A DNA stretch of 64,000 nucleotides, from positions 1-64,000 of IMG/VR virus record IMGVR_UViG_3300047586_000066; one strand, 5' to 3'. The translations under genes were made by a program, and so were the position numbers. Under the pieces are notes generated by a model. That model did not search any database, was not told the origin of the DNA, and saw only the letters and a list, made by a program, of their open reading frames with translations. Positions 1-64,000 of the stretch are shown here, piece by piece. Origin of the DNA: a virus. Each line of letters starts with the position of its first letter. The first letter of the stretch is position 1.

Positions 1-1865
1 GCGTTCGCCGTGGTCGCGTTACTGATCTGGTCCAGACCTCCAGGAAGCATTCCGCCTCCTCCGCCTTGGCCCGCATGCTTCGCTCTCATGGCTTGGATGA
101 GGATGTTCGCGCCTTCCTCCTCAATTCCTTTCTTGATGGATTCGTAGAGGCCGCCCAGGTCCAGAGACTCGAGCATGTTTTTGAGATCCATGTCTCCCAT
201 ACGCCGGAGCTGCATCATAAGAGCTTGCTGCGGCATCCGAGCAGATTTCAGGAGAGATCCCGGAACCATCATAAAGGTGAACTTCTTCCAGTGTTCCTCG
301 GCCGGAACATCTGCGGGAACCATGGTTCCCGGGTTCCAATCGAAGTCTTCCCAGGTGAGTCCGTCGCTACCCATCATCTGTAGCCGGCGCTTCATGGTGT
401 AGAACTGGAATGAGTTCGGAACCCATTGCTGGCCGACCTGCTTCATAAAGTCCTCGATGTATCGGACTTTCAGCCTGACCAGTGTTTGTTGCCCTTCCTT
501 GAGCTGTTCGATCGTGTCGCCGGCCGGGACCACTCCACGGCGAGAGATCCCGGTCATGTCCAGGAAGCCGGACTGGCTGTCCAGTTCTTGCTGGGCATAA
601 AGCATCGTTTGGAAAACGAATCCTGGCAACACGGGTGAGGGAGCATACGAAGGTGCCGCGATGGAAGAGGGACTGTAAAAGATCTTCGCGTTCGGCATGT
701 TCGGATCGAGGTTCTTCTTGACCGCAGCACCGAAAGCATTGTCTGGCGCGAGGAGCTGAGGATTTACGGCCTTCTTCACAGCATCGAGGATGCCGGCCAG
801 GACGTTGTTCATTACATCCTGCAACGGCATCTGATTGCGGAATTCTGAGATACCTGGCCATTGCCACGGGACCCGGTTGAGTCTCAGGCATTGGAAAGGA
901 AACTGTCCGTGATAAAACGGGTTGGGACCATCGAATAAAACTACCGGACCTCCCATGATGACCAAACGTCCTCGAGGATAGAGTTTCTCATTTGGCTTTA
1001 CAATGTACCCATATTCACCGCTCTGATCGCCCGCATTCCCAACCCAAACTGTCTTGTTCGAAGTGTTCCTCTGATTGTCCCGGAGCCAGAACTCCCGATA
1101 GAGAGCCATCGGAATAACCGATTCTTTGATCTGAGTAGAGGACTGTCCGAACAGCCGGCGCATCTGGGGAGACATGATCTGCATGCCCCTGGTCCAGAGG
1201 TTCTGATTCGGAGAGCTGGTGTACTGAGAATATTCCTTGTCGACGGGAACGCGGAAGCCTTTCAGAGGATATTTCTCTTTGAACCAGGTCAAAGGCTTCG
1301 GACACCGGTAGATGACACCCAGGGCTTTTTGAAGAGTATGGGACGGTCGGATGGGGATCAGATCCATAGCCCCAAGCGGAGTGAGCTCCATCTCCCCGTC
1401 ACCATTCTTTAGGTCTGGGTTCCAAACAAGGCGCCCGTACCCGATCGTCAGAGCCGCGTGAATGATGATCATTGCCAGGCTCATGTCGATGTCTTCATTC
1501 ATGAACCAGGCGGAAATCATCTTATTCAGGACCTTTGCGTGGTCGTCGTAAAGTTTGTTGTTCGATTTGATCTCGAAAGATGGTCGGATGTCCGTAAGGT
1601 AGCTGATGAGCTGAACCAGGTTCGTCCAGAGCCGATTGGCTACCGGGGCAGCCTTGTAGCTGGGCCGGCGCTCAACCCATTGTTTGCCCATGAGATAATT
1701 GATTGAGCGATCGATCTGGACTATCTCGTCGTTGCGCTCAAGATCGTCTTTCGATTCCTCGAACACAGCTTCGCACCAACGACCGAGGATTGCATCGTGG
1801 CTCGATTCCTGAATAGGCCATTGCTGGCCCTGTGGATCATAACTGTACCAGCCCGGTAGGTCCAT
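1..1865 (-). CDS. Probable phage portal protein (P22-like), C-terminus truncated by window edge
   Basis: Not in the ORF track because it is open at the edge. ATG at 1865 after GGGAGA; MDLPGWYSYD...INYLMGKQW...NRLWTNLVQLISYLTDIRPSFEI; same frame reads open at position 1 (>620 aa). Lies downstream of terminase. Confidence 0.7.
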   Translation of the reverse strand, partial: MDLPGWYSYDPQGQQWPIQESSHDAILGRWCEAVFEESKDDLERNDEIVQIDRSINYLMGKQWVERRPSYKAAPVANRLWTNLVQLISYLTDIRPSFEIKSNNKLYDDHAKVLNKMISAWFMNEDIDMSLAMIIIHAALTIGYGRLVWNPDLKNGDGEMELTPLGAMDLIPIRPSHTLQKALGVIYRCPKPLTWFKEKYPLKGFRVPVDKEYSQYTSSPNQNLWTRGMQIMSPQMRRLFGQSSTQIKESVIPMALYREFWLRDNQRNTSNKTVWVGNAGDQSGEYGYIVKPNEKLYPRGRLVIMGGPVVLFDGPNPFYHGQFPFQCLRLNRVPWQWPGISEFRNQMPLQDVMNNVLAGILDAVKKAVNPQLLAPDNAFGAAVKKNLDPNMPNAKIFYSPSSIAAPSYAPSPVLPGFVFQTMLYAQQELDSQSGFLDMTGISRRGVVPAGDTIEQLKEGQQTLVRLKVRYIEDFMKQVGQQWVPNSFQFYTMKRRLQMMGSDGLTWEDFDWNPGTMVPADVPAEEHWKKFTFMMVPGSLLKSARMPQQALMMQLRRMGDMDLKNMLESLDLGGLYESIKKGIEEEGANILIQAMRAKHAGQGGGGGMLPGGLDQISNATTAN

Positions 1866-1911
1866 AGGTCTCCCAGATTCCAGTCTATCAATGTGCTGTC
1901 AAGCCCCACCC

Positions 1912-2241
1912 TCAGCTACCGAGTTGTTCGTCGGTTCCTAACCAGACAAATTGATCAAGTGGAAAGTGGTTTTTGCAAAACACGCAGAACGTTCCACTGT
2001 AGAATCCAGGATCACGGGCATAGGTCTCTGCGAGAGACAAACCCATGTGGGTGTCTGTCCCGCATGTTTTGTGGGTGTAGGCTTGCCGGACTGGACGCAC
2101 GAAACCTTTGGCTCTTTCTTCTGGAGTCAGAACTACATATCCCTTTTGCTGGCCAGTGGATGGGTTTATTTCACGATGATCTGGAGTGACCGGACTGCCA
2201 TCGGTAAGGACTTGTTTTGTTCGATCAACCGGTTCTACCAT
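1912..2241 (-). CDS. Conserved phage hypothetical protein (Cys/His metal-binding)
   Basis: ORF 109 aa, YVVLTPEERAKGFVRPVR...HxxC...CxxC..H. Confidence 0.6.
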   Translation of the reverse strand: MVEPVDRTKQVLTDGSPVTPDHREINPSTGQQKGYVVLTPEERAKGFVRPVRQAYTHKTCGTDTHMGLSLAETYARDPGFYSGTFCVFCKNHFPLDQFVWLGTDEQLGS

Positions 2242-2543
2242 TTAGGAACCTCCATTTTCATCGGGGCGATCTTCGTCGGCGGCGGAGGAGCGTCGGCAAC
2301 TGGGATTACCCCGTTCTCATGACAAAGGGACGAAAGCTCCCTCTTGCTGCTTACCCGGGTGTTTCGTCCATGCCGATCGATGTTCCGGGTGTCGAACCCT
2401 TCGAAGATGCTGACTGCGGCCAAGGAATACAGTCGCTCCGACTCAGATCCGCATTTCGGGCAGGGAACTGTCTGATCCGTGAACTTCGAAAGATGCTCGT
2501 TCACGAATCCGCATTTCGTACACTGATCCTCATAAATTGGCAT
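2235..2543 (-). CDS. FmdB-family zinc-ribbon protein
   Basis: MPIYEDQCTKCG...CPKCGS...RLYS signature; RBS GGAGGG before ATG 2543. Confidence 0.75.
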   Translation of the reverse strand: MPIYEDQCTKCGFVNEHLSKFTDQTVPCPKCGSESERLYSLAAVSIFEGFDTRNIDRHGRNTRVSSKRELSSLCHENGVIPVADAPPPPTKIAPMKMEVPKW

Positions 2544-3024
2544 GTTTCCCTCCAGCGATGATCTCATCCCATTGCTGGTAGGACAGACCCCTCTTTCCGC
2601 TGTCCATTACCCGATCGATCATCTTGATGAGTCTGCGCCCGTGATACTTCCTTATGCGCTCTTTGACGGCGGGCTTCGTATTCCAAGTAATCACGATTTG
2701 GTCGGGCTGAAGGGTTAAATCAAAACAATCTCCACGGTTGAATATTCCAGACCTTCCCGGGGAAGAGACAACAAGAAATGGACGCGAATTGTCTAAATCA
2801 GTCCACTCTTCTTCCCTGAAGCATGGATAGGCAATCCACTGTCCGAATTCTAAATCATGTCCTTGGGCCTGCTTCCACCCAGTCCATTTGATATGGTATC
2901 CACGATAGAAGGTCTTCGCCTCTGGGTTGACGCCATCAAGGTATTCCTTTTTTGAAGATGACTTGGCCACTCCAAAAACGGGAAGAAGCCCAAACAATCC
3001 TACAAATGATCTTCGAGTAAGCAT
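2530..3024 (-). CDS. Hypothetical protein with twin-arginine-like N-terminus
   Basis: MLTRRSFVGLFGLLPVFGVA; RBS AGGAGG. Confidence 0.55.
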   Translation of the reverse strand: MLTRRSFVGLFGLLPVFGVAKSSSKKEYLDGVNPEAKTFYRGYHIKWTGWKQAQGHDLEFGQWIAYPCFREEEWTDLDNSRPFLVVSSPGRSGIFNRGDCFDLTLQPDQIVITWNTKPAVKERIRKYHGRRLIKMIDRVMDSGKRGLSYQQWDEIIAGGKHANL

Positions 3025-3032
3025 GGTTCCTC

Positions 3033-3590
3033 CTAGTAGTACCAAAGATTGTCGAGTCCCTCTTCGAATTTGGCCTGCATATACCGTTCGACCGACATCC
3101 CGCCCGAATCCGCGATATCCTTGATCGGCTGGACGTGTCTTTCCGGAATGCTCAGGGAAAGGGAGTGATCGCCGCCCATCTTCCGGATCTGTGAGATCAC
3201 AATCCGGTCTTCGGCTCTCTGGAGCTTCTCCCGGAGATCTTTGATAGTCTCGTTCATGGCGAACAGGTTTCCAAACAGGGTCGAGGAATCTCCGAATGGA
3301 CCGAGGATCGATTCAATCCTCTGTTTGTCGATGTCATCGATATAAACGCGATTATCCGGAGGCGGCTGAACAGCGACCGAAGCAGTCGGCTCTTCAACCT
3401 TGGGCGCCGCAACCCGGCGCTTTTTGTTCATTTCGAGAGACAGGGCCGAGAGTTCATCCCGATCGGCGAATTCGTGGCCATTACCGCATTTGTGAATCAT
3501 GCCGGTAAAATTCAGATCAACTTCAACCCCGCTGTTGTAGCACAGCGGGCACAGGGTACGCGGTTTTGGTTTATTTGCGACGGCAGCCAT
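3033..3590 (-). CDS. Hypothetical protein (N-terminal CxxC/CxxxH, possible C-terminal ribbon-helix-helix)
   Basis: Start MAAVANK after GAGG; CPLC...CGNGH; C-terminal LSLSIPE...GMSVERY. Confidence 0.55.
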   Translation of the reverse strand: MAAVANKPKPRTLCPLCYNSGVEVDLNFTGMIHKCGNGHEFADRDELSALSLEMNKKRRVAAPKVEEPTASVAVQPPPDNRVYIDDIDKQRIESILGPFGDSSTLFGNLFAMNETIKDLREKLQRAEDRIVISQIRKMGGDHSLSLSIPERHVQPIKDIADSGGMSVERYMQAKFEEGLDNLWYY

Positions 3591-3603
3591 TCTTTTTGCC
3601 CTC

Positions 3604-5499
3604 CTAGAGCATAAAAAAGTCAGAAACTCCTGGATCTGTGGCTTGAGTGTTGTCTTTGTCATAGAGCAAGGAATAATCCGTGTTTTGAAAGTCCTGATCC
3701 TTGGGCGGCTGCTCTTCTTCGAGAGTGCCGTCAATTCGAGGACGGAGTTGCGTAGCACAATAATAGGTGATCATGAGCGCCATCGTGGCGTCATCGTGTG
3801 TCCCGGACCTGGCTTCGTACCGCTCGCTTCCCTCTTCTACTTCCACGAAATCGAACATCTCGTCGATGTCTTTTTCGGATCGGATTACTACAGTCCACTC
3901 GTTGAGCGCCTGCCTAAAGCGCCCGATGAGCTCATTTCTATTTCTGAACGTGGTCAACCAGCCGATAAAGTTGGAGAATGCGTTCTTTGCCTTGTCCTCG
4001 CGCATCCACCGATACCATTTCGGATAGAGTAAAACCTTTACTAGATCGCTTGCAACGCTGGTGATCGTGTTGCATTCCGGCGCGATCTCCGCGGTGTTAT
4101 ACATGTACCCGAGCGCGGCAATGATCCTGGCGAACTTGCCTGGTCCGGTGTAGCCATGCCAACGGGCGACCTGGCGGATGGGATGATTCAGATTCTCCGG
4201 CACAGCCATCACCTGGGCGCATGCGGGGTCTCCGCCCTCGACGCCCATGGACGGGTCGGCACCGATGTAATAGGTCATCGATGCCTTGGGAAATTCCCAG
4301 ACTTCGAGCTCGCCATCCTCAACCCTTATCAACTTGAAAGTCTTGTCGTCTTTATTCAGCTCGATCTGGCCGCGCCAGATTGGTTTTATGCAGAATTCGG
4401 TTATCATCCTTTGAAGGCGCTTCTTGCTGAAAGCTGTGCGGCCGGACGCAATGAAAGCCTCAACCGGTGAAACCGGGTACTCCTGTCGGAACTTTTCCGA
4501 ATCGCCGGAGGTCTTCTCGAAATCTCTCATCATCTTGCGGCGCCAGGCGAGCTGGCCAGTAGTCAGAGTGACTTCGCTTTTTTTCTGGACCTTATTAACC
4601 AGGGCATCTTCTTCCTGGGTTGTTTTGAAGTTCGCCGGCACGGAGATGGTGTAACCTGGTTCCCGGAACCATTCGATAAACACGAACTCCCAGGACATAT
4701 CGCCGTCTTCAGCGGCTTTACACAGACGATTCCAAAGGCCGCCGCGTCCGCGTGCCGTGGATTCCATGATACCGATCGTGCCTCCGATGTTTCCGAGCGA
4801 TCCATAAATCCCTTCCGTGATAGCGTCATCCTGCCGGTATCGGGCGACTTCGGCCAGGTGAACACCAAAGAGAGCTTTTGAATAGGCCGCTCCAGACGGC
4901 TGGTTCGCTGATTCAAAGTAGATCTGGCTCTGCATTCCGGTGCTCTTCAACCGGTCATCAGCCTTGGCGCGGTCGAAGCCGAGCAGACGGCCGCGGGCGT
5001 CGTATCTCTTCTCAGGCTTCATCCACCAGGGCAGATATTCGTGTGCCGTTCGTGCCATATCGAAATTGACCAGAGTCCGGTCCTCTTCATCGGCCATCTC
5101 CAGACAGTGGGCCATTGGATGAAGGAACACCAGCCAGCATATAAGCGCCACGCTGATGGTCGTCAGCCCGAGTTGCCGGGCCTTCAAAACGATGATTCGG
5201 ATGAGTTCGCCAAGATCAAACTGACGCTGAAAAACCTCCAGGAACATCTCCTGGCTGTCCCAGAATGGCCAGATGGGGATCAGTTCCAACTTCTTCGTGC
5301 GGATAAAGTGATAATTTTCAAGGTAGTAGCGCGGCTGTTCCAAGCACTTCTGAATCTCGGTCTCGACAAATTCCAGCTCTGTGGGAGTCAGTAACGCGAA
5401 TGCCTTCTGAATGTCTCCCCCAGCGATTTCATACAGCTTATTGTCCAGGGTTTCTATCGCATCATGCAGTTCAGGCTGTCTACGTCGGAGCTGGTCCAT
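3604..5499 (-). CDS. terL: Terminase large subunit
   Basis: Walker A VLKARQLGLTT, Walker B-like VHLAEVA, coupling motif MESTARG, nuclease YIGADP...HDDATMA. Confidence 0.93.
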   Translation of the reverse strand: MDQLRRRQPELHDAIETLDNKLYEIAGGDIQKAFALLTPTELEFVETEIQKCLEQPRYYLENYHFIRTKKLELIPIWPFWDSQEMFLEVFQRQFDLGELIRIIVLKARQLGLTTISVALICWLVFLHPMAHCLEMADEEDRTLVNFDMARTAHEYLPWWMKPEKRYDARGRLLGFDRAKADDRLKSTGMQSQIYFESANQPSGAAYSKALFGVHLAEVARYRQDDAITEGIYGSLGNIGGTIGIMESTARGRGGLWNRLCKAAEDGDMSWEFVFIEWFREPGYTISVPANFKTTQEEDALVNKVQKKSEVTLTTGQLAWRRKMMRDFEKTSGDSEKFRQEYPVSPVEAFIASGRTAFSKKRLQRMITEFCIKPIWRGQIELNKDDKTFKLIRVEDGELEVWEFPKASMTYYIGADPSMGVEGGDPACAQVMAVPENLNHPIRQVARWHGYTGPGKFARIIAALGYMYNTAEIAPECNTITSVASDLVKVLLYPKWYRWMREDKAKNAFSNFIGWLTTFRNRNELIGRFRQALNEWTVVIRSEKDIDEMFDFVEVEEGSERYEARSGTHDDATMALMITYYCATQLRPRIDGTLEEEQPPKDQDFQNTDYSLLYDKDNTQATDPGVSDFFML

Positions 5500-5502
5500 G
5501 GC

Positions 5503-5877
5503 CTATACCTTATCGGCTACGGCTTGGCTGACGAACGATCTCAGCTCTTCATCAGTAAGTCCGCCATGACCCTGATCCCTAAGATTCTTGATCTGTTCCT
5601 GGATGAACAGCTCTTCATCGGTATTGGCGATGAATTCGCCATCAGTGGGCTTCATTCGGCTGGATATGAATTCTCTGAGTTGGCTTCCAAGGAGAGAAGA
5701 GGCAGTTTCGGGCGAGCCAGAGGCAGGGGCCGCTACTGAGCGCGAACGCAGCTCATGAAGGATGGCCGAATCGAGTGTTATGGCAAGAGTATAGAAACGG
5801 AAGCCTACGAAGATCAGTAGAGCAAGAGCCGCTAAAAAAAGCGCGAACGCTGCAACAACCGCAGCGAGAGCCCACAT
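5503..5877 (-). CDS. Membrane-anchored hypothetical protein
   Basis: N-terminal hydrophobic helix, 124 aa. Confidence 0.55.
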   Translation of the reverse strand: MWALAAVVAAFALFLAALALLIFVGFRFYTLAITLDSAILHELRSRSVAAPASGSPETASSLLGSQLREFISSRMKPTDGEFIANTDEELFIQEQIKNLRDQGHGGLTDEELRSFVSQAVADKV

Positions 5878-5936
5878 ACTAGATCGTCATTTCTTCTACC
5901 TTTCAGTTGACGGCTGATTGACGGTTCCCGGGCGGA

Positions 5937-6215
5937 TTATACTTTGCGGATTTCCTCGAAATCAAGCATTTCGATATATTTGCTATCGTCGCGGCCTAGC
6001 TCTGAGATGATTTTTATTCCCACCAAATGAGACCGGTTGGCTCCGGTTTCGACTTGAACGAGGCATTCGGGGCCCATGAATCCGTTGCCCTCGCCTGGTC
6101 CCATGCGGTCTTTGTCAGACGGATTCAAATCGATATAAATTGGACCATTGGAAACGACTACCTTTTTAACTTCTTTGTTGGTCCACGGATCCACTGTCGT
6201 CATCAGAATCTTCAT
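5937..6215 (-). CDS. Hypothetical protein
   Basis: ATG 6215 (MKILMTT) after AAGGAG; the upstream part of the listed ORF is tRNA sequence. Confidence 0.55.
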   Translation of the reverse strand: MKILMTTVDPWTNKEVKKVVVSNGPIYIDLNPSDKDRMGPGEGNGFMGPECLVQVETGANRSHLVGIKIISELGRDDSKYIEMLDFEEIRKV

Positions 6216-6233
6216 GCTTTTCTCCTTGTAAAT

Positions 6234-6310
6234 TGGTGTCCCGTGCGGGATTTGAACCCGCGATCCCCGGAGTGAAATTCCGATATCCTTGGCCACTAGA
6301 CGAACGGGAC
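6234..6310 (-). tRNA. tRNA-Glu(TTC)
   Basis: Acceptor GTCCCGT/ACGGGAC, anticodon arm TCGGA-AT TTC AC-TCCGG, T arm GCGGG TTCAAAT CCCGC, encoded CCA. Confidence 0.93.
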
Positions 6311-6314
6311 AGAT

Positions 6315-6388
6315 TGGCAGGGGCGGAGAGGATCGAACTCCCGTGAGCCGGTCCAAAGCCGGCTGCCTGGCCACTTGGCTACGCCCCA
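6315..6388 (-). tRNA. tRNA-Gln(TTG)
   Basis: TGGGGCG/CGCCCCT, GCCGG-CT TTG GA-CCGGC, T loop TTCGATC, CCA. Confidence 0.92.
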
Positions 6389-6547
6389 ATAATTCATGGT
6401 CTGATACTTTGCTCTCTGCCTCTTACGCGATCCAACATATCCCATCGACAGTTGTGGCACCATGGCAAGATCGGACTTTTATACATCCTCCAATACGTCG
6501 CAGGACCTCCGCATTCGAAACAGAGTTTTCCGATTAAATCCAAAGGT

Positions 6548-6620
6548 TGGGGTGAGGGCGGGACTTGAACCCGATCAACCGGGCCACAACCGATTGCTCT
6601 AACCATTGAGCTACCCCCAC
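6548..6620 (-). tRNA. tRNA-His(GTG), atypical
   Basis: GTGGGGG/CCCTCAC, D arm GCTCAATGGTTAGAGC, ATCGG-TT GTG GC-CCGGT, C73, CCA; 4-bp T stem and no genomic G-1. Confidence 0.8.
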
Positions 6621-6626
6621 TATAAA

Positions 6627-6716
6627 TGCCGGAAGAAGGGTTCGAACCTTCATGCTTGAGTTGTAATAAGCCTGGGATTTTAAGTCCCATGTGTCTGCCA
6701 CTTCCACCATTCCGGC
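6627..6716 (-). tRNA. tRNA-Leu(TAA)
   Basis: GCCGGAA/TTCCGGC, TGGGA-CT TAA AA-TCCCA, long variable arm, A73; CCA not encoded. Confidence 0.92.
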
Positions 6717-6723
6717 TTACACA

Positions 6724-6812
6724 TGCCGTGGAGGCATGAACCAGGGTTTCGATCCCTGCGGGGCCGCCCCCTATTAACCAGCGAACTCATGGACTCGTCG
6801 CCCTCCACGGCA
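6724..6812 (-). ncRNA. tRNA-like structured RNA enclosed in an 11-bp stem
   Basis: TGCCGTGGAGG/CCTCCACGGCA outer stem, inner CATGAGT/GTTCATG, T-like arm CAGGG ATCGAAA CCCTG; sits in a tRNA slot between tRNA-Arg and tRNA-Leu. Confidence 0.55.
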
Positions 6813-6817
6813 ATCTT

Positions 6818-6893
6818 TGGCATGCCCGGCAGGATTCGAACCTGCGACCCTCTGTTTAGAAAACAGGTACTCTGTCCTCTGAGTTACGGGCAT
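6818..6893 (-). tRNA. tRNA-Arg(TCT)
   Basis: ATGCCCG/CGGGCAT, CCTGT-TT TCT AA-ACAGA, GCAGG TTCGAAT CCTGC, CCA. Confidence 0.93.
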
Positions 6894-6896
6894 GCA

Positions 6897-6973
6897 TGGT
6901 CGGGGAGACTGGATTCGAACCAGCGCATTTCACGGTCCCAGGCCGTGAGCCTTCCCAGCTTGGCCACTCCCCG
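6897..6973 (-). tRNA. tRNA-Pro(TGG)
   Basis: CGGGGAG/CTCCCCG, CACGG-CC TGG GA-CCGTG (C at 33), GCTGG TTCGAAT CCAGT, CCA. Confidence 0.9.
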
Positions 6974-6980
6974 ATTGTCA

Positions 6981-7214
6981 TCATTCCACTTTGATGAAGT
7001 AAATGAAAGGATCTCTGCCGAGAAAAACCAGCTCTCCATCCAAGAACAGAGCTGTTTGTCCCTGATATGAGTCCGTGGCAAGAGAATCTGCTTTGAATTC
7101 CAGATTCGCGACAGACGATCCGACTGACATTTTCACGCTTACAGTTCTGACTTTTTTGAAGTTTGTCACCTTGATGCGGACGTCAGAAGTATTCGACTTT
7201 GAGGTTTTCTTCAT
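6981..7214 (-). CDS. Hypothetical protein
   Basis: 77-aa ORF, RBS GGAGG. Confidence 0.5.
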   Translation of the reverse strand: MKKTSKSNTSDVRIKVTNFKKVRTVSVKMSVGSSVANLEFKADSLATDSYQGQTALFLDGELVFLGRDPFIYFIKVE

Positions 7215-7512
7215 TCATTGCCGCCTCCACGCGGCTATCGATATCTTTGAGTTGTCCGAGTCTGCGGGCACACTCCAGCTTATGCCACGCCTGAAACTTT
7301 GACGAAACTATGAGTCTCTCGAATGCAGCTTTCTTGTTTTGAGCTTGGGAGCGGAATTCTCTTCCTTCTGCCATCGCCCCGGAGACCTCATGTGTTATCC
7401 GAACTCCGTTTTGATTGGAGTTCTGATGTTGGCCTCCGGGGCCGCCAGTACAGAAGGTCTGAATCTTGAAGTCCTTCTTTGTGAGACTGAACAGTAGTTT
7501 TTTCCCGTGCAC
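7183..7512 (-). CDS. Peptidyl-tRNA hydrolase / RF-1 domain protein (ArfB/PrfH-like)
   Basis: FCTGGPGGQHQN...GVRITH...RSQAQNKKAA; class I release-factor catalytic domain with no stop-recognition domain. Confidence 0.9.
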   Translation of the reverse strand: MHGKKLLFSLTKKDFKIQTFCTGGPGGQHQNSNQNGVRITHEVSGAMAEGREFRSQAQNKKAAFERLIVSSKFQAWHKLECARRLGQLKDIDSRVEAAMNEENLKVEYF

Positions 7513-7523
7513 TGGTGCACTCC

Positions 7524-7835
7524 TTACTGTCCGGCTGCCTGCTTCTCCAGCCGGTCAATCTCATCCTTGAGAGCCTGACGTTTCTCTTCTGCGGGCAGAA
7601 GAGATTCCAGCCGAGATTTCTTCTCCCGGATGAGCTTTTGGATTCGATCAGCGTTTCGAGACCGGATCTCACGCCGGATATCGGCGAGTTTGACGTCCAG
7701 GAATTCAGGAGCCTCAACAGCCAGAGTCACAAATTCATTCTGAACAGCTCGTCCGATCGCCGACAGAGCGACAAGATCTTCGATAGCAGTCACGCTATCG
7801 ATGTCGAACTTTCGGATTTCATCGATCAGGTACAT
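7524..7835 (-). CDS. Small coiled-coil protein downstream of Ro60
   Basis: ATG 7835 (MYLIDE) after AAGGAGG; helical, charged. Confidence 0.65.
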   Translation of the reverse strand: MYLIDEIRKFDIDSVTAIEDLVALSAIGRAVQNEFVTLAVEAPEFLDVKLADIRREIRSRNADRIQKLIREKKSRLESLLPAEEKRQALKDEIDRLEKQAAGQ

Positions 7836-7851
7836 GTTCCTACCTCCTTTC

Positions 7852-9390
7852 TTAGTCTTCGGATTGCGAACCATAATTGAAAGCCTCCTTGAGAGTCAGA
7901 AGCGGAGTCGCCAGGACTTCATCAACCAGGCTGTACCGGTTCGTTCTCATGGTTTTGACCAGGTTTGCCACGGAATAGTAATCGATGGTTCCCTTGGTCA
8001 AATCGAATTCCTGGAGGTCGAATCCATTGCTCTTCATCGACACAGCCAGATCGACGTCGCCCCAGCCCTGTGCTCCCTTCGCGCAACGATACAGGTAAAC
8101 AGGAACCTGTTTGTCGGCGAACTTGGAATAAAGCTGGTACGCATTCGCAAAGATGGGAGGAGTGTTCTCCTGGGCATCCGAGATAATAGCAATGCCGTCG
8201 AGCTCTTCTTTCCCTTCCAGAGCACGCGCAAGTCCGCAACCGATCGATGTCCCGCCCATGGCGTTTATATTCCGTGTCCTTTTAACGATCTCATCATAAG
8301 CCATGTTGGTGACGTCAATGGTTTGAGGAGTCTGGTCGAAAAAGCTCAGGGAGACTTTACCCATTGCCATTTTCGCCAGGACTCCGGCAACCATGCGGGC
8401 TACCTCTATGGTTGCTCCCATGGACCCAGACTTATCACCCAGCACCAGCCAGTTACCCTCTACGGCGCCAAGCGCCTGAATCTGTTTTTCCTGAACAGAG
8501 TTCAGCTTCGCCTTGAGCTTCTCATCTCCGATAGCTTCCGCGGCTCGAGATGTCTTGAAGGTGGACTTCTTGGACTTCGAAGCCTTTTCCAGCGCCTCTT
8601 CGTATGCCGCTCGAAGAGCAGGGTTGTCTTTGATACCCATCTTCTCCAGCATCTTTGTGCTGTTGATCAACTGTAAAGACGTCATCCCTTGGATCAGAGC
8701 CAGTACGACATCCGGATCCTTTGCCTTCTCACCCAGAGCACCCATAACAATCATCGGAGGAAGATTCTTTTCGAGAATCGTTCCCGCTATTTCCCTGGGA
8801 CTCATGTCCTTCAGGTGGGCCACGGCATGAAATACGCTGCCAGCCGGCAACGGCGATCTGACGGGCTTCCGTCCTTCGGCCTTTGCCTTCAGGCGTTCGT
8901 CCAGCGTATGACCGAAAATAACAATGTTCACGTAATCCGACCCAGGCTTTACGTCCGCAAGGGCGTAGAGTTCGTGAAGCACCGCTCGGTGCTGGATGGC
9001 CATTCGTTCCCATCCGTTCTTTTCCTTCTCATGCAAATAGGTTCCGATGAACCGTTTCAACGTCTTGCCATGGCCTGGGGTCCTGACCTCGAGGGCAAAG
9101 CGATAAGCCTTCAAGAGTTCCCTGGGATTCAATAAAGACAGCGCAGCCAGAGAGTTCTCGATGAATTCCTTGGGAAAATCAGAAACCATCAAGGAAACTA
9201 TAGGCAGAGCTGCCTTGGCATCGCGTATCTGCCCATTGATGCGATCCCAGGCAATCATGTGAGCGAAGAATTCCGGATCATTCGAAGCAGCCAGTTTCCC
9301 CACGCGCACGTATTCATTGAGTTTTCCGTGCGGAGATTTGCTGAGTTCAGACAAAATTTGGTTCTTGGTTACTTTGATGGTCTCGGTCAT
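7852..9390 (-). CDS. Ro60/Rsr-like TROVE + vWA RNA-binding protein
   Basis: ATG 9390 (MTETIKV) after AAGGAG; about 512 aa; helical N-terminal region (DPEFFAHMIAW...IRD), C-terminal vWA with MIDAS LVLGDKSGSM, GGTSIG, IISDAQEN; flanked by Y-like RNAs and tRNAs. Confidence 0.82.
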   Translation of the reverse strand: MTETIKVTKNQILSELSKSPHGKLNEYVRVGKLAASNDPEFFAHMIAWDRINGQIRDAKAALPIVSLMVSDFPKEFIENSLAALSLLNPRELLKAYRFALEVRTPGHGKTLKRFIGTYLHEKEKNGWERMAIQHRAVLHELYALADVKPGSDYVNIVIFGHTLDERLKAKAEGRKPVRSPLPAGSVFHAVAHLKDMSPREIAGTILEKNLPPMIVMGALGEKAKDPDVVLALIQGMTSLQLINSTKMLEKMGIKDNPALRAAYEEALEKASKSKKSTFKTSRAAEAIGDEKLKAKLNSVQEKQIQALGAVEGNWLVLGDKSGSMGATIEVARMVAGVLAKMAMGKVSLSFFDQTPQTIDVTNMAYDEIVKRTRNINAMGGTSIGCGLARALEGKEELDGIAIISDAQENTPPIFANAYQLYSKFADKQVPVYLYRCAKGAQGWGDVDLAVSMKSNGFDLQEFDLTKGTIDYYSVANLVKTMRTNRYSLVDEVLATPLLTLKEAFNYGSQSED

Positions 9391-9407
9391 GACGGCACTC
9401 CTTTTAA

Positions 9408-9497
9408 TCGCTGGAAGTCGATCGGCTTGGGTAGACAAAGGGCACAAGGCCCTCCGCCTCATGTGTTCAAGACATGTAGGCCAGTCAGTACCAGCGA
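9408..9497 (-). ncRNA. Y-RNA-like unit Y5 (payload: UGA anticodon-like arm plus hairpin)
   Basis: TCGCTGG-TACTGAC-TGGCCT-ACATG...AAGCCG-ATCGACTT-CCAGCGA; hairpin CATGT CTTGAAC ACATG. Confidence 0.75.
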
Positions 9498-9504
9498 AAC
9501 TTAA

Positions 9505-9639
9505 TGGCGGCAAGTCGGTGAGGCTTTTTTGCTTGACGAACCCCCCATAAGGTAAAAGGTGGGGGGTCCAGGATTTGAACCTGGGTTGACTTCGTGTTAT
9601 GAAGTTGTCTTAACCATGTATCCTCATCAGTGACCGCCA
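9505..9639 (-). ncRNA. Y-RNA-like unit Y4 (tRNA permuted in the D loop)
   Basis: TGGCGG-TCACTGA-TGAGG-ATACATG...CCTCA-CCGACTT-GCCGCCA; order 3' D half, anticodon arm, T arm CCAGG TTCAAAT CCTGG, closed acceptor ACCCCCC/GGGGGGT, 5' D half. Confidence 0.82.
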
Positions 9640-9645
9640 AACTCA

Positions 9646-9712
9646 TTGGCTCCCGACCCACGATGGGAATTTCCGCAAATTACAAACCGTTAGGTTCCTT
9701 TACGAGAGCCAA
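9646..9712 (-). ncRNA. Structured ncRNA Z2 (second type)
   Basis: TTGGCTCTC/GGGAGCCAA closing stem, GTAAA, CCCA-TCG-TGGG hairpin. Confidence 0.55.
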
Positions 9713-9716
9713 ACTC

Positions 9717-9795
9717 TTTGGCCTCCCACCCTTTGGGACTGTCTCCTCTTTCCTCAGAAACAAACAGGCCAAACAGGACATTTACAGAGGCCAAA
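9717..9795 (-). ncRNA. Structured ncRNA Z1 (second type)
   Basis: TTTGGCCTC/GAGGCCAAA closing stem, GTAAA, TGTC/GACA, CCC-AAA-GGG. Confidence 0.55.
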
Positions 9796-9798
9796 CTC

Positions 9799-10110
9799 TT
9801 ATTTTCTAAGCTCTGGGGGGACAAACGCATCTTCCTTGATGTTCTGCTCCGCTAAAACCGTATGATCTTTCTGCAAGCTGTTCAAGATCGCTGCCAGGAT
9901 TCTCCAGTACCAGCGTTTGTCCTTTCCCCTATTGCATCGGCTCGAGATCGTTTCCCCGGGAAGTCCGCCGAGGAGTGCGTTGAAAAACTCGTCGATTCCG
10001 ATCAGGAGGTAATAGATAAAGAGTCTCCAGCCGCGCTTCCTCCCATTGAGGATAGCTGTCAGCACAATGACTCCGAGAAGGAGCCAGAAGAATCCTTTTA
10101 CCCAGATCAT
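9799..10110 (-). CDS. Small membrane protein inside the ncRNA array
   Basis: ATG 10110 after AGGAGG; two hydrophobic segments; IDEFFNALLGGLPGETISSR motif seen in small phage membrane proteins. Confidence 0.7.
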   Translation of the reverse strand: MIWVKGFFWLLLGVIVLTAILNGRKRGWRLFIYYLLIGIDEFFNALLGGLPGETISSRCNRGKDKRWYWRILAAILNSLQKDHTVLAEQNIKEDAFVPPELRK

Positions 10111-10129
10111 CGTTTCCTCCTGAATTTGC

Positions 10130-10252
10130 TTGGCCTGCAAGTCGGCTAAGGTTTCATTGCGTCTCCCACTCGGGAGCCCCCCCATACTGTGATTTGTGGA
10201 GGGGGGCCGATGTGATCGGCTTCACATGTACCCTTATTCAGTAACAGGCCAA
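10130..10252 (-). ncRNA. Y-RNA-like unit Y3 (degenerate permuted tRNA-like payload)
   Basis: TTGGCCTG-TTACTGA-ATAAGGG-TACATG...CCTTAG-CCGACTT-GCAGGCCAA; GCCGA/TCGGC arm, CCCCTCC/GGGGGGG stem, CTCCC GAGT GGGAG. Confidence 0.75.
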
Positions 10253-10258
10253 ATTCTA

Positions 10259-10401
10259 TGGCGGCAAGTCGATCAGCTCGTTGTCGTCGCGTTTGCCATT
10301 TCCGCCATCCCCCCACAAGTAGGGGGAGTAGGAATCGAACCTACAATCTCCCTTTCGGGAAAAACGGGCCCTAAGCCATGTAAGCTCCAAAGTAGACGCC
10401 A
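10259..10401 (-). ncRNA. Y-RNA-like unit Y2 (tRNA-Leu(UAG) permuted in the anticodon stem; YrlA-like T-acceptor-D order)
   Basis: TGGCG-TCTACTTTG-GAGCTT-ACATG...GAGCTG-ATCGACTT-GCCGCCA; variable arm TTTCCC GAAA GGGAGA, T arm GTAGG TTCGATT CCTAC, closed acceptor TCCCCCT/GGGGGGA, D arm GCGGAAATGGCAAACGC. Confidence 0.85.
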
Positions 10402-10410
10402 AATGTTTAT

Positions 10411-10543
10411 GTTCCCTGGAAGTCGATCAGCTTCTCCCTTGCGGGAATCGAATAGATGGAATCGAACCACCTACACACAGAGTTCAAATCTGTTGCTCTA
10501 CCAAATGAGCTATATTCATGTAAGCTAGTCAGTACCAGGGAAC
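10411..10543 (-). ncRNA. Y-RNA-like unit Y1 (tRNA-like payload in normal order, UGA anticodon)
   Basis: GTTCCCTGG-TACTGAC-TAGCTT-ACATG...AAGCTG-ATCGACTT-CCAGGGAAC; D arm GCTCATTTGGTAGAGC, ACAGA-TT TGA AC-TCTGT, T arm GGTGG TTCGATT CCATC. Confidence 0.82.
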
Positions 10544-10546
10544 GAT

Positions 10547-11044
10547 TTAATTAGTGCGAATGATCTGCCAGTGTCCGTCTTTGGTCCGCGTCACCCTCGG
10601 GTTTGAGCTCTTCATGTCCTTATGAAGGATCCCGTAGAGTGTTTGTATCGGACGCTTCCCTTTGACCGCCTGCCCTTCAGCTTCAAGCTCTTTCAGGAGT
10701 TCCGGTGTACTGTACCGGCCACGTACCAGAAGTTTGAGAACGTTCTGGATAATTCCCGTTCGGCTTCTCCTTGGCTTGAGATTAGGCGCGGCCAGACTGA
10801 TTGGCTTTGCCTTCTGAGAAGCGGCCTTTAATAGACTCGCTGGTTTTGAGTGGAGTGTTGGGTTCCGAGATGTCCCATTCGTCAGAACCTTGTCGATCTC
10901 CTTAACCAAAGAATCAGCGATGTCTCTGTGTTGGCAGAGATCCGACCGCAAGCCCTTGAGTCTAGTAGTCATTTCGGTTCCAAGTACGGCGTTCATCTTT
11001 TTACCCTCGCCCATTACTCTACGCACGCGCTTATTTCTTGTCAA
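10547..11044 (-). CDS. Winged-helix (HARE-HTH-like) DNA-binding protein
   Basis: C-terminal VLKLLVRGRYSTPELLKEL...GKRPIQTLYGIL...GHWQI. Confidence 0.55.
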   Translation of the reverse strand: MTRNKRVRRVMGEGKKMNAVLGTEMTTRLKGLRSDLCQHRDIADSLVKEIDKVLTNGTSRNPTLHSKPASLLKAASQKAKPISLAAPNLKPRRSRTGIIQNVLKLLVRGRYSTPELLKELEAEGQAVKGKRPIQTLYGILHKDMKSSNPRVTRTKDGHWQIIRTN

Positions 11045-11465
11045 GAACGAAATTCTTGTCTTCCAGATCGAATCCGTTTTGAGCCGCCCGGAGGCTGATT
11101 CTATTGACCAGCTCTACTGCAAAATTCCGAGCCATTTGATAGATTTCTTTCGGATCCATGGTTCCAGGAAAATCGGCCGCAATCCCTCTTTCCATCCAAT
11201 CGATCGGATTAACGTCTCCGGAGAGGGCCTGCTTCGCTCTCCCTGTGGCCGTCTCTCTGCCGAGTTTGCGATTGAACGGATATGTCCACTGGCATCGTCC
11301 GATCCCGTAGACCATTCTTTGGTCTTTTTTTAGGATAACGATCGTGGCCGCTTTGCTTCCTGCCAACTTGATATCGTTCCCGATCTCTCCCTTCCTGGGA
11401 AGCTGGTCATTACGAATGTGGAACACGTATTGATAATCCGGTTCTAAGGCGTGGAATGCTCTCAT
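11031..11465 (-). CDS. Hypothetical protein
   Basis: 144 aa, GIGRC...FNRKLGRETATGRA phage-type motif. Confidence 0.55.
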   Translation of the reverse strand: MRAFHALEPDYQYVFHIRNDQLPRKGEIGNDIKLAGSKAATIVILKKDQRMVYGIGRCQWTYPFNRKLGRETATGRAKQALSGDVNPIDWMERGIAADFPGTMDPKEIYQMARNFAVELVNRISLRAAQNGFDLEDKNFVLDKK

Positions 11466-11704
11466 ACTTCACCTTTCTTGGTTTTCACCTTTCGGGGCCT
11501 GCCAGGCTTCCCAGGGTGTTTAAGCATTTTTAGTTTGTCCCAGTATCTTCGATAGGACTTCTTCGTCAAACAGGCCCGACACATTCTCCTTCGGCTTCCT
11601 TTTTTTGAGGTATAGATCAGGAGATTGGCTCCCGCATAAGGATGGCCGTGGGGGCAATGTGTCTTATCCTTGTTATGTGGGCCTTTCGGTTTCCGTTTCC
11701 GCAT
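11462..11704 (-). CDS. HNH-associated zinc-binding small protein
   Basis: KTHCPHGHPY...RRMCRAC. Confidence 0.6.
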   Translation of the reverse strand: MRKRKPKGPHNKDKTHCPHGHPYAGANLLIYTSKKGSRRRMCRACLTKKSYRRYWDKLKMLKHPGKPGRPRKVKTKKGEV

Positions 11705-12566
11705 TTGGCACTTTCCCAGCCGTTGCTTCGATAACAAGCTCTTTGCCGTTTCCCAGTTTATACTTTACGCTGGCATCCCCGATCATTCGCATGTTTCCTA
11801 AATTCGCATCATCAATCGGGTTTTTCGGCATCAAAACTATTTGAGCCTTTCCGTCTTCGAATAGGAACCTTACATCCATGGTCATACTCCCACAGTATAG
11901 TAAATCTTGTCAATAGAAAGTTATTGCTTACTCTACTTTTTTAAGATCTGGGATTCGCTCTACATTAGAGATATCTCTCTCATCCACAGGCTGCGAAGTT
12001 CCAGAAGTAAATCGGTAGACAATCCCGGTCATTCCGCCCACGACAGCAAGTTCTCCAGGTCCATCATATTTGAAACGAACAGTCCCGGCCGGGTTGCTCA
12101 TCGCCCGGCGCCGATCTCCGCAGCATCCCATTTTTATTTACTTCCTTTGAATTCTTGGGGGATTCCTTCTCCTAAAGGTTTTCCCTCTTTGTCTCTGATG
12201 ACGGTTTTTGTCTTTTCATCAAGGATGAGCTTTTCTCCTTTTTTGTACTCTCCGGCCGGAACCGCATAGACAGTGCCTTTGATCGGAGTCGGCAGCTCCA
12301 TCCCATCCTCGTCCATGTAAAAAGTGAACGGAGTCGCTCTTCCCATATATTTGTTAAGGACAGGAGCAAATGTAAGCATTCCTTCCTGGGTGTGCCACGC
12401 CGGAATAACGGAACCGATAATCCAGTCATTGAATATGCTGGCGTCGAAAGTAGGAGGTTGGATCTCCACCTTAAAGAAATTCCCAGCATGAACAATCCGA
12501 ATAAACAATCGGAACTCCGGAGCCCATTTGTATCCGGCAGCATTGGCTTTGTAAATTTGTCCGAAA

Positions 12567-12869
12567 TTAGGAACGGTCTTTGCCATCGTGTTCAACCTTT
12601 CTGGTTAGTCTTTCAATTACGACCGACGCCCCGGAGAGCGCCAGCCAGTTCAATATAAGCTCATTGACAGTGTTGCTGAACAGCATCGACACGGGAAGAG
12701 CCGCCCACACGCTCACGCAAAATGGACAATCCATCAGCTTTCCGATCCGGTTGGCGCCCGCTCCCTCTCGCATGAGGGCAATAATATCGCCGGGCCCATC
12801 CTCGAAGGCGATCATGTGAGATACCCTGTAAACAGCTAGGCCGCCGATGGTCAGTTCTACGAGGTTCAT
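12567..12869 (-). CDS. DUF1360-like membrane protein
   Basis: LAVYRVSHMIAFEDGP...LMDCPFCVSVW. Confidence 0.7.
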   Translation of the reverse strand: MNLVELTIGGLAVYRVSHMIAFEDGPGDIIALMREGAGANRIGKLMDCPFCVSVWAALPVSMLFSNTVNELILNWLALSGASVVIERLTRKVEHDGKDRS

Positions 12870-13375
12870 CCTTCGCTCGGTTTTCCTTCGATCAGCTCTT
12901 GGATATCCCCGAGAGCTTTCCTGGCTAGGGCCGATACTTCTCTGAGTTTGTCGGTCTCTCCGCCGCGCTTCCAGAGAATCAGAGTGTTCCGGATCTTGCC
13001 CAAGGTCACCAGGGCGATCTGAAATGCAGCCCGCATCCTGGAGATCTCCTCAATCATGCTCTCCCGGCAGAAATGACCAGGCTTGAACGGTTCCCCACAG
13101 TCCGGACATTGAGGATAGTCCGGATTCGCGTCTGACAGCGGAGGCGCTACTGGACGTTCATTTTCCCCATCCATATCCCTACCTCATTGAAAACCCGGAC
13201 GAAATCAGCCTCGGACACCTTGTCCGATTTGATAGCCAGGACTCCGTAAGCTCCTTCTGCATTCGGGATGCCGACCATCAGACCAAGAAGACGGATCTTT
13301 GAGCAGCGATCTTCCAGAGCAGCCTCGAACTCATGCATGACCTTATTGGCTTCCTCAATTTCCTCGGCCGTGACG

Positions 13376-13633
13376 CTAACCTTGGTTCCCATCGGCTTCC
13401 TTCTTGACCGGTTCGTCCGTGACCCGATGGTATTTGTAACCTCGCTTCAAAACCAGGTTGACAATTTTCCCTTTGGATTGAGCGTGTACCAGCTCTTCCC
13501 AAACCTGCTCCGGAACGTCCTCATAGACATACACCGTTCCGTTGGTGAATTTCACGAAGCATTCACGAGTTGGCTCATGGTATCTGATAGCGATCACATT
13601 TGAGCTGCCGTAAACCGGCATCCAGTCTGTCAC
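13376..13633 (-). CDS. KTSC-domain protein
   Basis: SSNVIAIRY...VKFTNGTVYVYEDVP...AQSKGK. Confidence 0.85.
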   Translation of the reverse strand: MTDWMPVYGSSNVIAIRYHEPTRECFVKFTNGTVYVYEDVPEQVWEELVHAQSKGKIVNLVLKRGYKYHRVTDEPVKKEADGNQG

Positions 13634-14712
13634 GTTTGCCTCCTACTGAGTTCGGTTATGGTTCCAGATCTCAATGCGTCTGGTGTCGTCCTCTTGTTGC
13701 TCATCCAGAACGGGACTACGCCAGCACGTGGTCTTGAATTCGTGCTTCGGCTCTCCATTGTGCTCTGGAATTATGTGATACCGAACCAGTTCCTTATCAG
13801 TTGTCTTTGACGGGTTTCCCATGTCTGTGTACTCCCTCGTGGCCAGTTGGATCCATATGCCAAAGTGGATGGCTTTGAACAATAAATCTGGGTTTGTCGA
13901 GCTTCTCGAGTCCGTCTCGAATGACCTCGGAAAGCACTGTGATAGCCGCGGAAAGGTTAGTTCCGTCCGTGGTCGCCATAGTATGTCGGCTGTAGATCTT
14001 TTCGGAAATCTCCCTATGCCGCTCGATCAGATCATCTTTCCCATGCGCCATCTTTCCAGGAATAGTTTTCGCTCCACTTCCGTCTTCGGCACGAACACTA
14101 TCTCCCGGGTCTTCTGCCGGAAGAACAGCGTTATGCTTGAGATCAGCATCAGAGCGAAGATGGTCCCCAAGCAGCCGATCAACCAGCTCGGAGCGTGATA
14201 GCGTTCCAGATAAAGCCATACCAGCCCCGCACTCAAAACAACTTTTAATGGGCTGTGGGGAAGTCGGTTCCACGGTATTACCAGTTGATCTTTCTCGCTC
14301 ATAGATGCTCTCCAGATCTAATTTGATGCGTTCATCGTAACCTTGGAAAAGTATTCTCCCAAGAGTTTGCCATTTATTTTTGTTGTAACCTGGCTGTCCG
14401 ACCGCAGAAGTCCAAAGATCGTGGTAGAGCTTCCACGGCAATCCCGACTGAGGCAATCCCATTTGACCTCCTAAACTGCTTGCATCTGCTTTTTCCGCTC
14501 CTCTAGGAAAGCGAAGGTTGCCGGATCATCAGCCTTGAGGCGACGACATTCCTCTTTGCTGTAGGCCCGCCACTGTCCATTGTTCCCATAAGTGAGATAT
14601 CCTCCGCACTTGTAGCAGATGTTCGTATCTCCCTCGACTGGGATCTTTCCGGAAAGGTTCCGGCTAAGATCGACCTCTCGGCCGCATAAAGGGCAATTAT
14701 TCATAATGCTCC

Positions 14713-15327
14713 TTACTGGACCGATGGTTGAGCCGACTCACCGGTTGGAGTCTCCATAGGAAGAACCATCTGGAAGGCTTCACGCATCTTGACCAGATCG
14801 GATCTCCAGGCCCCATGGCGCTCAACGATGGCGCAGAATTCCTCAACATCGTGATCCTTGATGTAGAAGCCCTTGGGATCCCGGGCGCAATGGCACAACT
14901 CATGATCGACCAGGGCAATCTGCTGTTCGATGGTCAGGATGTCCCAGCGGTACTCGTCGATTTCGATGATGAAGTCGAACCCGGTGAGCGTGTAATAGAT
15001 TGCCGGAACGTTTCGCGCCGTGCCTATAGCCTTGCGCTTTCCTATTCTTTGCGGAGCCTGGATTGCAATCCTCCCGTCCTTGTCCCGCGGAGTCAGTTTC
15101 ATCAAATAAGCTATCTTCGCGCTGGCAAGGTGGATATGGTGGACCTTGATGAGATCTTTTGCGATCTCCTCAACTCGTTCGGACACTTCGTATTCGGCAG
15201 CCATGTTTTTTCTCCCTCCCTTGGAGATATGTTTTGTGATGCAATCGAGGCAGAGTCCATTATCTGTAGCCCCGGATTTCTGGCACTTGCTACATTTCTG
15301 ATCCATGTTCACGGTTATGGTAAGCAT
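14713..15327 (-). CDS. Putative phage metallopeptidase
   Basis: ALVDHELCH and HDVEEF...VERHG motifs; N-terminal CxxC pair. Confidence 0.75.
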   Translation of the reverse strand: MLTITVNMDQKCSKCQKSGATDNGLCLDCITKHISKGGRKNMAAEYEVSERVEEIAKDLIKVHHIHLASAKIAYLMKLTPRDKDGRIAIQAPQRIGKRKAIGTARNVPAIYYTLTGFDFIIEIDEYRWDILTIEQQIALVDHELCHCARDPKGFYIKDHDVEEFCAIVERHGAWRSDLVKMREAFQMVLPMETPTGESAQPSVQ

Positions 15328-15902
15328 CGGATCTACCTCTTCGTCCTTCTGAATTTGTCTGCCTCCGGGCACGTTGCGAAGTGCGCGGTACAGTCATCGT
15401 TCAGAGGTATCATTTTTCCGTTTGGGGTCTCCCAGAATTCTATGGGAGCATGACACGATCGGCACTGGGATGCACTCTTAAATTTGTATCCCTGTGCCTC
15501 GAGCTCTTCTTCTGTTTTCGGAAAAGGCATCCTATCTCTCCTGTTGATATTTGACTATATGGCATCCAGGCAGTTTGCAGTTAGTCTGTTCGTGGAGTTT
15601 CATCGCAATATCCTTGATGTCCATGCTTCCGGCCCAGCTCACGAAAACGAGCTTCTCGCACTTGAAATAAATGGTCCAGGGACCAGTGTATCCCTTTTTA
15701 GCCCTGCTCTCCGACTTCTTTTTGTACGCCACTTTCCCGATTTTGTCCCTGTGACTTTTGTCCACTGGTTTCCTCCAGTTTTACCTCTCGAATTATCGTT
15801 GCCTTCCTGATCAGCAATAGTGCCAGCTTATCAGCTTCATCTTCATCAAGAGAGAGAACGTTCACTGGATCGTTGAAGAGCATTACTATCTTCATGGAAT
15901 CC

Positions 15903-17225
15903 TTATCCACTCCCACAGCGAACCGGATCTTGTCCTCCTCCATCTTCCCGATAGCCTCCGGCACAGGCTTCGCCTCTGAACCCCACAACTTTGCTAACCA
16001 CTTTCTCATTTGATTTCGGCCCCCATGACGTGAACCCTACCTTGAAATTGAGATTGCTCTCGAGTGTGTCTACGACTGACTCCGTTCTCAAAAGCGACGG
16101 GCTGCATCTGTTCAAATAAGCGGGAGTGTTTTCCAATATTGTATATTCGAATCCGCTTCTGGTCACGTAAGCGTCACAGTAGATAACCCCCTCTGACTTC
16201 CCGATCCGATCCATGTGAGTCAGAGCCAGGAAGTCGACCCCGCCGATTGCTTGTAGAGAATATCTCAGCGCGGGAATGTCCAGGTAGCCTTTTCTTACAG
16301 ATCCTTGCCATTGACCGTTTACGTTGTGAAGCTCAGAGTGCTTTATATTACCCGTTTCGGCCACGAATGGCCCGGCGCCGTGCCGGGTGAAGTAGGTCCG
16401 GGTTACGCCGACTCGAAGGACCTGGGCATTCATTCCCGAAAGGAGCTTGGTTGCGTTTCCAAAACTACAGTTGCTCCAGGTGTTGTAAGGCGAACATCCA
16501 TACTTTTCATCCAACAGCATGCCCTGGGCGCCTTCGAACACCATCGCCTCTGGGAGTTCTGAAGCGATAACCTCACGCCAGGTTTTGATCTTCACCTTTG
16601 GCCAGAAGTCTTTGGTATAAAAGCGTAGTTCATCGACCGGATTGATGACCGCCATCTGTTTGTAGATCTCATCCGCTGTATGATCCATGCCCAAAAAAGG
16701 CATACACTTCGCCAGATTCTTTGCCCTGACGATATGCAACCGCTCACGCGCATAGGGACTTAGGATATCGCAAACAAGAAATGATTTTCCCTCTTCGTGA
16801 TCAGACTGGGCCTCTCCAATCCCCATGCCGCAAGATCCATGGCGATCTCCTCCCCGGGCAAGTTCCTTGATCCGATTCGCCATCCATTGCCAGGGAGTGA
16901 TGATGATCGCATTCGGGTCCACGTAGGGGTACGGGATACCCCAAGTGTCTTTTTCCTTTAGAACATCATGCTCGTTTATCATCGCGTAGGGTTCGATGAG
17001 CATGTGCTCGCTGAGGTAAGTCTGGCAGCCAGGAATAAAGCTGCCAGACCCGAATTGCGCGAAACAATGGTGCCGGCCGTCCTCTGTGATCACATTATGG
17101 CCAGCCTGGGGCCCGCCGTTGTAGCGGACCACCAGTTTCGCGCCATAGTGCCGGCAAAGAAAGTCGACCATCGTCCCTTTGCCTTCATCACCAAAAGCCA
17201 GGCCGGCAACCAAGATCGCTTTCAT
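15903..17225 (-). CDS. purA: Adenylosuccinate synthetase-like protein
   Basis: GLAFGDEGKG, YNGGPQAGH, GSCGMGIG, FEGAQG, RTYFTRHGAGPF, LTHMD. Confidence 0.88.
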   Translation of the reverse strand: MKAILVAGLAFGDEGKGTMVDFLCRHYGAKLVVRYNGGPQAGHNVITEDGRHHCFAQFGSGSFIPGCQTYLSEHMLIEPYAMINEHDVLKEKDTWGIPYPYVDPNAIIITPWQWMANRIKELARGGDRHGSCGMGIGEAQSDHEEGKSFLVCDILSPYARERLHIVRAKNLAKCMPFLGMDHTADEIYKQMAVINPVDELRFYTKDFWPKVKIKTWREVIASELPEAMVFEGAQGMLLDEKYGCSPYNTWSNCSFGNATKLLSGMNAQVLRVGVTRTYFTRHGAGPFVAETGNIKHSELHNVNGQWQGSVRKGYLDIPALRYSLQAIGGVDFLALTHMDRIGKSEGVIYCDAYVTRSGFEYTILENTPAYLNRCSPSLLRTESVVDTLESNLNFKVGFTSWGPKSNEKVVSKVVGFRGEACAGGYREDGGGQDPVRCGSG

Positions 17226-17626
17226 TTCTCACTCCGGTTAGAACGGTTTCTCTCATAATCAGCCCTGCATTTTTTGTGATAACAGGCGATGTTGAGCCCT
17301 TCTCTACTCCTAATTACAAGGGACAACAGAGAATCGTATGATCTACAGTAAGAGCAGATTCGCCATGCAGGATTTCCACACGCTTTTAAGGCTCTCATCC
17401 TCTGATGAAGTAGAGAGTGATAACCCCTATTCTGACAAATAATTAGATTTTTCGGGTCATTATTCATCGGATCTTCATCAAAATGGTGGACCTCTGCCTT
17501 TTCGGGCAGATATCTTCCAAGAGCTCTCTCTGCAATGATTATATGTTCGAGGACATCTCCTTTATGTGCTCTCGGATGGCCATCGACTCTCACTGTTACG
17601 ACTCTCCGTTTTTTCCTTTTTATCAT
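17222..17626 (-). CDS. HNH homing endonuclease
   Basis: EHIIIAERALGRYL...EVHHFDEDPMNNDPKNL...H. Confidence 0.85.
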   Translation of the reverse strand: MIKRKKRRVVTVRVDGHPRAHKGDVLEHIIIAERALGRYLPEKAEVHHFDEDPMNNDPKNLIICQNRGYHSLLHQRMRALKACGNPAWRICSYCRSYDSLLSLVIRSREGLNIACYHKKCRADYERNRSNRSEK

Positions 17627-17629
17627 GCT

Positions 17630-18670
17630 CTACAACCTGTCAACTCCACCGGCATTACCGGAAACCGAGGGGAGTCCGTCTGCCGAATAACGGCTGATCT
17701 CACCAGTGGTTTTACTCAAAGCAACCAATGATGAAGATATACCAGCGTCAGCGACACCATCAGATACGATGTCGTCCAAACCAACATATTCTTCACAAAT
17801 GGCTACCGCGGACACGATGCATTCGCAGATCTTCGCCGGGTCTTCCAGCTTGATCACGTTCTGTTGGCTGAGATGACGGACCCACCAGGTTTCGAGTTCC
17901 CGATCGGAATAGTGCGAGGTCATGTTCGGGATTATCATAAAAATGTGATATTTCTGTTTCGCTTCCTCGAGGATGGCCTCAAGACTGATTTCGTCTTGGA
18001 TGGTCTCGCCCAGGACGTCCAGGACCTTCTGTTTTGTAAGTTTCCTGTATGCGTGCTCGTCGCCGATCAGAAAGACGTAGCCTTTCCGGCCGCGCTTCTC
18101 CATGTGATCGTGGACCGTGTGCCGGGCCATGAAATAGAGCGCCAGCTCGTACTCTTCATCATAGGTCCCGCCGCCCATGCCGGTAAGCCACAGGTTCGTC
18201 AGGTTGTCATCGATCTCGATGCCTGACTCGAACTGCCCGATTTGGAATGTTCCACCGCTACCGGCGAAACTACGCATGGCATCGTAATCGTCGACAGCTC
18301 CGATCATGATTGCCGGGTAGCCTTCTCCCAGGTACTTCTTGCCGGACGCCTTGTCATCCAAGAAGCATCCCATTAGCTTCGAAAGCTCCTTCTGGATGAT
18401 CTTAGGAACTTGGTCCATGGATCCCGTGGTGTCACAGATCACGGCCACAGGAACGGACACCGGATGTTTGTCTGAATCTCGGGCCTCACGGATCTTCACG
18501 CCTTTAGGATCGAGTGAGGGATGGACTTTGGCTTCCGCCACTCCAGTTTTGATGTCGTGGCTATATTTGAAAGTTGCATCCTCTTTGCTGATTCCCATGG
18601 CAGAAGCCAGATTTACCCGGCTTATTGTTCGAGATGCGTAATCGACTTTTGAATATGAACTTCCACCCAT
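17630..18670 (-). CDS. vWA-domain protein
   Basis: MGGSSYS N-terminus, VICDTTGSM MIDAS, QIGQFES, GMGGG, FLIGDE. Confidence 0.85.
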   Translation of the reverse strand: MGGSSYSKVDYASRTISRVNLASAMGISKEDATFKYSHDIKTGVAEAKVHPSLDPKGVKIREARDSDKHPVSVPVAVICDTTGSMDQVPKIIQKELSKLMGCFLDDKASGKKYLGEGYPAIMIGAVDDYDAMRSFAGSGGTFQIGQFESGIEIDDNLTNLWLTGMGGGTYDEEYELALYFMARHTVHDHMEKRGRKGYVFLIGDEHAYRKLTKQKVLDVLGETIQDEISLEAILEEAKQKYHIFMIIPNMTSHYSDRELETWWVRHLSQQNVIKLEDPAKICECIVSAVAICEEYVGLDDIVSDGVADAGISSSLVALSKTTGEISRYSADGLPSVSGNAGGVDRL

Positions 18671-18682
18671 TTGCTTTTCTCC

Positions 18683-19693
18683 TTATTTTGTGATTAGTTT
18701 TAATTCAACGAATTTCGCTGGACCAAATTCCTCTTTGGCAAGAGTGATCCAACGGTCCTGAACTCCCCAGGCGTCATGCGGCCGCGAGGCCGGTTGTCCT
18801 GCCATACACCATCTAATAAGATCCCTGAAACGCTTTGGCACTGAATTCGCAGCGAATTCCAGAGTCTTCATCAGCATGAATATGTCCGTGGCCGGCGACG
18901 GCAACCTCTTCAGCCTGACCTCCGGGGCATATAGATCTTGGTAGTCTTTAACCAGGGCCGGAATCCTGTCTCCGTTTCGGGACTTGCAGGAGTAGCACCA
19001 GTCGATCAGCTTCAATCCGTGGTCGGCCGGGTTGAAAAGAAGATGGTCCGGCAGGACCGCTCCGTGGATATATCCTTCTCGATGGACAAACCCAAGCACG
19101 CTCAGTGCCCGGTTCCCCATCCAAACTATGTGCCGGAAATCCTCTATCGATCCACCGGTTAGAACCATGATTTGCTTTAACGTGAAGTGTTGCTCTTCTC
19201 GGACGAAGACATTCACTCTACGGCCAGAGGCTTTCGTTCTCGCCTGAAGGTTCGGCAGATATTTGTGAAAATTGCCCATGGGTCCCGAGCCGCGTAGCAG
19301 CTTGAGAGCTTCCGCTTCACGGTCCATCAGATCGTTATCGATCGGCTTCCGGACTATTTTAAGCAGGAATGGAAGACCATCCGAATGTTCCGCTTCGTAG
19401 ATATCAGCGATATCCCCTTTTGCGAATGGGACCGTGACCACATACCCGCCGATTACAACCTGGACGGGCGCCGGACCTTTGGTCGCAAGGGAATACAGTT
19501 CATTCAATTTAGCAAAGGCTTTGGTCGCCCGGGCCTTGAAATCGTCCGGAACAACGTCTGGATGGACGATCCGGGCGTATCTTTTGAACATTTTCGCCGG
19601 ATCTTCCGAGGGCTCGATTAAATCCTTGTACTTGACGGCTGCTTCAATCTTTTTTAGATAGGTCTCCAGAGGTTCGTGTTTTGTCCTCTTCAC
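18683..19693 (-). CDS. J-domain + Ser/Thr kinase-like protein
   Basis: YARIVHPD (J-domain HPD), FAKGDIADIY, LLK, IHGAVLPDH, LIDW, APE, ATDIF. Confidence 0.8.
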   Translation of the reverse strand: MKRTKHEPLETYLKKIEAAVKYKDLIEPSEDPAKMFKRYARIVHPDVVPDDFKARATKAFAKLNELYSLATKGPAPVQVVIGGYVVTVPFAKGDIADIYEAEHSDGLPFLLKIVRKPIDNDLMDREAEALKLLRGSGPMGNFHKYLPNLQARTKASGRRVNVFVREEQHFTLKQIMVLTGGSIEDFRHIVWMGNRALSVLGFVHREGYIHGAVLPDHLLFNPADHGLKLIDWCYSCKSRNGDRIPALVKDYQDLYAPEVRLKRLPSPATDIFMLMKTLEFAANSVPKRFRDLIRWCMAGQPASRPHDAWGVQDRWITLAKEEFGPAKFVELKLITK

Positions 19694-20237
19694 GGTTTCT
19701 CCCTTCTCTACCCAGTCTTGTTGAAGCCATAATCACATTTTCCTGCCAAACGGAGGTATCGGCGGAATGGCGCTTACCGGGATGACCTTCGGGGGGCCAT
19801 CTGAAAACATCCAGCTTACCCAATGGCGAGCGTTGACCTGAAGCATTAGCTTCGGATCCCCCATTTCTGGATCATGGCCATAAACGCAGAGATGGCCTTT
19901 TTCGTCAACCTGAAGATCGTCTGCCTCGATCTGAACCTGTCCATTGATTAAAATGATCTGGTACTTTTGTGACATTCAAATCTCCTGATCCGGTTTCTTT
20001 TTTTGGAACCATTTGTAAATTGGTTCTACGACAGAATAGAGCCTGCCGCACCATTTCTCTATTTCTCTTTGACGCTCTTCAACCGTTCGAATCCGCTCAT
20101 CGAACGAGGCAAGCTGAGAGAGGAGACCTTCGATTCTTCGTTCTGTCGTCAGTTTGCTTTCTTCGCTCATGACTTTTGTGCCTGTCGTTTCAATCCACGC
20201 CCCGCGCAAGGGGCGACATTTCGAATATTGGTTTACT

Positions 20238-20720
20238 TTACTTCTTTCTGCGACGAATATAGCCTTTCATCTTCTCCAGGATTGACGGTTCCAGACTGTT
20301 CAAAGAATTCCTGATGCCCTGGACGTCCTCGTACACGGCCGGCAGCTTATCGAGCATCGGTTTTACGCGTTGATAAGCCATCAAGATGTTTTGGTACTCA
20401 GCCCGCATCTGCTCGAGGTCCAGCCTCATTTCCTCGACGTCGGACCTATAATTTTCCCCAAGGCTTTCGTTGATCTTCGTCTTCAGAGTCTCGACAAGAG
20501 TCTGCTGGGCGTTCGCTCTCTCATCCAGCCGGAAGATATGCTCCCAAGGGTGCTGAAAGCGGGACATTTCTGTTTCGTGGATGATCGGGTCATCATCGTC
20601 CGCGTTCTTTGCTAGGGCCTTAATCGTGAGGAGCTTTCCTCCGTCGATCATTCTCTTGACCGTTTCAACCCGCATGCCCATGAGATATGCTGCCTGTCTG
20701 ATGCTGAATACTCCGCTCAT
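20238..20720 (-). CDS. Excisionase-like HTH + coiled-coil protein
   Basis: FSIRQAAYLMGMRVETVKRMIDGGKL. Confidence 0.6.
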   Translation of the reverse strand: MSGVFSIRQAAYLMGMRVETVKRMIDGGKLLTIKALAKNADDDDPIIHETEMSRFQHPWEHIFRLDERANAQQTLVETLKTKINESLGENYRSDVEEMRLDLEQMRAEYQNILMAYQRVKPMLDKLPAVYEDVQGIRNSLNSLEPSILEKMKGYIRRRKK

Positions 20721-22156
20721 TTGTGAAGTTCCTCCATGATTTTTCCAATTGCCTTCGTCATTTCCTCTTCCCCCAGACCCATTGCCTTGACAATCAGATT
20801 GGCCTTTTCTTGGTCCACCATCTTATTCACGACCGTTGCTATAGCAGTCGCGCCGTTCCCGACTTCTATCGCCATGACCTGCATGATAATGGTGATTCCG
20901 GCCTTCCTGGCAAACGTGTCATAATCCACGAACATCTGCCGAGCCAGCTCCATCCTCTCGACGGCCGCTTGCTTGATCTCAGGAGGAATCGGACGGTTGC
21001 CTTTCAGTTGCGTGAAGTTCTCCGGGCTGATCTTATCGCTCATCTTTTTGATCCTCTACCTTTTCAAGTGCTTGTTCCCACCAGTCCTCAAGGCTAATCT
21101 TGCCATCCCATAATACGTCAACTTCTATTGGGAATGGATACGGATCATTGTCATGGATGCGGACGACCGTTCCAATGCGGTTTTTGTTTTTCCTCCAGGT
21201 TATACTTAGCTGGGCGCCGCGGACGAGCCGGACGCGATCTCCCAGTTTGAAAGTCATTGAATCGTCCTAGTCAATAAAAGAGTGTGCGCCGAGCATGATC
21301 TCATGCAGAACGACGGTCCAATCTCGATCCGGTACCCTTCTTCTTCAGAGAATTCGGCCTTCGTCACAGTTTTTCCGACCAGAGAACTGAGAAGGGCTTG
21401 AATTTTTTCCGTCGCAACCTCTTCTGTTTCGCCATCCATCGGGTTTCCGTTCGTCTTTTTCATCAGTCTCTCTCCCAGTTTTGTATAGTAATATTACCTG
21501 TAGAGTAATTTGTCAACCAAATTTCGCTGGGATTATTCCCTTGTCCGGATCATAAGTGTAGAGCTTCGTTGCTATCCTTTGCTCTAACAGGTACGCATCA
21601 TCCAGAATGGATTGAATCATGACGCTGGTCGAGACCCCATAGCGTTCCGGGAACTGCGTGGCGATGTCACACATCTCATTGGCTGCGGCCTGGATCATCT
21701 TCAGAAGTTCAAGCATCAGTCAACAATTCCTTTTAGATTTGGTGTTTCAAAATGCCTTTTACAATAGTCCACGTCTGGGCCATGGTGAACCGAACACATG
21801 GAACAGACTGGAGCATCGCAGGTTTTACCGTCCGAGAACTTCCAGTCACACAATAAAGTAGTCGGCCTGCCACAATAGACGCATTTTTTCGACTTCGGTG
21901 TTCGCCCTCGAGTACAAGCGATCACTCCGCCGCCGTCCGGGAACTTTATAGGTATGCAGGGCATTATCGGACCCCCGGTTCTTTATAGTCTTTCCTGAGT
22001 TTCATCTTGCGCTGGTGTTCCTTATCGAACATTTCTATGACTTTGGGCTGACACCTTGGACAGAGCCAGCGTCCGACGTTCTCCATCCAGGAAAGTAGGC
22101 CAGGGTTTCCGCACCAATCGCACAAAGCTGGCATGGGATACGGGTCCTTCATGGCA

Positions 22157-22585
22157 TTACCACGAACCATCTGAGCCTCCGCCGCCGAAGTCTCCGCCTC
22201 CGGCCTCAAAGGTCGGCGGGTCGGGTTCCGGCGAAGGACCAGGAGCTACTACCGGGTTAGAATCGGGATCGGAAAACAGTGATCCGGAGATGATCGCTGT
22301 CGCTGCGCCAAGGACCGGAAGGATCGAGTTATCGTCATCGTCTTCTCTCCGGCGCCGGGACTGTGGTTCCTGCGACTCAAACCGACCGGTGCCCAGCGGC
22401 ATTCCCATCGGTATGTAGGAAATGCGCGGCCCGGGCAGAGCGGGATCAAACACTGGTAGCGGTCGGATATTCCCTTCGTGAATCACAATGAGGTTGCAGC
22501 CGCGCCATTCATGGCACTTCCGACGCAGCCGGCCGATCGGCGTGGTTTCGTCAAAGGTCACTGAGCACTCAGTGCACATCAGCAT
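22157..22585 (-). CDS. Hypothetical protein with Gly-rich tail
   Basis: Ends FEAGGGDFGGGGSDGSW. Confidence 0.55.
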   Translation of the reverse strand: MLMCTECSVTFDETTPIGRLRRKCHEWRGCNLIVIHEGNIRPLPVFDPALPGPRISYIPMGMPLGTGRFESQEPQSRRRREDDDDNSILPVLGAATAIISGSLFSDPDSNPVVAPGPSPEPDPPTFEAGGGDFGGGGSDGSW

Positions 22586-22836
22586 CAGTATTTCCCTCCA
22601 TGGGTGATGGCGGAGTTCGCATCCATCCTGGCTTCTCTGATCTTTCGAATTGCCGTGCTGCGATCGGGGCAGGCAGGAACGTTCACAACGATCAGCTTGA
22701 CAGCTTCCGCCAGGGCCCTACGAACAACCAGACCGGCTCCCTGCTTGGACACATCCCAAGCATGGTACTCAAACATATCGTCGATCTGGGCTTCAATTTC
22801 CGGTGTTAGACTTCCTGCTCTGTTAAGGTCTACCAT
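22585..22836 (-). CDS. Acb2/Tad1-like helical-hairpin protein (candidate immune-signal sponge)
   Basis: IDDMFEYH...P..PDRSTAIRKIREARMDANSAI, 83 aa. Confidence 0.6.
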   Translation of the reverse strand: MVDLNRAGSLTPEIEAQIDDMFEYHAWDVSKQGAGLVVRRALAEAVKLIVVNVPACPDRSTAIRKIREARMDANSAITHGGKY

Positions 22837-23027
22837 ATTACTCTACTCCTTTACCCGGCTGACCGGCATTGTGAAAATTAGCAATCCATGGTTGAACCAT
22901 TCAACCATAAGAAAGTCCCTGTACCACTTTGACTCTACATACTTGTCCTCTCGAAGCAGAGGGAATCCGCGCTCGTCGGAGCAAAAACGCCGGTATCCAA
23001 TAAATGGCAGCCAGGTTCCAAAGATCT

Positions 23028-23555
23028 TCATAACAGTTTTTGCTCCGCTTTCGCCACGATCGAGCTGGCTCGTTCCCATAATCCTGGGTCAGCCTTGAAC
23101 TTCAACACTTTCAGAAGAAGCCTCATCTCGGGAATATAGATCTTGGCGAATTTTGGATCCCGCTCCACGATCGATATCGTATTGGAGATGATGTCCGCGC
23201 ATTTGATTGTCTGGGCCCGGGCACTCGCGTTGGCCAGCCAACTCCGATCTTTAGCCTTCCGCTCAGCCCTATTCCCATCTTCGGGACGGGCAATATGGGT
23301 CAGCTCGACGACGAGACTGATAACATCGTGTTCTTCCAGCAACATCGTGAGATCTTCCCGTGTGAGGAGTGCATCTTCGATCGTGTCATGGAGCCAGGCG
23401 GCCGCGATCATTTCCGGATCCCGGATATCGTGCTCCTCGAGAATCGAGACCACTTCTTTACAATGATTCAAACAGGATTCACCGGTATATTTCCGTACCT
23501 GGCCGGAGTGAGCGAGAGCAGCGAAAAGCCTGGCTTTTTCAATTAAATTTTCCAT
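23028..23555 (-). CDS. HD-domain (SpoT/MESH1-like) hydrolase
   Basis: AHSGQVRKYTGE..H, AAAWLHDTIED, IKCADIISN. Confidence 0.85.
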   Translation of the reverse strand: MENLIEKARLFAALAHSGQVRKYTGESCLNHCKEVVSILEEHDIRDPEMIAAAWLHDTIEDALLTREDLTMLLEEHDVISLVVELTHIARPEDGNRAERKAKDRSWLANASARAQTIKCADIISNTISIVERDPKFAKIYIPEMRLLLKVLKFKADPGLWERASSIVAKAEQKLL

Positions 23556-24471
23556 TATTCGTCAGCCTCTTCCTTGCAGATAGGACAGTCGCCGGCAAAG
23601 CATCGTTCACAGAGAACGTGACCGCAACCCCTCAGCTCAACGCCATCCTCCGGATCGGAGGTCGCGCAGTTCTCGCACACATCGTCTTCGTAGTCTTTTG
23701 TCATGGTCTTACCTCAGGATGTGAACCAGTTTACTCGCAGCGCAGCGCCGGCATTGCTTCCAGCAAATGACAATCTCGGACTTTGGCAAACTGCCGATTG
23801 CCACACTCAACAGAATATGCTGCTCGTATTGCCAGTCATGCCGGATCAGGCACTTGAGCCAAATCACGATCCTTTGCATATTGCTCCTTCCAGTGGCACT
23901 CGTGGCAATGCATTTTCTTCGGGACTCCGTAAGACGCTTTCCTAACTTCTTCGTGCCCGCACTCCAGCTTCATCACGTTTGAACCCTTTGCATTCCGAGG
24001 ACAGCTTGAATGCCGATAGGTATCGTATCCAACTACCTTCCGCCAAGTCATGCCCATTACTTTTTCCTCTTTTTCTTCAGTTCGGACTGGACATTGACAA
24101 AAGCCGTCTCAGCGATTTGAGCCCGGTTTGTCAGCCTATCGCGCTCGTCCATGAGCTCTCTGATCCGCGTGTGACAAGCCCGAAGTTCCAGAGAAAGAAC
24201 TTTGATTTGGAGCCTAAGTTCCAGATTTTCATCGATGCTCATGGTTTCTCCGGAGGCTTTCGCATGAGAGGAGGCGAAAAGAAGTTGCCCCTCGTATCGT
24301 AAACGATCGGCCGAATGTGGAGATATTCATACTGGGCGCAGGCCAGCATGCAGGCTTCTCGGAGCTCGGTCGGCGTCCAGGTCCGGCCGTCATCCTGAGC
24401 AATGTATGAATGGATCAGATCGACCAGGCTCTTGAAGACAGGATCCCGCTCGTATCGTTCCTTCGGGCTCA

Positions 24472-25197
24472 TCATCTTAGGTTTCCTCTTCTCTCGTATA
24501 CCCACTCATCGCCAAACTCGCAATGGTATGGGAGCCACTCAATGGGAAGGATATATTGTTGTTCGACAGCTCGATTCTCGAAGAATGGGATATCGTGACC
24601 TTTACCGTTTGGTCCCACCCATCGAACTGGATAATAGCCCAAAAACCTGATCAATGGATTACCGCGAACGTGGTAGCAACCCCAAACGAAATCACAGTTT
24701 GAAGTCTTGGAAACTCCAGATTCCCTAAAGATCAACTTCCCATTTGGATATCTGGTTGCCTGTGCCGCAATTTTCTTTCCCCATTTATGGAAATCTACTC
24801 CACCATCTCCCTTTCCGGTTCCCTTTTCATTCTTATGATTGATGACATCCTTTTTGTGATCAAAGCCATAGCATTTGCAAAAGCCATATTCTCCGGTCAT
24901 TCCATAATAATGACGGTCTTCAAATGACAAGGCTTCGGAATTGTAAGAGGTATGTTCAAGGCCGGCTGCATTGTCCAAGTCATCTCGTTCTTTCGCTTTG
25001 TCTACAATCCATGGATAGTCATCCGTGGGCATCGGAAAATCTCTATTCCATGGTCTCGGAATTACTATACGTGAGTCATATTTAATTACGGGATCAGGTC
25101 TTGGGCGAAACTCCTGAAAACACTTCTCGCAAAACTCATCAGTTCCGACGAGGTGAAGGTTTTCAGATGGGGTTTCACAGACAGAACACGGTCTCAT
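24472..25197 (-). CDS. Hypothetical protein, possible PD-(D/E)xK-like nuclease
   Basis: G..GE...GDGGVDF motif; visibly more AT-rich than neighbours. Confidence 0.35.
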   Translation of the reverse strand: MRPCSVCETPSENLHLVGTDEFCEKCFQEFRPRPDPVIKYDSRIVIPRPWNRDFPMPTDDYPWIVDKAKERDDLDNAAGLEHTSYNSEALSFEDRHYYGMTGEYGFCKCYGFDHKKDVINHKNEKGTGKGDGGVDFHKWGKKIAAQATRYPNGKLIFRESGVSKTSNCDFVWGCYHVRGNPLIRFLGYYPVRWVGPNGKGHDIPFFENRAVEQQYILPIEWLPYHCEFGDEWVYERRGNLR

Positions 25198-28100
25198 GGC
25201 TCGAGTTGGTCTCCGAATTTGGCTGTGAATGCCCTGGCCGCGGTAACAAACAACTGCAACGAGGTCTCCGCGATCACTGTCCGGCCGTCCGGAAGGTCGA
25301 ACATGAACGCGATCGACGGTTTTCCGCTCTCCATCCCGCCCTCAAGGGCGCCGACAGTGATCGGTGTTTTCAAATGGATGATCTTTTCCGGATCCAGTTC
25401 TTTGTTCATCCCTTCGGCGTTCATCAGAATTTTCAACACTGGCATCGCTATTCTCCTTTCGGGAGCTCTTTTCGCTCGACAACCTCATGGTAGTCTTCCG
25501 GCTTCAGGTCGATGACAGGGCCTTCCCCGGCCGGGGGAGTCGACCGCTCTTTCAATATCGCGCCGATATTCGAGTAGGTTCCCCAGATGGAAGCTCCCAT
25601 CATCATCTCCGCATAGAACTGGTCTGCGGTCTCATTGATGATCCGGTCAAACAGCTTTTGGGTTTCTCTGGCCTTCTCATTGATCTCAGAAGCGGTCGTT
25701 CTGTCTCCACGCGGCACCGCGGGATCCATACCGATCTCGTATTTGAAATCAAATTTGGGCGGATCTACGTGAACCATGTTGGCGCCCATGTCAAAGAAGG
25801 TCTTCTTTCCCATCACCATTTCCCCGTGAGCCATTCCCGTGGCATTCCGGCAGGCATATCGGCTGTCAGCCTGGAAGTTTTGTACTGCTCGCTGAGTCTC
25901 CGGCAGAAATCATTCAGATCACGCATGTCCTTGAAATTAGCCTCAACATGCCGGAGCTGCCCGCCGTGGAGCCGGCTGTAGATCAGAATCATGTGTGGCT
26001 CGTTGAAATGGACGTCGACGCCGATGTTTACCAGGTCCTTCGTCAAGGTGTCCATCTCTTCCATTTTGCGCTTCAGATCCCGGACCTCACTTTTTAAGGG
26101 ACTGATTTCTTCACGCAGCCGGAGAATATTTTCCCAGTAGACCGGCAGGCCAAGTTGCTTTTTCAGCCATTCCTTCATTTTGTACGAGAGATTCATTCCA
26201 CTCCTCCGCCGGGAAGATGCCCGCGCCATCAGCGTTTTATACCCCATCAGTCTTTTCCTCCAATGAGGCGGTTGATCTTGTCGGCGCCGGACCCGCCAAA
26301 CTTCTGCCGGATCTTCAGGAGCTCGCCCAGGAGGAAAATTGTTTTCTCGAAAACCGTTTGAGGTCCCATGACCGCGCCGGCACGATGCGAGCCTATCACA
26401 TCTCTCGCGCCAGGATCCTCATGAGAAAGTGTAACCGAAGCCGTGTCGACCGCAATCTGCGTCTTCTCTCCAAACTGGTCGGGAAAGTTATCCCGGATGT
26501 AGTCTGAGATTTCGGCAAACTGGTCGGCCAGAACGTTCGCGGCATTCCGAGCATCGGCCTCGGACTGCCGAGAACCAATGAGCGCCTGATCCAGCGCATT
26601 CACTTCCTTGACCGATTCTTTGTATCTCTGCTCCCAGTAATCGGACTGCTTACGCCACTTCTCGAAGAACGCCCGGGCCCCGTCGACCTCAACCAACAGT
26701 TTCCGGAATCTAGCTCCCGCTGTCGTACCCATCGCAATATCGATTTCTTCGGCTATGCCCATTGTTTTCTCTCCTCAACTCCTAAGAGATTTCCCTCGAG
26801 CTCTGACAGAAACTCTATAAGAGTTCTTTCCAAGGACTTCTGCTTTGATCAATGAATCTCCGAACCAGACGCAAAACGACTCTCCCGCTTTCGCGTCATT
26901 CGGGCAAATCCACTTTCCAAGTTCGTCCTGGCAAATCTTTCTGTGTTCTTCCGCCCGAACCACAGACGCCTGAGCGTCAGTGAGCCGGCCAACGCTGCCC
27001 AGCCAGTTTTTAATTATCCGTTCGCCTTCATAGGTGACTTTCCCGTCTCCCATTACTTTACTCCTCTAGGAAGACGACTTCGCCACTCAAACAGGCCAAC
27101 AGCTATAATTGCCATAATCAGTTCGTAGGCGCTCCAGCGGGAAGTCAGTGCGAACGCGAGCATAACGATAAGAACTATTGCGATCAGTGAATTTACTATA
27201 CAAACTTTCCATGGCATCATGACTTTATCCTGAAACAGAGCAAACATTTTTTTTACTTTTCGACCACTTCGACCACGTATTTCTTCAGGGCCCGGTTCAG
27301 CTTGGCTTTTTCAGTGTTCACGTTGTACTTTGCCTCGGAGACCCGGTGCCGGGCCCGGGCGATCAGCTTTGCGATCGCATCCTCTTTAGTGGGGAATACA
27401 TCCCCGACATTCTTTTCGCCGATGGCATCGATAGCCATAGACCATTTTTCAGGAGACATTTCCTTGATCTTGTCGATATACGGGTCCAGAACAAAGAGCG
27501 AATCATTCATTGGGGCCTCTCAATCCCGAAATATGCATACTTCAGATACCGGATCATCGCGGCCATGCTCTTCTCGGTCGCCGGTCCACCCTTCGGCATC
27601 ATCACCGTGTACCAGATCTTCCGGAATCTTGTTTCCTTACGGGTCATCGGCACCCAAGCCATAAATGGATACTTTGCCCGCCAAACCCAAAGCCGAACGG
27701 GAACTGATTTCCAAATTCTGGTCCAGACCTTCACTCGGTAGAGCTCGAATTCCTTACCCTGGATTCTGATCCGACGTTTTAGGAACAACCCGGTCATTTT
27801 TTATCCTCATCCGGTTTATAGGTGATCGAAGGACCCTTCTGCCAATCGGGATCTTCTTCGCCGTCCCACTGGACAGGGAACCAGACAGTGCCGCTCCGTT
27901 TATCGTGCCATGGGTTGCCGATCTGAGTCCCTACCCGGCCGGCGCCTTCCCATCCTTCCTTGATCTGGACCCGAAGGCACTTATCCACGGGAGTGGATAC
28001 CTTCGTATTCTTCTCGATCCAGCATCGGATCTCAGACAGGTTTCTGGCAAACCCATTGATGTATTCGAGAAGTTTTTCAGGTTGTTTCGAACAGTCCACC

Positions 28101-28552
28101 AGCTTGACGTCTACAAGCCAGGTATTTATTCCTTTCAGAAAGTCCAGAATTGCTTCCCGGGCCTCGCCATATTCCTTCATAACGGTTTTCGTGAGGAGAC
28201 TCATTGGGACCTCTTTTTCATGGTGACGAAGTATGTATCTGAATTCTTTACGTCTCGCTCAATCCGCACGATATCAAAATTGGGATACCAGTCGGCGATC
28301 GCTTCCTGGATGGTTCGCCGTGGAAGAGTCGGCGTGTAGACTTCGCCTTCGAACATGAACTTTCCGTTCCATCGGAGAGTGGCCTGGGTACAGTCGGGCG
28401 CGATCTCTGAAGTAGCTCGCTGGAGATTGACAGTAGGCGGCACTCCGGTCTTCGAATCTCCGCTCACGGAGACCGCGGTTTGGTCCACATCTCCGCACGC
28501 ACACGAAAGTAGAGCCGCAAGGCAGATAAGAATCAGTGATAGTTTCATCGTT

Positions 28553-28738
28553 TCACTCCCAATCGGCTGGAATGTATTTGACAATTCGATATTTGAAGAC
28601 CTGGAAACCAAAAGCTCTACGCATCGCCAATATCTTTTCTTGAGCCTTCTTTCGCGTCCATAAAATCAAAATCGTTCTTCCCCAGTCTTTTGTCCCGGCT
28701 GGAGCACGTTCGACCACCCAAAGTCGTCGGCATCTCAT
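28553..28738 (-). CDS. Small paralog family member (LWVV...YRI.KY.P)
   Basis: Aligns with 31128..31319 and 33035..33220. Confidence 0.6.
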   Translation of the reverse strand: MRCRRLWVVERAPAGTKDWGRTILILWTRKKAQEKILAMRRAFGFQVFKYRIVKYIPADWE

Positions 28739-29352
28739 TTGTGAGCCTCCGAATTCATCAACCGGTCCAGCTTGTCCATATGTTCATGAAACTCCTCAAT
28801 CCTTTTCAGAACGCTTTCGAGTTCCAGCCGGCGCTGCTCGGAGACTTCCAGAGCAGACTTGTGGAGTTCCTTCTCACGGACGAGTTCTTTACTGTAGGCG
28901 TCCGCCCGTTTCCAGTTCTCCTGGGACTGCTCGGCCCACTGACTAGATTCACGGATATGACGTTCTCTCCAGTAATTGGCGTCGGAGAGTTCCTTGACCA
29001 GCCGGGCGTTGTCCTCGGCCCATTTCTTACGAGCTATCTCGGCATTTTCGAGCTCGGCCTTAGTCTCTTCGAGTTCTTCCTTGACCTCATCGGCCGCGCA
29101 GCGAGCATCATTGATCTTCCTTCCGCAGCTCTCATGGATCATGCGGGCGATCCCGAGTTCTTTTTCTTTTACCAGAAGAAGCTCACGATAGTTGAATGTC
29201 CGACCGAGTTCAGCTAATGTCCGACTGAGTTCAGCTTTGAGACGGAAGATTTCTCCTTGGTCCTCCTGGTATTCCTTCCGGGCGCCGTCGAGGAGGGAGA
29301 TCACCCTTTTGAGAAGCTCTCCGACCTCGATCAACTCTTTCGCGGTATTCAT
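28735..29352 (-). CDS. Coiled-coil protein
   Basis: MNTAKELIE..., heptad-rich. Confidence 0.55.
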   Translation of the reverse strand: MNTAKELIEVGELLKRVISLLDGARKEYQEDQGEIFRLKAELSRTLAELGRTFNYRELLLVKEKELGIARMIHESCGRKINDARCAADEVKEELEETKAELENAEIARKKWAEDNARLVKELSDANYWRERHIRESSQWAEQSQENWKRADAYSKELVREKELHKSALEVSEQRRLELESVLKRIEEFHEHMDKLDRLMNSEAHK

Positions 29353-31127
29353 TGGCTTACCCCGTAAAAGGCAGTTCGTTGCAGATCCGGTACGCAATCA
29401 CGCCGAAAACTACCAGGGCGGCGCCCAAGACGAGCAGGAGCCAGAACCAAACCGGTTTTGCCTTCATTTATTATGCTCACCACAGGAAAAGCAGAGTACG
29501 CCCCACAAGGCAAACAGAAAGTACAGCGCAATCGACATGCTAATTTTCTTGCCGACATCGAGTGGAAGATGCTTTGCCACTGTGCTCAGGATGATCACCC
29601 CAAAAGCTGCTACGACTCCGGTCCAGAATCCCAGACTTTTCATCGGTCATTCTCCTCTCGGATCTGCTTGCGATATTCTCGTCTCAGCACCAAGGCTGCG
29701 ATCACTATCACAACAGGCCATGCCAAAGTACCGACCATCGCCAGGATAAACTCTTGCCAGGTCATTTTTTGTCCTCGGGGATGCGGATGGTTATGACGAT
29801 ATCCTCACGGAGCACCTGCATGGACATGTATCGCTGGATATTCACAGCGTACTGGGCGCAACGTTCGCGGAGCTGTTTCTCGAACTTCAGGACCGCTTCC
29901 TTGATCGACGCCTCGGCCTCGTCGACGAAGGCTTCCTCGACCGCTTTCCGGACGATCTCTTCGAACTTCGGATTCACTTCCATGGTCATTTTGGGGATCT
30001 CCGAGGCGCCTTGGCCGGGGTGGCGAATACGACTCGAAGCTCATGTTTCTTCATTTCCCTATATCGCAACAGGTCCGGGTCATTGAACCCCATGCCGGCA
30101 AAGCCCCGGCCGAGCGTGAATTGCCTCATCTGTATTTCGTGGACCTGGAATCCGCAGAACGAACAATGCATCAACCTGACAAAGACATTTTTGCGAACCT
30201 TGAAATCCATCACTCGCAACACGTCCGGGAAAAAATGTCCCGCTTCGTCGGATGGGACCTGGCCGGGGAAGTACGGCCCAGACTTTTCTTTCTTTTTCGC
30301 GTCCATTTCCTACCTCCCCGGTATCAGTCCGGCATCTTCATCATGCCAGGCTCTTTCTCGGCGTATTCCTCGAACCATTGCAAATCGTCGAGTACTTTCC
30401 TCAACTTCGTGACAGGAACTCCATTGGCGGCAGCTTCGGCAAGCCAAAACCGGATGGTTCTAATTCCCAACTTGTCCCATCCGATAAGGGTGAACACCGG
30501 AACATTGTCCGGTATCTTTGTAAACTTCTCTTTGCAACATTTTGCAGGCATAGCTGCATACCTCCTTGGTGATATACCGGCTGCGTAAGTTTACGCTCCG
30601 ATTTTCGAAAAGATCTTTCCAAGCACGGTCATCATGTCGTTCTGGTTCGATATGATGGTGACCTGGTTCGTCAGCATAATCGACTGTTTCCCCGCGGCGG
30701 TCTGCTGAGAAGCCAGCATGAACCGGGTTCCCTGGTCCAACTTGAACCATGCCTGAATATTCGTGATCGCCTGGAGGATCGAGGGTAGGAGGTTCGCAAA
30801 CAGCTCCTTGTCCTTCGCCGTGTCCTGGAATGGAGTGGCCACGATCGAGTATTTCACATTCAAGTCCTCGACCAGTTCCTCGCGCAACAGCTCATCAATA
30901 TCCTTTTCCAGGATCGAGAGCTGGGTATTGACCACCGGAATCGGCACTCCGAGCATGGTCGCCATCCCAAGCAGCGCCATCGTGTAGAAATTCAGCGCCA
31001 ACAGGTCCGGCACGTCGAACTTTGCAGCCTGAATCCCGGGCAGCGCGGCCAACAATTTCGTTCCTTTCTCATTCAACAAAGCATAATCATCGGTTGTTGC
31101 TGGCATAACACTCTCCTTTTGAATTGT

Positions 31128-31319
31128 TTAACGTGAAACTACTGGTTGGTACTGAATCACCCGGTACGGGAGTACCTCATACCCACAATACCGGTCGTTC
31201 GTTTTACATTTCTCAACAAAATTCCGAGCTTCCTGCCGAGTAGTTTTGCAGCCTCGAAATTTCCATCCCTCGGAAATATCGCTCCATGACTCGACCACCC
31301 ACAATCTTGGGAAATTCAT
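31128..31319 (-). CDS. Small paralog family member
   Basis: RLWVVE...W...TRQEAR...YRVIQYQP. Confidence 0.6.
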   Translation of the reverse strand: MNFPRLWVVESWSDISEGWKFRGCKTTRQEARNFVEKCKTNDRYCGYEVLPYRVIQYQPVVSR

Positions 31320-32401
31320 TCGAAAACCTCTTCCTTTTTATTGACAAACACTCTGATCGGTCCATAGCCGAGCACTTTTTCGGCCGCTTTCTCGATTCTC
31401 TCTCTGTTCGCCGTGATTCGTTCCCGGATGGAGTCAAAACCACTGGCCGAGAGACGAAGGGTAAGCGCCTTATTGTCCAAGTAGGCATCAGGGACCGCCA
31501 AGAGAAGACTCTCGAGCATCTCCGAATTAACGTTCGTGGCAATCCGGACAAGCAGGTCTTTCATGTCTGGGCCCTTCGCGGTCGAAGGGGTTTTCTCATT
31601 TTCCTCGAGAGGAGTATCCGTGCATTCCAACATCCCGATGACCGTTTCCAGCTTGGTCACTCTTTTGCGCTGAAATTGGAATACCCTCTCCCACGGTTTG
31701 CGCCGCTCATGCAATTCCCGAATTTGAGCGTCGATCACCGTCAGATCATTCTTACTCCGCTCGAAAACCTGCTTCGCATTAGCCAGATCCGCCTTCAGAA
31801 TCTCGATTGCCCCGCGGTCAATTCCCATAAGAAACCTCCCATTGCATTCACACACGCTCGACAGACCTCCACCACGAGTCGGATCATTCAGCCTGTCATA
31901 CAGAGTCTTTCCCGGAGGACAGTGTAGGCACCCCCCAAGAAAATGCCACCCGCAGTAGCATCGCTTCCGCGGGTCTACTCGCGTTATGTTTTGCATAAAC
32001 CGGTCCTGATCCTCGCTCATTCGAGCACCACTCCTGTTTTTGTAGCCAGTCCCAGACATGGCGGATTCGGCGCTTTGTCGCAGAATTCGAGCGCCAGGAA
32101 GACATCGATCTCAGCACCCATCTGGATCATCGCCGTGTGCGCGGCCACGACCTTTGGATTGTTGGCATAGGCGCCTTCGGTGATTACTCGTAGGAAAGCC
32201 GGCCTACCGCAATACGGACACTCCCGAGCGTTCTTAGGATCATTCGCTGCGATCGCGTAGAGCCATTTGCAGTTATTTTTGATGCTTTTGACGTCCATCA
32301 GATCCTCCTTTTATTTCCTTGCTCTTCTTCGGAAGAACTGCCGCAAGAAGTTCCTCGACATACGGCAGCACCCAGCTCCGCATCGCAGGTTATTTTCAGG
32401 C

Positions 32402-32809
32402 TCACGCTTCCATCGCCGTCCAAGATTCGATTGCCTTGGTAACTCGATCCATGGCCATCTTTGCGGCCTCTAAGGCTACAACTGGCGAAGTATTCGCGTA
32501 TACATCATTGAGACGTATTTCCAAGCACCATGCATATCCTTGGATAAGAACTTCCTTTCGCCATATCGTGAAATCCGGTCGGTAATCGCCCAACTCGCTC
32601 TCAATTTTAAGAACAAATCTCGCTAGGTTTTCAATGCGTTCGTCTGTACTGTGTTCGAAATATACATGCGGCCACCCTCGTCCATGTCCACAACAGGACG
32701 ATGTTGTAACAAATCCGGCGGCATTTAGCGCGTCACAAAGAGGGATAATCTCATCGTCTAGTTTCTCTTCGTAATTAGGGTCATAACGAACAACATTCCA
32801 ATCAGCCAT
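32402..32809 (-). CDS. Protein with TYW3-like TTSSC motif
   Basis: LDDEIIPLCDALNAAGFVTTSSCCGH. Confidence 0.5.
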   Translation of the reverse strand: MADWNVVRYDPNYEEKLDDEIIPLCDALNAAGFVTTSSCCGHGRGWPHVYFEHSTDERIENLARFVLKIESELGDYRPDFTIWRKEVLIQGYAWCLEIRLNDVYANTSPVVALEAAKMAMDRVTKAIESWTAMEA

Positions 32810-33034
32810 ATTTTTACCCTTTCACCCTGCAATCTCCTCGCAGATCCGCTCGGCCAGCTCCGCAGCCAAAGCTGATAGTCTTCCTTCGCGTGCTTCGAGC
32901 TGTACTCCCTGGTCGTGAAACAGGACGAGAAAGCCGGCCCCTGCTTCAACGTCTTCATCAGCCTCCGCGCCGCTTCCTGCCGCCAGCCCCGTTTCGCCAT
33001 AATTACCCCCGAAAAGCCCACGATTCCCGCGACA

Positions 33035-33220
33035 TCACCATTTTGCCGGAATGTACTTCTCGATCCGGAATGTGATCGGACTTGTCGGCGCCGGATAAGC
33101 ACCCTTGTACCACTCAACCTGTTCCCGTGCTTCCCGCCTGGATCTGCAAGTGCTTCGGAAATACCATTCAGTGTCCTTCTGAGCCCGCACCAGAATCACC
33201 CACAAATAGGGCATCTTCAT
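33035..33220 (-). CDS. Small paralog family member
   Basis: YLWVIL...W...SRREAR...FRIEKYIP. Confidence 0.6.
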   Translation of the reverse strand: MKMPYLWVILVRAQKDTEWYFRSTCRSRREAREQVEWYKGAYPAPTSPITFRIEKYIPAKW

Positions 33221-33398
33221 CCCTCAGCCTCTTTCGCTATCGTTGCGTCAATCCGCTGGATGATCTCCGCCCGGAGTGTCGCTATCTGTCGCGCAACCAT
33301 CGCTCCCGCCATCACGACCGCCGCAGCTTGTTCCCCTCCGGTCATCTCCAGAATGCTTCTCCATAAATCCCGATCGTCCTGATCAATCACTTTCCCCA

Positions 33399-33959
33399 TC
33401 ACTCGTCCTCCCCTCGAAACCCGCTCCGCGCTGCCACTCTCCTCCGGCGCCGGCCACGCTTGATTGCCAAAATTCTATCCGCATCACGAATCAGCCGCTC
33501 GAACGCCTCCCAGTACACTTTCTCAATCTCCTTCGCTCCGCACTCCCACCGGCAGATCGTGTCATTATTTACGCCCAACTCAGCGCCCACTTCTCCTTGC
33601 CGAAGCCCGGCTATCTTCCGCAAATCCCGCAACGCGTTCCCATCCATCATCAACCATCTCCTTTGCAATCGGGTTATCCGTTTCCTGGCCGACTCCCGTG
33701 CGTATTCCTCGTAAACCTCTCTTCCGTCCTGCCAGTAATCCCGATATTCAAGCTCAGGTATGATCTTCCCTGCATGCAACCTTAAATGATCGGTTGCCCA
33801 GACAAAAACCCCATACAAAGGACGCCCGTAATCCGGATGATGGAAGAACTTCCCCTCGATTACCGGAATAACTCCCGCTTTTCTGGCTACTTGGACCAGT
33901 TCTTTCGTCCTTTTCCGGCGTCTGGCATCTTGGGCAGTCCATGTGTCATCTGTGATCAT
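33399..33959 (-). CDS. XRE-family HTH regulator (C-terminal HTH)
   Basis: LRDLRKIAGLRQGEVGAELGVNNDTICRWECG. Confidence 0.75.
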   Translation of the reverse strand: MITDDTWTAQDARRRKRTKELVQVARKAGVIPVIEGKFFHHPDYGRPLYGVFVWATDHLRLHAGKIIPELEYRDYWQDGREVYEEYARESARKRITRLQRRWLMMDGNALRDLRKIAGLRQGEVGAELGVNNDTICRWECGAKEIEKVYWEAFERLIRDADRILAIKRGRRRRRVAARSGFRGEDE

Positions 33960-33979
33960 GAAAGTTAGTGTCTAACGCG

Positions 33980-34007
33980 ATTCTACACGGTAATATTCGC
34001 GTGTCAA
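33980..34007 (-). promoter_or_regulatory. Sigma70-like promoter for the leftward operon
   Basis: TTGACA-16nt-TAGAAT, about 20 nt upstream of 33959. Confidence 0.6.
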
Positions 34008-34451
34008 GCGAAAAAAGTAGCACGGAAAAGAAAACTTTTTTATGCATATCAGGGTTAGGTACCGAATCCAAGACCTGGCCATGCCCTCACCCTCGACCTA
34101 CCCCTGCCCCTCGACCTTTCCCTGCCCAGAATTTCGTCCTGTCCCTGGTCTCGGTCCCAGTCCATGGCGTTGCTGATGCCTGATTTGCGCGGATTTGCTC
34201 GTCGCATCTTCTATTACTGCGATTCGAGCTCTGCCGATCACGGTCTATGTCATTAGCACGTCTGGAGTTAGCGTTTTCACCCTCCGGACATGGTAACACT
34301 ATGCTGCATTGTTACCATGTTAGACATAGACGTAAGTGTAGTCCTAGCTATGGATTAGGATGAGGACAATAGCATCATGGCTGCCGACATGCATGCCACA
34401 ATTTGCCCTTTTCCTGGCTTTGGGTGTTAGCACTCGGCATTCTGTTTCGCG

Positions 34452-34922
34452 CTATGATTCTGCCTGCATTTGGTTTGTCGCATGCCTTTGGCGTAATTGG
34501 TCGTAATCATGGCGGTTCTTGAGGCGGGCGGCGCGGATGGTGGGGAGGTAGGCGAGGCGGATGGAGCGGTTTTCTTTGGCGATGATGCGGGTGATTTGTT
34601 CATTGGGGACGAAGGTGACGGTCAGGTATTTGGGAGTCTGGGGGATTCCCCACCTGGTTCTCCATGCGGACAGCGGTCTATCGCGCTGATATCCTATTTC
34701 GATACGTCCGAGACCTGTCAATGTGCATATTGCCTTTGTACCTCTGGGAATGTTCCTTGCCATTGCCTCTATCCAGGTTTCGAGAGCGAGGCTGATACCC
34801 TGTATTCCGTGATCGGCTTCTGTCTGAGTCATTCCTCCCACTTCGATCATCAGCTCTGCCAGTTTCCTCTTGTCCATTCTGGCAATGATCGGAGGCTTTT
34901 CCCCTCGATTCCTCGTTGCCAT
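34452..34922 (-). CDS. HU/IHF-like DNA-binding protein
   Basis: MDKRKLAELM...MTQTEA...CTLTGLGRI...VTFVP. Confidence 0.55.
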   Translation of the reverse strand: MATRNRGEKPPIIARMDKRKLAELMIEVGGMTQTEADHGIQGISLALETWIEAMARNIPRGTKAICTLTGLGRIEIGYQRDRPLSAWRTRWGIPQTPKYLTVTFVPNEQITRIIAKENRSIRLAYLPTIRAARLKNRHDYDQLRQRHATNQMQAES

Positions 34923-35014
34923 GGCTCTTTCCCCTATCTGTGCACTAGTGCACTCGTAAATTATTTTTTGCTTCTATCTGCCTGATTCTGTGTGCCTTGC
35001 GCTCTTAGTACATT

Positions 35015-35062
35015 GTCGAAAGAAGATAATACTTGACAAGATGTTAACGTTTCGGCGATACT
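35015..35062 (+). promoter_or_regulatory. Sigma70-like promoter of the rightward early region
   Basis: GTCGAAAGAA...TTGACA(35033)-18nt-GATACT; similar to 38528-38572. Confidence 0.5.
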
Positions 35063-35931
35063 TGTCGATATAAAGTTTAGGAGGACTCCAATGAAATCCC
35101 CAGCAGTCTCAATTAAAACCCACCCACAATATCCGGAAACCCATGTGCTTGTTGAAGTTGAATCCCGTGGGCGCGTATATGCAATCTCTTGGGCGCGTCC
35201 ATGGCCTACTGAGTCCGAAGTTCTTGAGGCTTGGGCAGAAGATCATCAGCGCACTCCCAAGTATCGTGTTTTCAGGCCATTCGATCATACCACAGGGAGA
35301 GAATTATAATGCGTCCTACAACAAAAAGATTCTCCGCCCGTGAAGGTCGTCTCAAGACCAAACTCCGCGCATTGCTCTTGTGCGAAGGGTTTGATTGTGA
35401 CTTCTTCTGGGAACAACAGGGCTATTTCCGTATCCATGGCGTTGAGTGCGATATAGCCTCATGGGGAGTCTATGCTTGGTTTGCTGGCCAACCCGTTTCC
35501 CTCCATTGCTGGGAAACCATGACTGAGTGCGTTAAGTATGGCATTACCGTATCTCCTTACGATAGCGGCGATTACGTAGTCATTTCCAAAAAATCCTTAG
35601 TTTAGGAGGTTTACTCATGGCTGTATTGTATCAAAAACCATTGAATCCACAACTCTTTGAACACAAGGTCAGACAAGCACTTAAGGCTTTCCACATGGAC
35701 ATCGAAGCCGGATCCGTGGCTGGTCGTGCTGCTCTCAATACCCTGACCTTACTCGATGATATTCTCCCTGGCAAGCCTGAATTAGGCCCGGATTTCTGGA
35801 ACGCTCTTCCCGATGACACACCCTTGACTCCTAAACTGGATACAGAGAAATGTCTTATGTGTTCCGCTCCCGTTGTTCCGCCTTTGGTTCTCTGCCCTGA
35901 CTGTCTCTCGGAAGTGGACGCCCGTCGCTAG

Positions 35932-36001
35932 TTTCGAGTTCCTGGCACGGCTCCCGGCCGTGTCTGGAATCCGCAATTATGCGGGGAAGAGAGAGACTCG
36001 A
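35932..36001 (+). repeat. Intergenic double-hairpin + GGGGAA(A)GAGAG RBS element, copy 1
   Basis: CC(T)GGCACGG/CCGTGTCTGG; CCGCA-ATTA-TGCGG; GGAAGAGAGAG; ATG 36002. Confidence 0.75.
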
Positions 36002-36283
36002 ATGATAGACCATACAGAAGGCCCATGGGAAATAATCCCAGAAAAGAAAAACCCTCTCTATTGCTATATTTACGACAAGGCGAGGAAACATCTAGGGCAG
36101 ATCTGCTCTGTTATGGATTCCCCAAAATCCGGCAATGCTCACCTTATCGTCAGTTCGCCTGAACTGCTCGCAGCCTGCGAGGCCGCCTACGCTGAAATTC
36201 TGCCGATTGATGCCGCTTGGGCAGTCACTCTCAGAATTAAACTGAACAAAGCAATCACCAAAGCCAAAGGGAGGAAATAACCC

Positions 36284-36793
36284 ATGACAGAACAAAAACA
36301 AAAGCCTTCAATCGGTATCAGGCTCGTAACCTCTGGAGACGGCTATTATTTTCACGTCCACGCATGGCCACAACTCTACAGCTTTATAGCCGAGAAGTGG
36401 GAGTACTTCTCTGAATGGGAACGCAATCCCGATCTTCATAACGTCCTGGCTTCCTGCCAGTGTGACAGGGAGAAGCAAGGCGATAACCCCTCGTATGCCT
36501 GGTCAGTAGAGAATCAAGCCCCTCGCTTCGATCTTCGAGACGCACAGCGAGCCGTCAAGCAGCTTGGACCGATTGACAAGAAAATGAACAAGATAGCCGC
36601 CGAGTTTGGCAGGCCGCAAACGTTTGGGCAATTCGTCCTCCACTTCTCCCGGGCTGTCGGCGCTACACAGCTTGTACGTGCTCCCCGATCTTTTGAGACC
36701 ACTGAGCATTCGGTAGACATTATAAACGTGGCTTTCCATGTCGATGAGCTTATCCGTGAGTTTCACGCGAAGTTTGCAGCAAAGTCTGCATAG
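36284..36793 (+). CDS. Hypothetical early protein
   Basis: 169 aa, RBS GGAGG. Confidence 0.6.
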   Translation: MTEQKQKPSIGIRLVTSGDGYYFHVHAWPQLYSFIAEKWEYFSEWERNPDLHNVLASCQCDREKQGDNPSYAWSVENQAPRFDLRDAQRAVKQLGPIDKKMNKIAAEFGRPQTFGQFVLHFSRAVGATQLVRAPRSFETTEHSVDIINVAFHVDELIREFHAKFAAKSA

Positions 36794-37006
36794 GAGGATC
36801 TGTCAATGCACGAAGATAAATATTCGTTGACCACAATCCCTGACGATAGCGCAATCGGAATTGACGTGGTTTATTTTGAATCCTGCCGCCTAGCCAAGAA
36901 GTGGCTTAACGCCCTGACTACGTTCTCCTGCTACCGTGAGCTGAAAGACACGTGGTCTAATCGCGTCATTGCTCGTAAACATTTCGATCAGTCTTTGACA
37001 AGCTAG

Positions 37007-37076
37007 GTTCGAGTCCTCGGCGCAATCTCCCATTGCGCCGAGGATCCGCACCTATGCGGGGAAAGAGAGAAACTCA
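37007..37076 (+). repeat. Double-hairpin/RBS element, copy 2
   Basis: TCCTCGGCGCAAT/ATTGCGCCGAGGA; CCGCA-CCTA-TGCGG; GGAAAGAGAGAA. Confidence 0.8.
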
Positions 37077-37676
37077 ATGTCTGAACAGCTCAACGGTGCC
37101 CCACACGAAGGAGGCAGTTCTCCATGGGGAAGGATTCAAGACGTTTGCCCGGAAGCACCTGGCATGTGGTTTGTCTCCACGGCTTCCCATGGCGGGATAA
37201 AGGTTACAAGGGCACTGAACGCACAGATTCCCGAATATATGCGTTGCGAAGGCGGATGGTACGAGGAGGATTGTGACTGGAGCATTCCCGCTCTTGTCTT
37301 CGCTGACACCATTACGTCTGACTCCCTCAAGAAATCCATTGCAGACGGCTCGGCCAGGTCAACTCTTCTCTCGTACAGGCCGGAAGCCTTCGAGAAGTTT
37401 ACCGGCGAAGTGGTTTATCCCGGCATGTCGTATGCTCGAGACCAAGAGATTTTTGAACGCGACAACAAAGACAACTGGGTAGTCATTGCCGCTTACGGTT
37501 CATGGCATGCCCAAGTTCCCAAGGGGTTCGTCGGTGTCACATGTACCCGTGGAGGCTTGCGCGGTTCTGGGTATCCCGTGGCGCACTTCCTAGTTGCCGA
37601 AACCGAATATGAAGCACGCGGGGGGAATTTTGTTGCTAACCCTGAAAAGCATCAGGCTATCCCTCGCTTTTCGTGA
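37077..37676 (+). CDS. DUF7007-like protein
   Basis: SPWG...GMWFVSTASHGG...WYEEDCDW. Confidence 0.65.
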   Translation: MSEQLNGAPHEGGSSPWGRIQDVCPEAPGMWFVSTASHGGIKVTRALNAQIPEYMRCEGGWYEEDCDWSIPALVFADTITSDSLKKSIADGSARSTLLSYRPEAFEKFTGEVVYPGMSYARDQEIFERDNKDNWVVIAAYGSWHAQVPKGFVGVTCTRGGLRGSGYPVAHFLVAETEYEARGGNFVANPEKHQAIPRFS

Positions 37677-38050
37677 TTCTCTTCCCCGCGTGCACTGAGT
37701 GCACGCGGGCAGTCTGGAGGCAATTTATGGATAATCTGAATCCGTGGAAACTGTCCCAAGGTGAAATCAATACCCTATTCCTTGCCTTGGATCGGCATTT
37801 GAAGAGTCAGCCGCTCCCACAAGAAAGCGACAAGCCGCGCATCGCAAGCGCCGATGAGTTCATGCTTATGACCATGCAGAGAAGCGGCCGCATTGACTTC
37901 AAACACCGCGACACCCGCAACTATGTCTACCTGGTTCCGGCACCAAAGGATGATGTCCTTGGACGTTTTGGCGTTCTGAATGACGGGTGGAGGCTTGAAG
38001 TTCCTTTTACTTCGGAGCCGTTCAAACGTGGATACTTCGACAAGTTCCAA

Positions 38051-38129
38051 TGATGATCGACCAGTGAGCTTGTGCACTCAGTGCACAAGCTCAGAGGCCG
38101 CTTATTATGCGGGGAAAGAGAGAAGCCAA
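38051..38129 (+). repeat. Double-hairpin/RBS element, copy 3 (contains GTGCAC-TCA-GTGCAC)
   Basis: TGAGCTTGTGCAC-TCA-GTGCACAAGCTCA; CCGC...GCGG; GGAAAGAGAGAA; ATG 38130. Confidence 0.8.
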
Positions 38130-38528
38130 ATGTCCGACAGTTTTAATCAGGAGGCTTTTAACAGAGTTTGCCGGCAGGCAATACAGGCCAAAGCCTTTTA
38201 CGTTACCCTGATGGAATCCTGCCCATTCTATGGCGGTCCTGAAGAGGGAGGATGGTGGGGGACGGATCAACGCATCGTCGCCTATCAGCATTTCCCAACC
38301 GAAGAACAAGCCGAAGCAGCAAAGGAAGCCGTTGACAAGCTCGCCGAGGAACTTAGCACAGAATCGAGGAAAGCATTCGGCGATCAATGCCTCCGTGATA
38401 TGGAATGGCTGGATGCCCGTGGTTTGGATTCTGACTTCCTGCCGGAAGTTGACGGGGAATCGAATTTCTTTGTCGTCCTGTCTGAGGGATTGCCGGAAGA
38501 ATCATTTGGTCCGCGTCATTACGAGTAG
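38130..38528 (+). CDS. Hypothetical phage protein
   Basis: YGGPEEGGWW motif; ends PRHYE. Confidence 0.6.
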   Translation: MSDSFNQEAFNRVCRQAIQAKAFYVTLMESCPFYGGPEEGGWWGTDQRIVAYQHFPTEEQAEAAKEAVDKLAEELSTESRKAFGDQCLRDMEWLDARGLDSDFLPEVDGESNFFVVLSEGLPEESFGPRHYE

Positions 38529-38572
38529 TCGAAAGAAAGTTATTGACAAACGTTACCATGTGCGTGTATAGT
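38528..38572 (+). promoter_or_regulatory. Sigma70-like promoter
   Basis: GTCGAAAGAA...TTGACA(38543)-18nt-TATAGT. Confidence 0.6.
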
Positions 38573-39062
38573 CCTATCTAACCGATGTTTTACTATAAAA
38601 GGAGAGAAGCCAATGAGACTTTCATACACACGAACGGGTTTAATCACGAACGTTGAAACTGTGATCCACAGACTAGAAACAGCTCGCCAGCTATCCGAGA
38701 AGGCGGAAGCTATCGAAGCAAAGCTCAAAGCGAAATACGAGGAGGAACTCCGGAAGTATGCCTCTGACATCTTGGAAATGCATGTCCACAAAAAGGACAC
38801 TTCGATTAAGATCGAAGTCGCCGCCGAGCATTGGAACGGCAACACCAAGATGCTGCATATCTCCCTGAAGCCTGCCGCTGGGATCCCTGTCAAATTCGCC
38901 GAGGGGTTCAAAGATAAGAACACTCTGCCCAGCGTGGCCAGCATCGACAAGAAAATTCAGGAAGCCAAGGATATCCTTACCACACTGGTGAAGGCGAACG
39001 ACAAGAACGTCATTATCACCACAAACTACGATCTTGAGAAGATGAAACCCTACCTGCAATAA

Positions 39063-39137
39063 GTGGCGAGTCCCCGACACGGATGAGACCCGCGTCGGGA
39101 ATCCGCTATTTACACAGCGGGGAAAGAGAGAAACGAA
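39063..39137 (+). repeat. Double-hairpin/RBS element, copy 4
   Basis: CCCGACACGG/CCGCGTCGGG; CCGCT...AGCGG; GGAAAGAGAGAA. Confidence 0.8.
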
Positions 39138-39623
39138 ATGGGAGAATTAACCAGTGGTAGAGAAAAAGCCGCTTATCATCGTGAAGTGGCCGATGCCCAA
39201 GCCGATGTTGAGCAGCACCATACGAAGCTCGAAGCCGCTGCGGCCGTCAATAAACTTCGCCAGTTCATTGGCAAGACTCAGATTCGCTGTCTTAGCGATC
39301 TGTGCCGGGGAGAAGAGCGCCAGTATTTCATCGACAAACTGTGCGCCCTGGCCGAGCTGGTCTCCACAATGCCCAAGACATACGAGCAAGACGGCTTAGG
39401 GAAAGAGGCTATCGCCTATCTGCATTACTTCACTTCGGGCACCGATCACTATATCACCGAGAAGGACATGGAAGCCGAGCAGCATCAGGCTTTCGGCTCG
39501 GCTAACATCGGATACGGTCCTGAGCTGGGATACATTTCAATCGTTGAGCTTCTCTCCTGCGGAGCGGAACTTGATCTGTACTTTGAGCCGAAAACGCTTG
39601 CCACTATCGAAGATAGAAAGTGA
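39138..39623 (+). CDS. DUF2958-like protein
   Basis: LHYFT..TDHYITE.D...FG...ELGYISIVEL...ELDLYFEPKTL. Confidence 0.7.
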   Translation: MGELTSGREKAAYHREVADAQADVEQHHTKLEAAAAVNKLRQFIGKTQIRCLSDLCRGEERQYFIDKLCALAELVSTMPKTYEQDGLGKEAIAYLHYFTSGTDHYITEKDMEAEQHQAFGSANIGYGPELGYISIVELLSCGAELDLYFEPKTLATIEDRK

Positions 39624-41087
39624 AGGATTGGCCATGGATGCAGAACAGATTGATAACTGGGGTTCTGAAGCATGGCGACAACCTGAACCTCTGCCAACTG
39701 ACGTGGTTTTATATTCAGAATGCGGACGTAGCTTGAACAATATCGATTTTCGTTCGCATTCCTTTAAGCTGGTCAAGGCTCAGTTCGGCGGATACTTCGC
39801 TTTGGTTCGTCATGGTGGAGGAGACGAGCGTCTCAGCCTTGGATATTCGCATATGGGAATCGAGAGAATGTTTTCACAGCTCGATTCCGATTCGCGCTAT
39901 TTGCTTTTGCATCAGTTTTTCGATATCGCTCACAATGCAAACCGAGCCGCTACTGACAACACAGCGGGTGAGTATCGCAAGGCTTTTGTCGATGGCAGGC
40001 TGAAAAAACGCAAGTTGCCAGCTCAAGGGATATGGAAAATCTGGATTGAACCTAAAACCGAAGGGAGAGCATGATGCCAGATATTTCTTTGAAAAAACTG
40101 CGCGAGGATTGCCCACAAGGCTACAATCTCGCAACCCTCGTACCTTTAGACCAGCCTTCTACGGACTTAACCCCGCTTCTCGAAGCTGTCCCAGTTCTGA
40201 AGGAAGCCTCCGGCGCTTTGGGTGTTCTCCGCTCTATGGACATTCCTGGTAAGCGTCAGGGAATCCAAAAGCAGATAGCCTTGGATGGTAAAGAGTACAA
40301 ACTTTGGCATCTTGTCTTTCTGCCTGAGCCGGTGGATAACGTTTACGCTACCCTTCATGTTTACAACTTCTTTCTTCACAGGGTTACAGAATCAGAAGCC
40401 AGACACAGAGAGGAGACCTAAAATGGAACTGAACGAAGCCGTTGAACTGGTCCTCAAACTTGCGCGGGAGTCAATCTCTTGGGATCTTATTGAAGTCAGA
40501 AAGGGACAGATTGAAGCCTGCAATTTAATCGAGGACTTTGCTGTGAATCACCTGGGACAAGATGACATTGGCGATCAATGCTGTTTTGTCCGTTCTTCGG
40601 GTACCGGGTGGTTTTGTTGGACGCATAAACACTTATGTCCCGGCCCTCTGCCCTACTGCGATCAAGAGCCCTGGGAAACTCCGCTAGGCCCGCGTGAAAT
40701 GCAAGCCGTCCGGACCTTATGGGATGCTCTCAGCGAGATCCTTGAAGACTCCTCGATTGCAACCTATCTGCCTCCAGAGCTACGGGCTAATGGACTGAAA
40801 GCTATCGAAAAAGCTGTAGACGCTTTCCCAGTGGAGGCATAGTCATGAAGATCTACACTGGGAAAGCCACAATCAATAATTCAAGATTCGACCGAACCTA
40901 CCGATTCCGTGTCTTTGCCACAAGCTATCACATGGCGGCAGCGCGAGCCATCAAGGTCGCAAAGAAGGAATTCAGGCTCAGCCAAGGACGAACTAAAATC
41001 GCCTATATGGGCATTCCACATATTGAACAGCTTTCTAATCCCGTGATCCCTGCCGAGTGGGTAGATCAGGCATGGCTCATTGTTTGA

Positions 41088-41158
41088 TTCTGGAGGCAAC
41101 GACGCGGGATAGCCCGTGCCATTGCTCCTTGGATCACCCAAGGGGAAAGAGGGGAACC
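41088..41158 (+). repeat. Double-hairpin/RBS element, copy 5
   Basis: GCAAC.ACGCGGG/CCCGTG..ATTGC; CCTTGG-ATCAC-CCAAGG; GGAAAGAGGGGAA; TTG 41159. Confidence 0.65.
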
Positions 41159-41410
41159 TTGAAAAGATCAATGCGCGTTATCTCAGCCATTCTGTGGCTT
41201 GCTCTCGCCGGGCTTGCCGCTGACAAGGCAGTTCAGGAACGGCCCAAAGTCCAATGTGCCGGTATCACTAAAGCCGGATTACGCTGCAAGCGCATCGTGA
41301 AACCGCCTGCCATATATTGCTGGCAGCATAAGGCACAGGCTTCGAAGAAAGCCGAATGCCATACCGATGCAGAGTGCGAACGCATGTACGGGAAACTTTT
41401 CCACAACTAG
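41159..41410 (+). CDS. Signal-peptide protein with a C-x9-C...CxxH zinc motif
   Basis: Hydrophobic N-terminus; QCAGITKAGLRCKR...YCWQH. Confidence 0.6.
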   Translation: MKRSMRVISAILWLALAGLAADKAVQERPKVQCAGITKAGLRCKRIVKPPAIYCWQHKAQASKKAECHTDAECERMYGKLFHN

Positions 41411-41484
41411 ACTCTGGACTTGAAGATGTGGGCACAGCCCATGCCTTCGAGCCTTGGGTTACCCAGGGGGAAAGAGAGAAACCG
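41411..41484 (+). repeat. Double-hairpin/RBS element, copy 6
   Basis: CTTGAAG..TGGGC/GCCCA..CTTCGAG; CCTTGGG-TTA-CCCAGGG; GGAAAGAGAGAA; ATG 41485. Confidence 0.7.
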
Positions 41485-41692
41485 ATGGCCAATTATAAAG
41501 TGTGGGTTCAAATCGAAGTACAGCCCGAAATAAAAGATCCTTACAATGTTGACGAGCCCGTTGACATCATCGAAGTTGATACCCTTCCAAAAGCCCGTCG
41601 CATAGTCAATCAGATCATCGACCTTTTCACCGATGAGGAAACCATTGCCCACTGGAAGAGAACCAAAATCTATCCGTTTGAAAGGAGCAAAA

Positions 41693-42580
41693 ATGTCTGA
41701 ATATGTCATTTGGCAGAGGGGTTACTATATCCCTCCTTCTCATCAGCTACCCGCTGGACCGGATGAACCTTTATTGCTCCCTGAGAATTGTGAGACAATC
41801 ATGAACGCTGAAGCGCCGGAAGGATGGCAGAAGATTGACGCGATTGTCGAACGGACTTCTACTGAAGGAGTTCAGGAAGCCCTGGAAGAAGCTGAAGCCG
41901 CGAAGAAACCAAAGCGCCACTGGGTAATGGACTACTTCAGAGGCAATGAGAAGGACGGTTATGTCTGTGTGCCGCCCTGGCTCAATGAACAGAAAGCGCC
42001 AAAGCTCCAGCCTGGTCCGATTGCCCGGATCGACAGGAATTATACCGTGACCGTGAAGCGGCTGACCGATAACATCAAGAACAATCTCAGTCAATACGAG
42101 AAGCATCTCGGCAAGAAGGTCGGCGCTTATGCCTGTGTCGCAACGGACGGACACCGGGCTTTACTGGTCCGCGATGCACTCAAGGATGGCAAACACCGAA
42201 AGAAATGGCCTGTCAACGGTATTCCGAAGCCCACCGATCCCAACTTCGTTATATCTGATCCTGAGATTATAAACGGGCTTCGACGGCTGGGGACTGTCAC
42301 CAAAGGGGAGAAATATCCTTCCTGGGTGACTTTCTCTCTTTCCGCTGAAGAGGGGAGACTCGTTCTCTCCTCTTCAGTTCCCGACATTAAGGGGACGGAG
42401 GTCTACGAATGCCAGAGCACGGCGTCTATCGAGTTCTCCGTGAATACTGAGTTTATGATTGCGGCTTGTGGCTCCTGGCCGCTGATCTGCTATTTCAAAG
42501 ACAATGTGAGCCCGTTGATCTTCATGCCCAAAACCAAAGCCCGAGAATTCATGTACGTGGTTATGCCCGTACAGAAATGA
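41693..42580 (+). CDS. Protein with a beta-sliding-clamp-like C-terminal part
   Basis: VATDGHRAL and terminal YVVMPV, typical DnaN motifs. Confidence 0.6.
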   Translation: MSEYVIWQRGYYIPPSHQLPAGPDEPLLLPENCETIMNAEAPEGWQKIDAIVERTSTEGVQEALEEAEAAKKPKRHWVMDYFRGNEKDGYVCVPPWLNEQKAPKLQPGPIARIDRNYTVTVKRLTDNIKNNLSQYEKHLGKKVGAYACVATDGHRALLVRDALKDGKHRKKWPVNGIPKPTDPNFVISDPEIINGLRRLGTVTKGEKYPSWVTFSLSAEEGRLVLSSSVPDIKGTEVYECQSTASIEFSVNTEFMIAACGSWPLICYFKDNVSPLIFMPKTKAREFMYVVMPVQK

Positions 42581-43093
42581 GGATTATGGCTCTTACCTTG
42601 GAATCAGCTTTGATCGTGGCTCGCAATATTCGAGACATTGACAAGCCCTATCAGCCGGATAGCCCGCTTCCCTCCTGCCAGGAAGCTCTGGAGATTATCG
42701 AAGATGCTCTTGGCCGCTATGACTTCAACTGGATCACTGGACAGGATGCCCGCGACCTACTCCGAAAGGAGTCTGGCTATGAATAAAAGTCAATACGTTA
42801 GACCATTTGACAAACTTAACGACATGAAAGAAGACGCGAGGGGATTGCTTGTACGCATCGCCTCACTACACAGTCATTGCAGTCATGCCGAAGAATTTGG
42901 GCTTTATTCCTCCGACCATAGCGCCGTAGCCCATGCCTTTCGTTGTGCGGCAGAGCTTTATGTCGCACTTGAGGATACTGAAGAGAATGCAAGTTTCTAC
43001 CAAGACTTTGATAGATGGGAAAGACGCAGCAAAGAAGAGGCGGCAAAGGCGCTTCGTGATCGTATTCATGACGCCGAGTCAAAATCGAAAGCC

Positions 43094-43172
43094 TGATGAT
43101 CGACCACTTGGCTTGTGCACTAGTGCACAAGCCTGGAGGCCGCTGCTATCAGCGGGGAAGGAGAGATTCTCT
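43094..43172 (+). repeat. Double-hairpin/RBS element, copy 7 (near-duplicate of copy 3)
   Basis: TGATGATCGACCA..GGCTTGTGCAC-TA-GTGCACAAGCC..GAGG CCGCT...AGCGG GGAAGGAGAGA. Confidence 0.8.
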
Positions 43173-43562
43173 ATGGATGAAAAGAAAGAGCCGATGCCGG
43201 ACGTGAATCGCAGCCCAATCGGCCAACGGGAATGGCTCGAAGAAGGCAAGCGGCTATTCGGCATGCCTGCAACAAAATGGAAGTTCATGTGTCCTGTCTG
43301 CAAGGGCATTCAGACAATGGACGACTTCATAGTAAGGAACCTCGATCATGACCTAGTGTACCAGGAATGCATCGGAAGACATATTCCCGGCGCTCAGGAT
43401 CGTTTCCTGAAGAGCAAGCGGCAGGTCGGCCCATGTGACTATGCAGCATATGGGCTCATTCATCTTGGTCGAACTGTTAAATACGAGGACAGGAAGGGAA
43501 TAAAAATGCCTTCTATCCAGGCTTTCCCGTTTGCTCTCGATTTGAAGGAGGGATTACTATGA
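43173..43562 (+). CDS. VVA0879-like phage protein
   Basis: EGKRLFG...WKFMCPVC...QECIGR...CDYAAYGL. Confidence 0.65.
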   Translation: MDEKKEPMPDVNRSPIGQREWLEEGKRLFGMPATKWKFMCPVCKGIQTMDDFIVRNLDHDLVYQECIGRHIPGAQDRFLKSKRQVGPCDYAAYGLIHLGRTVKYEDRKGIKMPSIQAFPFALDLKEGLL

Positions 43563-44343
43563 GATACATAATTCTAAGCTGGGACAATGAGGAGGAGCAG
43601 ACCTTTTACGATATTGTCCAAGCCGAAACCACAGAAAAAGCCAGAGAACTCGTCAAGAAAGTCCGGGACAATTATGCTGAAATAATTGCCTCATTTGATG
43701 CCGAGGATCTCCGCTCTATGGCAGACCGTATCGCAAGAGCGCCTGAAGACGAAGTTATTTCAGCATCCAACTGGAAGAAATTCAAGGAGGCGTCTTGATG
43801 GCTAGAACGATCCAATCTCTTACCCTTTCCGAGATGGACTGCAAAGGGCGCAACGGTTATTTCAACCACGGCAGGACTGAGATTTGGTCCTCCGGCAATC
43901 CCGTTGATGGAATTACGATTTACGTCCAGGTCTACAGCAAGAAGACAGGCCAAAGTCCTCCGCTTCAGTTCCACGGCCCTGTGGCTGTGATCCTCCAATA
44001 CTTCGCCGAGCTGGCACGAAATTGCATGGAAGTATCCCGAGAAGCAGGAGGCAACCAATGAAAGAACCCAAAGAAGTCATTTGCCCAATGTGCGGAGGGA
44101 ATCGGCTGAAGGTCGGGCAGGTCTCCTACAACACTCAGGTCTATAGCCCAGACTGGGAAAAGAACGGCGACGATGAAGAATGGAGCGCGTCAGATTACAG
44201 TCTTGACCAAAACCGTTACATTGTCTCGATCTACTGTCAGGATTGCTCCGAGAATTGCGAGGATACCGATCTGACCGATCTTGCCATTGAGGCTGGCTGG
44301 GAGATCTACGATGAAGATTCTTTTAAGCTGAAAACGAAGTAGC

Positions 44344-45018
44344 TTATTCGTCAGGATCGGGGATGCTTTCGTCTTCAGAATCTTCGAAAACGTCTCCTTC
44401 GGTAGGGGCGACTTCGGTCGCCTCTGCCTCAATCGTCTCGCCTTCGGGCTCAATCGTCTCAGGGAGGGCGACTTGTCTGGATTGCATTTTACTCATAACT
44501 CGACGCAAAAGATCTTCGCTGCTATTGACGCCGCTGGGCGGCGTTGCCCCTCCTCCGATGCTGAGACTTCTCTGGTCAACGTGGACGTTGATCCCCCCAG
44601 GTTTTTCCTGCATGCCCGTGGCTTCACGGTATTCCTTCATGACGGAATGCGGGCTCAATCCCACGGCGAGATAATCCTTTGCTTCGAGGCTGAGCGCCGT
44701 GTTCAAGAGTTGGCGGTATTTCTTTCCTTCAGTTCTTTGAATCAAAATCCTGTTTCTATCGTTCTCATGGGAAATCAACGTCCGGGTGGGCAGCAACGAT
44801 TGGATGTGCTGAATATCCATCTCGATCTCTTCGAGAGAGCACTCTATCCCTTGAGCATTGAGGAATTTAACAATCTCCTCCTCTGCAAAACCCGAAATAA
44901 AATGAGTATAAACCGTGGAGGCGCGACCGTGCTGCGCGTAGTCGTCCTTCCCAATCTGTTTTATCTCTGGCGGAGGTCCGCTTTTTGTGACAGCCCACTC
45001 GAATCCTTGTCGTGCCAT
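44344..45018 (-). CDS. Hypothetical protein, possible terminase small subunit
   Basis: Isolated minus-strand gene; helical core, INVHVD strand, acidic tail. Confidence 0.35.
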   Translation of the reverse strand: MARQGFEWAVTKSGPPPEIKQIGKDDYAQHGRASTVYTHFISGFAEEEIVKFLNAQGIECSLEEIEMDIQHIQSLLPTRTLISHENDRNRILIQRTEGKKYRQLLNTALSLEAKDYLAVGLSPHSVMKEYREATGMQEKPGGINVHVDQRSLSIGGGATPPSGVNSSEDLLRRVMSKMQSRQVALPETIEPEGETIEAEATEVAPTEGDVFEDSEDESIPDPDE

Positions 45019-45766
45019 GGAGGCATCTTACAACAAAGGAATCAAAATGTTTATTCCAATTTACAAAATCGTCGCTTTGGGGATTGTATTTGTTTTCTTT
45101 TTGATGGTCGCATTTCTCATGGGGTGCCTAGCTGGATTTCACGGCGATGACGATTAGCGTGCACTGGGTGCACAGAAGGAGCAAGAATGGAAATCCTAAT
45201 TAGAAGGCCCAAGCATCAGAATATCCGCTTTAAGGAATCTGACGATATGGAGATTCACACCAGAAAAAGCAACATCCTTGATGATGGAGATCTTCATTTC
45301 ACAGCCACAACGGGCCAGGGAGAAGTTTATATCCGAATGAGTCATGCAGAATTCATCATTCTTTCTCATCGCTATAGGCAATATCACAAGATGCACACAA
45401 AGACCCCTAAGTATCGTGCTCGAATGAAACGTTTGATGAAGAAACTCGACTGTAAATATGGGAGACTCACAGAATGAATAAAATCTTAGCTTTAACGCGG
45501 GCACAAGAAAACATGGCCGAAGCCCTGGCGATTGCGATGCGGTATGGAGGGATCGACGGCGCTCACCATAAAGATTGGGTTATCGATCAAATGGTTCGCG
45601 CTCTCACAGGATGCGCCAGAGTTGAGGTACGAGATAAGGACATCAATGGGAAAGACTATCTCTTCTTGAAATACAACGAATCGGAGACCTATTTGAAGTT
45701 TGTGGCAGCCGCAAAACAAGGTGTGGACAATCCAGAGACTTATGAATGGAATGTGGGGATAGCGCC

Positions 45767-47155
45767 ATGAAAACTCAAGTCTTTATTTCTGATCGACTCT
45801 ACATCAAAGCTCCGGACCAGGAAGCCAGGATGAGCCATCCGCTCTTTCAGCGGGTCAAGCAGGAGCTTACCCACCTGAATCCGCAATATGACACGCTTCA
45901 GCGCCTGGGAAAGTGGACAGGCAACACACCGCGTTACACGATCATGTGGACAAACCACGAACAGACCTCCGAGTATTTCCTGGGCGCTCCACGCGGGTAC
46001 CGGGAAAAGCTCACCCTGGCTGCTGAGTCAACTCGAACGGATCTGGAATGGATCGACAAAACCGTTTGTCCTGAACTGACTGAACCGCTTGCCCATCCAA
46101 CTCAGCCGCTCGACGAATTTCAGGATGATGCGCTTGAAGTTCTTCTTGGTTACGACAACGGCTGTATGGAAGCACCGACCGGAGCCGGGAAAACGAATAT
46201 CCTTATGAGTATGATTCCCTTTCTCCAAACGCCTACGCTGATCCTGGTCCACACGAAAGAGCTGCTTATGCAGACGCATCGACGCCTGGGCGAATGGCTT
46301 GGCATTGAGGCTGGGATTCTCGGAGGAGGCAAGTCAAAGCTCAAGGATGTCACAGTTGGAATGATTCAGACCTTAGCCCGCATGGATATCCGGCAGTCCG
46401 GCGTCGGCGCTCGCTTCGGGGCTGTGATCGTCGATGAGTGCCATCATTCTCCGGCAATGACCTGGGCCGAGATTCTGAACCGGATGCAGGCAAAGTATCG
46501 CTATGGCTTCACGGCGACTGCCTGGAGGAAAGACAAGCTCGAATTTGTGATCTGGGACGTGATCGGCGAGATCCGATCCAAGGTCAGCCGGCAGGAAGTC
46601 ATCGACGCTGGGCGAATTGTGTGGCCGACTGTGGAGCAAGTTCACACGGACTATTCCTATCCAATCGGCGATGATTCGTCGAAGTGGATTGCCATGATTT
46701 CCGACCTGATCGCCGATGAGGATAGAAACATACTCATCGAAAAGCAGGTCCGAACCCGAATGTGGGCGAACACGAAAGCTCTGATCCTGACAGATCGGAT
46801 CGATCACGCTAACCATCTTGCAAGCCGCCTGACCGACCTCGATCCCGCGCTGCTGACTGGGGAGCTAACGAAACGGGAGCGCGAGGAAACCATGACCCGC
46901 GTCCGAGCTGGCGCAAAGCTGACGGTCGCCACAATCCATCTCCTGGGTGAAGGCGTAGACGTTCCGGGCTGGGATCTTTTGTTCCTGGTCAGTCCTCTGT
47001 CCAAAGGTCCGAGGGTCATGCAGGCTCTTGGACGAATTGCCCGCGTGGCGCCGGGTAAGGATTCCGCCACATTGATCGACTTCGTTGACAGTGAGATTCC
47101 AATGCTTTACGCCGCGGCGAAAGGTCGCATGAGGCTTTACAGGAGGTCAGACTAA
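45767..47155 (+). CDS. Superfamily II helicase
   Basis: APTGAGKT, VDECHH, FTAT, EGVDVP, QALGRIAR. Confidence 0.92.
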   Translation: MKTQVFISDRLYIKAPDQEARMSHPLFQRVKQELTHLNPQYDTLQRLGKWTGNTPRYTIMWTNHEQTSEYFLGAPRGYREKLTLAAESTRTDLEWIDKTVCPELTEPLAHPTQPLDEFQDDALEVLLGYDNGCMEAPTGAGKTNILMSMIPFLQTPTLILVHTKELLMQTHRRLGEWLGIEAGILGGGKSKLKDVTVGMIQTLARMDIRQSGVGARFGAVIVDECHHSPAMTWAEILNRMQAKYRYGFTATAWRKDKLEFVIWDVIGEIRSKVSRQEVIDAGRIVWPTVEQVHTDYSYPIGDDSSKWIAMISDLIADEDRNILIEKQVRTRMWANTKALILTDRIDHANHLASRLTDLDPALLTGELTKREREETMTRVRAGAKLTVATIHLLGEGVDVPGWDLLFLVSPLSKGPRVMQALGRIARVAPGKDSATLIDFVDSEIPMLYAAAKGRMRLYRRSD

Positions 47156-47388
47156 ATGGCAAAAGAATATCACAAGAAATGGCCTTATCCGAAAGGTACG
47201 TTGGCAATTCTGAAACCTACCTGGGTGTCGGTTTTCGATAAGATTTTGGTCAAGACCACAACTAAGGCTTCCTTGGCACGGCACGGAGAATGGATAGTTA
47301 AAATACGTCGTGCTGAACCTCCTCGAATAAGTCTGGGAGCTTGGTCCGTTTCTTTTTTGCAGAAAGTTCGAGTAAAGAAAGGAACGAT

Positions 47389-47976
47389 ATGAGCCGTATC
47401 TATTTAACTGAAAAGGAAATTCATTTGGTTCTTGGGCTGGCGAAGGATATTAAGCGGGATTATGCCTTGCTGCATCTCATGGCTTCCACGGGGCTGAGAT
47501 CCTCGGACCTGCTTCGCCTGAAGATCAAGGATATGATCGACCAGGATGGAGACATCATCCGTCTGCTTCGTCTCAAAATGAAGAAAACCGGACTGTATAT
47601 CGAGCATCCCCTCCGCGATGACTGCCGCGAAGCCATCCGCGAATGGCTTGGCAGCCGGGAAGACTCGAACCCCTGGCTATTCTGTTCCCTGAATCCCGGC
47701 TGGGTGAATAAGAACATGCCGCTCAGCCGGGTTCACCATCACAAAATGATGAAGAAGTACCTGGGCGCTATCCGCCATGGGTCCGAGCTGCAAGGAAGCT
47801 CAACGCATACCCTGCGCCGGAGCGTGGCGAAGCTGATCCACAATAAGACTGGCAAGATCGCCGTGGCTCAAAAGTTCCTGGGGCATACGAGTCCCGCGAA
47901 CACGTCCCTTTACATTGATCCGGACGAATTAAAGGAAACCGCAAATAAGATTGTCTTGGAGGAATGCCAGTGGTAG
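47389..47976 (+). CDS. Tyrosine recombinase (catalytic domain only)
   Basis: TGLRSSD (R), K, HTLRRS (HxxR), LGH, TSLY (Y); 195 aa. Confidence 0.9.
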   Translation: MSRIYLTEKEIHLVLGLAKDIKRDYALLHLMASTGLRSSDLLRLKIKDMIDQDGDIIRLLRLKMKKTGLYIEHPLRDDCREAIREWLGSREDSNPWLFCSLNPGWVNKNMPLSRVHHHKMMKKYLGAIRHGSELQGSSTHTLRRSVAKLIHNKTGKIAVAQKFLGHTSPANTSLYIDPDELKETANKIVLEECQW

Positions 47977-47986
47977 AGTACCGAAA

Positions 47987-48550
47987 ATGTTCAAGGGACC
48001 CAAATCGGCGCATTCAGAGGGCGGAAAAGTAATGGCCAAACGCCAACGCGAAGCTGCTCTACAGCGATACCTTACTGATCCCAAGATTTGCCAATTTTGT
48101 AATCGAACAATTCTTATGCGTTTGGGTCAGAAGACTTCAGAAGTAAAAGTTAAGAAATTCTGCAACCATTCATGTGCGGCTGCATTTTCCAACAAAAGTC
48201 GCAGAAAAACACGATTCTGTAAATGTGGCTCAATCCTTGAAGGGAAAAGAACTCTTTGCCCCGATTGTCTCCCAGCCCGCAAAGAGGCAGCTTTACTGAA
48301 AACAAAAGCAGAAGTAAGGCGTACCACTCTCCATACACATGCCCGGCGACGTTGCCCTGCTAAGTCTTGCGAATCCTGCGGATATTCCAAATTTACAGAA
48401 GTATGTCATATCCGCAAAGTGGAGGATTTTCCAGATGAAGCCACTCTTGAGGAAATCAACAGCCCAGAAAATATGATTCGCCTTTGTCCTAATTGCCATT
48501 GGGAGCTGGATCGTGGTATGCTCGACATCTCACGAATTAGAGCGGGCTAG
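47987..48550 (+). CDS. HNH endonuclease with zinc fingers
   Basis: FCNHSCAA; CESCG...EVCHI...N..RLCPNCHWELD. Confidence 0.82.
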   Translation: MFKGPKSAHSEGGKVMAKRQREAALQRYLTDPKICQFCNRTILMRLGQKTSEVKVKKFCNHSCAAAFSNKSRRKTRFCKCGSILEGKRTLCPDCLPARKEAALLKTKAEVRRTTLHTHARRRCPAKSCESCGYSKFTEVCHIRKVEDFPDEATLEEINSPENMIRLCPNCHWELDRGMLDISRIRAG

Positions 48551-48626
48551 AGTATGGGTCACTCGCCGGTCTCATAATCCGGTAGTCGAAAGACATAGGA
48601 CGGTTCGAGTCCGTCGCCCGCTCCCA
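48541..48626 (+). tRNA. tRNA with CAT anticodon (Met/Ile2) and long variable arm
   Basis: AGCGGGC/GCCCGCT, GAGT..ACTC D arm, CCGGT-CT CAT AA-TCCGG, variable GTC GAAA GAC, GACGG TTCGAGT CCGTC, C73, CCA. Confidence 0.85.
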
Positions 48627-48965
48627 AATCTTCCCAATTTACTTGACGATTTCATATACCGATGTTAAATTGCTGATGTCCTACCAGTGGCGGCGTGTCC
48701 ACTTGGTTTCTCTCTTGGGGCTGCGACTATATCGGAGTTGCAGCCCCATTCCTTTTTTACTATACTCGACGCCGATGCCAAAACCCTGCAATCATACCGA
48801 ACGCTACCGGTGCCAAGCCTGCGGGGAATGCTATCCTTGCTTCCACACGCAGCAATATTTTCACGGGCTCTACTGGTGGAAATGCCGCTTCCAGAATCGC
48901 GTCCACCGGACGGATTATACTGGCAGGATTGTGGAGTGGGTCGGAAACGCTTTCGGAGGAAAGCT

Positions 48966-49652
48966 ATGAATAAAATCTGCCTGATCGTTTTTACTGATGG
49001 CCGAGATGGTCTCTTGGTTGATACCCTGGCGAGCTTCGACCGCAACATGGAGGGGCTCTTCCACTACCAAATCCTTTCCGATGATTCTGGAGATCCCGCC
49101 TGCGCGGACGTGCTGGACAAGTATTACGGCCACAGATTCCACATTATCGACCATCACCCGAAAAGACTGGGGTTCTGTGCCAGTATCAGAGAGACCTGGA
49201 AGAAGGTCCCAGCCGACAATAACCTAATCTTCCATCTTGAGGATGATTTCCTCCTCCTGCGAAAAGTCCGCCTCGACGATCTTGCCCTGGTCATGCATCA
49301 CAATCCCCAGCTCATGGAAATCACTTTGCTGCGGCAGCCCTTGGGACCGGTTGAAAGAGCGGCCGGGGGAATCTGGCAATGCAACGCAGATAGCTATACC
49401 GAGCGTCACCTGACTTTTCCGGACGGACGCGATCTCACCTGGCTGGAGCATACGCTTGCGCTCTGGAATACGAATCCGAGCTTGTATCGCCAGAGCTTAA
49501 CGCTGCTTTCATTTCCCGGTCCTCCATTCTGTGAGCGCGAATTCGGATTCTTGGGGCAACATCTAGGCTGGCACCTGGCGTTTTGGGGAAATAAAAAGGA
49601 CGATCCGATTCTCCGGCACATTGGAGAGGAAAGGAAAGGGACAGGATACTGA
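48966..49652 (+). CDS. GT-A glycosyltransferase
   Basis: ILSDDSGD, LGF, IFHLEDDF, TNPSLYR. Confidence 0.8.
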   Translation: MNKICLIVFTDGRDGLLVDTLASFDRNMEGLFHYQILSDDSGDPACADVLDKYYGHRFHIIDHHPKRLGFCASIRETWKKVPADNNLIFHLEDDFLLLRKVRLDDLALVMHHNPQLMEITLLRQPLGPVERAAGGIWQCNADSYTERHLTFPDGRDLTWLEHTLALWNTNPSLYRQSLTLLSFPGPPFCEREFGFLGQHLGWHLAFWGNKKDDPILRHIGEERKGTGY

Positions 49653-49653
49653 T

Positions 49654-50307
49654 ATGAAACGATCTCAATCACCCGAGCTGTCAATTTACACCCAATCCAT
49701 GGATGGATACCTGGCTCACTATGATCCTTTTGTGGAGCCATGGGTCAACGAGAAAATAAGGATGTTAGAGCTGGGGATCTGGAGAGGAGAATCCCTTCTC
49801 ATGTGGCAAGAATACTTCAAAAACGCCCACATTACCGGAATTGACATTGAACCCGTCCCTGAATTAAATCAGCCACAAATCCGATGTTTTCAGGGCGATC
49901 AGTCCGATCTTAATTTTCTCATGGACGTTGCGGCAGAAAAGACATGGCCTGGTGGTTTCCATTTCATCATCGACGATGCTTCCCATCTCGGCTGGCACAC
50001 AAAGCGATCCTTCTGGTATCTCTTTGACAACTGGCTCCTGCCTGGCGGATTGTATGCCATCGAAGACTGGGGAGTCGGATACTGGTGGAACTGGCCTGAC
50101 GGTCGGCAGCTCGAAGAGAAACTCGATGACAAAGTGATCTTCCCGAGTCATCAATGCGGCGTGGTCGGATTTATAAAGCAGCTTGTTGACGAACAGGGCC
50201 GAGGGGATGTCTGCCGGGGAAGCACAGGCAAATACGCTCCACGGAGTTCGAAGTTCAAGAGCATCACCATTGTTCCTGGCATTGTTTTCATCCGGAAGGC
50301 TCTATGA
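49654..50307 (+). CDS. Class I SAM methyltransferase (MycE-like)
   Basis: MLELGIWRGESL, GIDI, GDQSD, IIDDASH, PGGLYAIED. Confidence 0.85.
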   Translation: MKRSQSPELSIYTQSMDGYLAHYDPFVEPWVNEKIRMLELGIWRGESLLMWQEYFKNAHITGIDIEPVPELNQPQIRCFQGDQSDLNFLMDVAAEKTWPGGFHFIIDDASHLGWHTKRSFWYLFDNWLLPGGLYAIEDWGVGYWWNWPDGRQLEEKLDDKVIFPSHQCGVVGFIKQLVDEQGRGDVCRGSTGKYAPRSSKFKSITIVPGIVFIRKAL

Positions 50308-51119
50308 AAGAAGTCTGGGGAGTGACGATGGTTCGTGACGAAGCCGACATCATCGAGCACACGCTTACCCACATGATCAGCGAGGGGGTTGACGGCATCG
50401 TGGTCGCCGACAACCTCTCCACAGACGCTACGCCGGACATACTAAGAGCCGTCCAGCGCAATTCTAACGTCCCTGTGTTGATCGTAGAGGACAAAGTTGT
50501 TGCCTATCGGCAAAGTTTGAAGATGACGGCGCTTGTCGAGCTGGCGGCCGCGCATGGGGCTGAATACATCATTCCCTTTGATGCTGATGAGTTCTGGACA
50601 TGTGTCGGCAGGCTACGGCTTGCCGATTGCATTCGTGACCTCGGGCTGGACGTGATCCGGGTTCCCTACTATGACCACTACTGTACGGCTCTCGATCCCG
50701 TGGAATCGAACCCGTTCAAGCGCATGAAGTGGAGAGAGTCGAAATTCTCCTCTTGGAATGGGATTCGCAACCGTAGAATTGCCTTTCGTTGTTATCGGCA
50801 TGGCTGCGTTCTCGCCCAGGGGAATCATTACTTGATCCTGGAGAACGGCCGGCAGCTCGACGGGGATGAATCCTATCTCTACATGCATCACTTCCCTTAC
50901 CGATCTGTAGAGCAATTTGTAGTCAAAGTGAAGAATGGGATTGAGGCTTACGAAGCAGCAACCGAGCTGCCCGCCAGCTATGGACATGTCTGGCGGGAGC
51001 ACGGAGCGATACTGCGAGCTGAGGGCATCGAAGGAGTCCGGCGCCTCTTCTATTCGAAATGGTTTGTCACTGATCCCAGGTCTCTCGGCCTGGTCCTGAA
51101 TCAAACTCTTCCCCTGTAA
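50304..51119 (+). CDS. GT2 glycosyltransferase
   Basis: MVRDEADII, DNLSTDAT, FDADEFW, HHFPYRS. Confidence 0.85.
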   Translation: MKEVWGVTMVRDEADIIEHTLTHMISEGVDGIVVADNLSTDATPDILRAVQRNSNVPVLIVEDKVVAYRQSLKMTALVELAAAHGAEYIIPFDADEFWTCVGRLRLADCIRDLGLDVIRVPYYDHYCTALDPVESNPFKRMKWRESKFSSWNGIRNRRIAFRCYRHGCVLAQGNHYLILENGRQLDGDESYLYMHHFPYRSVEQFVVKVKNGIEAYEAATELPASYGHVWREHGAILRAEGIEGVRRLFYSKWFVTDPRSLGLVLNQTLPL

Positions 51120-51697
51120 CTCGTCCCTCTCATCCGATCCCTTTTGAACCTGATCAAATGAAGGAAAAGCGTGTCGTAGGTGAACGTGAACGAATTCCAC
51201 AGAGGCCAATCAGGACCGAAGATCGCCAGGATGTCATCCTGTGTCAGATCCCACTGATGATAGGGATTGTAGTGAGTGGTTTTCTTCAGGGGGATAGTGA
51301 TTATCGCCTCCAGCGCGGCCGAGCGTTTTGCCAGATCTGCGATGTCCCTGGGATCTTTGAGATGTTCTATCGTCTCCAGAGAGACCAGGCAGTCCACCCG
51401 GTCAGGGGCCCAGTTGGCGATTGTGTCGTGAATGAATTTCAGATTCCCAAGGGACCCAAAAACGGACCTGGCAACCTTGATCGATTCTTCGTGATGGTCG
51501 ATGCCGATGCAGAGTTTCACATCTGGGTTCTTTGCCATCAAGTAGGTCCCATAGCCCATGCCGCAGGCGGCGTCGAGCACGGTTCCCCATACGTGCTGAC
51601 GAATGATGGAGTATCTTTCAAGATGTCGCCGGACCAGAATGTCGTTTTCCAGAACATCCACTTCCAATCTGTTTAGAGCTATTCTTTCGTTGACCAT
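51101..51697 (-). CDS. Class I SAM methyltransferase
   Basis: HLERY, VLDAACGMGYG, SLETIEH. Confidence 0.85.
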   Translation of the reverse strand: MVNERIALNRLEVDVLENDILVRRHLERYSIIRQHVWGTVLDAACGMGYGTYLMAKNPDVKLCIGIDHHEESIKVARSVFGSLGNLKFIHDTIANWAPDRVDCLVSLETIEHLKDPRDIADLAKRSAALEAIITIPLKKTTHYNPYHQWDLTQDDILAIFGPDWPLWNSFTFTYDTLFLHLIRFKRDRMRGTSYRGRV

Positions 51698-53577
51698 TTC
51701 TCCTCGTATGGATCTCGTTCTAACGGGGTTATTAGTTCCGGGTGCCTCACGAATGACAGGCTGAAATTGTCCCCAGGCACATTGGAGTCTCCGCCGCGTC
51801 CGTGTGCGACAACAACATCCTTCGTGATCCCCAATTTCCATCCTGCTTCTACAGCTCTCCGGCAGAGGTCGGCGTCATCCTTTCCGTACCGGATGAATCT
51901 CTCATCCAAGAGACCGATCTGGTCAAGCATCGCTCTCCGGAGATAAACAAACGGGAAACAGATGTAATCCTCTCCGAGCCCCGAGCAATAGACGAGCCCC
52001 TTAGTCGGCCAGTGATGCTTCCACTGAGCCCGCTGCTTCGGATTCCCGACTCCTCCGTCAATCAGTGGACTGATAATCCCGACGTCTGGATTGTCCTGGG
52101 CCACTCTCCACATGGTTGCGAAGGTATTAAATTGCAGGAGGCGAACATCGTCATTGATCAGAATGACGTCTGCCTTCCCAGCGGCTTCAATCCCAACGTT
52201 ACATTGCCTGGCAAAGATAAATGGCCAATGATCAGGCGTCGAAACAACCTCGAACCCGTATCCGCGTTCATGTCCATCGGCGACCACGATTATCCTGGGC
52301 TTCGCTTTCTCGAATCCCTCGATGCTGTGAATCAGGGGATTGATGATGTCCTCATATTTATTTGGGATGACAACACAGTAGTTCTTCGTTCGCGAAGGCT
52401 CATTTATAGCGGCGTCGCCTGCTCCCCAGGATCTCACGGGCATATAAACCAGTTCTGTCCCTGGGTCGATGACGCAGGGTGGGCCGCTTTTCTTTAATTC
52501 TTCAACAAGCAGGCCATCGGCAGCGTGGTACTGGGTATCTTCGAAGCTCCATAGCCTATCTTTGAAGTAAGGCTTGTGGAAGAACTGATTCGTGTCGGTT
52601 TTATTTAGTCCAGGGTCCGGGTTGAAGAACCGTTTCCCGAGCATCTTCATGGGGAACACTCCCCAATCCGGGAAGTTGTTCAGGAAGATGTTCTCCGCCA
52701 GGACCATCAGCGCCCGGGGGCTGTAGAAATTGTCGTCATCCAGGTAAAGGACATACATTCCCGAGGTCTTGGGGATCGCGTTATGTCGGCAGGTTATCCC
52801 GTAATTCTTATGCGCCTGGTCACAAATGATCACTTTGCGCTGCGGGTGAGCTAAATATGTCGGGATAGCAGCGTTCGGCAGATCCACCATGATAATATGC
52901 TCCCAGTTCGTGTATTTCTGGCGCTCAATACTCCGGCACGCCCGCTCGAGTGACGGCCGCAGGACTGTTGGAGTTATGATCGAGAACTTGAACGGGGGAT
53001 GCGGCCCATTGTATGCGATCGCACTTCGGTAGTGGCCAGGAGGGTAGACCTGGCTGATGGTGATCTTGTCCAAATCTACGCAATGGGTCTTGACTGCCCG
53101 CATGAACACGCCCGGAAAGTCGGGATCTTTCATAATCTCCAGGTTCATGTCCCTAAATATTCTGGAAAAATCTCCGCAAGTGAACCTCCAGTGATCTTCC
53201 GGCTCGGGGTGATACCAGAATCCGTGGGATCTCGTCGTCACAAAGGCGACTCCACCAGGTTTAAGCAGGTTCTTTATGGTTTTAACCGTCTTTCTCCAGT
53301 CGTTTACGTGCTCCAGAACCTCAGCGCACACAATCACGTCAAACCATTCGGGCTCGAATCTGACCTCCAGGTCGTCGATATTCATCTGGATGTCAACGCC
53401 GGGCCCTGACCGCATGTCGATCCCGAAGTAGAGAGCCGGGTTCAATGCCTGGAATATCTCCCGAGCGGAGCCTCGGATTTGATCCGTAATCAGGCTACCC
53501 ATCTCAAGCACCCGTTTGCCCTCGACTTCATCGTGCCGGGCATGCTCCCTCAAAAACCGCATTACTGATTCGTGCAC
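51679..53577 (-). CDS. Methyltransferase-GT2-GT2 fusion protein
   Basis: VLEMGS...EVLEHV...LKPGG; FSIITPT...YLDDDN; VILINDD...LLDERF..YG.DD.D. Confidence 0.82.
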   Translation of the reverse strand: MHESVMRFLREHARHDEVEGKRVLEMGSLITDQIRGSAREIFQALNPALYFGIDMRSGPGVDIQMNIDDLEVRFEPEWFDVIVCAEVLEHVNDWRKTVKTIKNLLKPGGVAFVTTRSHGFWYHPEPEDHWRFTCGDFSRIFRDMNLEIMKDPDFPGVFMRAVKTHCVDLDKITISQVYPPGHYRSAIAYNGPHPPFKFSIITPTVLRPSLERACRSIERQKYTNWEHIIMVDLPNAAIPTYLAHPQRKVIICDQAHKNYGITCRHNAIPKTSGMYVLYLDDDNFYSPRALMVLAENIFLNNFPDWGVFPMKMLGKRFFNPDPGLNKTDTNQFFHKPYFKDRLWSFEDTQYHAADGLLVEELKKSGPPCVIDPGTELVYMPVRSWGAGDAAINEPSRTKNYCVVIPNKYEDIINPLIHSIEGFEKAKPRIIVVADGHERGYGFEVVSTPDHWPFIFARQCNVGIEAAGKADVILINDDVRLLQFNTFATMWRVAQDNPDVGIISPLIDGGVGNPKQRAQWKHHWPTKGLVYCSGLGEDYICFPFVYLRRAMLDQIGLLDERFIRYGKDDADLCRRAVEAGWKLGITKDVVVAHGRGGDSNVPGDNFSLSFVRHPELITPLERDPYEEKWSTKE

Positions 53578-53658
53578 CAGTGCACTCCTTTCTGATTTCT
53601 TCCTTCATAATCTCCCTAGAAGCCCCTAGAATCGTTTTCCCCGTCAGGGGGGTTATCC

Positions 53659-54132
53659 TTAGTCGCCCGCTCCTGTGATCTTGGCTGCTTCCCTGGCTAG
53701 GCAACCGGGAATGCGGCAAACAGGACAGACCCCATCTTCGATTTCGACAATATCCAGATCAAAGCTGTCGTTCTTACCTGGAACACGATAAACATGAAGT
53801 TCCTGGACCTGCCTATCGTTTTTGATCCGGCCTCCGAGCTGTACCCCATCGAGAACAGCTTTGACTGCATCCACGTCGAGTCGGCCGCGCAGCCAGATTT
53901 CCATTTTCACTGGTTCGAGAGTGTCTTCTGCGAGGATCATCTTTGAATAGAATCCGATCACGTTCTCCGCCTGCTTGACCGCTTTCGAAGGAGAGATCCA
54001 ATAAAGCGGCCCTTTGATGTACTTCTTCAAGCCAGCCACGATGTCCCTGACTCCATTCCAGAAAGTGGCATTGAAATGGACCTCGTAGGTGTTCGCCTTG
54101 TTCGGTAGCGCAATAGGGATCGTCGTTCTCAT
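53659..54132 (-). CDS. RusA-like Holliday junction resolvase
   Basis: DVDAVKAVLDG...IKNDRQV. Confidence 0.7.
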   Translation of the reverse strand: MRTTIPIALPNKANTYEVHFNATFWNGVRDIVAGLKKYIKGPLYWISPSKAVKQAENVIGFYSKMILAEDTLEPVKMEIWLRGRLDVDAVKAVLDGVQLGGRIKNDRQVQELHVYRVPGKNDSFDLDIVEIEDGVCPVCRIPGCLAREAAKITGAGD

Positions 54133-55463
54133 TCTTGCTCCTGATAGAGATTGCTGAAGGTAGAATAGTGTCTCTCAAACGCCATCGAGAATGAACCGGT
54201 CATGCCGTTCCTTTGTTTCCCGATGATTACATCGGCCAGTCCGGCATTCTCTTCTGTTTCTCGGGCGAGTTCCGGCCGATGCAGGAGGATAACCACGTCG
54301 GCGTCCTGTTCAATCTGCCCAGACTGCCGAAGATCCGAGAGTTTGGGAGTCTGGTCTCGGCGCTTCTCTGTGGACCTGGAGAGCTGGGCGGCGGCGATGA
54401 CTGACGCATTTGTGCTTTTTGCCATGTTCTTTAGGGCAACGGATACGGCGCCGATTTTCTCGACATCGTTCGCCCGCTGAAGATGCTTTGGGGGACTGAC
54501 AAGCTGGAGGTAGTCGATTAGGATCACAGGGATCTCGGTCGGAATCCTTCGAGTCCTGGACCTCATGTCCGACACGGTTAATGCTGAGCTGTCATCAATC
54601 CAGATCGGCAACGCGGAGAGGTCTCCGGCAGCACGGCTTAGCCTGTTCCAATCCTCTTTGTTCATGAATCCGGTATTCATGCGTGTGAGATCCACGCGGG
54701 ACATAGCCGACAGCATTCTCATAATCAGTTCCATTTCAGCCATTTCCAGGGAAAAGATAATAATCGGGGTGCCAATCTTCGCCATTTGGATCGCTATCCC
54801 GAGTAGCATGCTTGTTTTCCCATGCCCTGGTCTGCCGGCAATAATTACGAGATTCTTCCGATGAACGCCTGTGGGGATCATCCGATCCAGCTCGGAGAAT
54901 CCCAGCTTGAAGCCTCCAGAGGTTTTATGGTTGGCAATATTTTCTATGGTTCGGAATGCTTCAGAGACAAGATCGGAGATCTCCCGCGGTCCTTCTTTCC
55001 GCTGCATCTTTGACAGCTCGCCGTCGAGCCGGATGAATGCGTCGTCAATGACATCCTTGAACGGCTGTTCATCGTAGCAGCGGGTCATCAGTTCATTTCC
55101 GGCCTGGACTCCGATCCTAAGCGCCGCCTTCTCTCGAACGATGCTGGCGTAATGCTCTATGTTCATAGCCCTTGGAAGTCCGTCAGTTAAGCTGACCAGG
55201 TAAGCAGCTCCTCCGGTGGCTTCAAGCTCATTCGAACTCTGTAGAGCATTCTTCAGGGTTATCAGATCCAAGCCGCTTCCGGAGTCAATCACTTCGACCA
55301 TCTTAGCGAAGATCCTCCTATGGCTGTCGAGGTAAAAATCGGTCGCCTCGATAGTCCCCAGGGCGACATTGATTGCTTTCTCTTCAAGCAGGATGGCTCC
55401 GAGAATCGATCGCTCAGCCTCAAGGTTATTCGGAAGCATCTTTTCCAAGCTGATGTCTGCCAT
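54129..55463 (-). CDS. dnaB: Replicative DNA helicase
   Basis: PNNLEAERSILG, AGRPGHGKT, FSLEM, IDYLQL, AQLSR, SDLRQSGQIEQDAD, KQRNG. Confidence 0.95.
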   Translation of the reverse strand: MADISLEKMLPNNLEAERSILGAILLEEKAINVALGTIEATDFYLDSHRRIFAKMVEVIDSGSGLDLITLKNALQSSNELEATGGAAYLVSLTDGLPRAMNIEHYASIVREKAALRIGVQAGNELMTRCYDEQPFKDVIDDAFIRLDGELSKMQRKEGPREISDLVSEAFRTIENIANHKTSGGFKLGFSELDRMIPTGVHRKNLVIIAGRPGHGKTSMLLGIAIQMAKIGTPIIIFSLEMAEMELIMRMLSAMSRVDLTRMNTGFMNKEDWNRLSRAAGDLSALPIWIDDSSALTVSDMRSRTRRIPTEIPVILIDYLQLVSPPKHLQRANDVEKIGAVSVALKNMAKSTNASVIAAAQLSRSTEKRRDQTPKLSDLRQSGQIEQDADVVILLHRPELARETEENAGLADVIIGKQRNGMTGSFSMAFERHYSTFSNLYQEQE

Positions 55464-56296
55464 TATTCCTCCCTTTCGAGAATGATCGCGCCCTTGGTAC
55501 ACTCCTGGAATCTCCGCATCGTCGCCGCTCCAAGGATCTCTGATAGTTTTTCTTGGGGTTCATTTGAAGCAAATGACACAGACACCATAGGTATGTTGCG
55601 CCAGCATAGGTCTGACAGCTCGAAGATTTTCCGAATAGAGAAGTCTGTAACTGGCACGATATCCAGCTCATCCAGGAAGACATGGATTTTATTCTTAATT
55701 TTTTCCGCAAAGAAGATTCCGTCCGGGTGATCGTCACCGAACTGGCTCATCCTCATTCCTTCGACGTATTGGGAAGCGGTCCTGAAGATTACCTCGATCC
55801 CGGCGTAGGCGCATTCTTGAGCTTGGGCCCACATGAGGAAGCTCTTTCCGACCCCAGTGGAACCATAAAACGCCCAGCCAGCCGTTGGGTCCTGGTAAAG
55901 AGTCTTGAGGATATTCGTTTGAGCTCGGCCATTTACTCCCCGCTTCATGACTACCTTCGAAGGCAGAATGATTTCAGCTTCGAATGTTTCCACGGGGAAT
56001 ACGCGGTAATGGTAGTCAGGCATCAGGCGTTTGCCTTCAAGATCTTTCCTGATCTGCGGGGGAGCTTGCTCCAGCGTATGCTGAGCTGCTTTCCGGTAAT
56101 GGCACTCGCAGTATGTTAAGGCATACCCGGATTTGAATTCTCTTTCTACCCATTCGCTGTCCCGGCAGATTCCGCATTTATAGCCGGGCTCTTCAGTCAT
56201 TGAGGATAACGCCTCTTCGCTTTTCGTTCTTAAACGGCTCATGACTTCCTTTATCGCTGAGCCGACTTCTCTTGGTTCCTCCATCCTTTCCTCCAT
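55463..56296 (-). CDS. DnaC/IstB-like AAA+ helicase loader
   Basis: CGIC..CEC, GSTGVGKS, VFLDEL, ASN. Confidence 0.8.
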   Translation of the reverse strand: MEERMEEPREVGSAIKEVMSRLRTKSEEALSSMTEEPGYKCGICRDSEWVEREFKSGYALTYCECHYRKAAQHTLEQAPPQIRKDLEGKRLMPDYHYRVFPVETFEAEIILPSKVVMKRGVNGRAQTNILKTLYQDPTAGWAFYGSTGVGKSFLMWAQAQECAYAGIEVIFRTASQYVEGMRMSQFGDDHPDGIFFAEKIKNKIHVFLDELDIVPVTDFSIRKIFELSDLCWRNIPMVSVSFASNEPQEKLSEILGAATMRRFQECTKGAIILEREE

Positions 56297-57164
56297 CTCT
56301 CAGTGGTTTGCTGTAGACACCCCGAAGCAGCTTATTGATTTTATCCAGGTCCTTCGCAAACCAGAGCGGCGAAAGGTAGGCTCTGAAGTCCGGATGAACC
56401 TGCCGGCATTTCCCTACAAAATCTTTCCAGTATTCTTCTGGGCCCCGGCCGTTCTTTGCATGAAGGTTGAAGTGATCGACCAGGAGCCGTACCTCATGAA
56501 GATCCGGACGGACTTCCATCGGCGCGAGTGGAGCGCACTCAGCATCCCAAATATCCAAGAGGCTTATTGGCGTTAAAAATGTTTGCTTTTCAGCTTGGGG
56601 AGTAAGAGGGGAAACAGAAGATAATTTATTATCTTCTGTTGAAGAGGAAAAGGAAGAGGAAGAGGGGGGATAACCACCCTGGTTAAGCAAATCCTCTATC
56701 TTCTTTGCCCTCTTATTTTGCAGTAACACTGGATTTCCTCCCAAATGCCCGCAGACACGCCTGATTGATGCGAGTTTGGTTTCACGAACCATGCGCCGGC
56801 AGTATAGGATATTTGTTTTGGGGTCCTCACTGGCCAGACCGTAGTCGAGCAGTTTTTGGATGATTGTTTGAGCTTGGTTTAGAGGCACTCCGAGGATGTT
56901 TGCGATACCTTCCAAGGGTATCGCCTTTCCGTTCAACATCAACCTGCCCCTCTGTTCTGATTCGTTCATGGCAATCATCAGTTCCCACCAGGCGCCTTTA
57001 TGAAGTAGGTCTAACGCTTGGTATCCAGCATCCTTTTTTAGGTCTCCCGGGTACACCTGAAATGAGGGCTTGTTTGGGCTATTATATTTTCCTTTACCTA
57101 GCTCTGTCGCCTGGCGCAGTACAGTCCTGATAGGGAGCTTTGTTTTACCCACAAATCCTCCCAA
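56193..57164 (-). CDS. Phage replication initiator-like protein
   Basis: PSFQVYPGD...GAWWELM...CRRMVRE; upstream of loader and helicase. Confidence 0.65.
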   Translation of the reverse strand: MGGFVGKTKLPIRTVLRQATELGKGKYNSPNKPSFQVYPGDLKKDAGYQALDLLHKGAWWELMIAMNESEQRGRLMLNGKAIPLEGIANILGVPLNQAQTIIQKLLDYGLASEDPKTNILYCRRMVRETKLASIRRVCGHLGGNPVLLQNKRAKKIEDLLNQGGYPPSSSSFSSSTEDNKLSSVSPLTPQAEKQTFLTPISLLDIWDAECAPLAPMEVRPDLHEVRLLVDHFNLHAKNGRGPEEYWKDFVGKCRQVHPDFRAYLSPLWFAKDLDKINKLLRGVYSKPLRDGGKDGGTKRSRLSDKGSHEPFKNEKRRGVILND

Positions 57165-58209
57165 TCATTTCTAAAAGTGAAGTATCAGGGTTAAACCATT
57201 CTCCATCAACGAGTAGGTGCGAAAACAGTTTATGGCAGAATTGCTCTACTTCCTGAGTCCCTTCTATTGATCCCAAGAGTTTGAGCGGCAGGGCATTCGC
57301 AGTTTTAAGTTGCTTTAGCCGGGAGCGGACATCTTCTGACCACCCGATTTTGATGGGCCCATCATTCCCGGCTTGGATAAAATAAATAAATCCCCGACTT
57401 CTCTCTAATTTAGCTCTCTTGGCGTGGTTATTTTTCCATTGTTTTTTACAGTCACCCTCTGTAATCGACTGAACCATTTCAAGTTGAGCGCATAATTCTT
57501 CATGATCCATTGTTCCTGGCCACATTGGCCAAAGAACTTGTTCATCTGTTACGGAGAGCGGCCATGTCAATCCCACGGGACCATCAGACGAAGGATGGCA
57601 CTTTCTACATGGATGGTATTTGTAGCCAGAAATAATTAGCCTGTCAGGCATACCAGCAATCATCAGCTCAATCCCAGTACCACCACATACTGGGCATCCT
57701 TTGGCTGACGGGTCCTGCGTAAGGCTAGAATGGAAACTGGTTTGGATATCTAAAATATGGTTGCGAATTTCTTCATCTTGAGGATTGTCAGTCATTACCG
57801 TTCCTGACGGTTCACCGGAGCGATCAGCGGAAGGAGCCGGTAAAGTCTCTTTGTCGTCCGAGGTCATGACCCCCGGACTATCCGCTGTCGGTTTTTCGCT
57901 TGTTGGAGAATCCGGAGTTTTTATACTCCGGGCAAAGTAGTTTTTCAACACTCCTTTTGCCCAATCCAGACCTATTTCTTTTTTTGCTTTGAGGGCAGCG
58001 TCGAGAACATATACGCAGGCAGCGCAATCCTGACCGGAGGCCGAGAACAGGTCGCTGATAAACTTCTTCTGTTCACTGTGGGATTTGACTTTGAAGATCT
58101 TCAGATGTTTTAAGGCTTTATGGAAGCCGCGGTCTAAATCAGCTTTTCCATATTTTGACGGATCCCCAACGTCCCCGGTGGTGTTTCTCCAGTGCTCGTA
58201 GTCCGACAT
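57145..58209 (-). CDS. Protein with C-terminal GIY-YIG (T5orf172) domain
   Basis: GFIYFIQ...IKIGWS...RLKQL...E..H...GEWF; internal CPVCGGTG. Confidence 0.8.
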   Translation of the reverse strand: MSDYEHWRNTTGDVGDPSKYGKADLDRGFHKALKHLKIFKVKSHSEQKKFISDLFSASGQDCAACVYVLDAALKAKKEIGLDWAKGVLKNYFARSIKTPDSPTSEKPTADSPGVMTSDDKETLPAPSADRSGEPSGTVMTDNPQDEEIRNHILDIQTSFHSSLTQDPSAKGCPVCGGTGIELMIAGMPDRLIISGYKYHPCRKCHPSSDGPVGLTWPLSVTDEQVLWPMWPGTMDHEELCAQLEMVQSITEGDCKKQWKNNHAKRAKLERSRGFIYFIQAGNDGPIKIGWSEDVRSRLKQLKTANALPLKLLGSIEGTQEVEQFCHKLFSHLLVDGEWFNPDTSLLEMIGRICG

Positions 58210-58478
58210 GAATCCTGCTTCGGCATATTGTCTTTTTTATTATGACAATCCACGCATAAGGGAGCGGCATTGACGAGCTCATCTCCACCCATCTGGCTGC
58301 GTTTTCGCTTGTGGTCTCTGGTCATGGAACGGCGCCGGCCGCAGGCAGCACATCGATATTCATGTGCTTCAAACAGACTTTCCCGCTGTTTATCGTACTC
58401 CTCCCGGCTCAGTTTCACTCTCTTCTTCTTGAAGTTCGGCTCTGGCACCTTCTCTACCTTTCTCAACCCAGGTAGCAA
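58134..58478 (-). CDS. Small HNH endonuclease
   Basis: CAACG...DH..KRSQMGGD...N..LCVDCH. Confidence 0.8.
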   Translation of the reverse strand: MLPGLRKVEKVPEPNFKKKRVKLSREEYDKQRESLFEAHEYRCAACGRRRSMTRDHKRKRSQMGGDELVNAAPLCVDCHNKKDNMPKQDSCRTTSTGETPPGTLGIRQNMEKLI

Positions 58479-59193
58479 GCTGGGTGATTAGTCGGTCGTA
58501 GACTTCTGGCTTTTTCCGATCCATTTGATCCAGGAGCCTGCCAATGATACTCATGATGAAAGTATTCCTGTCGTAGATCCTTCCTTTGCCGTCATCACGA
58601 TACCCAGAAAGGAAATCCCTGGCCATGATGCAGACAGCCTCGGTCGTTTTATCTGTCTCCCCTTCCATCATGGCGATCTTCAGCGCCTCATTGAAATCGT
58701 AGATCTGTGAACCGGAGAAGGATAGGGTGACGAATGAAACCTCCTCCTTTGGAGCTGGGTTCGAAACCTCCTGATTGTGAACGACCGCCTTAACCCGTTC
58801 CTTGAAAACTACCGAATCCTCTTCCTGGGCGTGGAGGAAGTAATTGTTTGGGACCGTTCCAAACGACTTCTGAACCTTGCAGAGTTCCCGGCACTTTGCG
58901 AACCCGATCTGTTCCAGGAGCTTATGATCGTAATGGTTTAGGTTCTTGGCAATGCGGATGAGATCGTAGTAAAGGCTGCGGGAATTCTTGAAGGTTGCTT
59001 CGATATACTGGGTCTCGTCCTGATAACCGCGGCGGATCCAGTATGCGTTTTGGTAAGCCTCGAGGAGATGATTCGCCAGTGTCATCATCCTCTGTTCGAC
59101 TTTGTTTTGAAGGTCAGACTTCCAGGCTATGATTGCATCAATTTCTTTCAGGATTTGATCGGCGCGTTCGGGGTTTTCGATTACGATGTCCAT
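58390..59193 (-). CDS. Hypothetical protein
   Basis: 267-aa ORF in the replication operon. Confidence 0.6.
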   Translation of the reverse strand: MDIVIENPERADQILKEIDAIIAWKSDLQNKVEQRMMTLANHLLEAYQNAYWIRRGYQDETQYIEATFKNSRSLYYDLIRIAKNLNHYDHKLLEQIGFAKCRELCKVQKSFGTVPNNYFLHAQEEDSVVFKERVKAVVHNQEVSNPAPKEEVSFVTLSFSGSQIYDFNEALKIAMMEGETDKTTEAVCIMARDFLSGYRDDGKGRIYDRNTFIMSIIGRLLDQMDRKKPEVYDRLITQLATWVEKGREGARAELQEEESETEPGGVR

Positions 59194-59513
59194 TGTCCAG
59201 GGCTTCCCTCGTCAAACGGCTGTAATCGGGAACTGGTAGAGAGTTCCCTTTTACAAAAGTCTCATAAGCCCCAGCGCGTGAAAGATACCCAAAGACCGGA
59301 TCCCCCACCCGGCCCCGACACTTCCATAATATGATATGCAGTCTGGCGATTTCACAATCTATTCCCAGTTTTCTGCATGCCTCTCGAAACGCATCATGTT
59401 TGAAGAGTATCCTTTTTGCGCTGAGCCAGTGTGACCAAGGAGTGTCCTTGGCCAGGTAATCTTTCTCTGCCATTCGGATGATGTCAATCAAAATCCGAAA
59501 CCTGGCAATTTGA

Positions 59514-59966
59514 TCAGAATGGGATGTCGTCGTCGCTGATTCCTGCGCTTCCGAATCCATCATCATAGGGCTCGGAACGCTCGGTAGGTGCTGGACTTGG
59601 AGCGCGGTTGTCATTCTCTTCCTGCTTCGGGCGCGATGTTCCCGCGGTTCTGAATTTTGATGCGATGATTTCGACGGATGTCTTCTCGGTCCCGTCCCTG
59701 CCGGTATATTTACGAATCGAAAGGGAACCCTTGATATCGACGAACGATCCCTTTTGAAGCAACTTATAACAGAGCTCCGCCAGCTTGTCAAACGCAACCA
59801 CATTCAGCCACAGAGTCTTTTCCTTAAGATCTCCGTCTTTTGTACTATACGATTCGTTTACGGCGATAGAGAAGTTGGTGACTTCCTGACCGCCCTGAGT
59901 GAATTTGTGCTCCGGATCTCGCCCGAGATGACCAGTAAAGTGGCAGTCGTTAAAATCTAAACCCAT
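59514..59966 (-). CDS. ssb: Single-stranded DNA-binding protein
   Basis: GHLGRDPE...FSIAVN...W.NVVAF...KGS; C-terminal DDDIPF. Confidence 0.95.
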   Translation of the reverse strand: MGLDFNDCHFTGHLGRDPEHKFTQGGQEVTNFSIAVNESYSTKDGDLKEKTLWLNVVAFDKLAELCYKLLQKGSFVDIKGSLSIRKYTGRDGTEKTSVEIIASKFRTAGTSRPKQEENDNRAPSPAPTERSEPYDDGFGSAGISDDDIPF

Positions 59967-59976
59967 TAGAATCTCC

Positions 59977-62175
59977 TTATGAAATAATCTCTGCAATTCC
60001 GTTGTTCAAATTGATTCGTGAATCCGCAAGATCCTGGACTCGGGTTTGATGCGCGATGAAGAACACCTTCAGGAAGTGGCCTATCTCTCTGGCCCGGCGC
60101 AGCATTTGAATATACTTCGGAGCCGCAATGTCATCCAGAGCGCCAGATACTTCGTCGCGCCACAGGCTCTCCCAGGCTATGCCGTTTTTGGATTTGTTAA
60201 AGATTGCGACTGCGAGACCGAGTGCTTCCGAGACAACCACCTTCTCGCCGCCGCTCAACTCAGACACGCTGCCCTCGCGCCCGCGCTCAGTGTCCATAAC
60301 AACGGCGTCGAACTCGTCCTTGTAGCCCGATCCGTCAGCCAAGAGCTTCTGGGTGATCAACTTCAAACTGAACCTGGCGCCGTAGCAGGCGAACAGCAAT
60401 TCATTGGCATAGGCGCTGACCGTGGGACCGGCCGCGTCGATCTCCAGACTTTGAATTCCATTAGGCCCGAACGCAGTTTCGAGTAATGCCCATTGGCGCC
60501 GATCGGTTTCCTTGTTTCGGATCTCTACCAGGAGTCCGGCAAGCTCCTGTTGGGCTTCATCCGCCTGCTTGTAGAGAAGCTCAGCCTGATGGATATTATT
60601 GAATAGGTTTTCCCGCTGAGTCTTAGTGATCACCAGGTCTCTTTGGGCATTGGAAAGATGCATGACAGCGATCTCGCGCTTGCTGTCTGAATCCTTCGCG
60701 GTCGCCCATTCGGATTCAGCGTCGGTTAAGGATGCGGTCGTACCGATGATGCTTTCGTCAATCGCCTTGATCTGGTTTGCCAGCTCAGCGACCAGAGCTT
60801 CCGCGTATGCGACTCGAGCTCCCCGCGCAGCTATCGGCTCTAGACTTTTACTCTGGAACTCTGCCGTCGATATTGTGGACTCGATGGATTGCATTTGAGC
60901 GTCAAGATTAGCGATGAGTCCTTTGTTCGGCGCAATAAGAGCTTTCTGGTCATCTTGGATTCGGAGCATGGCCTGCTTGTGGTTCAGGATGTCCACTTCA
61001 TAGGCTTCCATCTTCTCCTTTTCCTCAACGGCTCTCAGGAGGAACTGGCATTTTGCAAAATCGCCTTCGCCCTTGCAGGGAACCTCTTCCATGAGTGCGG
61101 CAGCTTGCTCAGCGTCAACCTTCAGCTTCTCAGCCGCTTTCATCGCACCCTGTTCTTTAAGCCAGTTCAGCCGCATTTCGGAAACACTCGTATCATATCT
61201 TTCCTTCTGGCTGGCCGCTTCACGCCGCTGCCCTGTCAACTGGCTCAGAAGTTTGCGCTGCTTCTCGATCTCTCCGCGAAGAATTATGATCTGTTCGCTG
61301 GCATGTTTGATCTTCGGGGCTTCCTCCAAGAGTTTCTGATTGAGCATCTTTCTCGTCGCCAGATCTGTCGTTTGTTTTGTGGCGTAATCCAGCTTTTTCC
61401 GTAGCTCATTTAACCGCTTGACGATCTCCTCGACCATAGAGGCTTTTGCTTTCAGGACCCCGACCTCTTCCTTGAGCTTGTCCATGCGGGCCTCCTGTTC
61501 GAAGATGGAAGCCGAGAACTCTTCGTTTTTCTTTCTCATTGCATCGAGGTCCGGAAGAACCTGCTTTGCTACAGCATCAAGCTGCTGTTCCTTGAATCTC
61601 ATTTGTTCGAGAGCATTGTCTGTAGTGAAAACTCCAGCTCCCGCCAGCTTGGAAATCTGTCCGAGCTTCTCCAGGTTAAGCATGCCGAGGAACAGCCGCT
61701 TACGTTCGATCTTCTCCAGGTCCAGGAAGTTTCCCTGCTTGGTCTGAGCCGCAAATGAGCTGGCAAGGACCATAGCCGAATCGCCGAACAGCTTCTCTAT
61801 GACCTTATCGAAATCCTTGTTCTTGCCCGTGATCCCTTTGTATGGCTGAGGCTCCCCATCAAAAGTAAATCCGTACAGGAACGACTCCATCTCCTTTTGA
61901 ACTGCATCGATGTTGAGCAGAGTCCGGTACTGCTCCCCGTGCCAATCGAAATCGAATTCGATTTTTGCATCCTTCCCGTGGCATGAGGCATAGATCCCAG
62001 CCGGCCGCGAGGGGAACGTCCGATAGAGCGATGCAAACACCGACTCGATAAGGGATGTCTTTCCCTGGCCATTGAGTCCGGTGACTGCAATGAGATCACC
62101 GGGAATCTTGTCGAAATCGACTTCAACGTCCTTAAGGACAGTGACGCCCCTAACCTTCAGTTTCTTCGGTATCAT
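59977..62175 (-). CDS. sbcC: SbcC/Rad50-like ATPase
   Basis: GLNGQGKT, coiled coil, LSGGE, DE..GALD, FIAH. Confidence 0.9.
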   Translation of the reverse strand: MIPKKLKVRGVTVLKDVEVDFDKIPGDLIAVTGLNGQGKTSLIESVFASLYRTFPSRPAGIYASCHGKDAKIEFDFDWHGEQYRTLLNIDAVQKEMESFLYGFTFDGEPQPYKGITGKNKDFDKVIEKLFGDSAMVLASSFAAQTKQGNFLDLEKIERKRLFLGMLNLEKLGQISKLAGAGVFTTDNALEQMRFKEQQLDAVAKQVLPDLDAMRKKNEEFSASIFEQEARMDKLKEEVGVLKAKASMVEEIVKRLNELRKKLDYATKQTTDLATRKMLNQKLLEEAPKIKHASEQIIILRGEIEKQRKLLSQLTGQRREAASQKERYDTSVSEMRLNWLKEQGAMKAAEKLKVDAEQAAALMEEVPCKGEGDFAKCQFLLRAVEEKEKMEAYEVDILNHKQAMLRIQDDQKALIAPNKGLIANLDAQMQSIESTISTAEFQSKSLEPIAARGARVAYAEALVAELANQIKAIDESIIGTTASLTDAESEWATAKDSDSKREIAVMHLSNAQRDLVITKTQRENLFNNIHQAELLYKQADEAQQELAGLLVEIRNKETDRRQWALLETAFGPNGIQSLEIDAAGPTVSAYANELLFACYGARFSLKLITQKLLADGSGYKDEFDAVVMDTERGREGSVSELSGGEKVVVSEALGLAVAIFNKSKNGIAWESLWRDEVSGALDDIAAPKYIQMLRRAREIGHFLKVFFIAHQTRVQDLADSRINLNNGIAEIIS

Positions 62176-62839
62176 TCGTGCTCTCCATCGGAAGTTCCGG
62201 GTTGCTGTTTTCAGGTATCACTCGCACGATTCGAACGCGATCACCCAGACTCTTAGCTAGGTTTTTGGCCTTCTCCGGCAGCTCATCTTCTTTGTCGGTG
62301 TCGACGACCAACTCAACGCGCTTCGGCCGGAACGATGTGAAGATTCCAGGGACGAATCCTGGCTTAGCTTCCAGGTTTTCAGCCGCGAGAGTATGAATAG
62401 CTTTCTTATGAGCCAAGTAGACAACAGTCAGACCCACTTCGAAGCCGTGAGGTATGGAAGAAATGCGCTTCGAGATCCCCCTTTCCCGAGCTTCTTTCAT
62501 AAAATCCGCGGTTGAGTAGAACTTCTCTCCCACCCATAGAAGCCCCTGCCTGCCTTCCACTGGGTTACAGACATCACAGGTAAGGCAGCTATGTCCCGGG
62601 GCCGCTTGGGTACAAAGCGGCCAGTTCGCCGGAGCCATAATTATGCTGGGCTCAATCCAGGTGAAGCCACGGGAAAACTTAATCCCCTGGCTGCATGTCG
62701 GACAGCATGCCAGCGGGAATGGTAATCGTTCGCACGATTCGAAGATCCCCTCTCCTATAAAGTAGATTCCAACACCATCTGGTCCTGAATGGCGGAAGCC
62801 GCAACCCCGCGCTTTCTCTCTTACAGTTTCGATCTCCAT
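62150..62839 (-). CDS. Cys-rich hypothetical phage protein
   Basis: E.ARGCG.R...CPTC..GIKFSRGFTW...LLWVGEKFY. Confidence 0.6.
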   Translation of the reverse strand: MEIETVREKARGCGFRHSGPDGVGIYFIGEGIFESCERLPFPLACCPTCSQGIKFSRGFTWIEPSIIMAPANWPLCTQAAPGHSCLTCDVCNPVEGRQGLLWVGEKFYSTADFMKEARERGISKRISSIPHGFEVGLTVVYLAHKKAIHTLAAENLEAKPGFVPGIFTSFRPKRVELVVDTDKEDELPEKAKNLAKSLGDRVRIVRVIPENSNPELPMESTNDTEETEG

Positions 62840-63978
62840 TGATCCTCCAGTTGTCTCAGTTTCTCTTTCATCCCAGCCTGGTCTTCTTCACTGGGATAAT
62901 TGTTGGTTGCTTTCCAGTAGGCTTCGAGCTTTTGCTCCAGCGTATCCGCCTTCGCAATATCGGCAGCTCGAACCGCTTCTTTTGGCTGTACCTGCGGCTC
63001 GACTTTCGCCTCGAGGGCCCCCAGCTCCATGAGCACTCGCTCGAGTTCGGCTTTGGCGAACCCTATATCATCTCCCTCATCGACTTTCAGGAGGACTCGG
63101 ACCCGAGCGCCTTTGATCCTGGCTGGCTCGTAGATTCCTGTTTCAATGAATTCTCCTTTTTTCCAGACGTATTCCATCGAGTATCGATCAACGACATCCA
63201 GCTTGATCCATTCGATGGTACCGGCGTCGGTGTCGAGAACGGAGCAATACTTCTCCGGGTGCTCTCCATAATCGAGCGCAGCAGGGGAACCGTTGTAGAA
63301 ATAGGGCCCACATAAATCAGGAAACTGCTGCCTCAGATGAATATGTCCGAAGATGCCAGCGAAGAAGCCAGCTTCCATCAGGTCATACTGCCCGAACTTC
63401 ACGCCCTCACCCTTGAATGGCTGGTGATTCTCCAGCGTAGCGCCGTCGATTACAAGATGGCTGACGAGAATGTGTTTGTCGCTTTCCTCGGCACCTGGTT
63501 TTAGCTTTGCCAAGTAGATCGATTGCAACAAGTAATCCATCGCCAGTTTCGAGACTGCCTTGTCGCCATCTTCCTTTGACATTCCTGGATGAGCGGAAAT
63601 CCATGACGACTTTGTGAACCAAGGCAAAATGTGGAGAACGCAATCAGGCCCGAACAGACCAGGGTAGAAGATATGCGGCGATGAAAATACCTTAATCGGA
63701 TACTTCGATTTGATTTCTCCAAAGATGTCCAGATCGCCGGGCTCATCGTGGTTTCCGTAACAGATGACAACGGGCGCAACCTCCGCCATGTCGTGCACTA
63801 GTGCACGGAGGAGATTGCGCCCTTCGGGTGTTGATTTGCGATCGAACAGATCGCCGGGGAGAGCGATCAGGTTTACTTTCCTGACCGCGAAGTGCTGGAT
63901 GATTTGTCGCACAGAAATAGTTATGTCGGCGTCCAGACCGCAGTCCAGATGCCAATCGCCGGATGAGCCTATTAACAA
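62821..63978 (-). CDS. sbcD: SbcD/Mre11-like nuclease
   Basis: GDWH, GDLFD, GNHD, SH, GHIH, YNGS. Confidence 0.92.
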   Translation of the reverse strand: MLIGSSGDWHLDCGLDADITISVRQIIQHFAVRKVNLIALPGDLFDRKSTPEGRNLLRALVHDMAEVAPVVICYGNHDEPGDLDIFGEIKSKYPIKVFSSPHIFYPGLFGPDCVLHILPWFTKSSWISAHPGMSKEDGDKAVSKLAMDYLLQSIYLAKLKPGAEESDKHILVSHLVIDGATLENHQPFKGEGVKFGQYDLMEAGFFAGIFGHIHLRQQFPDLCGPYFYNGSPAALDYGEHPEKYCSVLDTDAGTIEWIKLDVVDRYSMEYVWKKGEFIETGIYEPARIKGARVRVLLKVDEGDDIGFAKAELERVLMELGALEAKVEPQVQPKEAVRAADIAKADTLEQKLEAYWKATNNYPSEEDQAGMKEKLRQLEDQWRSKL

Positions 63979-64000
63979 GAGGGAGTCTCCTTTCTAATTT

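What the first reader, a model, noticed from the sequence alone, without database searches (positions are those of the whole stretch)
7183..10543. Ro60 operon with a modular array of five Y-like RNAs, each carrying a different tRNA-derived payload
Seen: five minus-strand units directly upstream of the TROVE-vWA gene (10411-10543, 10259-10401, 10130-10252, 9505-9639, 9408-9497), with neighbouring RNA units only 4-9 nt apart. Each has an outer stem whose sequence differs but stays paired (GTTCCCTGG/CCAGGGAAC, TGGCG/CGCCA, TTGGCCTG/CAGGCCAA, TGGCGG/CCGCCA, TCGCTGG/CCAGCGA). Each then has ACTGA (ACTTT in Y2) opposite an invariant CGACTT, a covarying inner stem and an invariant TACATG. Payloads differ: normal-order tRNA body, tRNA opened in the anticodon stem, degenerate permuted tRNA, tRNA opened in the D loop, isolated anticodon arm. 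Downstream in the same direction lie Ro60, a small coiled-coil protein, a GGQ peptidyl-tRNA hydrolase and six tRNAs. Established: Ro60/Rsr binds Y RNAs through a bulged GUC-C-GA/UYGAC helix, and bacterial YrlA RNAs mimic tRNA with one fixed T-acceptor-D permutation. Inference: a constant Ro-binding handle with interchangeable, differently permuted tRNA cargos is not the standard YrlA design. It may be an undescribed phage RNP system for tRNA repair, tRNA supply or decoying of host anticodon nucleases.
Basis: partly seen in the sequence, partly recalled or inferred. Interest (0 to 1): 0.97.

Follow-up and report, generated by a model that had tools for sequence, protein, structure and literature searches.

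The report
Phage Ro60 with tRNA-mimic RNA array
A 100-kb peat-soil phage encodes a hidden relative of the RNA-binding ring protein Ro60, preceded by five small RNAs that share one conserved "handle" and each carry a differently wired imitation of tRNA; the pairing recurs in several hundred phages and has not been described in the literature I could search.

Summary
Five minus-strand units at the stated coordinates share one handle: outer stem, YAC, U·G and G-C pairs, inner stem, UACAUG, payload, CG-ACUU, outer stem. A covariance model finds exactly these five in the 102.6-kb genome. It finds 199 more-or-less identical handles in 54 of 57 related phage loci, all on the strand of the same gene and none elsewhere. 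The stems covary strongly.

The neighbouring 512-aa protein has no Pfam TROVE hit. Its predicted structure nevertheless matches only Ro60/Rsr over its full length (Z 18, about 440 aligned residues), and its MIDAS site is intact. A 103-aa helical gene follows it in 50 of 67 loci.

The payloads derive from tRNA. The handle is joined at the acceptor end, the anticodon arm, the D loop or the variable region, or the payload is a bare anticodon arm. Acceptor stems and CCA ends have decayed and the anticodons are unconstrained, so these are mimics and not working tRNAs.

My best reading is a new branch of Ro60/Y-RNA particles. Binding and function (tether or decoy in conflicts over tRNA) are inferred. 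No RNA data exist.

No Rfam family matches, including YrlA. This scan has noted the same kind of array on other phage DNA, including sister genomes of this family.

The parts
10411..10543 (-). Y-like RNA 1 (type A). The handle has a 9-bp outer stem. The payload is a normal-order tRNA body (D arm, anticodon arm with loop UUUGAAC, T arm) whose weakened acceptor stem continues into the handle. There is no CCA.
   Evidence: MFE -48.8, z -4.1; tRNA model 53.4 bits at 10447-10519; 59.4 bits; 6/7 acceptor pairs, tail UUCC
10259..10401 (-). Y-like RNA 2 (type C). The handle is slightly degenerate (ACUUU in place of ACUG). The payload order is a short anticodon-like hairpin, a V hairpin, the T arm, a closed acceptor hairpin and the D arm, which is the YrlA-like order.
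   Evidence: T arm plus acceptor hairpin seen by the tmRNA model; 33.3 bits, E 2e-8; orthologues in L001, L002, L003, L005
10130..10252 (-). Y-like RNA 3 (type D). The handle carries three hairpins: a T-arm-like hairpin with a 5-nt loop, a G/C acceptor-like hairpin whose loop starts with U-CCA, and a third hairpin. This is a degenerate permuted tRNA.
   Evidence: z -4.05; 46.2 bits; orthologues in four relatives
9505..9639 (-). Y-like RNA 4 (type E). A complete tRNA body is opened in the D loop. The order is D-loop 3' half, anticodon arm (loop AUAACAC), T arm, closed acceptor hairpin, D-stem 5' half.
   Evidence: z -4.3; 52.6 bits; ARAGORN rebuilds a 77-nt tRNA across the joined ends, with the junction at position 17
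9408..9497 (-). Y-like RNA 5 (type G). The handle carries only an anticodon-arm-like hairpin (loop CUUGAAC) and a second long hairpin. It ends 17 nt before the Ro60-like start codon.
   Evidence: z -4.1; 66.4 bits; 59.5 bits
7852..9390 (-). Divergent Ro60-like protein of 512 aa. It has a helical-repeat ring plus a vWA domain with an invariant MIDAS motif (D319, S321, S323, T381, D405).
   Evidence: no Pfam TROVE hit, only weak vWA; phrog_850 'RNA-binding protein', 8e-7; pLDDT 83; Foldseek top 13 hits all Ro60/Rsr/phage Ro60; Z 18.1, 440 aligned residues to D. radiodurans Rsr
7524..7835 (-). Conserved 103-aa helical partner gene. It has a strong Shine-Dalgarno sequence and starts 17 nt after the Ro60-like stop codon. 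The family is unknown.
   Evidence: homologue directly downstream in 50 of 67 loci; pLDDT 90, three long helices; no significant fold match
7183..7512 (-). 109-aa stand-alone GGQ (RF-1 domain) protein. This is operon context in this phage and its closest relatives only.
   Evidence: PF00472, 7e-15; present in only 5 of 67 loci
6234..6973 (-). Six ordinary phage tRNA genes (Pro, Arg, Leu, His, Gln, Glu). This is context: the module sits inside the phage tRNA region.
   Evidence: 6-7 of 7 acceptor pairs; five of the six encode CCA

Best explanation
This is a phage Ro60/Y-RNA-type ribonucleoprotein module of a previously unrecognised branch.

The array is probably transcribed with the upstream ORF as one RNA. 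It is probably cut at the short A/U-rich linkers into five stable small RNAs.

Each RNA has two parts. The first is a constant handle: a 7-9-bp outer stem, an asymmetric internal loop (YAC opposite ACUU) closed by conserved U·G and G-C pairs, a covarying inner stem ending in an invariant G-C pair, and then UACAUG at the junction. This handle is most likely the docking site for the Ro60-like ring encoded immediately downstream. The second part is a tRNA-derived module that points away from the ring.

The modules most likely descend from adjacent or duplicated phage tRNA genes framed at different offsets, because the handle is attached at different points. In Y1 it is attached at the acceptor end. 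In Y2 it is in the anticodon arm. In Y4 it is in the D loop. In relatives it is also in the variable region. Y5 keeps only an anticodon arm. Each RNA would therefore expose a different face of the tRNA shape.

The modules have lost what a decoding tRNA needs but keep the elbow and a well-formed anticodon loop. They therefore most likely act as tRNA mimics. They would tether the Ro60 ring, and perhaps its 103-aa partner, to tRNA-binding factors of the host or phage, or they would sequester such factors. This would form part of the translation and tRNA maintenance region of the phage.

Shown here: the RNA family and its structure, its exclusive linkage to the gene, the Ro60 fold, and the mimic (non-tRNA) nature of the payloads.

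Inferred: expression and processing, Ro60 binding to the handle, and the tether or decoy role.
For: RNA family:
- CM R1 gives 133 hits and R2 gives 199 hits in 0.7 Mb of 57 sources. All are on the gene strand and upstream of the gene. 54 of 57 sources have at least one.
- Five independent MAG contigs also carry the units upstream of the gene.
- A motif-only scan of 2.9 M viral contigs gave 75 stretches. Only 6 were CM-positive, and all 6 lie in genomes with the Ro60-like gene.

Structure:
- 94% of cells are paired and the covariation score is 0.835, against 0.18 in shuffles (0/500) and 0.12 or less when the partners are slid. All 7 outer-stem pairs show double changes. U·G occurs in 100/112 and G-C in 102/112.
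- The A of YAC, UACA and the A of ACUU are each invariant in 112/112.
- Free-energy folds recover the handle without constraints.

Protein:
- Foldseek and VIA-align hit only Ro60/Rsr/phage phiLo Ro60 over the full length.
- The MIDAS residues are invariant.
- The family has about 350 clusters at 50% identity with E <= 1e-30.

Payloads are mimics:
- 7/7 acceptor pairs occur in 1/19 embedded bodies against 268/307 free tRNAs.
- NCCA is encoded in 4/19 embedded bodies against 276/307 free tRNAs.
- Non-Arg A34 anticodons occur in 4/22 embedded bodies against 1/300 free tRNAs, p = 8e-5.
- Orthologous units of close relatives keep the body but change the anticodon: UGA, UUA, GAA, UUC.

Other:
- The type order in the array is conserved among relatives, with A first and G last.
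- Linkers are 5-20 nt in 59 of 101 neighbour pairs and 73% A+U.

Precedent: Ro60 orthologues are encoded beside their Y RNAs on the same strand, and bacterial and phage Y RNAs carry tRNA-like domains (PMC4201824). Phage phiLo Ro60 binds two upstream Y-like RNAs (PMC12135203).
Against: - There is no expression or end-mapping data. The only run holding the stretch is the source DNA metagenome.
- There is no binding evidence.
- The handle lacks the known Ro60 recognition sequences on its 5' strand (GGUCCGA/UUGACC in animals, GNCGAAN0-1G in bacteria). The only resemblance is a 5'-CG-3'/5'-UG-3' step followed by A, and it sits on the 3' strand, so the polarity relative to the payload is inverted.
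- The Ro60 assignment rests on a predicted fold. Pfam TROVE and a family profile searched against PDB sequences do not detect it.
- The invariance figures are partly circular, because the hits were selected with a model that contains those motifs.
- No promoter or terminator signals stand out.
Confidence: 0.68

Rival explanations
1. The units are precursors of working tRNAs, including circularly permuted tRNA genes. In this view the handle is a processing or splicing signal that is cut out, the payload ends are ligated, and the acceptor hairpin is opened by RNase P and 3' processing, as for the permuted tRNAs of Cyanidioschyzon.
For: - Types A, B/C, E and F contain nearly all tRNA parts.
- ARAGORN rebuilds tRNAs across the joined payload ends, for example Y4 as a 77-nt tRNA.
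- Some acceptor-hairpin loops still begin with N-CCA or N-CCU.
- The arrays lie within phage tRNA clusters.
- M. smegmatis YrlA is cleaved by RNase P and receives CCA (PMC4201824).
Against: - Acceptor stems are decayed and CCA is mostly lost.
- A34 and stop anticodons and 2- or 4-nt 'anticodons' are enriched.
- For anticodon-arm-opened units, only 13 of 37 can form a perfect anticodon stem at any junction, and no single junction serves more than 5.
- Types D and G (72 of 150 units) have no complete tRNA body.
- Type A would not need splicing but carries the same handle.
- The phage has no RtcB, RNA ligase or CCA-adding enzyme.
- The handle is not a bulge-helix-bulge motif.
Confidence: 0.1
2. 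The handle is real but is not the Ro60 docking site. It would be recognised by another factor (the 103-aa partner, a host RNase or a modification enzyme), or it would be a self-processing element. The Ro60-like ring would then act on these RNAs as substrates (quality control of tRNA-like transcripts) or on other RNAs.
For: - The handle does not carry the published Ro60 recognition motifs (PMC4201824).
- A second conserved protein is always present.
- Ro60 also binds misfolded RNAs through its central hole (PMC12135203, introduction).
- A small internal loop with about 12 invariant nucleotides could be a catalytic or processing core.
Against: - The linkage to the Ro60-like gene is strict and on the same strand in every genome examined, including the one where the array lies downstream of the gene. 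This is the genomic signature of Ro60 with its Y RNAs.
- No Rfam ribozyme family matches, even at E <= 10.
- Helices flanking an opened internal loop match the published description of how Ro60 splays the Y RNA stem.
Confidence: 0.17
3. The units are chance repeats or decaying tRNA pseudogenes with no function.
For: The payloads are decayed tRNAs, and Y2 has a weakened handle.
Against: - There is massive compensatory covariation.
- Handle, unit types and array order are conserved between phages whose Ro60-like proteins are only 36-67% identical.
- There were no hits in the controls.
Confidence: 0.01

Closest known systems
Bacterial and mycobacteriophage Rsr (Ro60) with YrlA-type Y RNAs (Rfam RF02553; Chen et al. 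2014, PMC4201824)
   Same: - Small RNAs are encoded within a few kb of a Ro60 gene and on its strand.
- The RNAs have a modular build: a protein-binding stem plus a tRNA-like domain.
- The T arm, closed acceptor hairpin, D arm order of Y2 and of types B/C.
- A YUAY-like UUAC at the stem/tRNA junction.
- The link to tRNA biology.
   Different: - No match to the RF02553 model.
- No GNCGAAN0-1G near the 5' end. The conserved CGAC sits on the 3' strand.
- There is an extra invariant UACAUG.
- Arrays hold up to 7-9 units rather than 1-4 RNAs.
- The handle is attached at five different points of the tRNA shape, and the short anticodon-arm-only units have no tRNA body.
- The protein is invisible to Pfam TROVE, so TROVE-based surveys would have missed it.
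Deinococcus radiodurans Yrn1 with Rsr and PNPase (RYPER)
   Same: Yrn1 is described as having its T arm and an anticodon-like arm in a different, normal-order arrangement, with the Ro-binding stem at the ends (PMC4201824). Type A units (Y1) are built this way.
   Different: - Yrn1 keeps both strands of the animal-type Ro60-binding helix, while this handle does not.
- The Yrn1 anticodon-like loop has 6 nt, while type A loops are canonical 7-nt loops with U33.
- No PNPase link has been tested here.
Thermus phage phiLo Ro60 with Yrl1/Yrl2 (PDB 9KOP, 9L5Y; PMC12135203)
   Same: A phage-encoded Ro60 with Y-like RNAs encoded upstream. It is among the best structural matches of the model (Foldseek E 1.5e-10; Z 17.6 and 16.1).
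   Different: - phiLo has two RNAs, defined by a CGAA motif in a large internal bulge, and no tRNA modules were reported.
- This locus has five RNAs with a different motif set and tRNA-derived payloads.
- Sequence identity is 15-17%.
Circularly permuted tRNA genes (Cyanidioschyzon merolae type)
   Same: The 3' half of a tRNA lies upstream of the 5' half, and the acceptor ends are joined by a short loop that sometimes still reads N-CCA.
   Different: There is no bulge-helix-bulge motif, no shared junction that restores the anticodon stem, decayed acceptor stems and CCA, and no ligase in the phage.

Membership tests
Ro60 / TROVE2 / Rsr proteins | Ring of helical (HEAT-like) repeats closed by a C-terminal vWA domain | tested here: met
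   The AlphaFold model has pLDDT 83. The top 13 Foldseek hits are all Ro60/Rsr/phage Ro60, with E from 1e-10 to 1e-6 and TM 0.51-0.63. VIA-align gives Z 15.5-18.1 over 412-440 aligned residues spanning residues 7-499.
Ro60 / TROVE2 / Rsr proteins | Sequence signature of the TROVE domain (Pfam PF05731) | tested here: not met
   The window protein and 8 distant family members have no TROVE hit at E <= 0.01. A family profile searched against PDB sequences finds no Ro60. The only hit is phrog_850 'RNA-binding protein' at 8e-7, over the C-terminal half.
Ro60 / TROVE2 / Rsr proteins | MIDAS motif (DxSxS ... T ... D) in the vWA domain | tested here: met
   D319, S321, S323, T381 and D405 are invariant in 30 sequences.
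Ro60 / TROVE2 / Rsr proteins | Binds Y RNAs on the outer surface and misfolded RNA ends in the central hole | not testable with these tools
   No protein-RNA modelling or experiment was available.
YrlA (Rfam RF02553) | Score at or above the family's gathering threshold (69 bits) | tested here: not met
   No YrlA match in the window at the gathering threshold, in 9300-10700 at E <= 10, or in the whole genome at E <= 0.001.
YrlA (Rfam RF02553) | GNCGAAN0-1G motif near the 5' end (the proposed Rsr site) | tested here: not met
   The 5' strand of the handle reads YACUG. The conserved N-CGACUU lies on the 3' strand.
YrlA (Rfam RF02553) | tRNA-like domain in the order (V), T arm, closed acceptor stem-loop, D arm | tested here: met
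   Met by Y2 and by types B/C in relatives. Not met by Y1, Y3, Y4 and Y5, which have other topologies.
YrlA (Rfam RF02553) | Encoded within about 4 kb of the Ro60 gene and on the same strand | tested here: met
   All 199 units plus the 18 in MAG contigs meet this. A few lie up to about 5.7 kb away (L066).
Animal-type Y RNA (Rfam RF00019) | Bulged helix GGUCCGA / UUGACC formed by the 5' and 3' ends | tested here: not met
   The helix is absent from all five units, and there is no Rfam match. Only the CG/UG step is shared.
tRNA (Rfam RF00005) | Cloverleaf matching the tRNA model | tested here: met
   Only the Y1 payload matches, at 53.4 bits against a threshold of 29. The Y4 partial match scores 16 bits, below threshold.
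tRNA (Rfam RF00005) | Intact 7-bp acceptor stem with a free N-CCA 3' end, as in the phage's own tRNA genes | tested here: not met
   Y1 has 6/7 pairs and the tail UUCC. Across loci, 1/19 embedded bodies have 7/7 pairs and 4/19 have NCCA, against 268/307 and 276/307 of free tRNAs.
Permuted tRNA genes | Joining the payload ends at a defined junction restores a canonical tRNA | tested here: inconclusive
   Units opened in the D loop or the variable loop rebuild at almost any junction, so the test has no power for them. Anticodon-arm-opened units rebuild in only 13 of 37 cases, and no shared junction serves more than 5.

The most novel reading that the evidence does not exclude
The array is a Ro60-anchored panel of tRNA decoys. 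Each unit presents a different face of tRNA (anticodon loop, elbow, or acceptor end), because the protein-binding handle is grafted at a different point of the L-shape. The panel would capture or mislead host tRNA-targeting defence nucleases and other tRNA-binding factors. The rapid switching of anticodons between sister phages would be the trace of an arms race, and the Ro60 ring would protect the decoys from exonucleases or hand the captured factors or damaged tRNA on for decay.
Probability: 0.15. Interest if true: 0.9.

Novelty: new variant of a known kind. Interest (0 to 1): 0.72.

Why it matters
Why bacterial Y RNAs imitate tRNA has been an open question since 2014. This family offers a natural experiment. 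One constant handle is fused to tRNA bodies in at least five topologies, replicated in hundreds of phages, with short units of 60-90 nt that suit binding and structural work.

The finding also shows that Ro60-type proteins are more widespread in phages than TROVE-based surveys can see. The family has about 350 clusters at 50% identity and none carries a Pfam TROVE hit.

Finally, it places Ro60 particles inside phage tRNA regions. That position links them to the current interest in phage-host conflict over tRNA. Minimal handles could also serve as portable tags for loading RNAs onto a Ro60 ring.

Tried and rejected
- **Rfam.** No Y_RNA, YrlA, ribozyme or other family covers the handle, at the gathering threshold or at E <= 10.
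- **Expression.** No RNA holder is listed for the stretch. The only holder is the probable source DNA metagenome, so I did not use read laying.
- **Mini-ORF idea** (the invariant AUG as a start codon whose stop is the anticodon). Distances to the first stop are alike in all three frames (median 9, 4 and 7 codons). 32 of 122 units have no in-frame stop, and only 11 of 122 have an SD-like sequence. Rejected.
- **Universal splice junction that rebuilds tRNAs.** None was found.
- **Complex prediction of the Ro60-like protein with the 103-aa partner.** No verdict. This is not evidence either way.
- **Fold search of the 103-aa partner.** No match at E <= 0.001, only generic helical rows.
- **Sequence-level links to Ro60.** phmmer and a family profile against PDB sequences and NCBIfam found none.
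- **INPHARED phages.** The only relative is one unannotated 595-kb uncultured phage at 29% identity.
- **Promoter and terminator scan.** Not above shuffled expectation.
- **Hammerhead.** I considered it because Y4 reads CUGAUGAG. Only CUG(A) is conserved in the family and no Rfam ribozyme matches. Rejected.
- **blastn** of the two extra hairpins and of the 6724-6812 element against the related loci found no relatives.
- **Reviews not held.** Two Ro60/Y RNA reviews could not be read, so the literature check is incomplete.

Full report
**1. What is in the sequence**

Read on the minus strand, 10543-9408 holds five units with the same architecture. Each has:
- an outer stem of 5-9 bp whose sequence differs between units;
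- a 3-nt stretch YAC;
- UG (UU in Y2);
- a variable inner stem;
- UACAUG;
- a payload of 40-110 nt;
- the 3' strand of the inner stem;
- N-CGACUU;
- the 3' strand of the outer stem.

The spacers are 9 nt (Y1-Y2), 6 nt (Y2-Y3) and 7 nt (Y4-Y5). Y3 and Y4 are 490 nt apart, and that gap holds a small ORF and two unrelated hairpins.

Unconstrained folding gives the same handle for Y1, Y3, Y4 and Y5. The outer stem closes an asymmetric internal loop (YAC opposite ACUU). The loop is followed by a U·G pair and a G-C pair formed by UG and CG, then by the inner stem. The z-scores are about -4.1 to -4.3. Y2, which reads ACUUU, does not fold this way on its own (z -1.6).

Rfam finds only a tRNA inside Y1, at 53 bits. 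It finds nothing for the handle, either at gathering thresholds or at E <= 10. The YrlA model RF02553 has no match in the whole genome.

**2. It is a family, and it is tied to one gene**

The 512-aa protein encoded 17 nt downstream of Y5 has more than 670 homologues in metagenomes, many on contigs of about 100 kb. At 50% clustering there are about 350 clusters with E <= 1e-30.

I fetched 67 related viral loci. A simple motif-plus-stem scan found 78 units on the gene strand and none on the other strand.

A covariance model built from 14 short units found 133 matches in 735 kb. All were on the gene strand and upstream of the gene, and in the window they were exactly the five units. A second model built from 112 matches found 199 units in 54 of 57 non-redundant sources. 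The window units scored 59.5, 59.4, 52.6, 46.2 and 33.3 bits. The whole 102,598-bp virus record contains no further copy.

Three further observations support the link:
- Five contigs binned into MAGs (mostly Acidobacteriota) that have upstream sequence also carry the units.
- I scanned all 2.9 M IMG/VR contigs with the bare motifs, without using the protein. This returned 75 stretches. Only six are CM-positive, and all six lie in genomes that encode the protein. In one of them the array lies downstream of the gene.
- The other 69 stretches, about 0.57 Mb, gave no CM hit. They serve as a specificity control.

**3. The structure is supported by covariation**

On the 112-unit alignment, 94.3% of cells form standard pairs, against 59% after shuffling. 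The covariation score is 0.835, against 0.18 after shuffling (0 of 500 shuffles reach it) and at most 0.12 when the partners are slid by 1-3 columns.

All seven outer-stem pairs and five of six inner-stem pairs show changes on both sides. The U·G pair is kept in 100 of 112 units and the next G-C pair in 102 of 112. The A of YAC, the UACA, the A of ACUU and a G-C pair at the top of the inner stem are invariant or nearly so.

Two caveats apply. The alignment is fitted to the model, and the hits were selected with a model that holds these motifs, so the invariance is partly circular. The stem covariation and the free-energy folds do not depend on that.

**4. The protein is a hidden Ro60**

Pfam gives only weak vWA hits and no TROVE hit, for this protein and for eight distant relatives. 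PHROGs gives phrog_850 'RNA-binding protein' at 8e-7, over the C-terminal half. Sequence and profile searches against PDB sequences do not find Ro60.

The AlphaFold model has pLDDT 83. It matches Ro60 proteins and nothing else over its full length:
- The first 13 Foldseek hits are Xenopus and human Ro60, D. radiodurans Rsr and Thermus phage phiLo Ro60, with E from 1e-10 to 1e-6.
- VIA-align gives Z 15.5-18.1 with 412-440 aligned residues. Isolated vWA domains follow at Z 14.

The MIDAS residues are invariant in the family. Because the family escapes the TROVE model, surveys that start from TROVE annotation, as in PMC4201824, would not have included it.

**5. A second conserved gene**

A 103-aa gene starts 17 nt after the Ro60-like stop codon and has a strong Shine-Dalgarno sequence. 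It has homologues in the same position in 50 of 67 loci. It is predicted to form three long helices (pLDDT 90) and has no significant fold match.

The GGQ (RF-1 domain) gene that follows is present in only five loci. The upstream 165-aa ORF is limited to close relatives. The core module is therefore the RNA array, the Ro60-like gene and the 103-aa gene.

**6. What the payloads are**

Comparison with four close relatives (Ro60-like identity 65-67%) shows that the units fall into orthologous types. Each type has its own outer-stem signature, and the order is conserved, with type A first and type G last.

| Type | Window unit | Payload |
|---|---|---|
| A | Y1 | Normal-order tRNA body whose short acceptor stem (it uses the AUG of UACAUG) runs into the handle |
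| B and C | Y2 is type C | Short anticodon-like hairpin, variable hairpin, T arm, closed acceptor hairpin and D arm; a tRNA opened in the 5' strand of the anticodon stem, which is the YrlA order |
| D | Y3 | The same plan, decayed |
| E | Y4 | A complete tRNA opened in the D loop |
| F | absent here, present in relatives | A tRNA opened in the variable region |
| G | Y5 | Only an anticodon-arm-like hairpin and one more hairpin |

I classified the 150 best units with ARAGORN run on doubled payloads:

| Class | Units |
|---|---|
| Acceptor-joined | 30 |
| Anticodon-arm-opened | 37 |
| Variable-region-opened | 8 |
| D-loop-opened | 3 |
| No complete tRNA body | 72 |

The closed acceptor hairpins often begin their loop with N-CCA or N-CCU. 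This fits descent from adjacent or duplicated tRNA genes that encode CCA, framed at different offsets. That origin is an inference.

**7. They are mimics, not tRNA genes**

| Feature | Handle-embedded bodies | Free phage tRNAs in the same loci |
|---|---|---|
| 7/7 acceptor pairs | 1/19 | 268/307 |
| N-CCA encoded | 4/19 | 276/307 |
| Non-Arg A34 anticodons | 4/22 | 1/300 (p = 8e-5) |

Several embedded bodies also have 2- or 4-nt 'anticodons'.

Orthologous type A units keep an almost invariant D arm and T loop but carry the anticodons UGA, UUA, GAA, UUC and UGA. The anticodon stems differ and remain compensated, and the 7-nt loop with U33 is kept. The tRNA shape is therefore under selection, while the decoding identity is not.

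The phage encodes no RtcB, no RNA ligase of PF09414 and no CCA-adding enzyme. For units opened in the anticodon arm, no common junction restores an anticodon stem.

The idea that the invariant AUG opens a mini-ORF fails, because there is no frame bias and hardly any SD sequences.

**8. How it most likely works**

The closest analogues are these:
- Ro60 orthologues are encoded next to their Y RNAs on the same strand.
- Bacterial and phage Y RNAs combine a Ro60-binding stem with a tRNA-like domain (PMC4201824).
- Phage phiLo Ro60 binds two upstream Y-like RNAs and, together with them, host PNPase (PMC12135203).

On that basis I read the handle as the docking site of the Ro60-like ring and the tRNA-derived part as the effector end.

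The handle is not the published site. GGUCCGA/UUGACC and GNCGAAN0-1G are both absent from the 5' strand. What is shared is a 5'-CG-3' paired with a 5'-UG-3' (a C-G pair and then a G·U pair) followed by an A at the edge of an opened helix. Here this lies on the 3' strand. If the ring reads it in the same way, the payload would leave the ring on the side where canonical Y RNAs have their ends. This is inference only.

The short A/U-rich linkers (59 of 101 neighbour pairs are 5-20 nt apart, mode 7, 73% A+U) and the lack of promoter or terminator signals suggest one transcript cut into units. No RNA data exist to test this.

The function is open. The module always sits in or beside large phage tRNA clusters, and in this phage next to a GGQ rescue-type protein. 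A role in tRNA-centred maintenance or counter-defence is therefore plausible, whether as a tether to tRNA-binding factors or as a decoy for them.

**9. Novelty**

I found no paper or Rfam family describing this handle or these arrays. Two review articles could not be read.

Two of the topologies have precedents: YrlA, and D. radiodurans Yrn1 with its normal-order arrangement. The new features are:
- the common handle with its own motif set;
- the array format with conserved unit types;
- the additional D-loop and variable-region permutations and the anticodon-arm-only units;
- the Ro60 clade that escapes TROVE models;
- the conserved 103-aa partner.

Notes of this scan report the same kind of 'handle plus tRNA mimic beside a Ro60-like gene' on other phage DNA. 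These include first-reader notes on sister genomes with the identical YACUG/UACAUG/CGACUU handle. Within the scan this is therefore a recurring find. Those notes are leads, not evidence.

I class the finding as a new variant of a known kind (Ro60/Y-RNA particles).

Noticed in passing
window 9644-9798 (-): Two tandem hairpin RNAs lie inside the array, each with a 9-10-bp closing stem that starts UUUGGC, like several outer stems. They lack YACUG, UACAUG and CGACUU. Folding z-scores are -3.0 and -2.3. blastn found no sequence relatives in the related loci.
   Followed up: partly
window 6724-6812 (-): A tRNA-like RNA sits between tRNA-Arg and tRNA-Leu, locked in an 11-bp stem (MFE -40.4). Its 10-nt 5' bulge with the preceding stem G reads GGCGACGAG. 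This puts a GNCGAC string on the 5' strand, in the position and orientation of the YrlA GNCGAA motif. It is followed by a CAUG-started acceptor-like helix. The handle models do not detect it, and blastn found no relatives.
   Followed up: partly
window 9799-10110 (-): A 103-aa ORF with its own Shine-Dalgarno sequence and a hydrophobic N-terminus (phrog_3342, 5.5e-12) is inserted between Y3 and Y4. None of the 67 related loci has it.
   Followed up: partly
window 7183-7512 (-): A stand-alone 109-aa GGQ/RF-1 domain protein (PF00472 7e-15; phrog_3122 4e-23) lacks codon-recognition domains. It is present after the Ro60 module in only 5 of 67 loci.
   Followed up: partly
L155:1501-4049 (IMG/VR contig of 102,210 bp): In this relative the RNA array (five units) lies downstream of the Ro60-like gene instead of upstream. 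The gene match contains one in-frame TAA.
   Followed up: no
L019:9437-9522, L009:2346-2420, L021:10987-11062, L019:4396-4466: ARAGORN calls free (not handle-embedded) tRNAs with stop-codon anticodons (UUA, CUA, UCA) in related phages. These are possible suppressor tRNAs or signs of recoding.
   Followed up: no
L033:2022-2434: ARAGORN calls a tmRNA gene (tag AEDNALPMAA) within the tRNA region upstream of the Ro60 module of a related phage.
   Followed up: no
window 6627-6716 (-): The phage tRNA-Leu(UAA) is the only one of the six free tRNAs here that does not encode CCA (its tail is AUUU).
   Followed up: no

What the first reader, a model, noticed from the sequence alone, without database searches (positions are those of the whole stretch)
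9505..10401. Two units rebuild complete canonical tRNAs when joined at the same scaffold-defined junction (permuted tRNA genes)
Seen: join the base right after ACAT to the base preceding a 5-nt linker (ACAAC in Y2, AAAAA in Y4) that leads into the inner stem. Y2 gives GGGGGGA TG GCGGAAATGGCAAACGC G ACG|GG CT TAG GG CCCGT [long variable arm] GTAGG TTCGATT CCTAC TCCCCCT A, a tRNA-Leu(UAG) with A73 and a perfect 5-bp anticodon stem spanning the junction. Y4 gives GGGGGGT TC GTCAAGC|GGTTAAGAC A ACTTC AT AAC AC GAAGT CAAC CCAGG TTCAAAT CCTGG ACCCCCC A, with a typical D arm spanning the junction. The acceptor stems are closed by short loops. Established: permuted tRNA genes in red algae and archaea mature by circularisation at BHB motifs followed by acceptor-loop cleavage. 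Inference: the Y-like scaffold may act as an excision/ligation module in a bacterial phage, or it holds a pre-nicked tRNA mimic. No RtcB or other RNA ligase is visible in this window.
Basis: partly seen in the sequence, partly recalled or inferred. Interest (0 to 1): 0.92.

Follow-up and report, generated by a model that had tools for sequence, protein, structure and literature searches.

The report
Ro60 partner RNAs carrying permuted tRNAs
Two small RNA genes upstream of a phage Ro60-like gene each hold a complete tRNA with its halves in swapped order; they are most likely tRNA look-alikes on a Y-RNA handle, diverged relatives of bacterial YrlA, not tRNA genes that must be cut and re-joined.

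Summary
Shuffled payloads never give a call.

The units belong to an array of five RNAs sharing one handle: a closing stem, YACUG, an inner stem, UACAUG, the payload, an A-rich linker, the inner stem and CGACUU. The array lies directly upstream of a 519-aa protein that Pfam misses but whose model matches Ro60 over its full length.

Related phages carry the same arrays. Their payloads are wired in four ways: normal order, or the handle leaving from the anticodon stem, the D loop or the variable arm.

Rfam's YrlA model aligns end to end with the anticodon-stem units of relatives (37-49 bits, below the 69-bit cut-off). The anticodon hairpin appears there as an insertion at YrlA's own junction.

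Orthologous units keep the tRNA body but change the anticodon regardless of identity rules. Some have lost the acceptor stem or the T and D loop signatures. The 96%-complete phage genome encodes no RNA ligase or splicing endonuclease.

I therefore read these as folded tRNA mimics needing no ligation, a new variant of Y RNAs. This scan has noted similar Ro60-linked arrays on other DNA.

The parts
10258..10401 (-). Y2: a Y-like unit with a complete class II tRNA-Leu(UAG)-like module in permuted order; the handle leaves from the 5' strand of the anticodon stem (ACG|GG)
   Evidence: Sequence; ARAGORN on the join; covariation over five orthologues, 95% of cells paired and 16 pairs covarying
10320..10377 (-). 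Y2 payload, 3' part of the tRNA: G30 to A73, comprising the anticodon loop CUUAGGG, the variable arm, the T arm and the acceptor 3' strand
10315..10319 (-). Y2 acceptor loop (CUUGU) closing the 7-bp acceptor stem
10285..10314 (-). Y2 payload, 5' part of the tRNA: G1 to G29, comprising the acceptor 5' strand, the D arm and the first three bases of the anticodon stem
10378..10381 (-). ACAU of the invariant handle motif UACAUG in Y2
10266..10271 (-). CGACUU handle motif of Y2 (aligns with YrlA 'AcUuG' in relatives)
9506..9640 (-). Y4: a Y-like unit with a complete class I tRNA-Val(AAC)-like module; the handle leaves from the D loop just 5' of G18 G19
   Evidence: (the minimum-energy fold already gives the cloverleaf arms)
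9560..9615 (-). Y4 payload, 3' part: from GG of the D loop through the anticodon arm (loop AUAACAC), the T arm and the acceptor 3' strand to A73
9547..9559 (-). Y4 acceptor loop: begins CC after A73 and ends UAU just before G1, like a fused tRNA trailer and leader
9531..9546 (-). Y4 payload, 5' part: acceptor 5' strand, U8, and the D stem 5' strand to AAGC
10412..10542 (-). Y1: same handle; the payload is a normal-order tRNA-like module (class I body, anticodon UGA) followed by a small hairpin
10131..10251 (-). Y3: same handle; the payload is a hairpin, a 6-7 bp G/C acceptor-like helix closed by a loop (with ...UCCAC... after the 3' strand and UAU before the G run) and a second hairpin; no anticodon arm
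9408..9497 (-). Y5: same handle; the payload is an anticodon-arm-like hairpin (5 bp, loop CUUGAAC) plus a second hairpin
7852..9411 (-). Highly diverged Ro60/Rsr-like protein (HEAT-repeat ring plus vWA domain), directly downstream of the array on the same strand
   Evidence: Pfam finds only a weak vWA match; phrog_850 'RNA-binding protein'; AF2 model pLDDT 82; the 12 best-ranked Foldseek matches are all Ro60/TROVE over the full length
7524..7874 (-). 116-aa helical protein, found directly after the Ro60-like gene in 52 related loci; function unknown

Best explanation
Y2 and Y4 are two of five partner RNAs (Y RNAs) of a phage-encoded, strongly diverged Ro60 protein. Each RNA has a conserved handle formed by its own 5' and 3' ends. 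By analogy with other Y RNAs, the handle should be the Ro60-binding part. Each RNA also has an exchangeable payload.

In Y2 and Y4 the payload is a complete tRNA-shaped module in circularly permuted order. The acceptor stem is closed by a loop, and the handle leaves the tRNA body from the anticodon stem (Y2) or the D loop (Y4). The RNA folds into the cloverleaf as transcribed, and the junction is an open three-way junction. Nothing has to be excised or ligated.

Shown here: the anatomy, its conservation and covariation, the Ro60 fold of the neighbouring protein, and the homology of the handle and junction to YrlA.

Inferred: Ro60 binds the handle. The module serves as a tRNA mimic that presents an elbow and an anticodon loop to some tRNA-recognising factor, either as a tether or as a decoy. 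The anticodons turn over quickly, which would fit a conflict with host factors that read anticodon loops. The acceptor loop may be opened by RNase P and completed to CCA, as shown for Mycobacterium smegmatis YrlA, giving a two-piece RNA.
For: 1. Ro60 neighbour. The 519-aa ORF at 7852-9411(-) gives a confident model. Its 12 best-ranked Foldseek matches are Ro60/TROVE structures aligned over about 520 columns, with TM 0.52-0.64 and E 7e-11 to 7e-7, and include the Ro60 of Thermus phage phiLo.

2. Shared handle. It occurs on all five window units and on the units of relatives. Closing stems and inner stems pair far better with their own partner than with other units' partners: 88% against 12%, and 64% against 22%.

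3. YrlA homology. Rfam YrlA RF02553 aligns end to end (model 1-114) with the anticodon-stem-junction units of four relatives, at 37-49 bits and E down to 4e-8. In that alignment YrlA 'CUAc' matches UUAC of UACAUG, and YrlA 'AcUuG' matches CGACUUG. The 15-nt anticodon hairpin is an insertion at YrlA's own junction.

4. Folding without joining. Over five orthologues of Y2, 95% of cells pair and 16 of 41 pairs covary; no shuffle of 500 reaches these values. The part of the anticodon helix that crosses the open junction is 100% paired, and 2 of its 3 pairs covary.

5. Not decoders. Orthologues of Y2 carry UAG, UAG, UAG, UGA and GUG on one class II body. Their discriminator is G in four copies and A only in the window's Y2. 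One copy has lost the GG and T-psi-C signatures. Orthologues of Y4 carry AAC, GAA and ACU. Orthologues of Y1 keep the D arm almost unchanged but have five different anticodon arms and acceptor stems of roughly 3 to 6 bp. One unit type has a 9-bp acceptor helix closed by a tetraloop.

6. The same handle carries non-tRNA payloads (Y3, Y5, L001:3522-3660).

7. U33 is kept in 34 of 37 loops and a purine at position 37 in 35 of 37, so the loop shape is under selection.

8. Literature. YrlA RNAs are described as resembling circularly permuted tRNAs with loop-closed acceptor stems and no anticodon loop (bioRxiv 10.1101/312249). M. smegmatis YrlA is cut by RNase P and receives CCA in vivo (PMC4201824).
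Against: The window's own Y2 and Y4 do not reach any score with the Rfam YrlA model; the link runs through the shared handle and through relatives' units. The YrlA matches are below Rfam's gathering score (69 bits). Y2 in this window is fully canonical for Leu (class II body, A73). Y4 has A73 with A35 C36, as a Val tRNA would, so on these two alone a decoding role cannot be excluded. Ro60 binding to the handle is inferred only from gene adjacency and family precedent. The tether or decoy function is a guess.
Confidence: 0.78

Rival explanations
1. These are genuine permuted tRNA genes. The handle directs cleavage after ACAU and before the A-rich linker. A host ligase such as RtcB joins the two tRNA ends. 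RNase P and 3' processing then open the acceptor loop, giving ordinary tRNA-Leu(UAG) and tRNA-Val(AAC) for the phage.
For: The joins give tRNAs that pass ARAGORN. The join position is fixed relative to the handle in 13 units from 9 phages. Acceptor loops look like a fused trailer and leader: N73-C(C) at the start and UAU before G1, and the phages' free tRNAs often have the same UAU leader. Scaffolded anticodons seldom duplicate the free tRNAs of the same phage. UACAU is a known MazF cleavage pentad, and MazF-type cuts leave ends that RtcB can join (and general knowledge).
Against: The same fixed geometry is expected for a three-way junction, and it is the geometry of YrlA. There is no bulge-helix-bulge. 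The 96%-complete phage genome has no RtcB, Rnl1, Rnl2, splicing endonuclease, MazF or CCA enzyme. Orthologues break identity rules: a Leu-type body carries GUG or UGA, G73 goes with UAG, and a class I body carries UGA or GCU. Several units lack a usable acceptor stem. The overlap between free and scaffolded anticodons (2 cases) is close to my rough chance estimate of about 3. The same handle carries non-tRNA payloads.
Confidence: 0.07
2. This is an RNA decoy or antitoxin array that works without Ro60. The repeated units soak up a host endoribonuclease (a MazF-type enzyme at UACAU, or an anticodon nuclease at the displayed loops), in the manner of type III ToxI repeats.
For: UACAUG is invariant in the units checked, including distant relatives whose 3' motif has changed. 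UACAU is the recognition pentad of several MazF enzymes. Anticodon loops vary quickly but keep U33 and R37.
Against: Every related locus was fetched through the Ro60-like gene, and in each the array lies upstream of that gene on the same strand. The handle aligns with YrlA, a known Ro60 partner. In some payloads UACAUG is partly base-paired, for example the Y5-type hairpin CAUGU/ACAUG. No toxin gene is nearby.
Confidence: 0.08
3. These are decaying remnants of rearranged tRNA genes in a phage tRNA cluster, with no function of their own.
For: Some copies are degenerate: L001:2477-2635 has lost the GG and T-psi-C signatures, and L033 holds a half unit. HNH endonuclease genes sit inside the arrays of relatives.
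Against: Compensatory changes occur in every helix of both the handle and the tRNA module. The arrays are conserved across phages whose Ro60-like proteins are only 40-67% identical. Shuffles give no tRNA calls.
Confidence: 0.03

Closest known systems
YrlA (Rfam RF02553), the tRNA-like Y RNA bound by bacterial and mycobacteriophage Rsr/Ro60 (Chen et al. 2014, PMC4201824; Wang et al. 2018, bioRxiv 10.1101/312249)
   Same: It is encoded just upstream of a Ro60 gene on the same strand. The 5' and 3' ends form a handle. The module order is variable region, T arm, loop-closed acceptor stem, D arm. The junction motifs match (CUAC at the 5' side, a roughly 5-nt linker and ACUUG at the 3' side). Relatives' units align with the model end to end at 37-49 bits.
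   Different: YrlA has no anticodon loop. Here a full anticodon hairpin with a 7-nt loop is inserted at the junction, so the module is a complete tRNA that a tRNA finder accepts once it is rotated. Scores are below the family cut-off, and the window's own units do not score at all. Several units occur per array, and they have further wirings (D loop, variable arm). The Ro60 is too diverged for Pfam TROVE.
Deinococcus radiodurans Yrn1 (Chen et al. 2014)
   Same: It is a Y RNA whose tRNA-like part runs in normal order, with a stem-loop in the anticodon-arm position and the handle where the acceptor stem would be. Y1 and its orthologues have the same wiring (paper text).
   Different: Yrn1 has a 6-nt 'anticodon' loop and an incomplete D arm. 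Y1-type units have canonical D, anticodon and T arms.
Thermus phage phiLo Ro60 with Yrl1 and Yrl2 (PMC12135203)
   Same: A phage-encoded Ro60 with Y-like RNAs encoded upstream. The phiLo Ro60 structure is among the best structural matches of the window's protein.
   Different: The phiLo Yrl RNAs are described as stem-bulge-stem RNAs with a CGAA motif, and no tRNA module is reported. The motif here is CGAC on the 3' strand.
Circularly permuted tRNA genes of Cyanidioschyzon merolae and Thermofilum pendens
   Same: The 3' half of the tRNA lies upstream of the 5' half, joined through a loop at the acceptor ends. Rotating the sequence restores a canonical tRNA.
   Different: Those genes mature through a bulge-helix-bulge motif, the splicing endonuclease and a ligase, via a circular intermediate (general knowledge; review PMC4090602 was listed but not read). 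Here there is no such motif and no such enzyme in the phage. The termini are held in a conserved Ro60-type handle, and identity rules are not kept among orthologues.
Two-piece tmRNA from permuted ssrA genes (alpha-proteobacteria, cyanobacteria)
   Same: A permuted tRNA-like domain in which the T arm and acceptor 3' strand precede a spacer and the acceptor 5' strand. The spacer is removed to give a two-piece RNA with a free CCA end. The T-arm and acceptor parts of Y2 and Y3 give weak hits to the cyanobacterial tmRNA model at exactly that region.
   Different: There is no tag reading frame or pseudoknots. ARAGORN finds no tmRNA, and the hits are far below threshold (10-15 bits against 70).

Membership tests
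Y RNA / Ro60 ribonucleoprotein (as a functional class) | Encoded next to a Ro60 (TROVE plus vWA) gene, usually on the same strand | tested here: met
   The array ends 1 nt from the start of ORF 7852-9411(-). That ORF's model matches Ro60 structures over its full length. Pfam TROVE itself finds nothing.
Y RNA / Ro60 ribonucleoprotein (as a functional class) | The 5' and 3' ends pair into a stem interrupted by a conserved internal loop or bulge | tested here: met
   A 6-8 bp closing stem, the conserved YACUG / CGACUU internal region and an inner stem; covariation shown.
Y RNA / Ro60 ribonucleoprotein (as a functional class) | Physically bound by Ro60 | not testable with these tools
   Needs a pull-down or gel shift; no RNA-protein prediction tool was available.
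YrlA (Rfam RF02553) | Scores at or above the gathering score (69 bits) with the covariance model | tested here: not met
   Window units: no match. Units of relatives: full-length matches of 37-49 bits, E 4e-8 to 9e-5. These are significant but below the cut-off.
YrlA (Rfam RF02553) | tRNA-like module with T arm, loop-closed acceptor stem and D arm, in that order, and no anticodon loop | tested here: inconclusive
   Y2 has that order but also a full anticodon hairpin. Y4 is wired differently, with the handle in the D loop.
Permuted tRNA genes matured by circularisation (red-algal / archaeal type) | 3' half upstream of 5' half, and rotation gives a canonical tRNA | tested here: met
   ARAGORN calls the joined sequences Leu(tag) and Val(aac).
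Permuted tRNA genes matured by circularisation (red-algal / archaeal type) | Bulge-helix-bulge motif at the termini to be joined | tested here: not met
   The ACAU strand and the A-rich linker face each other at one helix end. There are no two 3-nt bulges separated by 4 bp.
Permuted tRNA genes matured by circularisation (red-algal / archaeal type) | Splicing endonuclease and RNA ligase available | tested here: not met
   The phage record (96% complete) has no PF01974, RtcB, Rnl1 or Rnl2. The host is unknown, so a host ligase cannot be excluded.
Permuted tRNA genes matured by circularisation (red-algal / archaeal type) | A mature, joined tRNA exists | not testable with these tools
Functional decoding tRNA | Anticodon, body class and discriminator agree and are conserved among orthologues | tested here: not met
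   The window copies are self-consistent (Leu: class II with A73; Val: A35 C36 with A73). The orthologues carry other anticodons on the same bodies, and the other Y2 orthologues have G73.

The most novel reading that the evidence does not exclude
The units are working permuted tRNA genes of a bacterial virus. One version: the acceptor loop is opened by RNase P and completed to CCA, so that a two-piece, chargeable tRNA stays tethered to Ro60. The other version: the handle is removed and the ends are ligated by a host enzyme. Either way, these RNAs would take part in decoding or in codon-specific action on the ribosome. Some relatives carry stop-codon-reading anticodons (UUA, UCA, CUA), and a stand-alone GGQ release-factor domain is encoded two genes after the Ro60-like gene.
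Probability: 0.1. Interest if true: 0.9.

Novelty: new variant of a known kind. Interest (0 to 1): 0.55.

Why it matters
Y RNAs with a tRNA-like part (YrlA) have been known since 2014, but their function is still open, and the described ones lack an anticodon loop.

This phage group is large. The Ro60-like protein has at least 822 homologues, mostly on phage contigs of about 100 kb. Its members carry arrays of such RNAs in which the mimic is a complete tRNA with a well-formed anticodon loop. The handle can be attached at four different places on the tRNA. The anticodon changes quickly between related phages while the body stays the same.

This points to the anticodon loop and the elbow as the parts being presented. 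It gives a natural set of variants for asking what the tRNA-like domain of Y RNAs is for. It also shows that Ro60 proteins, and therefore Y RNAs, are missed by current protein and RNA family models. Finally, tRNA finders and annotators will mislabel these units, as ARAGORN and Rfam's tRNA model both did with Y1 ('tRNA-Ser').

Tried and rejected
1. All five window units do stop within 11 codons. Over 83 units, however, stops come no earlier in the AUG frame than in the other two frames: medians of 14, 11 and 23 codons, and 35%, 41% and 31% of frames ending within 6 codons. Rejected.

2. Known ribozymes or other RNA families in the handle. Nothing appears in Rfam at E up to 10. The CUGAUGAG string in Y4 is not conserved in other units.

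3. Identity is 64%, no better than to the other free tRNAs (His 68%). Not supported.

4. Complementarity of free and scaffolded anticodons as a test of function. The overlap was 2 cases against my rough chance estimate of about 3. Uninformative.

5. Random-position control for the ACAUG-anchored scan. It was not clean, because control positions fell inside real units and tandem tRNAs. I rely on the shuffle control instead.

6. Formal pair count for the Y4 orthologues. It was not run, because the automatic alignment shifted the anticodon arm by one column. The compensatory changes were read by eye.

7. The 116-aa neighbour. The model is confident, but there is no structural match (best E 0.5).

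8. Promoter and terminator scan. Nothing above the shuffle level.

Full report
**What is there.** The window is part of a 102.6-kb virus record that CheckV rates 96% complete. It carries a portal gene, a large terminase gene and a cluster of six ordinary tRNA genes at 6234-6973 on the minus strand.

Between 10542 and 9408, also on the minus strand, lie five RNA units with one common frame. The frame runs as follows:
- a 6-8 bp closing stem formed by the unit's two ends;
- YACUG;
- a 5-7 bp inner stem;
- the invariant UACAUG;
- a payload;
- an A-rich linker;
- the other strand of the inner stem;
- CGACUU.

Y2 is at 10401-10258 and Y4 at 9640-9506. Between Y3 and Y4 sit a small ORF (9799-10110) and two other hairpin RNAs.

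The pattern is not chance. Of 85 handle-flanked units in this phage and its relatives, 37 give a tRNA call across the join. None does in five shuffles.

Where the join lies in the anticodon stem, the best score comes at one join position or at three adjacent ones. That position is 13-16 nt upstream of GACUU in 13 units from 9 phages. The linker is 5-8 nt and A-rich rather than exactly 5 nt. The G after ACAU belongs to the conserved handle motif (83 of 85 units).

**The neighbouring gene.** The array ends next to the start codon of a 519-aa ORF (7852-9411, minus strand).
- Pfam sees only a weak vWA domain, and the TROVE model finds nothing in the genome.
- PHROGs gives 'RNA-binding protein'.
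- The protein has at least 822 homologues of about 500 aa. Every one that carries a source name is called 'hypothetical protein', and many sit on contigs of about 100 kb.
- A model built on 30 of them has mean pLDDT 82.
- Its 12 best-ranked Foldseek matches in the PDB are all Ro60/TROVE proteins aligned over about 520 columns. They include frog and human Ro60, Deinococcus Rsr and the Ro60 of Thermus phage phiLo.

So this is a phage Ro60 that sequence models miss. The five RNAs sit where Y RNAs sit in bacteria and in other phages (PMC4201824; PMC12135203).

**Relatives.** Sixty-six related loci were fetched through the Ro60-like protein; several are duplicates of one phage. The closest phages (65-67% protein identity) carry arrays of 6-8 units with the same handle.

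The payloads fall into four wirings of a tRNA:
- normal order, with the handle in place of the acceptor ends (Y1 type);
- the handle leaving the 5' strand of the anticodon stem (Y2 type);
- the handle leaving the D loop just before G18 G19 (Y4 type);
- the handle leaving the variable arm or loop.

Other payloads are not tRNAs at all. Y3 is an acceptor-like helix with two hairpins. Y5 is a lone anticodon-arm-like hairpin. L001:3522-3660 is a further example.

More distant relatives keep UACAUG but change the 3' motif to CGACUA or others. An ACAUG-anchored scan finds permuted tRNA-like payloads in 36 phage loci. The control for that scan was not clean.

**Link to YrlA.** Rfam's YrlA model finds nothing in the window. 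It does align end to end (model positions 1-114) with the class I anticodon-stem-junction units of four relatives. The scores are 49, 42.7, 40.5 and 37.4 bits, with E from 4e-8 to 9e-5, against a gathering score of 69.

The alignment is instructive:
- YrlA's 'CUAc' lies on the UUAC of UACAUG.
- YrlA's 3' 'AcUuG' lies on CGACUUG.
- YrlA's 3-bp 'anticodon-like' stem lies on the two pairs made by the far end of the payload.
- The 15 nt that form the anticodon hairpin are an insertion exactly at YrlA's junction.

The published description already says that most YrlA RNAs resemble circularly permuted tRNAs with loop-closed acceptor stems and that YrlA lacks the anticodon loop (bioRxiv 10.1101/312249).

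What is new here:
- the full anticodon arm;
- the extra wirings (D loop, variable arm);
- the size of the arrays;
- the divergence of both protein and RNA from the catalogued families.

The normal-order wiring of Y1 recalls Deinococcus Yrn1 as described in PMC4201824.

**Does it fold without joining?** Five orthologues of Y2 were aligned and a full structure (handle plus cloverleaf) was counted.
- 95% of cells pair, against 83% in shuffles.
- 16 of 41 pairs change on both sides; no shuffle of 500 reaches the observed values.
- Sliding the partners by one to three columns drops pairing to 36-54%.
- The three anticodon-stem pairs that cross the open junction are always paired, and two of them covary. 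The pairs after ACAU behave the same way.

For Y4, the minimum-energy fold of the unit as transcribed already gives the D stem, anticodon arm, T arm and acceptor hairpin inside the handle. Its orthologues show compensatory changes in every arm.

The structure is thus selected for in the unjoined RNA. This fits a mimic. It does not by itself exclude later processing.

**Are they decoders?** The window copies look consistent: Leu has a class II body with A73, and Val has A35 C36 with A73. The orthologues do not.
- The Y2 body carries UAG three times, UGA once and GUG once.
- Its discriminator is G in the four orthologous copies and A only in the window's Y2.
- The GUG copy has lost the D-loop GG and the T-loop U-psi-C signature together.
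- The Y4 body carries AAC, GAA or ACU.
- Two units with nearly identical class I bodies differ at the anticodon: UCC against GCU, which accounts for 2 of their 8 differences.
- The Y1 orthologues keep the D arm almost invariant, have five different anticodon arms, and have acceptor helices of roughly 3 to 6 bp.
- One unit type has a 9-bp acceptor helix closed by a tetraloop.
- Relatives also show anticodons that bacteria hardly use (AAU, ACU, AGG, AUC) and stop-reading ones (UUA, UCA, CUA).

Yet U33 is kept in 34 of 37 loops and a purine at position 37 in 35 of 37. The shape of the anticodon loop is conserved. Its identity is not tied to the body. That is what a displayed mimic predicts and a decoder does not.

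**Processing.** The phage record has none of RtcB, Rnl1, Rnl2, a splicing endonuclease, a MazF-type nuclease or a CCA-adding enzyme. There is no bulge-helix-bulge at the junction.

The acceptor loops, by contrast, look like a fused tRNA trailer and leader. They often start with C or CC after position 73. In 10 of 25 permuted units they end with UAU just before G1. The phages' free tRNAs encode NCCA and often have the same UAU leader. Y3-type units keep ...UCCAC... after the acceptor 3' strand.

M. smegmatis YrlA, which has a 7-bp acceptor stem, is cut by RNase P and receives CCA in vivo. Opening of the acceptor loop is therefore plausible here, and would give a two-piece RNA still held together by the handle. 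This step is inferred, not shown.

**Function.** This is not known. My preferred reading has three parts. Ro60 holds the handle. The module presents a tRNA elbow and an anticodon loop to a tRNA-recognising partner. The rapid exchange of anticodons reflects either a conflict with host factors that read anticodon loops or a set of different clients.

Two leads remain untested. First, UACAU is the recognition pentad of several MazF toxins. Second, in this phage and its three closest relatives a 109-aa stand-alone GGQ release-factor domain lies two genes after the Ro60-like gene.

**Verdict.** The reading as permuted tRNA genes matured by ligation is not supported.

I rate this a new variant of a known kind. 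This scan has noted similar Ro60-linked arrays of tRNA-mimic RNAs on other DNA. I found no paper describing complete, variously permuted tRNAs on Y-RNA handles.

Noticed in passing
window 7183-7512 (-): A 109-aa stand-alone GGQ (RF-1 domain) protein two genes after the Ro60-like gene. It matches domain 3 of RF1/RF2 and PrfH and has no codon-recognition domains. It is present only in the four closest related loci (three distinct phages).
   Followed up: partly
window 7524-7874 (-): A 116-aa, three-helix, highly charged protein found directly after the Ro60-like gene in 52 related loci. The model is confident but has no structural match. It may be a third component of the particle.
   Followed up: partly
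window 9646-9797 (-): Two adjacent hairpin RNAs inside the array. They have UUUGGC...GCCAAAG-type closing stems but neither UACAUG nor CGACUU. Their folding energies are not better than those of shuffles.
   Followed up: partly
window 6720-6815 (-): Inside the ordinary tRNA cluster there is an 11-bp perfect stem. It encloses a tRNA-like piece with a T-like arm and a small GGGG/CCCC hairpin where the anticodon arm would be.
   Followed up: partly
all units, e.g. window 10378-10382 and 9616-9620 (-): The invariant handle motif UACAU(G) equals the recognition pentad of Bacillus and Staphylococcus MazF endoribonucleases. This could be coincidence, a cleavage site or a decoy.
   Followed up: no
window 9799-10110 (-): A small ORF (103 aa, phrog_3342, unknown function) splits the RNA array between Y3 and Y4.
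   Followed up: no
L001:1896-2471 and L001:2646-3269: In a related phage, an HNH endonuclease gene and an FkbM-type methyltransferase gene are inserted between units of the array.
   Followed up: partly
L004:2323-2447, L005:4123-4263, L058:3678-3819: Some relatives' units display anticodons that would read stop codons (UUA, UCA, CUA).
   Followed up: no
window 10447-10519 (-): ARAGORN and Rfam's tRNA model both call the Y1 payload a 73-nt tRNA ('tRNA-Ser(tga)' by anticodon). It has a class I body, a mismatched first acceptor pair and no CCA, and it sits inside a Y-like handle. Automatic annotation would mislabel it.
   Followed up: yes
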